NCBI GenBank assembly: GCA_964354805.1
Contig: CAYHBD010000002.1
Location: 1-30,702, forward strand
Source of the DNA: an uncultured archaeon
GTDB taxonomy: Archaea > Iainarchaeota > Iainarchaeia > Iainarchaeales > GCA-2688035
Direction: 5' to 3'
DNA: 30,702 nucleotides
This document shows, piece by piece, positions 1 to 30,702 of this stretch. A program made the position numbers and the translations under genes. Below the pieces are notes generated by a model. That model was not told where the DNA came from, ran no database searches, and saw only the letters and a list, made by a program, of their open reading frames with translations. Each line of letters starts with the position of its first letter. The stretch's first letter is position 1.

Positions 1-89
1 GGGAAAACAGTGCCTTCGGCAATAGATTTTTTGCAGCGGAAAAATGGCAAGAATCATTTTTAATAACCAAATTGCATTACTCTTATTGC

Positions 90-854
90 ATGAACACTGA
101 CAAAGCAATTGCATTATTGTATGCATTCGGCGGAATGATTCCGATTGCGGTTTTTTTGAATAACTGGCTGAATTTTTTTGAGCCAAAGGAATTCATAATG
201 TCCGCTGTGCTCAAGTTCATTTATTATGATTTCTTTACGGCTCTTGGTTGTTTGGGCATTATTTGGGCGATTGAGCATGCGAAAAGAAAGCCCAGTCCCT
301 ATGGACCTGCTGTTTTGAATAAACTGCTAAGGGCATGCGGTGCGGCTATTGGTATTGCGGTTGGCAGCTTGCTTTTGCTGTTGTTTGGGCTAATTGTGAT
401 GGTGTTAGTTTTTGGTGAAGGCAGCTCTGCTGGCTGGGATTTTCTTTCGGGCAAAACAGCAATCCCTCTTTTTGAACTGTGCGTTTTTGCGTCTTTGATA
501 ATTAAAAACGCAGTAATTTATTGGAAAAACCAAAAACTGTTTTGGGTTAAAGGCAGCGGCACTACAATAATTGCCTTCTTCATAATTCTTTACCTGGGGA
601 TTTTAGGTGCAGCTGTCTTTAAGCTGATTGAACTGCTTGGCATAGAGTTGCTCACGCCCCTGTTTAGTTTGTTTTTCTTTTTGCTTTTTAGTGCCTATTT
701 CTTTTCAATCGCCATATTCCTATGGCTGCCTGTTGAGAGAGCAAAACAAATCGCATTAAATCTGTGGAGCGCCCCAGGCAGACCCTGGCAATGGTTCAGG
801 AAAACGCCTGCAGAATTCGTGGACAGCGAACTAGAGCGCATTTTTGAGAAATAA
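90..854 (+). CDS. Multi-pass membrane protein, unknown function
   Basis: Long ORF with about 6 hydrophobic segments; ATG at 90 preferred over TTG at 72 (TTTTAATA TATA-like element at about 58-65). Confidence 0.75.
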   Translation: MNTDKAIALLYAFGGMIPIAVFLNNWLNFFEPKEFIMSAVLKFIYYDFFTALGCLGIIWAIEHAKRKPSPYGPAVLNKLLRACGAAIGIAVGSLLLLLFGLIVMVLVFGEGSSAGWDFLSGKTAIPLFELCVFASLIIKNAVIYWKNQKLFWVKGSGTTIIAFFIILYLGILGAAVFKLIELLGIELLTPLFSLFFFLLFSAYFFSIAIFLWLPVERAKQIALNLWSAPGRPWQWFRKTPAEFVDSELERIFEK

Positions 855-867
855 TTAAAGCCTTCGC

Positions 868-1653
868 TCACTTTTTCTCCAGATAGTATATCGCCATTGC
901 AATGCTGCTGTAGGCTGTTGCGATCATCCAGAAGATTGACACTGCAGCGAGTCCAATTATTTCGTCCAGCACCATTTCGCTCAGGCTGTTGCCGATGAAT
1001 GATAGTGCCTGGCTGATTGCGGCAATGATGAAGATGAATAAAACAATGTGCCAGAACCTGCCTGTTGAGAACTGCCATGCTTTTTGCAGTGCTTCTTTCA
1101 CTGTGCATTCTTCAATTGCAAGCGCTTGGACAACGAATGTCAGCTTTATGTACAAATAAATCAGCGCTATTGCAAGCAATGCAATCAGTGCAAAGCCAAG
1201 CAGCTGTATTGCGCCCGCAATTATTGTGAAAACGGCTGCCAGGGCAGCGAAGAACCCCGCAATTATTAAAACAAAAATTATCAGCAAAACAATTTTGCCC
1301 AATGCGGAAATTGTTGCGCTGCACGCTTTTTTGAAACTGCGCTTTCTTTCTCCCTGGGCGAGATATGCTGCATACCAGCAGGTTGTTGCAATGAAAACGA
1401 AGCCAGTGAGTATTGCGAACAAAAGCATTGCAGCAAGCTGGGTTGGGTACAATGCAAGCATGTGGAATGGCAGCGCTGGCAATGGCGAATCAGGAATTAT
1501 TTCCAGAACAATTGTGTTAACGGCAAAATCAACAAGAAATGGTGAAAAAGCGATTGAAAGCCCAATGGCAATTAGAACAGCAAGCAATGCCGGCAGGACA
1601 AGCACTGGCTTAAGCAAAAGTATTTTTGCCGCCTGCAAAAGCGTTTTAATCAA
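868..1653 (-). CDS. Multi-pass membrane protein (GDPD membrane-anchor-like hydrophobic family)
   Basis: 261 aa with about 6 TM segments and the 'EALQKAWQFSTGRFW' amphipathic pattern typical of this family. Confidence 0.7.
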   Translation of the reverse strand: MIKTLLQAAKILLLKPVLVLPALLAVLIAIGLSIAFSPFLVDFAVNTIVLEIIPDSPLPALPFHMLALYPTQLAAMLLFAILTGFVFIATTCWYAAYLAQGERKRSFKKACSATISALGKIVLLIIFVLIIAGFFAALAAVFTIIAGAIQLLGFALIALLAIALIYLYIKLTFVVQALAIEECTVKEALQKAWQFSTGRFWHIVLFIFIIAAISQALSFIGNSLSEMVLDEIIGLAAVSIFWMIATAYSSIAMAIYYLEKK

Positions 1654-1884
1654 TTAAATCCCTCTTTTAAAACCGTGTAATTATTACCGCTTTGTTATTT
1701 TTAATTCTATTCTTGCCCAGATTTTTGGGTTTGGTTTTGGTGGCGCAAATTATGCAAAGGGTTGAAGGGGATTAACAAACCCCTGCTTTAATCTTCTGTG
1801 CAGCGCTTGCAGGAAGCAATCAGTAAACAATTTAAATGTTGTTGTGAAACAATTGTTTATATTCGCCTTTTTCCGGTGTTTTTT

Positions 1885-2214
1885 ATGAACCTTCCAAAGG
1901 TAATCAAGGACTACTGCAAGAAATGCAACAAGCACACAGAGCACAAGCTAAAGCAGTTCAAGCCAGGCAAGGCAAGAGCGCTTGCAGTAGGCACAAGAAG
2001 CCACGAAAGGAAAATGAAGGGCTATAAGGGAAAACACCTTTTTCCAGCAAAAGTCAAAAAACCGAACAAAAAGCCGGTATTCCTGGCGGAATGCACTGTA
2101 TGCAAAACAAAACACTACTTCGTAATACACAAAAGAATGAAAAAAGTTGAACTGGCCGCAAAAGAATCAAAGCAGGCAAAGGGCGCAAGGCTAACAAAAG
2201 GCCAGCAACAATAA
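1885..2214 (+). CDS. rpl44e: 50S ribosomal protein L44e (eL42)
   Basis: MNLPKVIKDYCKKCNKHTEH...KKPNKKPVFLAECTVC zinc-ribbon pattern; GGTG RBS upstream of ATG 1885 (the track start at 1798 is too early). Confidence 0.92.
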   Translation: MNLPKVIKDYCKKCNKHTEHKLKQFKPGKARALAVGTRSHERKMKGYKGKHLFPAKVKKPNKKPVFLAECTVCKTKHYFVIHKRMKKVELAAKESKQAKGARLTKGQQQ

Positions 2215-2301
2215 ATGGGCATGCAAAACCTTTTGGGCAAGCCGCACAAGGCCAGCAAAATTAATGCCCAGCAAAACCTATTCAAGGGCGCAAAGCCCTA
2301 A

Positions 2302-2310
2302 TTTTTAAAA
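2302..2310 (+). promoter_or_regulatory. TATA box for 2334 ORF (leaderless spacing)
   Basis: TTTTTAAAA about 25 nt upstream of ATG 2334. Confidence 0.55.
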
Positions 2311-2333
2311 CGATTTCATTCTACTTATTAACA

Positions 2334-3161
2334 ATGACAGCCAGAAACAGCATTTTGTTAATTGTAAAGCAGCATCCAGGCATTGAGTACAATGCCCTGC
2401 TGAACAAGGTTGCAGCAAACTACGGAAGCATTGAATCAGCAAGGGCAGCTTTGAGCAGAGCCTTGCGCTATTTGGGCGCTTTGGGGATGGTTGCAAGGAA
2501 AGAGAACAGGGTGTTTGCAACAGAGAAAGGGGCTGCTTTGCTTGGCAACGAAATGAGGAGCAAGCTTTTGCTTCGCCTGAATGATGCTGTCAAGGAAAAG
2601 AACGCTGTTGAAAGGATTGACTCAATTGTTGAAATGCTGCACACCTTAATTGAGAGAGGCAAGCAGGACAATGATTTGCTAAAGGCAGCAAAGGGCAGCG
2701 TCGGCTTTTATATTTCCGATTTGACTGAACTGGCAAGCGGGATTGAAAAAAGAGTGCACAATCTGCAATACCTTGAAAGAGTTTTCAAACAGCAGATTGA
2801 ATCACTGCAGTTGCTTGATTTTCCCGAGCGCAAAGAAATGCTTTGGGGCAATGCAGCGAAAAAAACAATAAAGCGGATTGCAAGAAAAACGAAAGCGCAG
2901 AACATTGTTGCACAGTGCAGCAGTGAAAGCTTTTTCAACAGCGCGAAAAATGCATTCCAGGCAAAAGCAGTGCAAAACGAGCTGTTCTTCCAGCAATGGC
3001 AGCTGCCCAAATTCCTTGACTTCGTTGAAAAAAACTCAATGCCGCAAAGAAATCCAGTAAACCTGTACCTCGGCGCAATAAAAATAAGAATAGATTACCC
3101 GCACATTTCAATTATCGCGCCATTCAAGCAACTGAGTGAATTGATTTGGGAAAAGAAATAA
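2334..3161 (+). CDS. Protein with N-terminal winged-helix domain, unknown function
   Basis: ILLIVKQHPGIEYNALL...LSRALRYLGALGMV...VFATEKG winged-HTH pattern followed by a coiled segment. Confidence 0.75.
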   Translation: MTARNSILLIVKQHPGIEYNALLNKVAANYGSIESARAALSRALRYLGALGMVARKENRVFATEKGAALLGNEMRSKLLLRLNDAVKEKNAVERIDSIVEMLHTLIERGKQDNDLLKAAKGSVGFYISDLTELASGIEKRVHNLQYLERVFKQQIESLQLLDFPERKEMLWGNAAKKTIKRIARKTKAQNIVAQCSSESFFNSAKNAFQAKAVQNELFFQQWQLPKFLDFVEKNSMPQRNPVNLYLGAIKIRIDYPHISIIAPFKQLSELIWEKK

Positions 3162-3287
3162 GCGTCCGTAATCTAGTGGCAGGATTCGAGCTTCCCAACA
3201 GCTTTTCTTTAAAAAAGAAAAGCTGTATCAAAAGAAAACGCTGAAAGGAACAAGCTCGCAACCCGGGTTCGAATCCCGGCGGACGCA
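3162..3287 (+). tRNA. tRNA-Gly(CCC) with 55-nt intron at 37/38
   Basis: Acceptor GCGTCCG/CGGACGC, anticodon arm CGAGC-TTCCCA|A-GCTCG, T arm CCGGG-TTCGAAT-CCCGG; CCA not encoded. Confidence 0.95.
3198..3252 (+). other. tRNA intron, BHB/BHL splice motif
   Basis: Central helix TTCC/GGAA flanked by two CAA bulges; outer helix CAGC/GCTG with extra AAA; internal hairpin ACAGCTTTTCTTT-AAA-AAAGAAAAGCTGT. Confidence 0.9.
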
Positions 3288-3359
3288 ATTTTATTGCAAG
3301 AATAGCGCCTCTTTCTGCGATTAGTTAGTATTAAATTGTTTTTCGGCTGGAATTAGTTT

Positions 3360-4178
3360 ATGGCTAAAGTCGTTCTGCCGAAGCGTTTTGTGTTAGGGCG
3401 CAAGAAGCCGCCTTCCATCCGTAGCCCTGCTGTTCTCGAGAAAGGCTTTGAAAAGCTTACCTCGGCGGCAAGGCGAATGCGTGCCAGAGAGCTGCGGAAA
3501 TTAAGCAGAATGGTAAAAACCGGCGCCGGCAAAAGGACGGTCCTGGCGCAGATTTCCAGGATTCGCTCGCTGAACAGAAAGGCAAGCAATTTAATCGAGC
3601 CAAGGCTGCGCAAGGTGCAGTGGGTTATGAGGCGCGACCCGGAATTCCACAACCTGCTTGACAAGTCATTCTTTTTTGAAAACCTTAATCAGGCGCTGAA
3701 GCGCAAAGGCCCGCACTCGCTTGTATACATTGACATGGATCATTTGAAGAAAATAAACAGCAGATTCGGCAGGACGCTGGGCGGTTTTCCAGTGCTTTCA
3801 GCCCAAGCAAATGCACTTTCACGCGCAGTATCCAAACAGGGCCTTGCTGGGCACATCGGCGGCGACGAGTTCCTGCTCTACTTGCGCATGCCGCCCGAAG
3901 TTGCGCAAGCGTTCTTATCCAAAGAGTTTGAACAGTTTAGAATGCAGGAACTAAAAAGATGGCCAAAGTACAAAGAAGCTGTTGCCGCAAAATTGCCGCT
4001 CACTTACAGCGCTGGCATAATCGGGCTGAAGCTAGGCGCTAATGTTAAAGATGCAGAGCAAGCAGCTGACATTCTTTGCGTTATGGCAAAAAGGCGCGGA
4101 AAAAAGCGGAACACCTTTTCCATGAGGCCAGACTTGGAATCGTTTAAAGCAGAATTGATTAAAAAAAGCCGCTGGTAG
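3360..4178 (+). CDS. GGDEF-domain protein with basic N-terminal region
   Basis: SLVYIDMDHLKKINSRFG...GHIGGDEFLLYL...LTYSAGI...AAD..CVMAKRRGK motifs. Confidence 0.85.
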   Translation: MAKVVLPKRFVLGRKKPPSIRSPAVLEKGFEKLTSAARRMRARELRKLSRMVKTGAGKRTVLAQISRIRSLNRKASNLIEPRLRKVQWVMRRDPEFHNLLDKSFFFENLNQALKRKGPHSLVYIDMDHLKKINSRFGRTLGGFPVLSAQANALSRAVSKQGLAGHIGGDEFLLYLRMPPEVAQAFLSKEFEQFRMQELKRWPKYKEAVAAKLPLTYSAGIIGLKLGANVKDAEQAADILCVMAKRRGKKRNTFSMRPDLESFKAELIKKSRW

Positions 4179-4192
4179 CGCAAGAAGAAATC

Positions 4193-5158
4193 CTACTCCT
4201 TTATCTCCGCATTGTCAATCTGCCCGTCACTGTCTAAATCCAGGCCTTCCACTACTTTTGCGTGCTTTGTTTTGTCAAAAAGATTCGGCTTTACTGCCTC
4301 GCTAAGCTGCTTTATCAGGGCGATGATTGCTGCTTTTGTTCCACTATTCCTGTTTCCTGCAATCAGCAGGATTGACTTCTTCGCAAATTTGGGGTGCTGG
4401 ATTTTCTGGATTATTCCAATGGCATCCTCGCTGTATTCCTTTCCTGTAACAGTGCTTTTTATTACAAAATGGCCGTTGCTTGAAACAAACCTGATTGGCA
4501 GATGCTGGTTTAATTCGCTTGAAAGCTTGTTTGTGATAGGGCCTCCAACAATCACCAGGTTGCTGTTCTCGTCTTCAATTGACTGAATCATTGTGTCAAG
4601 GAAAACAAGCGGAAAGCTTACCTCATTTGCGAGAGATGCAAGGAATGCAGCCAACTCTACAGCCAGATGGGTGTCCCTTGCCCTTGCCTTGAATTCTCCG
4701 TGGGGGTCGGTGCTTCCAACAACTATTTTGCAGTCAAGCCTTCCCTCTGTGATGAATGGCTCAAAGAATTGCTTAATGCTTTGGGGCAGTTCCTTTTTTT
4801 TCTCCCTTGCAAAGCTGAATTCCTTTTTTCTCGCGGCCTGTTCCAGCGAAGGGGCAATTGCAAAGCAGTCGAATTTGCTTGAAAAGTATTTTGCCAGGGC
4901 GCCCTGCTTTTCCTCTGTTTTTTGCAGTTCCAAAAGCCCTGCTCCCCTCAGCTGCTTGATGCAGTAGTAAACCTTCTGCTCGTGCACATTAAGCGCCTTG
5001 GCTATTTCAGCAGGATACATCGGTTTTTTGCTTAGCAGAAGCAGAATCTGCCATGCAGTGGCATTCAGCAATGGCTTTAACTGCTGCACATCATGGAAAA
5101 TCTTTACTGGCAGCCTTATCTCGCTGTTCTCAACCATGCTAACAAGGAAATCAGCCAT
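4193..5158 (-). CDS. ArsR-like HTH regulator with C-terminal S-layer-C-like domain
   Basis: WQILLLLSKKPMYPAEIAKALNVHEQKVYY HTH; NLVIVGGPITNKLS and LIAGNRNSGTKAA motifs; terminal DLDSDGQID Ca-loop-like motif; GGTGG RBS. Confidence 0.8.
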   Translation of the reverse strand: MADFLVSMVENSEIRLPVKIFHDVQQLKPLLNATAWQILLLLSKKPMYPAEIAKALNVHEQKVYYCIKQLRGAGLLELQKTEEKQGALAKYFSSKFDCFAIAPSLEQAARKKEFSFAREKKKELPQSIKQFFEPFITEGRLDCKIVVGSTDPHGEFKARARDTHLAVELAAFLASLANEVSFPLVFLDTMIQSIEDENSNLVIVGGPITNKLSSELNQHLPIRFVSSNGHFVIKSTVTGKEYSEDAIGIIQKIQHPKFAKKSILLIAGNRNSGTKAAIIALIKQLSEAVKPNLFDKTKHAKVVEGLDLDSDGQIDNAEIKE

Positions 5159-5373
5159 TCAAGCCACCAAAACGCGCTATTTTCAATTTTTTATACCGTT
5201 ATTAATATTATTATAACATCAATATAATTGTTTAAAAACCTTTTGCCTTCTTTGCCCTGAATCGCCAAAAGCGCTTGAATTTTTTAATAAGAGATATTTG
5301 AATATAAAGGTGTTTATCGCTAATTAATTCAACTGATTTTCCAAAAATATGCCTTTTGCTAAAAGTGGTTTTT

Positions 5374-7191
5374 TTGTGCGGAATTGTTGCATTCAAAGGA
5401 GATAAAGGCGCTGTCCAGCTTGTGCTGTCTGGATTAAAGCAGCTTGAATACAGGGGCTATGACAGCTGGGGCATTGCATCTCTTGCCAATGGAAAAATAG
5501 CCTGCGAGAAAAGCGTTGGCAGAATCGGGCAAATGGAAAAAGTCAAGCTTCCTGAAAGTGGCATTGCGATAGGGCATACAAGATGGGCAACACATGGGGC
5601 AGTAACAGAGCAGAATGCTCATCCACATTTTGATTGCGGCAAAAAGATTGCAATAGTGCACAATGGAATAATCGAGAATTTCTCTGCCCTGAAAGAGCAG
5701 CTGCTTGCAAAAGGCCACTGCTTTAGGAGCGAAACAGACAGCGAAGTGATTGCGCATTTGATTGAAGAGGAAAGGAAAAATTGCGGCAATTTCAGCAATG
5801 CTGTTGCAAAAGCGCTTTCGCAATTGCATGGGAGCTTTGCTATTGCGGCAATTGATTCTGATTCAAAAGAAATTGTTGGAGCAAGGAAAAACAGCCCTCT
5901 TGTTGTTGGTTTTGCAGATGGCGCATTCTTCCTTGCAAGCGATGTAACCGCTTTCCTGCAGCATACTAGGAAAGCCGCTTTTCTTCTGGATAATGAAATG
6001 GTTTTGCTTAATAAGGGCGCAACCTTCATAGACCTTGGCTCAAGCCAGCCTGTTCGGAAAAAGATTGAATCAATTGAATGGCAGCAGGATGCTGCAAGCA
6101 AAGGCTGCTTTGAGCACTTTATGCTGAAGGAAATCTTTGAGCAGCCTGACAGGTGCAGGGCAACAATGCATGGCAGGCTGATGCAGGCTGGAATAAAACT
6201 GCCGGAGCTGCTTCCTGTGATTGAAAAGGCTGCCGAATTCAACAGAATTATTTTTGTCGGCTGCGGAACTGCTTTTCATGCAGGAATGGTTGCAGAGTAC
6301 ATTTTTGAGGAATTGTGCAAAATCCCTGTGGCAACACAATATGCTTCAGAATTCAGGTACAGGCAGCCGGTAATTGATGAAAAAACCCTTGTTATTGCAA
6401 TAAGCCAGAGCGGTGAAACAGCCGACACTCTTGCTGCAGTAAGGGAAGCAAAGGCAAGGAAAGCAACAGTTCTTTCAATAATCAATGTTGTTGGCTCAAC
6501 AATTGCAAGGGAATCGGATTTCGTTTTTTACATAAATGCAGGCCCTGAGATAGGGGTTGCCTCGACAAAGGCATTCACCTGCCAGCTGGCTGCGCTTTCA
6601 ATGATTGCAATAGCATTCGCCCGGAAACTGAAAAGCGCTGAAAAAAACAATCTGGCTGAATTGGCTGTTTCATTGAAAAAGTTGCCAGTGCAGATTGAAG
6701 AGGTTCTGCAGGAAAGCAAACACATTGAAGAAATTGCAAACAGGTTTTCTGAGAAACGAAACGCCTTGTTTTTGGGCAGGGGAGTAAATTACCCGATTGC
6801 ATTGGAGGGCGCTTTGAAGCTGAAGGAGATTAGCTATGTGCATGCAGAGGCAATGCCTGCAGCAGAAATGAAGCACGGCCCTATTGCCTTGATCGACAAG
6901 GAAATGCCTGTTGTTTTCATTGCACCAAATGACAAAAGCTATGAAAAGATTCTGGGCAATATTGAGGAAGTGAAAGCAAGGCATGGGAAAGTGATTGCGA
7001 TTGCAAACAACGGAAACAGCAAATTGCAGGAAATGGTTGATGAAACAATTTTCGTTCCCAAAACGCATGAATTGCTGCAGCCAATTCTGAACATTGTTCC
7101 CTTGCAGCTGTTCGCATACCACGTTGCCAGGCTGCGCGGCTGTGACATTGACAAGCCCAAGAATCTGGCAAAGAGCGTAACGGTTGAATGA
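5374..7191 (+). CDS. glmS: Glutamine--fructose-6-phosphate aminotransferase
   Basis: (M)CGIV N-terminus from TTG 5374, LEYRGYDS, GHTRWATHG, SQSGETADT, ALKLKEISY, KNLAKSVTVE C-terminus. Confidence 0.97.
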   Translation: MCGIVAFKGDKGAVQLVLSGLKQLEYRGYDSWGIASLANGKIACEKSVGRIGQMEKVKLPESGIAIGHTRWATHGAVTEQNAHPHFDCGKKIAIVHNGIIENFSALKEQLLAKGHCFRSETDSEVIAHLIEEERKNCGNFSNAVAKALSQLHGSFAIAAIDSDSKEIVGARKNSPLVVGFADGAFFLASDVTAFLQHTRKAAFLLDNEMVLLNKGATFIDLGSSQPVRKKIESIEWQQDAASKGCFEHFMLKEIFEQPDRCRATMHGRLMQAGIKLPELLPVIEKAAEFNRIIFVGCGTAFHAGMVAEYIFEELCKIPVATQYASEFRYRQPVIDEKTLVIAISQSGETADTLAAVREAKARKATVLSIINVVGSTIARESDFVFYINAGPEIGVASTKAFTCQLAALSMIAIAFARKLKSAEKNNLAELAVSLKKLPVQIEEVLQESKHIEEIANRFSEKRNALFLGRGVNYPIALEGALKLKEISYVHAEAMPAAEMKHGPIALIDKEMPVVFIAPNDKSYEKILGNIEEVKARHGKVIAIANNGNSKLQEMVDETIFVPKTHELLQPILNIVPLQLFAYHVARLRGCDIDKPKNLAKSVTVE

Positions 7192-7245
7192 ATATGGCAG
7201 GCAGGAAATCTTGCAAAGAGCGTAACGGTGGAGTGAATATGGAAG
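7162..7245 (+). repeat. 45-nt-period tandem duplication of the glmS 3' end
   Basis: 7162-7200 vs 7207-7245; both encode NLAKSVTVE*, with differences CTG/CTT, GTT/GTG, GAA/GAG. Confidence 0.92.
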
Positions 7246-7691
7246 ATGATGTTGTTTTCAGGGAGGCAAAGCACAGCGATTTGCACAATCTGCTTAGCCT
7301 GCTGCACCAGCTTAGTCCGCCGAAGGATGCAGAGAAAAGCCCTTCTCATGATGAGCTGCTGCCTATTCTGGATAAAATAATCAAGGATGAGAACCACTTT
7401 ATTTTTGTTCTGGAAAAAGAGGGCAGGCTGCTTGGGACAGCAACCCTTTTGCTGCAGATGAATTTGTCCCATGCAGGCAGGCCTTATGCCCACATTGAGA
7501 ATGTTGTCATTGACGAAAAGCACAGGGGCAAGGGCGTTGGAAAAAAGATCCTCGGGCATCTGGTTGAAAAGGCAAAAGAGAGAAATTGCTACAAAATCAT
7601 TCTGCACTGCAAAAAGGACAGCATTCTGCCTTTCTACAAAAAATGCGGCCTGCAGGAAACAGGCGAAGTGGAAATGCGATTTGATTTATAA
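7239..7691 (+). CDS. GNAT acetyltransferase, glucosamine-6-phosphate N-acetyltransferase (GNA1)-like
   Basis: TATLLLQMNLSH..AHIENVVIDEKHRGKGVGK..NCYKIILHC..FYKKCG resembles GNA1; directly after glmS; start could alternatively be 7188/7194. Confidence 0.8.
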   Translation: MEDDVVFREAKHSDLHNLLSLLHQLSPPKDAEKSPSHDELLPILDKIIKDENHFIFVLEKEGRLLGTATLLLQMNLSHAGRPYAHIENVVIDEKHRGKGVGKKILGHLVEKAKERNCYKIILHCKKDSILPFYKKCGLQETGEVEMRFDL

Positions 7692-7709
7692 CCGGTCAGT
7701 GAGTTTGCT

Positions 7710-7787
7710 ATGACAAATATTAAAGCGGTTTTTTTGATAGCCTGGGTGTGAAAGGGAATGGCAGATATTAGAGCGATTTTTTTTGAT
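7710..7787 (+). repeat. 48-nt-period duplication of the HAD gene 5' end
   Basis: 7710 ATGACAAATATTAAAGCGGTTTTTTTGAT (MTNIKAVF, one T short) vs 7758 ATGGCAGATATTAGAGCGATTTTTTTTGAT (MADIRAIFFD). Confidence 0.8.
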
Positions 7788-9443
7788 TTGGATGACACTC
7801 TTTTCGACTGTAGCGGCAGCCTTATTGAGAACGCGAGAAAAAGAGCAGCAGGTGCAATGGTTGCAGCAGGCCTGCCTTTGAGTATTGAGGAAGCCTATAA
7901 AATGCAGGTTCAGCTGTTTGAGCAGCTCGGCCCTTTGGAGGATATTTTTGACAGAATGTGCGAAAAACAGCAGCTGAGCAAGGACGAAAGGAAAAAAATT
8001 GTTGAGGCTGCTTTTAACGCCTACAATAGCGATGAGGTTGAACAGATTCAGTTGTTTCCCGATGTATTGCCTGCACTGCGAAAACTGCGCAAAAAAGGAA
8101 TTAAAACAGCTTTGATTACAAGCGGAATCTTTGAAAGGCAGCGGAAAAAAATTGAACTGCTTGGCTTGCAGGACAAATTCGATTTGGTTTTGATTCACGA
8201 TGTTGAAAAGGATGCAAGCAAGGAAGAAAAATTCCAGATTGCGTTGCGGGAACTGAACCTGCTGCCACAGCATGTTGCCGTTGTTGGAGACAGGGTTCAC
8301 AGCGAAATAAGGATTGCAAACAAGCTTGGGATGGTTAGCGTCAGAATTATGAGAGGCAGGTTCAGCTCTGTCAAGCCGAGAACAGATTTGGAGGAACCTG
8401 ATTTTAAAATAAAGAAAATCAGTGAATTGCCGGCGCTGCTTGAAAAAGTAAAGCACCTGCAGAAAAAGGAAAACGGTTTCAAAATTGTTGCAATAGGCGG
8501 AGGCACAGGGCTGCCAAGCGTTCTAAGCGGCCTAAGGGAGCACACAAAGCGCCTTACCGCAATTGTTACTGTAACTGACAGCGGCAGAAGCAGCGGTGTT
8601 CTGCGCAATGACCTGAATGTTCTGCCTCCGGGAGATATCAGAAATTGCTTAATCAGCCTGAGTAATTCAGGCGAATTGATGAAGCAGCTTTTCCAGTACA
8701 GGTTCTCAGGCGGCAAGCAGCTTGATGGAATGAGTTTGGGCAATCTTTTCATTGCAGGCCTTGCAAAGGTTACCGGCAGCTTTGAGAAAGCTATAAAGGA
8801 AACAAGCAAAATCCTTGCAATTGAAGGGCAGGTTCTGCCCTCAACACTTACCGATACGCATTTGTGCGCCGAGCTTTCCGATGGCAGCATTATAGAGCAG
8901 GAATTCAATGTAAGAAAGCTTGACAAGGCGCCAATAAAGAGGGTTTTCTTAAAGCCTGCAAACGCTTCCCTGCTGCCTGCCGCTGCAAAGGCAATAAAGG
9001 AAGCCGATTTGATTGTTCTCGGTCCTGGGAGCTTGTTCACCTCCGTTATCACAAACCTTCTTGTGAAGGGAATGCCTGCTGCAATCAAAAAGAGCAAGGC
9101 GAAAAAGGTTTTAATCTGCAATATTATGACCCAGGCTGGGCAAACCGATAATTTCACTTTGAGCCGGCACATTAATACTGTTGAGCAATACCTGGGCAAG
9201 AATGTTCTGGATTTCTTGATAATCAACAATGGAAAGCCAAGCGCTGCTGTTCTGCAGCATTACAAGAAAGAGAATGCGCAGCTTGTGGCAGCCGACAAGC
9301 AGAATCTCCCTGCAAAGTTGCAGGTGATTGAAGCCGATTTGATTGACAGAAAAAGGGCTGTTGCGCACGAATGGCGCAAGGTTGATTTGCTCAGGCACGA
9401 CAGCGAAAAGCTGGCGAAATTGCTGATCGGATTGATTGGCTGA
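7758..9443 (+). CDS. Fusion: HAD-IA hydrolase (N-terminal, about 235 aa) + YvcK/GlmR (CofD-like) domain
   Basis: FFDLDDTL, LITSG, VGDRVHSEI HAD motifs; KIVAIGGGTGL, IVTVTDSGRSSG.LR, PPGDIRNCL, LGPGSLFTS, LRHDSEKLA YvcK motifs in one frame. Confidence 0.9.
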   Translation: MADIRAIFFDLDDTLFDCSGSLIENARKRAAGAMVAAGLPLSIEEAYKMQVQLFEQLGPLEDIFDRMCEKQQLSKDERKKIVEAAFNAYNSDEVEQIQLFPDVLPALRKLRKKGIKTALITSGIFERQRKKIELLGLQDKFDLVLIHDVEKDASKEEKFQIALRELNLLPQHVAVVGDRVHSEIRIANKLGMVSVRIMRGRFSSVKPRTDLEEPDFKIKKISELPALLEKVKHLQKKENGFKIVAIGGGTGLPSVLSGLREHTKRLTAIVTVTDSGRSSGVLRNDLNVLPPGDIRNCLISLSNSGELMKQLFQYRFSGGKQLDGMSLGNLFIAGLAKVTGSFEKAIKETSKILAIEGQVLPSTLTDTHLCAELSDGSIIEQEFNVRKLDKAPIKRVFLKPANASLLPAAAKAIKEADLIVLGPGSLFTSVITNLLVKGMPAAIKKSKAKKVLICNIMTQAGQTDNFTLSRHINTVEQYLGKNVLDFLIINNGKPSAAVLQHYKKENAQLVAADKQNLPAKLQVIEADLIDRKRAVAHEWRKVDLLRHDSEKLAKLLIGLIG

Positions 9444-9471
9444 ATGTGATGGCAAAAAATCAGTGGAGTTA

Positions 9472-12400
9472 TTAATTGCCCTGATTGTTTAATTCCATTT
9501 TTTTTCCTGTCACTGCCTCAATGAACAGCCTTCTTACAGTGCCATCTTTCTTTTTCAGGAATGATTCAAAGACAGGCAAATAAACCACATCTATTTTTTT
9601 TACTATTGCGTTCTGCCACAACTTTTTCAGCATTTTTGGCAAAGCGTTCCTGTCGATTGCAGCGTGCATTAGGCTGATTGCTGTTGCGTTCTCAACAGGC
9701 AGCCTGCTCAATGATGCAAGCAATGGGTGCAAAGCATTTGAGGGCAAATCAATTTCTTTTACCGTGCTGACAAAGTCTGTTCCTGCGCTCTCCTCAATTC
9801 TAACATAGCCTTTTTCCAGAAGGTTCCGCACTGTTCTCTTTACAACAGCTTCTTCTTCCTCCATTTGCTGGACTATTGCGGCAAACTCTTTCTTCCTGTT
9901 CTCAAGCGCTAATAGAACCTTCACTTCCCTTTCACTTAATTCATTCAGCTGCTGCAGGCCCTTGCTTTCAATGAACTGCCTTTTGCCCGGCAGAAAGTGC
10001 ATAAACTCTCCGGAAATGCTGTTGATGAATGCCTCTACTCTGTGGAATGCCTGCTTGTTTCCGAACGCATGCAATTCAACCCTGAAAACAGGCAGATAGC
10101 GCAGCTGCACGCTGTCAAGCCCCTCTTCCTCTCCAATCAAGCCCAAAAATTTCTTTTTCCTGATTGAATTGAACATTGCCTTTGCCTGCTCTTCTTTTAC
10201 GTTTGCAGGGAAAGCAAGCAATTCAACTTCTTCGCCTGACAGCGCCTCTTTTTCCTCTTGTTCAACTTCCTCTTCAGGCTCGCCGACAGGTTCCTCTGCT
10301 ATTTCTTCTTCCTCTTCTTCCGCGCCTGGCTGCATTATTGAACTGCTTTTTCCGTCAATTATTGCACCGCTTTCTTCCACTGCACCAAGCACTTCGCTCA
10401 GCTTTATTTTTGCGTTGTATTTTGCATTCAGTGTTTTAACCAGCTCGTCAACATCGCCTGTGGCAAGCCTGCCGCTTTTCCTCAGCTTGTTGTTCACCAT
10501 TTCAACTGCCAAAAGCAGCACTTTTTCCTTTCCCAGGTGCATTTCCCTTTCGGCTGTTTCCGATTCCCTGCCCTCGTGCTGTGACATTCTGGGCCTGACC
10601 CTTAAAATAAATGCCCTGCTTGTTTCCTCGCGCCTGTCCCCCACAAGGGCAACACCTATTGGGAGGGTTTTGATAAAGTTGCTTTTCCTGTACCTTTTCG
10701 GCACAATTGTCGGAGTCCTTTTGTAAATTGCCTTAATGTCGTCGTCAAATACCAATTTGTGCGCAATCATCAAGTCAAGCTGGCTCAAGACCTTTGAATT
10801 TATTGCGCTTGGCTGCTGTGTTGCGAAAACAATTGAGCAGCCTGGCTGCCTTCCCTGCTTCACATACTCAACAAGCGCATTGCTTGCCGGCGATGCAATG
10901 TTTCCGCTTGGAATAAGCGTATGCGCTTCATCAATGAAAAGCCATGTTGGCGGAATCCCGAATTCAAGCAGCTTGTCCATGTCCTGCTCTTTCTCGTAGC
11001 GCTGCGCAGACTCCTGCCTTGTGCTAATCTTTCTTGCAGCAAGAATCCTTCTTGCAAGCAATCCGATCACCAAAGCGCTTACATTGTCATCCAAAAAGCT
11101 GGTGTCAATTATCGTAAGCTGGTTCTGCCTGCTCAATTCTCCCAGTGGAGTGCCCTTTTCGTCAAAAATGCCCCATGCTTTTGCTGCATCAAACCTGCTT
11201 GCCAATGCCCTTATTGAATCGCTCTTATACCCCATTTCGCTGCTTGAAAGTTCGCTGTCTGTGTGAAGGCATTCAATCAATCCATCCATTGAAAAATTGT
11301 CCTTTCTGCCCTTGATTGTTTTCCCTTCCTTGTTTTTGTAGCCGTTCTTAATCTTGAAAATTGTTTTCTCCATCAGCAGGCCGCTTGGGCTGAACCTGTC
11401 TATTCCAAATGTTAAGCACCAGTCTTCTGTTGTTAGCAAAGCAGGCTGTATGCTGAATGTTTCGTCAAAAGTGTTTGATGGCATTTTGTCCTGCATTCCT
11501 GCCGGAACAAACACCTTGACATTCTCAAGGCCCTGCGGCAGCATGTCCCACTTCGCAAGCAACTGCAGTTCCTTTTCATCCTTGTTCGGAAAGCGCATGC
11601 TCCAGAAAACGCCTACCGGGTCGACAACAATTGTCCCGACATTCTTGTTGTGCAGCGCGAGCTCTTCAGCAATTATCCCAAGCAAGTAAGATTTTCCGGA
11701 TCCGCGTGCACCGCAAATAAATACCACGTGTGGGTTTAGGCTGTCCAGGAAAACATGCTTTCCCTTTGAATCCTCTTCAGCCACTTCCCCGATGAAAAGC
11801 CCTGCCTCGCTTCCGTATTTCTGGGCAACGCTTTTCTTTCTCCCAATGAAAACATTTCCGCCATCATCCTGCAAAAAGCTCAGCGCAGGCTTCATTCCAA
11901 TGTGCTGCACCAGTTCAGGCTTTTGTTCAACGGCTTCCGCCAGCTCTCCAAGCGGTTCGCCTTCTTTTACCCCAACCTCTTTTACGCCAGCCTCTTTATC
12001 CAAATCAAGCAACTCCTCTTGCTTTGCAGCCTTGGCAGCCTTTGCAACAACAATCCTCTTTATCTTCGCCCTAAGGCGCTTTTTTCCCTCATCCTCGTCA
12101 ACCGGCGGAGCAATCACCTTTGCCTTTCTCTGCCTTTTCTTTCTCGCGGGCTTTTCCTCTTCTTCGCTTTCCTCCCCTTCAGCCTCATCAGGCTCGCTTT
12201 CTTCCTCTTCTTCTGCCTCTTCTTCGTCTTCTTCTTCAGCAGCCTCTTCCTCTTCGCTTTCCTCTTCTTCCTGCTCTGCATCTCCCCCTTTGGTTTCCTC
12301 TTCCCGCTCTTCTGTTTCTTCTGCCTCTTCCTCGTTTTCCTCTGCCGCCTCTTCGCTTTCTTCCCCTTTGCTTTCCTCTTTTTCAGCCTCTTTTCTGCCT

Positions 12401-12510
12401 GTTTTTTTCGCTGCCTTCGCTTTCCCTGTTTCTTCTCCGAAGACCTCTTCAAACAGGTCACTGCCTTTTTCTTCAGCAGGCTCATTATCTTCATTCTTTT
12501 CTTTGGGCAT
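9472..12510 (-). CDS. HerA/DUF87-like P-loop ATPase with acidic N-terminal extension and C-terminal winged-helix-containing region
   Basis: HVVFICGARGSGKSY (Walker A), IVVDPVG, WLFIDEAH (Walker B), KQGRQPG.SIVFATQQPS; ATG 12510 with GTGGT RBS. Confidence 0.85.
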   Translation of the reverse strand: MPKEKNEDNEPAEEKGSDLFEEVFGEETGKAKAAKKTGRKEAEKEESKGEESEEAAEENEEEAEETEEREEETKGGDAEQEEEESEEEEAAEEEDEEEAEEEEESEPDEAEGEESEEEEKPARKKRQRKAKVIAPPVDEDEGKKRLRAKIKRIVVAKAAKAAKQEELLDLDKEAGVKEVGVKEGEPLGELAEAVEQKPELVQHIGMKPALSFLQDDGGNVFIGRKKSVAQKYGSEAGLFIGEVAEEDSKGKHVFLDSLNPHVVFICGARGSGKSYLLGIIAEELALHNKNVGTIVVDPVGVFWSMRFPNKDEKELQLLAKWDMLPQGLENVKVFVPAGMQDKMPSNTFDETFSIQPALLTTEDWCLTFGIDRFSPSGLLMEKTIFKIKNGYKNKEGKTIKGRKDNFSMDGLIECLHTDSELSSSEMGYKSDSIRALASRFDAAKAWGIFDEKGTPLGELSRQNQLTIIDTSFLDDNVSALVIGLLARRILAARKISTRQESAQRYEKEQDMDKLLEFGIPPTWLFIDEAHTLIPSGNIASPASNALVEYVKQGRQPGCSIVFATQQPSAINSKVLSQLDLMIAHKLVFDDDIKAIYKRTPTIVPKRYRKSNFIKTLPIGVALVGDRREETSRAFILRVRPRMSQHEGRESETAEREMHLGKEKVLLLAVEMVNNKLRKSGRLATGDVDELVKTLNAKYNAKIKLSEVLGAVEESGAIIDGKSSSIMQPGAEEEEEEIAEEPVGEPEEEVEQEEKEALSGEEVELLAFPANVKEEQAKAMFNSIRKKKFLGLIGEEEGLDSVQLRYLPVFRVELHAFGNKQAFHRVEAFINSISGEFMHFLPGKRQFIESKGLQQLNELSEREVKVLLALENRKKEFAAIVQQMEEEEAVVKRTVRNLLEKGYVRIEESAGTDFVSTVKEIDLPSNALHPLLASLSRLPVENATAISLMHAAIDRNALPKMLKKLWQNAIVKKIDVVYLPVFESFLKKKDGTVRRLFIEAVTGKKMELNNQGN

Positions 12511-12695
12511 TAAAAACCACTTTAGCACTATAGCGAACTGCCTATGTTTTTGAACTTTTTATTGCAGTTTGCTATTTGCAAAAAGCAATTCAATATTCAA
12601 TCATTTAGGCTTTTTGCTATAAAATAGACGCGCTTCAAATATTTTAAGTTAATGTTTTCGGATTTCAGCCCCAAAAAATTGTTTTTGCCTTTTCC

Positions 12696-13451
12696 CTATC
12701 CCTCAATTCTGTTGAACAGGAATGCTGCAATTATGATGAATGCCGTAGTGAATGCGCCGATTACTCCCAGCGATACTGCAAAAGGAATGTCTGATGTTCC
12801 AAGCAATAGGAAGCGCAGCCCGCTTACCCCGTATGTCAGCGGGTCTAGCATGCTGATTGTTCTCAGGAACTGCGGAGCGCTTTCCAATGGAAAGAGTGCC
12901 CCGCTCAAAAAGAACAATGGCATCATCAAAAAATTCATTATCAGCTGGAAGCCGTGCATGTCCTCCATTACTGATGCAATCGCTATTCCCAGCGAAACAA
13001 ACATTACCGAAACCAGCATCATAAACCCGAGCAGAAGCGCAACATTCACCAGCTGTATTTGCGCTCCAAGCAGCATTGCTATTCCCAGTATTATTGCCCC
13101 CTGCACTATTGCCGTTGTCGCCCCTCCAAGCGCTTTTCCCACCACTATGGATATTCTGCTTATTGGCGCAACCAGTGTTTCTTTCAGGAACCCGAATTGC
13201 CTGTCCATTAAAACAATTATTCCCGAGAACATTGAGCCGAACATTAAAACCATTCCAATTATTCCAGGGGTGATGAACTGCAAATAATTCCCTCCCGAGG
13301 GAAGCGCGAACGCATTGTTCAATCCTGTTCCAAGTATTGCGAGGAAAAAGAACGGCATTCCAAGGCTGCCCAAAACCCTGCTCTTTGACCTAAAGAACCT
13401 GATTATTTCCCTCTTCCACAGAATATAAATCCCAAGCAATTCCCTGTTCAT
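12696..13451 (-). CDS. ABC-2 transporter permease (DrrB-like)
   Basis: DRQFGFLKETLVAPISR, FFLSGALFP, DPLTYGV motifs; ATG 13451 after GGTGG RBS. Confidence 0.92.
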   Translation of the reverse strand: MNRELLGIYILWKREIIRFFRSKSRVLGSLGMPFFFLAILGTGLNNAFALPSGGNYLQFITPGIIGMVLMFGSMFSGIIVLMDRQFGFLKETLVAPISRISIVVGKALGGATTAIVQGAIILGIAMLLGAQIQLVNVALLLGFMMLVSVMFVSLGIAIASVMEDMHGFQLIMNFLMMPLFFLSGALFPLESAPQFLRTISMLDPLTYGVSGLRFLLLGTSDIPFAVSLGVIGAFTTAFIIIAAFLFNRIEG

Positions 13452-13501
13452 TTCGCGCACCACCAAAATTATTTTTTTTCAATTTTTGCTTTTTTGTTTT
13501 T

Positions 13502-13600
13502 CTCAAATCAGAATTAAAAGAACAGAAAAGCAATTAAAAACAGATGGCTGGTGCTGGAACTTTCTCGCCCATGCGGGCGGTGCTGGCTGCTTTGTTTTTT
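13502..13600 (+). repeat. Intergenic repeat family A, copy 1
   Basis: CAGAATTAAAAGAACAGAAAA...AAAAACAGATGGCTGGTGC...CGCCC...GCGG; matches 24121-24195, and 24/28 nt with 16222-16249. Confidence 0.75.
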
Positions 13601-13605
13601 TCTTA

Positions 13606-14193
13606 TTATTGTATGCCCAGGCGTAGCCATATGTAGACTTTGCCGTCGTATGTTACTAGGAATTTTGTCGAGTTGTTTTCGTCTAGTTTTGCTGGGATCC
13701 ATTCTCCCAGTTGGCATTCGCCTTTTTCTATGTCTTCTTCAGTGCATAAATAGTTTTTGCGTTTGTATAAAATGTTGTTTTCTTTTTTAAATCGTTCTCC
13801 TTGTGGAATAAAACTTTCCCATTCTTCGGGCATGCTGCATACGGGACCGCTAGCTGATGTTCTGGGGGCGTTGCAGGTTATGAAGCAGATGACGTCTTCG
13901 TCGCATTCGCTTTCGTCAAAGGCTTCTTGGGCGCCTAAGAGCCGGTCTTTTGCGAAGGTTATTTGGTAGCCTTCGTTTGTTTGTGTTGTGACAGGGTATT
14001 TTTCGGCTAGTTCTTCGGGGCCTCCTGTGTTGCCCATTTGAATTGCTTCTGTGGCTAGGGATATGGCTTCTTCTTCGGATTTGATTTGTTTGCCGGAATC
14101 AAATAATAGGGTTTTTCCGGAGGGGGGCTGAAAGCACCCGCTCAAGACAATAAACAACGCTAGTAATCCAAGAACTAAAATTGCTTTTTTCAT
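13606..14193 (-). CDS. Secreted/lipoprotein-like protein, Cys-rich
   Basis: MKK + hydrophobic stretch + LSGC lipobox-like motif; six further Cys. Confidence 0.8.
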   Translation of the reverse strand: MKKAILVLGLLALFIVLSGCFQPPSGKTLLFDSGKQIKSEEEAISLATEAIQMGNTGGPEELAEKYPVTTQTNEGYQITFAKDRLLGAQEAFDESECDEDVICFITCNAPRTSASGPVCSMPEEWESFIPQGERFKKENNILYKRKNYLCTEEDIEKGECQLGEWIPAKLDENNSTKFLVTYDGKVYIWLRLGIQ

Positions 14194-14249
14194 GCATATA
14201 TACTGTTCCTTCCCCTATTTTATTCTTTCGGAAAGGCGCCCGCTCTTTT

Positions 14250-14324
14250 CTATCTCCCTCGCCCCCATGCCATTCTTCTTCTCCTCATTGCCTCTTTTGG
14301 GTTTGCCTCTTCTTCCCTTATTGT
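14250..14324 (-). pseudogene. Orphan copy of the ABC ATPase 3' end
   Basis: Encodes TIREEEANPKEAMRRRRMAWGRGR* vs TIREEEANPKDAMRRRRMAFGHGR* at 15189-15263. Confidence 0.9.
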
Positions 14325-14418
14325 CGGCAATAGCCCCTGGTTTTGAAGTAAAAAGCAATTGTTTGCCCGGCAATGGCTTACCGAAAAAAATAAATACAAA
14401 GGCAGAGTTAATTTTTTC

Positions 14419-15156
14419 ATGAAGAAGAAAGGCGGGGCAATACTGATTGGATTTAAGCACGCTGGTTTGGAAAATGCAAAAAGGGTGATTGCCGAGTTGG
14501 AAAAACAGGGCTTAAAAAACGGTGACTTGATTGCCCTTGAGGGCCACAAAGAAGCTGTAAAATTATCATTAAAGCTGGTTGGCAACAGAATGGAAGCTGA
14601 ACGCCTTTGCAAAGGGCACGCTGGCATTATCAGCAATCTTGAAGCTGATATTTTTCATTTGAAAAACTCTGCTCGAAAAGGGGCTGATGTGGCTAAAGCC
14701 CTTAGAACTAGTAAGGCTTTCCTGAAATTTGAAAACTACACCTTGGATTCCCTTATTTTCAATCAAATAGTTTACTCGCTTTTTGTTGCAAAAAAGGCAA
14801 GGCTTTTGCCGCTTGACAAAGAATCAGCAGTAAGAAGAGCAAGCCCTGGCAAAGCAACTGGCCGCAGGGAAGAAAGGATAAGAGCCCTTGTTCTGATTCC
14901 AATCAGGGAGAAGCGCTGGAAAAGGGTTCTCCAAAATGCGCCTGAAAAACCAAGGTTTGTCCTCTGCGGCGGGACCCATTTATCGGCCGTAAAAAAAATG
15001 ATTCCCTATGAAAAGGCAATAAATCTTGCACCAGTTAAGGAAAGAATAAAACAAACCCCAAAAGCAGTTTACAGCAGGCTTCTTTACAAAGCAATCAAAG
15101 CAAAAAAGAAATTAAGAAGGTCTTTTGGGGCAAAGCCAAGGCTTGCAAGAAAATAA
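14419..15156 (+). CDS. Highly basic hypothetical protein
   Basis: Long K/R-rich ORF; LIGFKH..IALEG..LPLD..IRE..VLCGGTHL pattern loosely recalls the TraB/Tiki fold; ATG 14419 preferred. Confidence 0.65.
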   Translation: MKKKGGAILIGFKHAGLENAKRVIAELEKQGLKNGDLIALEGHKEAVKLSLKLVGNRMEAERLCKGHAGIISNLEADIFHLKNSARKGADVAKALRTSKAFLKFENYTLDSLIFNQIVYSLFVAKKARLLPLDKESAVRRASPGKATGRREERIRALVLIPIREKRWKRVLQNAPEKPRFVLCGGTHLSAVKKMIPYEKAINLAPVKERIKQTPKAVYSRLLYKAIKAKKKLRRSFGAKPRLARK

Positions 15157-15188
15157 TTCCATTCCAGACACTTTTTTTCCCGCCTTTC

Positions 15189-16184
15189 TTATCTCCCGTG
15201 CCCGAAAGCCATTCTTCTTCTCCTCATTGCATCCTTCGGGTTTGCCTCTTCTTCCCTTATTGTTCTTCCCGTATAGTGCAAAAAAACGTCATCCAGGCTC
15301 GGTTTTCTCAGGCTCACTGATTCAACCTCCATTCCGTGCTTTTCCATCAACCGCAGCAGAACCGGTATTTTTTCCTCGCCTTTTTCCACCCTGACATCAA
15401 TGAAGCCGTCGTGCTTTACAACCTTCTTCACCCAATTCAGCTGCCGCAGTTTCTTTTCGCATTCAGCGGCAGCGCTGCACCTGATTGAAACAATGTCTCC
15501 CCCAAGGCTGTTCTTCAGGTTCTCAGGCTTGTCAATCGCAATTATTTTTCCCCCGTCAATTATTGCAACATTATTGCAAACGCTGTCAGCCTCATCCATA
15601 TAATGCGTTGTCAAAATAACAGTAATCCCCTCGCTCTTATTCAATTCCTTAATGTACTCCCAAATCGCAGCCCTGGTCTGCGGATCCAAGCCAATCGTCG
15701 GCTCATCCAAAAAAAGCACTTTAGGATGATGAATCAGCCCCCTCGCAATCTCCAGCCTCCTCTTCATCCCACCCGAAAAAGTCTTCACAACATTATTCAA
15801 ATTCCTCTCCAACCCAACCAGTAGCACCGCTTCCGCAATCCTCTTCCTCCTCTCCTGCTTCGGAACAGCATACAAAGCAGCGTGAATATCCAAATTCTCG
15901 GCAGCAGTCAGCTCGTCATCCAGGCTCGGGTCCTGAAAAACAATCCCAATGCTTTTCCTTACAGAATCAGCCTGCCTCGCAATATCAAACCCGTTCACCA
16001 AAGCCCTTCCGCTGCTCGGCTTCCTCATTGTAACAAGCATCGAAATCAAAGTAGTCTTGCCGGCGCCATTCGGTCCAAGCAAACCAAAAATCTCGCCATG
16101 AGCAATAGAAAGATTAACGCTGTCAACAGCCCTCAAGTTCCCATAGCTCTTGCTCAAGCCCTGCACGGAAATAGCATTTTGCAT
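15189..16184 (-). CDS. ABC transporter ATP-binding protein (DrrA-like)
   Basis: GPNGAGKTT, FSGGMKRR, LFLDEPT, TTHYMDEA, PSLDDVFLHYTG. Confidence 0.95.
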   Translation of the reverse strand: MQNAISVQGLSKSYGNLRAVDSVNLSIAHGEIFGLLGPNGAGKTTLISMLVTMRKPSSGRALVNGFDIARQADSVRKSIGIVFQDPSLDDELTAAENLDIHAALYAVPKQERRKRIAEAVLLVGLERNLNNVVKTFSGGMKRRLEIARGLIHHPKVLFLDEPTIGLDPQTRAAIWEYIKELNKSEGITVILTTHYMDEADSVCNNVAIIDGGKIIAIDKPENLKNSLGGDIVSIRCSAAAECEKKLRQLNWVKKVVKHDGFIDVRVEKGEEKIPVLLRLMEKHGMEVESVSLRKPSLDDVFLHYTGRTIREEEANPKDAMRRRRMAFGHGR

Positions 16185-16206
16185 GGAATACTAAAACTCT
16201 GAATGA

Positions 16207-16215
16207 ATTTAAAAA
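16207..16215 (-). promoter_or_regulatory. TATA box for ABC ATPase (leaderless spacing)
   Basis: TTTTTAAAT on the minus strand about 24 nt upstream of ATG 16184. Confidence 0.6.
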
Positions 16216-16221
16216 TCGTTT

Positions 16222-16270
16222 GCTGGTGCTGAATGTTTATCGCCCATGCTGAGGCTGCTGAATTGTTTTG
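16222..16270 (+). repeat. Intergenic repeat family A, copy 2 (3' half)
   Basis: GCTGGTGCTGAATGTTTATCGCCCATGC...GGCTGCT...TTGTTTT. Confidence 0.75.
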
Positions 16271-16271
16271 T

Positions 16272-17621
16272 TTATTTTTTCACTTCCCAGTGGCCGCCTT
16301 TGTCCGGGCCGATGCGTTTTATTGTTCCTTCTTTTTTCAGTTTGTTGAGGTTAAACTTAACACCTTCTTCCGATAGGCCTATTTCCTTTGCGAGCTCTGC
16401 TCTTGTAATCTTCGAATTTGCCCTTATTAGTTCAATGATTTTCTGGGTAGTTTTCTGGGTAGTTTTCTGGGTAGTGCCGTAGAACCTTTGTTCATAGCTC
16501 TCTTTTTGCAAGTCCGGCCTTTTGAACATTATTGAAAACCAGTCCGAATTGGTTTCTATTTCAGGCGCTGGCAGCTTGTAATTTTTCATTGCTTCGCGTA
16601 TCCTGATTATTCCAGTGCCTGCCTTTTCCACCAGGTGGGTGCGTTGCATGAGGGCAAAGAGTTTCCGGTTTCTGGTCTTGCTTTTCTTGCCCAAATCGGA
16701 TATGCTCATTCCCGGCAGCAGGCCACCGGCATTGACTATTTCCAGCCTATTGGAATAGATTTCAACAAATATTGGGGATTCAGCGTAATAATCCCTGTGG
16801 CATATGGCATTCAGGAGCGCTTCCCTGAGAGCTTCTTCCGGGAGCTCGGTTTTTTCTTCGCGCGGCCCTGCTGTCCTTATGATGTATTCAGTATTAAGCT
16901 TGGAGCGGATATGGTCCACGGCTTTTTCAAAGTTCTCGAGTATTCCTTCGTCAAATTCTGCCCTGTCCAAAATCTTTACTTTGTCTGTTCCCTGGAAGAG
17001 GGCGCAGACAATTGTGGCGCTGGGAAAAAATCCGGAAACCTTGTTTGCGAAGAACAGGACACCGGCGTTTTTTAGATGCTGCCCATCCATAAGCTCCAGG
17101 TTCGCCAGTATTTGTGTTTTCCCCAATTTTTGGCTTATGCCTGCACGTTGCAGGAATTCCTTGAATGCTTGCGCATTGAAATCTTTTTCCAAGCCGAATT
17201 TACTGTTCGGGGCTTCATCAAAAGAAACCAGGCCTTCTTTTTGAAAAAACGCCCTTATTTCATCGGTATTCATTTGTGGCGAATTTGTGCCTTTCCTCAA
17301 GTAGAAATTGCCTTTTATGGAATAAGGCTTGTTATTTCCGCTAGGCACCCCAATTATTAGGACGTTTCCCGCTTCAACAATTGAAACACACAGCGGCGGG
17401 TCGAAATTGCTTACTAAATCATGTATCTGGGATTTGAGCCTATTCGTGATTTCGATGCCTTTTGCCTCATTTTTATCGGTCACACCAAGCAATACCCTTC
17501 CGCCATCAGCGTTTGCAAAAGCGCAAATTTCTTTAGCCACGCCAGAGGAATAAGACTCTTTAAACTCCGTATGGAAGTTCTCACCCCCGGCAATTAATTT
17601 AATCAGCTCTTCCTTGCCCAT
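16272..17621 (-). CDS. AlbA_2 (Schlafen-like) + HATPase_c_4 + C-terminal wHTH protein
   Basis: GENFHTEFKE..EICAFANADGG.VLLGVTD; ALREALLNAICHRDY; RN..L..VEKAGTGI; GPDKGGHWEV. Confidence 0.9.
   Translation of the reverse strand: MGKEELIKLIAGGENFHTEFKESYSSGVAKEICAFANADGGRVLLGVTDKNEAKGIEITNRLKSQIHDLVSNFDPPLCVSIVEAGNVLIIGVPSGNNKPYSIKGNFYLRKGTNSPQMNTDEIRAFFQKEGLVSFDEAPNSKFGLEKDFNAQAFKEFLQRAGISQKLGKTQILANLELMDGQHLKNAGVLFFANKVSGFFPSATIVCALFQGTDKVKILDRAEFDEGILENFEKAVDHIRSKLNTEYIIRTAGPREEKTELPEEALREALLNAICHRDYYAESPIFVEIYSNRLEIVNAGGLLPGMSISDLGKKSKTRNRKLFALMQRTHLVEKAGTGIIRIREAMKNYKLPAPEIETNSDWFSIMFKRPDLQKESYEQRFYGTTQKTTQKTTQKIIELIRANSKITRAELAKEIGLSEEGVKFNLNKLKKEGTIKRIGPDKGGHWEVKK
16440..16475 (-). repeat. 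12-nt tandem repeat x3 (TTQK) in linker before wHTH
   Basis: TTTCTGGGTAGT repeated three times. Confidence 0.9.
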
Positions 17622-17818
17622 TCAAAACACCTTCTTCAATCCCGCCGGCTCTCCGGCAATCTCTTTCTCCGCCCCCATGGCTTTTCCAATTATTTTTCCC
17701 GCGGATTTCGATAATCTCTTCGCAGAATTTTTTTTGTTTTCCCGCCCCTTTGTTTTTTTGCCAATCCGGTTAAAGCACTGGCCATGCCCAGCTCCAAAAA
17801 AAAAAATAGCGCGTTTGA

Positions 17819-17867
17819 CCTTTAAAAGCGCTTTCAAAGAGCAGTCTTCCGCTGGTTGCTTTTAAAC
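17819..17867 (-). repeat. Intergenic repeat family B, copy 1 (9-bp terminal inverted repeats)
   Basis: CCTTTAAAAGCGCTTTCAAAGAGCAGTCTTCCGCTGGTTGCTTTTAAAC; 46/49 identical to 25151-25199. Confidence 0.9.
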
Positions 17868-17972
17868 ATCCCCCTGCTGGTGCTGGTTGCTTATCTGGAT
17901 TTTCTGCCCCCAAGCAGGCTTTTTTTTGCAAACCCTTTTGGGTTAATAACCTATGTGGAATAAAAGAGTTCT

Positions 17973-18590
17973 ATGGGCCATTTGTTTTTGGATATTGAAA
18001 CCTATTCTTCTCCGCAGAATCCCGACAGCTCGCTCAACCCTTTTCTGCCCGGGGCGAAAGTGATTGTAATAGCATACAATTACTATAATTCTTTCAAGCC
18101 GCCGAGCAAGGGTGAAATCAAGCCGCCTGTTTTTTTGCTGGAGTGGGAAAGCAGTGAAAAAGCAATTCTGAGCCGGTTTTACGATTTCCTGAGGGAAACA
18201 AAAAGCAGGGACCAGTACCTGAAAATAATCGGTTTTAATATCACCAAATTTGATTTGCCCTTTCTTTTCGGCAGAATGAGCGCATTAAAGATTGCCCCCG
18301 AGAGCGAGTTGCATGATTTGCTGTTCAGGCCTTTCGGAATAGATTTGTTCCAGTTGAGCCCGATTGTTTCAGAAAAAACAAGGCAGCACGAGCAGTTGTG
18401 GGGCATAAACCACAAGGATGTAAGCGGCTTCTTCAAGCTGCAGCAAAAAGAGGCAACAGGCCTTGACTGCAGCAGGTTCTACGACGCAAAGCAATACAAT
18501 AAATTAATGGAGTACTGCACGCAGGAATTCAACTTCGAGCAAATGCTCGACTGCTTCTACCTGCACGTTATTAAAAATCTGCAGAAATAA
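17973..18590 (+). CDS. DEDD/PolB-exonuclease-like (RNase H-fold) 3'-5' exonuclease
   Basis: LFLDIET (ExoI), IIGFNITKFDLPFL (ExoII), YCTQE (ExoIII with D>E). Confidence 0.8.
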   Translation: MGHLFLDIETYSSPQNPDSSLNPFLPGAKVIVIAYNYYNSFKPPSKGEIKPPVFLLEWESSEKAILSRFYDFLRETKSRDQYLKIIGFNITKFDLPFLFGRMSALKIAPESELHDLLFRPFGIDLFQLSPIVSEKTRQHEQLWGINHKDVSGFFKLQQKEATGLDCSRFYDAKQYNKLMEYCTQEFNFEQMLDCFYLHVIKNLQK

Positions 18591-18644
18591 AAACTGCCGC
18601 ATTGCGCAGTGCATAGCAACAAAAAACCTTTCCTTCAAGTGCTT

Positions 18645-18752
18645 GCTGGGAACATGCCTAAAATTGAAACTGAAGCTGCTGCTGGGAACATGCCTGAAAT
18701 TGAAATTGAGGCTGCTGCCGGGAATGTGCCTGAAGTTGAAGCTGGGGCTGAT
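18645..18752 (+). repeat. 36-nt tandem repeat x3 at helicase 5' end
   Basis: AGNMPKIETEAA / AGNMPEIEIEAA / AGNVPEVEAGAD. Confidence 0.85.
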
Positions 18753-20282
18753 TTCGCTGCTGCTGCCGGGATTGAAATAAATGCAGATTTCAAGCTGGCT
18801 TTTGAGCTGCTTGAAAAAACAGGGCGGAATGTTTTCATTACAGGAAGGGCTGGAACGGGAAAAAGCACTTTCTTACAGTACTTTGCTGCCAACACGAAAA
18901 AGAAAGCCGTTGTTCTTGCGCCAACAGGGGTTGCGGCAGTCAATGTTGCAGGCCAGACCATCCACTCTTTTTTCGCGCTTGCCCCTGGCTGCACTGTTGC
19001 GGAAGCAAAAGAAGAAGCGCAAAACAGGGCAAAGGTTGAATTGTACAGGAAACTTGACATTATTATCATTGACGAAATCTCAATGGTCAGGGCAGACCTG
19101 CTGGACTGCGTTGATGTTTTCCTGAAAACGGTGCTGCATGATGCAAGGCCATTTGCAGGCAAGCAGATGCTGTTCATTGGCGACCTGTACCAGCTGTCCC
19201 CTGTGCTGATGCAAGAAGAGAGAAAGGCGTTTGCAGGGCAGTACTCTTCAGAATACTTTTTTGGAGCAAAAGCAATGGCGGGCTTTGATTACACTTTAAT
19301 AGAGTTCTCGAAGATTTACAGGCAGAGCGACAAAAAATTCATAGAGCTGCTGAACAGGATTAGGAACAAGACTGCAACAGAAAGCGATTTGGCAAAAATA
19401 AACGAGAGAGCGTATGCAGGGGAAGATGATGAAGGCTATATCCACCTCACTACCACAAACAGGATGGCCGAGGAAATAAACCGGAAAAAGCTCGGCAGGA
19501 TTAATGAAAAACCTTATTCATTTCGCGGGCTTGTTGAAGGGCGGTTTGAGCCTGCTTCCCTTCCAACAGAGCTTGTTTTGAGGCTGAAAAAGGGCGCCCA
19601 GATAATGTTTGTTGCAAACGATAGCGGCAGGAGATGGGTTAACGGCACGATTGGGAAAATAATAAAAATAAACAGCAGGCTGATAATTGCAAGAACGCAG
19701 AACGGAAGAAGCGTTAGGGTAACTCCCCACGCCTGGGAAATGTTCAAATACAAGTTCAATCCTGCAAAATCAGCCATAGAAAAGGAAGCAACAGGCTCTT
19801 TTACGCAATATCCTGTAAAGCTTGCCTGGGCTGTCACAATCCACAAGAGCCAGGGGAAAACATTCAGCAAGGTCATAGTTGACATTGGCAGTGGGACATT
19901 CACTTTTGGGCAGCTGTATGTTGCATTGAGCAGGTGCACTGCGCTTGAGGGCATCAAGATAAAGACCCCTTTGCGCAAGAGCCATATCTGGCTTGACTGG
20001 AGAATAGTGAAATACCTTACGCAGCAGCAGTACAGCCAGTCGGAAAAAAGCTTTGCGAACAAAAGGGAAATGATTGAGGAAGCCATCGGGAAAAAGCAGA
20101 GGCTTGAGATTTGCTATCTGAAGCCTGACAACGAAAAAAGCAGGAGGACAATAACTCCGATTGCAATAAAGCAAATGGAATACCTTGGGCATTGCTTTGA
20201 GGGCCTGGAAGCATACTGCCACAGCAGAAAGGGCACAAGAACCTTCAAAATAGAGAGAATACTGGAAATAAAGGCGCAATAG
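18654..20282 (+). CDS. PIF1-family helicase fused to C-terminal WYL domain
   Basis: TGRAGTGKS, APTGVAA, TIHSFF, DEISMV, GDLYQL.PV, AVTIHKSQG, YVALSR; C-terminal AI..LEICY..SRRTITP..EAYCHSRKGTRTFKIERI (WYL). Start uncertain (18609/18654/18690). Confidence 0.9.
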   Translation: MPKIETEAAAGNMPEIEIEAAAGNVPEVEAGADFAAAAGIEINADFKLAFELLEKTGRNVFITGRAGTGKSTFLQYFAANTKKKAVVLAPTGVAAVNVAGQTIHSFFALAPGCTVAEAKEEAQNRAKVELYRKLDIIIIDEISMVRADLLDCVDVFLKTVLHDARPFAGKQMLFIGDLYQLSPVLMQEERKAFAGQYSSEYFFGAKAMAGFDYTLIEFSKIYRQSDKKFIELLNRIRNKTATESDLAKINERAYAGEDDEGYIHLTTTNRMAEEINRKKLGRINEKPYSFRGLVEGRFEPASLPTELVLRLKKGAQIMFVANDSGRRWVNGTIGKIIKINSRLIIARTQNGRSVRVTPHAWEMFKYKFNPAKSAIEKEATGSFTQYPVKLAWAVTIHKSQGKTFSKVIVDIGSGTFTFGQLYVALSRCTALEGIKIKTPLRKSHIWLDWRIVKYLTQQQYSQSEKSFANKREMIEEAIGKKQRLEICYLKPDNEKSRRTITPIAIKQMEYLGHCFEGLEAYCHSRKGTRTFKIERILEIKAQ

Positions 20283-20459
20283 CCCTTTTCAAAGCCCGGC
20301 ATTTTATTATCATTTTTCAGAATTTGCTTATAAATAAATTCTCATTTTTGATAATTAATTATTGGCTGGGTGTTGCCGGCAGCCGGCTTTTCCTAAAAAA
20401 AAGCATGAAATTATCATTTGGCGCAAGTGTTTATATACTTTTTGCTTTAAATGATAATT

Positions 20460-22136
20460 ATGAAGCGTGTTTCTTTGCGGGTTGCCAAGCTGCTTTTGGC
20501 TGGCTCTTTTTCCATTAGCCAGCTGGCTGCTAAAACAGGCTATTCTGCTGCAAGCGTTTCGAGGGCTGTTAAAGAGCTGCTGCTCAGGCGCATTGTGGAG
20601 CGAAACAATGGCCTGGTTTCGCTTGCTTTGTCACCGCTTGCCCATGAGCTGAAAGTTTTGGCCGGCAAATTTGATTTAGAGGAATTGTTTTTGGAGAGAA
20701 AAGAGCAGTTGCTCATTGAATTGCTTGAGGGGAAAACCCTTGTTGAATTGCAGAAAAGCATTGGCTTGTCTGCTGTCCAGCTTTCAAGGTTGCTGGCTGA
20801 ATTGCGTGCTATTGGCGCTGTTTCATCCGGTGAAGGAAGGTTTTTTTTGAATGGGGCTATTGTGCCTTTTGCACTGGAGTGCAGGAAAATGCGGCAGTTC
20901 GCTGGAATTGAGCCAAATGCCGTTTTATTGTTTTCAAATGGCATCAGGTTAAAAAAATTGCCTCTTAATTCTGCTGCAACCGGCACTTTGACTGCCTTTT
21001 CCCGTTTCGCCGAGTTTGGCGTGCCATACGCTGTTGTAAGCGATTTTTTTGTAGAGCCAGGGCATTCCCTTGCGGTTGAAGAGGTTTTTGCCCATGCCCT
21101 TGTTGCAAGTGAAGCAAAAAAAGACCTTGCAATGTGCCTGATTTTTTATGAAAAAAACAAGGATAGCATGGAACTGCGGAAGATCATTGATTTGGCAAAG
21201 CAATTGAATGTTTTGGGCCTGTTTTTTGACTGCCTTGCCTTCCTGGAAAAAAAGGATGTCAAAGAAAAGCAGCGTTTTTTGCCTTGGGCAGAGTTCCTGG
21301 CTATAGCGCAAAACTACGGGGTGAAAGCCAAGGGGCAGCGCTTTTCAGCCGGTGACCTTGAGCAATTGTTTTCGGAAATTGCAGCTGCTTTGCAGCATCC
21401 TTTGAGTGTTTTTCTCATCGGCGGGTGCAATATGGCTTTGCAGGGCATTAAGGCTGCAACAAAAGACATTGACCTGGTTGTAAGGAACGAAAAAGATTTT
21501 TCTGCTCTTGCTGCCGCCCTGAAAAAGATTGGCTTCAAGCAGGTTGTGCCCCAGTCGCCAGCTTACATAAAAATGAATGCAAACGGTGTTTTTGAAAAAG
21601 CAGGCAAGCCCAGTGTTGATGTTTTCACGCGCATTGTTTGCAATGCCCTTTGCTTGAGCGAAAAGATGGCTGACAAAGCGCTTCAAAGAAAATTCGGCCT
21701 GCTTTCAGTGAATTTCCTTAAGCCTGAGGACATTATTTTGTTCAAGGCAATAACCGAAAGGGAAGCCGACCTGGATGACATTGCGGCAATAATAAGGCAA
21801 TTGCATCCGGATTGGGCTGCTTTCCTCAGGGAATTGGAGGAACAGCATGACAGGAGCCACAGGCTTTTTTGCCTGGATGTTTTGCACTCCCTCGAGCTTT
21901 TGGAGGAAAAGGAAAAAATTTTTTTGCCAATAAAGCAAAAACTGTTGAACCTGTGCCTTGAGAAAGCAATTCTTTTCCTCGCAAAAAAACCAGTGAGCGT
22001 CGCGGAAATAATGCAAAAAATAGATTTTCCCGAAACAGCAATCAGGAACAAAATACAGCAATTGGTTAAAGCAAAAAAACTGTCAAAACTGAAAACCAAA
22101 CCATTCAAAATAAAGGCAAAGAATACCAAAAGCTGA
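20460..22136 (+). CDS. Multi-HTH protein fused to a nucleotidyltransferase (DUF6036/AbiEii-like) domain
   Basis: Two N-terminal HTH segments; FLIGGCNM...TKDIDLVV NTase motif; LFKAITEREADLDDI; C-terminal HTH. Confidence 0.75.
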   Translation: MKRVSLRVAKLLLAGSFSISQLAAKTGYSAASVSRAVKELLLRRIVERNNGLVSLALSPLAHELKVLAGKFDLEELFLERKEQLLIELLEGKTLVELQKSIGLSAVQLSRLLAELRAIGAVSSGEGRFFLNGAIVPFALECRKMRQFAGIEPNAVLLFSNGIRLKKLPLNSAATGTLTAFSRFAEFGVPYAVVSDFFVEPGHSLAVEEVFAHALVASEAKKDLAMCLIFYEKNKDSMELRKIIDLAKQLNVLGLFFDCLAFLEKKDVKEKQRFLPWAEFLAIAQNYGVKAKGQRFSAGDLEQLFSEIAAALQHPLSVFLIGGCNMALQGIKAATKDIDLVVRNEKDFSALAAALKKIGFKQVVPQSPAYIKMNANGVFEKAGKPSVDVFTRIVCNALCLSEKMADKALQRKFGLLSVNFLKPEDIILFKAITEREADLDDIAAIIRQLHPDWAAFLRELEEQHDRSHRLFCLDVLHSLELLEEKEKIFLPIKQKLLNLCLEKAILFLAKKPVSVAEIMQKIDFPETAIRNKIQQLVKAKKLSKLKTKPFKIKAKNTKS

Positions 22137-22171
22137 AAACCAGGCCGTTCAAAGTGAAAGCGAAAAAATAA
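22086..22171 (+). repeat. 44-nt-period duplication of the NTase gene 3' end
   Basis: KLKTKPFKIKAKN (22086-22124) vs out-of-frame KLKTRPFKVKAKK* (22130-22171). Confidence 0.8.
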
Positions 22172-22185
22172 AAAAGCAGAACTCG

Positions 22186-22240
22186 CCTCAAAAACCAAAA
22201 CAGCTGGTGCGGACAAGATTAGCGCCCCGAGGCGGCTGTT
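22186..22240 (+). repeat. Intergenic repeat family A, copy 3
   Basis: CCTCAAAAACCAAAACAGCTGGTGCGGACAAGATTAGCGCCCCGAGGCGG, near-identical to 24149-24195. Confidence 0.9.
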
Positions 22241-22247
22241 TTTTGAA

Positions 22248-22290
22248 TTTAAAAGGAGCAGCGGAAGGGCACTCTTTAGAAGCAATTAAA
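22248..22290 (+). repeat. Intergenic repeat family B, copy 2 (diverged, opposite orientation)
   Basis: TTTAAAAGGAGCAGCGGAAGGGCACTCTTTAGAAGC matches the reverse complement of 25151-25199. Confidence 0.7.
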
Positions 22291-22313
22291 TTGAGGAATG
22301 GTGCTATATTAGT

Positions 22314-22631
22314 ATGCCAAAAAAATCAGTTAAATATGCCTTTTTTTATAAAGGTAAGATTCAGGAAACTTTAGCGATGTTAGAATATCAATTAAGACAA
22401 CAAAATTGGTTCATCAGAAATAAAGGCTTTAGCGATTTAGAAGCTTATCGAAAATCACATCCGCAGTCAGCCACCCGCTTCCACTTACATGTAGACCTTT
22501 CTCAATCGAATACTATAATCATCGATTGTCATGTGGACCACGGTTACCTACACCACGTTCAAACGCTTGACGAGAGCCTTCGTAATGCGATATGGAAAGA
22601 ACTCGAAAAGATTGCTCTCCTCAAAAAATAA
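22314..22631 (+). CDS. Hypothetical protein, His-containing, AT-rich
   Basis: 105-aa ATG ORF with RFHLHV and DCHVDH..HH motifs; bounded by family B repeats. Confidence 0.65.
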   Translation: MPKKSVKYAFFYKGKIQETLAMLEYQLRQQNWFIRNKGFSDLEAYRKSHPQSATRFHLHVDLSQSNTIIIDCHVDHGYLHHVQTLDESLRNAIWKELEKIALLKK

Positions 22632-22634
22632 ATT

Positions 22635-22671
22635 ACCAGCGGAACTCCACTCTTCCAAAGCGTATTTAAAG
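22635..22671 (+). repeat. Intergenic repeat family B, copy 3 (diverged)
   Basis: ACCAGCGGAACTCCACTCTTCCAAAGCGTATTTAAAG. Confidence 0.65.
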
Positions 22672-22732
22672 AGCAGAAGCGCGGTATTAATGGCAGACTC
22701 GCCAGCAGGGGTAAACTTGGGGGGTAATATGT

Positions 22733-22909
22733 ATGCAGAAGCAGCTTTTGTTGTTTGAAAAGGAATACTGTGAGCTTGCAGAGAAAGGCATGCCGCTTGC
22801 GAAACAGCATTTCAGGGAAAACTTTCTGGTGCGGTGCTTTAACTGCAGCAGCATTGTCAGGCCGACTGAGCAAATGTGCTGCCCGAATTGCGGGGTTTAT
22901 TTGGATTGA
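22733..22909 (+). CDS. Small CPxCG zinc-ribbon protein (58 aa; absent from ORF track)
   Basis: MQKQLLLFEKEYCELAEKGMPLAKQHFRENFLVRCFNCSSIVRPTEQMCCPNCGVYLD*; GGGGGT RBS upstream. Confidence 0.75.
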   Translation: MQKQLLLFEKEYCELAEKGMPLAKQHFRENFLVRCFNCSSIVRPTEQMCCPNCGVYLD

Positions 22910-22957
22910 GTCTTGCTATAAATAAATATTAAAAATGCTCTCAGGAGATAACTGCTT

Positions 22958-24001
22958 ATGGGTTTTGTTGGCATTGATTCAGTCCTATTGACACAGCAAT
23001 TTGCTAGACGGTTAAGGCAGCCTATCTTAAGGAAGGGCTTGCTGGGCGTTGGTGTTGAAACAAGCGACTTGGAACAATTCAATGAAACTTATTCCAAAAG
23101 CTTGTCAGAGTTGTTCAAACAAAATGGCCAAGAAATAAAACGACCGGTTTATTGTGCTAGGGAGATAGCCAGCATATTAGGGTTCGAGACATTGGAAGAA
23201 GAATTGTCGGTTTTATCCAATTTTAAGGACTCGCTGCTGCCCGCAATAGATAACGTGCACTTATTTTACACTTTTATTTTTGGGTTAAAAGAAGGGCTTG
23301 TTTCGATTTATGGCCATAGCCCAAACTACGTAAGAATCCCGCTGACATCGCAAGATAAAAGCATTCAAGATTTTTACGACTTAATATCAAACACATACCC
23401 AATGCTGTGCGCTTGGGAACTGAGGAACTATAAAAACACCTCGACCTTGTTTCTAGATAATTTCCAAGGCAGAGTCTGCCCTGCGTGGCTGGAGCTTGGG
23501 AATGCCCAAGACATCCTTGTTTATTACAAGGGGGACCAGTGCAACAAATTAATATCAGCAGCCGACATCCTGCTGAGAATCATAAAAATAAAGATGATAC
23601 CAAACAAAGCATGTTTCCTAAAATCCGAGATAGAAAAAATAGCGGGGGTAGTCGGAAACAAAACTCAAGTTTACTTTATTGGCAAGCAATGCCTCAACAA
23701 GATCACGCCGCACGTCCCATCCAGAATGAAACCACACCGCTTAGTCAAACACCCAATAGCGTATCTCGCAAAAGAAAACCCTAAAGACGAGGGCGAAGAG
23801 TCAATAATCGAAAACAGCCCGCTATTCAACGACATAGTCAAAAGAATCAATTCTGGCGATGGCTGCGCCAAATATTTCCACCCAGACGACGACTCAAGAG
23901 AAATCAAACAAGGAGACCAACTGGTTTCTTTCGGCAAAAGAGGCGACCAAATAATAGAAAAACTAAAAAGACTAAAATACCCTATAGACAAATTCTCTTA
24001 A
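22958..24001 (+). CDS. Hypothetical protein, possible RNase H-fold (DUF3800-like)
   Basis: 347-aa ORF; spaced acidic motifs FVGIDS / LFLDN / LISAADIL; fold call is tentative. Confidence 0.65.
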   Translation: MGFVGIDSVLLTQQFARRLRQPILRKGLLGVGVETSDLEQFNETYSKSLSELFKQNGQEIKRPVYCAREIASILGFETLEEELSVLSNFKDSLLPAIDNVHLFYTFIFGLKEGLVSIYGHSPNYVRIPLTSQDKSIQDFYDLISNTYPMLCAWELRNYKNTSTLFLDNFQGRVCPAWLELGNAQDILVYYKGDQCNKLISAADILLRIIKIKMIPNKACFLKSEIEKIAGVVGNKTQVYFIGKQCLNKITPHVPSRMKPHRLVKHPIAYLAKENPKDEGEESIIENSPLFNDIVKRINSGDGCAKYFHPDDDSREIKQGDQLVSFGKRGDQIIEKLKRLKYPIDKFS

Positions 24002-24008
24002 AATATAG

Positions 24009-24050
24009 TATTTTACTTCGGCTCCCGACGTGGGTTGCCGAAGTAAATAT
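24009..24050 (-). ncRNA. Strong hairpin; candidate small RNA transcribed convergently to the 347-aa gene
   Basis: TTTACTTCGGC/GCCGAAGTAAA 11-bp stem + inner CCC/GGG; minus-strand TTTTTAAATA at 24075-24066 at promoter spacing. Confidence 0.45.
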
Positions 24051-24120
24051 AGCATACGCCTTTGATATTTAAAAACCTATCGAAAAAGGTTACATAACAA
24101 AGCAGCAGCAAACAAGCAAC

Positions 24121-24197
24121 CTCACAGAATTCAAAGAACAGAAAACCCCCTCAAAAACCAAACAGCTGGTGCGGACTAGATTAGCGCCCGAGCGGAA
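24121..24197 (+). repeat. Intergenic repeat family A, copy 4
   Basis: CAGAATTCAAAGAACAGAAAACCCCCTCAAAAACCAAACAGCTGGTGCGGACTAGATTAGCGCCCGAGCGG. Confidence 0.9.
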
Positions 24198-24218
24198 GCT
24201 GAAGATAAATAAAATCTT

Positions 24219-25085
24219 TCATTTTTGTTCCCGTTTATCTTTTCCGGGATTTTTTTCGGCCAGTTTCTTTCTTTTTTTTTCTTCTGGCTCATGTAAATAG
24301 TTTTCTTGTGTTGATATTTTGTCTCCTGATTCTATTTCCAGTTTTTTTCTTGCATCGCCTGCAATTTTTCCGCCAAGTCTTGCGGCTTTCTTGTTTTGGG
24401 AAAATCCTTGCGCGTCTTTGCTTCTGGCTATTTTGGTTGTTGAGGCTTCTCCAAGCATTGTAAAAATCAGTTCCAAGTCTGTCATGTGGTCGCGCAGGTT
24501 TTCTCTTTTGAGTTTCTTGAATTTCTTGTATTCTTCCACTGTTTTTCCAAATGCCGCCTCGCTTATTTCGTTTGTCAAAATGGCGTATTCTTTTTCCTGC
24601 TTGATTCCTCTTTTTTGCCATTCATCTGTCAGTTCCTGCCTTACTGCTATTCCCCTCGCCCTTTTTTCAATCCAGTCATTAGAATAGCCTTTTGACTTGT
24701 ACAGTTCTTTCATTCTTGCCTGTGCCAGTTCAGGGTTTTCTATTTCTTGGACTCTTTCATAGCCAACCTTTGAAAGCCATAACTTGAAGGGTTCGGCTTT
24801 TGGCGATGGAATGGATTGAATTATTCTGAATGCCCCGGCAGTATTAACGCAGTTAATGCGCTGTTTCCCGCCTTCTGTTTGAATTGGAAGGGTATGTACA
24901 ATTTGTACCCACCCTTGGGAAAGCGGTTCATCCCTTTGCCTCATCTTGTTAATGTACTGTTTTGGGTCCCTTGAATCAGTTAGAACCTTTACAATGCCCT
25001 CTAATGAAAACCACCATTCCTCATTATGCCAGGTTCGCCTAATCTTTACCCCCTGAAAAACAACCAACGCGTTCTCTTCACCCAT
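24219..25085 (-). CDS. Bro-N domain protein (antirepressor-like)
   Basis: IRRTWHNEEWWFS, FRIIQSIPSPKAEPFKLWL, NLRDHMTDLELIFTMLGE. Confidence 0.9.
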   Translation of the reverse strand: MGEENALVVFQGVKIRRTWHNEEWWFSLEGIVKVLTDSRDPKQYINKMRQRDEPLSQGWVQIVHTLPIQTEGGKQRINCVNTAGAFRIIQSIPSPKAEPFKLWLSKVGYERVQEIENPELAQARMKELYKSKGYSNDWIEKRARGIAVRQELTDEWQKRGIKQEKEYAILTNEISEAAFGKTVEEYKKFKKLKRENLRDHMTDLELIFTMLGEASTTKIARSKDAQGFSQNKKAARLGGKIAGDARKKLEIESGDKISTQENYLHEPEEKKRKKLAEKNPGKDKREQK

Positions 25086-25150
25086 TTATCCACCTTAACC
25101 ATTTCCCAAACATTGAGTGATGAACCTGCCCAATAAAATAACCCCCTTGC

Positions 25151-30702: not shown

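Follow-up and report, generated by a model that had tools for sequence, protein, structure and literature searches.

The closest described relatives of the YvcK-family protein studied here are the GlmR/YvcK proteins of Firmicutes and Actinobacteria (TIGR01826; structures 2hzb/2o2z of BH3568, and 2ppv), which are functionally tied to GlmS and to the supply of UDP-GlcNAc. In B. subtilis a GlmR-GlmS interaction is documented (PMC7525490, PMC6171935), although it was not reproducible in Listeria, and GlcNAc-1-P uridylyltransferase activity has been reported for Firmicute GlmR (both PMC10128056). UDP-GlcNAc is made either by the canonical GlmS-GlmM-GlmU route, which in the phylum considered here takes the form of a glmS-glmM-LbH operon (LbH being the acetyltransferase C-half of GlmU) plus a separate NTase half, or by the eukaryotic pathway (GFAT, GNA1, AGM1, UAP1), in which GlcN-6-P is acetylated before the mutase step. 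Furthermore, GlmS, GNA1 and the HAD phosphatase YqaB form a working engineered path to free GlcNAc (PMC8775389). Our literature search found no paper on a HAD::YvcK fusion, nor biochemical data for any fused member.

The window, i.e. the whole 30,702-nt stretch of archaeal DNA that we analysed, carries the following features:

4193-5158, minus strand: HTH/S-layer-domain regulator gene, on the other side of the intergenic region from glmS
5159..5373, no strand: divergent AT-rich intergenic region, read from the sequence; presumed operon promoter region
5374..7191, plus strand: glmS, glutamine--fructose-6-phosphate aminotransferase, 605 aa (NF001484, TIGR01135)
7170..7243, plus strand: 28-nt near-repeat, the glmS 3' end (7170-7197) recurring at 7216-7243 with 3 mismatches
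7239..7691, plus strand: GNA1-like GNAT, 150 aa, candidate GlcN-6-P N-acetyltransferase (Acetyltransf_1; PDB GNA1 matches; orthologues)
7758..9443, plus strand: HAD::YvcK fusion, 561 aa (profile, PDB and structure matches)
7767..8450, plus strand: HAD-IA domain of the fusion, residues 4-231, NANP/PH1655-like (TIGR02253; PDB 2hoq, 2gfh/4knw)
8484..9431, plus strand: YvcK/GlmR (UPF0052, CofD-like) domain of the fusion, residues 243-558 (TIGR01826; PDB 2ppv, 2hzb; Foldseek)

In good agreement with the original prediction, which had described three tightly linked co-oriented genes with glmS starting at 5374, all three ORFs are intact, co-oriented and closely packed on the plus strand, and the TTG at 5374 is the true glmS start, the catalytic Cys codon following immediately. 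GlmS has a GATase and two SIS domains and exceeds the cut-offs of both NF001484 (814 bits) and TIGR01135 (802 bits). An HTH gene again lies upstream of glmS in three related genomes; a search of 5159..5373 for Rfam elements, e.g. a glmS ribozyme, found none. The GNAT frame is open from 7188 (7188-7691), but alignments with relatives begin only at residue 18-24, which makes the ATG at 7239 the likelier start. The 17-residue N-terminal extension of the longer ORF, absent in relatives, is probably due to the near-repeat, the second copy of which (7216-7243) lies just before the likely start.

The GNAT matches Pfam Acetyltransf_1 at 1.6e-19, and its best characterised relatives, as judged by solved structures, are eukaryotic GNA1 enzymes from T. 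brucei (3fb3/3i3g, 1e-18), Arabidopsis (3t90, 4e-15) and yeast (1i12, 7e-13), from which it differs in having IEN in place of IED. Orthologues fill the same slot in five related genomes. Overall, two non-orthologous GNAT types occupy the slot: the GNA1-like type and a commoner one that is closest to RimI and archaeal N-alpha-acetyltransferases. We searched for an LbH acetyltransferase and found it neither in the window's genome nor in any fusion-bearing genome. Since this leaves the GNAT as the only candidate sugar N-acetyltransferase, a eukaryote-like order in which GlcN-6-P is acetylated ahead of the mutase step, as had been proposed, is plausible. Unlike in the eukaryotic pathway, AGM1- and UAP1-type enzymes are absent, a search of the window's genome for a UAP/NagU-type enzyme (including PF01704) finding none; the mutase would be of the PGM/PMM type, and an NTase-only homologue of the N-terminal half of GlmU would serve as uridylyltransferase. 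The genome encodes one of each: a 469-aa PgmG-like phosphohexomutase (385 bits) and a 232-aa orthologue of the archaeal GlmU N-half (Arch_glmU, 204 bits, positions 1-220). The suggestion that a GlmM/GlmU-free route to UDP-GlcNAc could run wholly from the operon is thus not supported. Both enzymes are widespread, with NTase-half and phosphohexomutase matches in 37 and 35, respectively, of the 40 nearest relatives, and, within the relatives of family f1, the housekeeping phosphohexomutase in 21/22 and the NTase-only N-half in 22/22.

Across the 196 genomes of our phylum survey, the full-length fusion is found in 32 and the LbH half in 60, and the two never co-occur. Sister lineages have a glmS-glmM-LbH operon in place of glmS-GNAT-fusion, and share with the window's genome GlmS as the first step and the NTase-half orthologue. 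Their operonic GlmM was found neither in the window's genome nor in any fusion genome tested, and phosphohexomutases number one in fusion genomes and two in glmS-glmM-LbH genomes. The expectation that carriers lack glmM and glmU therefore held for the operonic GlmM (where tested) and the LbH half, but failed for the phosphohexomutase and the NTase half. The predicted synteny likewise stood in part. Eighteen phylum genomes have both glmS and the fusion, and the two genes adjoin in 17 of them, a linkage that is not due to chance; a GNAT accompanies them in all 14 adjacent loci with ORFs read. However, in 14 archaeal genomes, of which four are 91-93% complete, and in three of five bacterial carriers, the fusion is present although no glmS was detected, and none of the glmS-less loci examined has a GNAT beside the fusion. 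The Atlas cluster of the fusion counts 414 members, 68% of them from Bacteria, mostly Planctomycetota.

The predicted joining of a HAD-IA domain to a full YvcK domain was borne out, and all 120 best database matches contain both domains. The HAD domain carries the motif I sequence FDLDDT, and its motif residues are D10, D12, D13, T14, T121/S122, K153, G177-D178 and E183. Its closest relatives in sequence and structure are NANP/HDHD4 and PH1655, HAD-IA phosphatases of TIGR02253 (PDB 2hoq, 4e-24; NANP 2gfh/4knw, 1e-12), with which it shares the DxDxT phosphatase motifs and a helical C1 cap; it differs from them in being fused to YvcK and in scoring 133 bits on TIGR02253, under the cut-off of 169.75. 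The substrate of NANP is an N-acetylated sugar phosphorylated on its primary hydroxyl. Matches to pyrimidine 5'-nucleotidase models are weak, and the beta-PGM model TIGR01990 gives just 33 bits, far from its cut-off of 189. Among 28 fusions compared (43-74% identity), the residues of motifs I and IV do not vary; the motif III lysine, K153, is not kept in bacterial members. The domain is thus most likely phosphatase-like, nearest to PH1655 and N-acylneuraminate-9-phosphatase, which speaks against the earlier suggestion that it might be a mutase.

The YvcK domain scores 355 bits on TIGR01826 (cut-off 196), matches 2ppv and 2hzb at about 1e-75 with 41-43% identity to GlmR/YvcK proteins, and its predicted structure superposes on BH3568 (2hzb) with a TM of 0.96 (Foldseek; model pLDDT 88, the orientation between the domains being uncertain at pTM 0.60). 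Its motifs are GGGTGL, TDSGRSSG, GPGSLFTS..N433, Y502 and R546-H-D-S. Shared with GlmR are the GGGTGL motif and the first of the two catalytic Asp residues, together with an Asn equivalent to N198 and a Tyr and an Arg that are candidates for binding UDP-GlcNAc; the corresponding D274, N433, Y502 and R546 are invariant across the 28 fusions, and residues at the equivalent positions are reported to be required for uridylyltransferase activity or for binding of UDP-GlcNAc (PMC10128056, PMC7525490, PMC13046274). In contrast to GlmR, the protein has an N-terminal HAD domain and lies in an archaeal glmS-GNAT operon without yvcJ/whiA neighbours, or often in genomes without glmS. Its active site reads T-D-S-G-R-S-S-G where GlmR has A-D-D-G-G-S-S-G, so that Ser takes the place of the second Asp in the catalytic pair reported as D38 D39 in B. 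subtilis (D-S-G-R vs D-D-G-G).

Our preferred, though still tentative, explanation combines a eukaryote-order UDP-GlcNAc route with an accessory fused protein, a GlmR-type sensor or accessory uridylyltransferase joined to a hexosamine-phosphate phosphatase. By homology, GlmS produces GlcN-6-P, which the GNAT would acetylate to GlcNAc-6-P; the genome's single PGM/PMM-type phosphohexomutase, a candidate for accepting GlcNAc-6-P, would convert it to GlcNAc-1-P, and the NTase-only GlmU N-half homologue would yield UDP-GlcNAc. The fusion would act outside this core as a homeostasis device: its YvcK domain would bind UDP-GlcNAc and may supply extra uridylyltransferase capacity, as reported for Firmicute GlmR, while the NANP-like HAD domain would be a sugar-phosphate phosphatase with GlcNAc-6-P or GlcN-6-P as its most likely substrate. 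Coupled, the two could form an overflow valve or flux controller that is governed by nucleotide sugar and acts on the pool of amino-sugar phosphates. As in the engineered GlmS-GNA1-YqaB module, these activities in series would give free GlcNAc from fructose-6-P. Unlike in that artificial module, the phosphatase here is of a different HAD subfamily and is fused to a domain for nucleotide-sugar binding, which points to controlled, not constitutive, dephosphorylation. Counting against this explanation are the Ser in place of the second catalytic Asp, the uncertain predicted orientation of the domains and the retention of the fusion in glmS-less genomes, where a valve on de novo synthesis has no obvious use.

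Retention in such genomes would fit the model of the original prediction, in which the HAD domain acts as a novel HAD-family N-acetylhexosamine-phosphate mutase (GlcNAc-6-P to GlcNAc-1-P) and YvcK uridylylates the product. The fusion would then take GlcNAc-6-P to UDP-GlcNAc by itself, standing in for GlmM and remaining useful in salvage. Mutual exclusion with the glmS-adjacent GlmM and LbH module fits, as do the reported GlmR activity, two fusion genomes of family f9 in which no phosphohexomutase was found (82-85% complete), and genome G175, where an unfused yvcK directly adjoins the only phosphohexomutase (yvcK-PHM-IMPase). Nonetheless we consider this unlikely: the HAD domain resembles phosphatases, K153 is not conserved in bacterial members, family f1 keeps the housekeeping enzymes, and no HAD-IA mutase that acts on alpha-anomeric GlcNAc phosphates is known to us. 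Moreover, HAD genes stand alongside a GlmM-type mutase gene in G025 and G033 (glmS-HAD-glmM-LbH), and G214 combines a split HAD and YvcK with a bifunctional GlmU (glmS-HAD-glmU-yvcK). HAD/IMPase-type phosphatases thus recur beside glmS or yvcK even with a phosphohexomutase in the same operon (G025, G033, G175). The alternative in the original prediction, that the HAD domain dephosphorylates GlcNAc-6-P and YvcK regulates, fits the evidence better.

An equally doubtful possibility is that YvcK takes a moiety with a phospho group from a nucleotide-diphospho donor, e.g. UDP-GlcNAc, and passes it to an acceptor, and that the HAD domain dephosphorylates the product or removes released NMP. The two domains would then resemble TPS/TPP, SPS/SPP or MPGS/MPGP pairs and yield a metabolite derived from GlcNAc, not UDP-GlcNAc. 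The CofD/FbiA phosphotransferase fold, the invariant catalytic residues of both domains, the weak nucleotidase matches, a GT4 glycosyltransferase gene adjoining the fusion in two genomes of one genus, and the mostly bacterial, often glmS-less distribution are all consistent with this. However, the acceptor and product cannot be named, the CofD-specific model TIGR01819 scores far under cut-off (35 bits vs 257), we found no support in the literature, and homeostasis accounts equally well for the close glmS-GNAT linkage.

A pure GlmR-type regulator, in which YvcK binds UDP-GlcNAc and stimulates GlmS by contact while the HAD domain has no pathway role, would explain the glmS adjacency and the invariant Y502 and R546, and has the B. 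subtilis interaction as a precedent, but is very improbable given that this interaction failed to reproduce in Listeria and that the HAD catalytic residues are invariant; since the fusion is kept without glmS, its core role cannot be GlmS regulation. That the GNAT is instead a protein acetyltransferase acting on the fusion or GlmS, with sugar acetylation elsewhere or GlcNAc salvaged, draws on the RimI-like type and on the regulation of B. subtilis GlmR by Lys acetylation (K296 acetylation reported; PMC13046274), but is hardly probable because the window's GNAT is nearest to GNA1, fusion genomes with glmS offer no other sugar N-acetyltransferase candidate, and the GNAT goes with glmS, not with the fusion.

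Taken together, these data support the operon as a conserved functional unit linked to hexosamine synthesis, in which GNAT and HAD::YvcK replace the operonic GlmM and LbH, and this three-gene archaeal hexosamine operon probably stands in for the glmS-glmM-glmU(LbH half) operon of sister lineages.

The three co-oriented genes described in the original prediction are all present in the window, and we annotated them as follows:

5374-7191, plus strand: glmS, with start codon TTG at 5374 followed by the catalytic Cys codon TGC; one GATase-II and two SIS domains (Pfam)
7239-7691, plus strand: GNAT-family acetyltransferase, likely start ATG 7239, in an ORF open from 7188
7758-9443, plus strand: HAD::YvcK fusion of 561 aa, with HAD at residues 4-231 and YvcK at residues 243-558

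The glmS product passes the cut-offs of both TIGR01135 (802 bits, cut-off 418) and NF001484 (814 bits, cut-off 381). We favour ATG 7239 as the GNAT start because the alignment with relatives begins only at residue 18-24 of the ORF 7188-7691. The 28-nt 3' end of glmS (7170-7197) recurs with three mismatches at 7216-7243, just upstream of this start, and this repeat probably accounts for 17 extra codons at the N-terminal end of the ORF, which are missing in relatives. The window is archaeal and carries a ribosomal protein L44e gene and an intron-bearing tRNA (3162-3287); the genome comprises 1.38 Mb in 49 contigs and is 88.5% complete. An Rfam search of the operon returned neither the glmS ribozyme nor any other element, and scans of the window for sigma-70 promoters and intrinsic terminators, both unsuited to archaea, stayed at background level. 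Divergent from glmS lies a gene (4193-5158, minus strand) for a protein that joins an ArsR/TrmB-type HTH to an S-layer-like C-terminal domain and is a possible regulator of the operon; such a gene is also found upstream of glmS in three other genomes (G003, G006 and G010). The yvcJ(rapZ)-yvcK-whiA synteny is absent at this locus, where the fusion is instead flanked by glmS, the GNAT gene and a convergent gene (9472-12528, minus strand) encoding a HerA/DUF87-like ATPase of 1018 aa that ends in a TrmB-like HTH. The pairing of ATPase and fusion is kept at most of 20 examined loci of fusion-bearing relatives, with or without glmS.

The HAD domain had been proposed to act as a sugar-phosphate mutase; its nearest relatives are phosphatases. 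The best HAD model is TIGR02253 (CTE7/NANP-like; 133.5 bits, short of the 169.75 cut-off), and matches include PH1655 (2hoq, 4e-24) and N-acylneuraminate-9-phosphatase (1e-12). The HAD-IA motif residues are present (D10, D12, T14, T121/S122, K153, G177-D178 and E183), although motif III K153 is not kept in some bacterial members, and the predicted structure places a helical C1 cap (helices 21-112) between motifs I and II. By contrast, the model for beta-phosphoglucomutase, a known HAD-IA mutase, scores only 33 bits (TIGR01990, cut-off 189.4). Among Foldseek ranks 1-50, NANP and PH1655 appear and no characterised beta-phosphoglucomutase does; the sole entry so named, 3kbb, is listed as a carbohydrate phosphatase by the sequence search. 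By sequence and structure comparison, the HAD domain is phosphatase-like.

The second domain is a clear YvcK/GlmR homologue, scoring 355 bits with TIGR01826 (cut-off 196) and only 35 bits with the CofD model TIGR01819 (cut-off 257). In the AlphaFold model of the fusion (pLDDT 88, pTM 0.60, disordered linker at 236-239), it superimposes on BH3568 (2hzb; TM 0.96, rmsd 1.4), and no single PDB entry among the Foldseek matches spans both domains. Across an alignment of 28 fusion members, invariant residues comprise D10, D12, D13 and T14 (motif I) and G177, D178 and E183 (motif IV) of HAD, and D274, G276, R277, N433, Y502 and R546 of YvcK; with these residues fixed, both domains look catalytically competent. 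GlmR is reported to have GlcNAc-1-P uridylyltransferase activity dependent on D40/D41/N198 in Listeria and D38/D39 in B. subtilis, to bind UDP-GlcNAc via Y265 and R301 and, in B. subtilis, to stimulate GlmS (PMC7525490, PMC10128056, PMC13046274). Compared with Firmicute GlmR, the fusion retains the Asn (N433) and, of the two Asp residues, the first (D274); the second is Ser275 in the fusions, invariant or nearly so, and Asn in S. epidermidis 2ppv. Where Firmicutes have A-D-D-G-G-S-S-G, the fusion has T-D-S-G-R-S-S-G. In an alignment, Tyr264 of 2hzb pairs with Y502, and R546 lies in an RHD(S) motif; the two residues are candidates for UDP-GlcNAc binding, matched to B. subtilis Y265 and R301 by inferred numbering rather than direct alignment.

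The GNAT is a putative GNA1 (EC 2.3.1.4) that would acetylate GlcN-6-P. Its top PDB match is 2dxq, an uncharacterised bacterial GNAT; the best matches to characterised proteins of solved structure are to eukaryotic GNA1 (3fb3/3i3g, 1e-18; 3t90, 4e-15; 1i12, 7e-13; 2huz, 3e-12). In yeast GNA1, the catalytic Glu-Asp-Ile motif and the Tyr general acid are E98, D99, I100 and Y143. Where T. brucei GNA1 reads H-I-E-D-V-V, the window protein reads H-I-E-N-V-V, and the two share P-F-Y-K-K-C-G.

The fusion is a family rather than a one-off. All of the best 120 database matches (50-93% identity), from sources named as Diapherotrites-type archaea and Planctomycetes, carry both Pfam domains, and among the 414 proteins of an ESM Atlas cluster, 93% combine HAD and CofD and 68% come from bacteria. 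A contig search with a single fusion protein as query returned only unfused Thermoflexales YvcK; since these have D-T-G-R, the D-[ST]-G-R motif marks a YvcK subclade and not the fusion. We found no paper on HAD-YvcK fusions. Archaeal glmR homologues have been treated as CofD, and yvcK has been said always to travel with yvcJ (PMC7525490); both statements are contradicted by this phylum.

The survey began with the 40 nearest relatives and was extended to 196 genomes from the phylum with a completeness of at least 75%. Full-length fusions occur in 32 of the 196 (families f1, f2, f7, f9 and f10). The expected linkage in other archaea held: glmS is co-present in 18 of these genomes and adjoins the fusion in 17 (gap 15-780 nt), with a GNAT gene beside glmS at all 14 of the 17 loci whose ORFs were read. 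One genome has the order fusion-glmS-GNAT (G018), so the linkage has outlived a rearrangement. The operonic GNATs are of two non-orthologous kinds, a GNA1-like one in the window's genome and five relatives, and a RimI-like 'c8' one in the others. In the remaining 14 archaeal genomes, four of them 91-93% complete, the fusion is kept and glmS was not found; likewise, glmS is missing from three of five bacterial carriers and, where present, is unlinked to the fusion. In a bacterial class represented by a Planctomycetota-labelled carrier (L010; genomes G041-G057), the fusion is encoded by eight of the 17 genomes, three of which carry it twice; in G041 it is preceded, 4 nt away, by the end of an FHA-domain gene. 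GlmU or GlmM matches above curated cut-offs were found in 0 of the 17, fusion present or absent, which makes this class uninformative as an independent test.

Cell-envelope and N-glycan synthesis universally draw on UDP-GlcNAc as donor, and the textbook prokaryotic route to this nucleotide sugar is GlmS-GlmM-GlmU. Throughout the window's own order GlmU is unfused, the fused form occurring only in a few genomes of other orders. A search of the 40 nearest relatives matched an orthologue of the GlmU N-terminal uridylyltransferase (NTase) half alone in 37; 60 of the 196 genomes encode the C-terminal acetyltransferase (LbH) half as a stand-alone protein, and the 32 with the fusion are not among them. 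In LbH-half genomes the operon is glmS-glmM-LbH, with the NTase half encoded elsewhere (G005, G026, G035, G037, G038 and others; L064-L070), and there are two phosphohexomutases, the operonic one of G038 scoring 597 bits with TIGR01455, above cut-off; in fusion genomes the housekeeping PGM/PMM type is the only one. Two mutually exclusive alternatives thus occur behind glmS in the phylum: glmM with LbH, or GNAT with HAD::YvcK. In genomes of the latter kind no candidate for a sugar acetyltransferase was found other than the GNAT, which supports acetylation at the 6-phosphate stage, i.e. the eukaryotic order. Family f3 has glmS with neither fusion nor LbH half in 18 of 20 genomes; neither a phosphohexomutase nor a GlmU-type NTase was found in one of them (G024, L071; 94% complete, one contig), where GlmS appears to stand alone.

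The observation behind the original prediction is confirmed, and its interpretation partly supported. No carrier has the LbH half and, where examined, none has the operonic GlmM, as a GlmM/GlmU-free pathway would have it, but the window's genome and most relatives keep a housekeeping phosphohexomutase and an NTase half outside the operon. In the window's genome these are, contrary to the notion that the operon encodes the whole pathway, a PgmG-like mutase on contig C47 (385 bits) and an Arch_glmU N-half on C16 (204 bits, model positions 1-220 of 393). Searches of this 88.5%-complete genome for bifunctional GlmU (TIGR01173/TIGR03992) gave NTase-only ORFs and nothing at positions 230-393, and UAP1/NagU (PF01704) was not found, a weak negative given that control genomes gave no signal either.

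On our reading, UDP-GlcNAc would be made by GlmS, the GNAT, the housekeeping mutase and the NTase half in turn, with the fusion as an accessory homeostasis enzyme. Its NANP-like HAD domain would most plausibly dephosphorylate GlcNAc-6-P or a related hexosamine phosphate, and, in one protein with a domain predicted to bind UDP-GlcNAc, such a phosphatase could serve as a valve under product control, the coupling being our inference. A route to free GlcNAc built from GlmS, GNA1 and the HAD phosphatase YqaB has been engineered and shown to work (PMC8775389). HAD or other sugar phosphatase genes recur in operons that also encode a phosphohexomutase: G025 and G033 have glmS-HAD(YqaB/beta-PGM-like)-glmM-LbH, and G175 (L079, C1 2980-6262, minus strand) has, in one apparent operon, unfused yvcK, the genome's only phosphohexomutase and an IMPase/FBPase-family phosphatase. 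In G214, from another order of the class (L074, C30 1902-6788, minus strand), the two domains are encoded separately, glmS being followed by a HAD gene (232 aa, TIGR02253-like), bifunctional GlmU (428 aa) and YvcK (343 aa), showing that HAD and YvcK accompany glmS even when canonical GlmU is present.

These loci also bear on the original model of the HAD domain as an N-acetylhexosamine-phosphate mutase, which we consider unlikely. The mutual exclusion of fusion and operonic GlmM speaks for it, as do the adjacency of yvcK to the sole phosphohexomutase in G175 and two f9 genomes (82-85% complete) with the fusion and no detected phosphohexomutase. However, with mutase and uridylyltransferase encoded outside the operon, nothing forces the fusion to supply either step; the domain is phosphatase-like, phosphatases share operons with phosphohexomutases, the split form stands beside bifunctional glmU in G214, and the fusion is retained where glmS is not detected. 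The broader reading, that the fusion alone converts GlcNAc-6-P to UDP-GlcNAc through a new HAD-type mutase and the GlmR uridylyltransferase, we rate slightly less likely. If true, it would define, with GlmS and the GNAT, a third UDP-GlcNAc route needing neither GlmM nor GlmU and common to DPANN archaea and many Planctomycetota, and would settle the purpose of GlmR enzymes. That same retention without detected glmS argues against a purely GlmS-regulating role for the fusion. A bypass of the mutase by phosphatase and anomeric kinase was rejected, the APH-family kinase of the glmS-less genus g9 being ThrB-like and confined to 2-3 genomes, and a HAD pyrophosphatase pulling the uridylyltransferase reaction has no support, PpaX and BT2127-type models scoring low. 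In g9 (L052, G017 7896-9974; L055, G015) the kinase gene and an HD-NUDIX fusion gene lie upstream of HAD::YvcK in the same orientation, directly adjacent in G017. In the window's genome, soluble pyrophosphatases of family I (PF00719) and family II (PF02833) were not found, and two membrane H+/Na+-pyrophosphatases are encoded (C16, 37481-39493; C28, 43043-44941).

The operon thus presents a GlmR/YvcK variant together with a proposed eukaryote-order hexosamine pathway in archaea. A 2026 preprint describes bacteria, including a planctomycete, with only the GlmU N-half and infers an "unidentified acetyltransferase", for which the operonic GNATs are candidates. The two exclusive modules provide comparative-genomic evidence for the eukaryotic step order in some archaea. 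Finally, the role of GlmR/YvcK is debated between GlmS activator, UDP-GlcNAc sensor and accessory uridylyltransferase, and a lineage in which YvcK forms one protein with a phosphatase, is encoded within a glmS operon and often persists without glmS offers a natural, testable handle on it.
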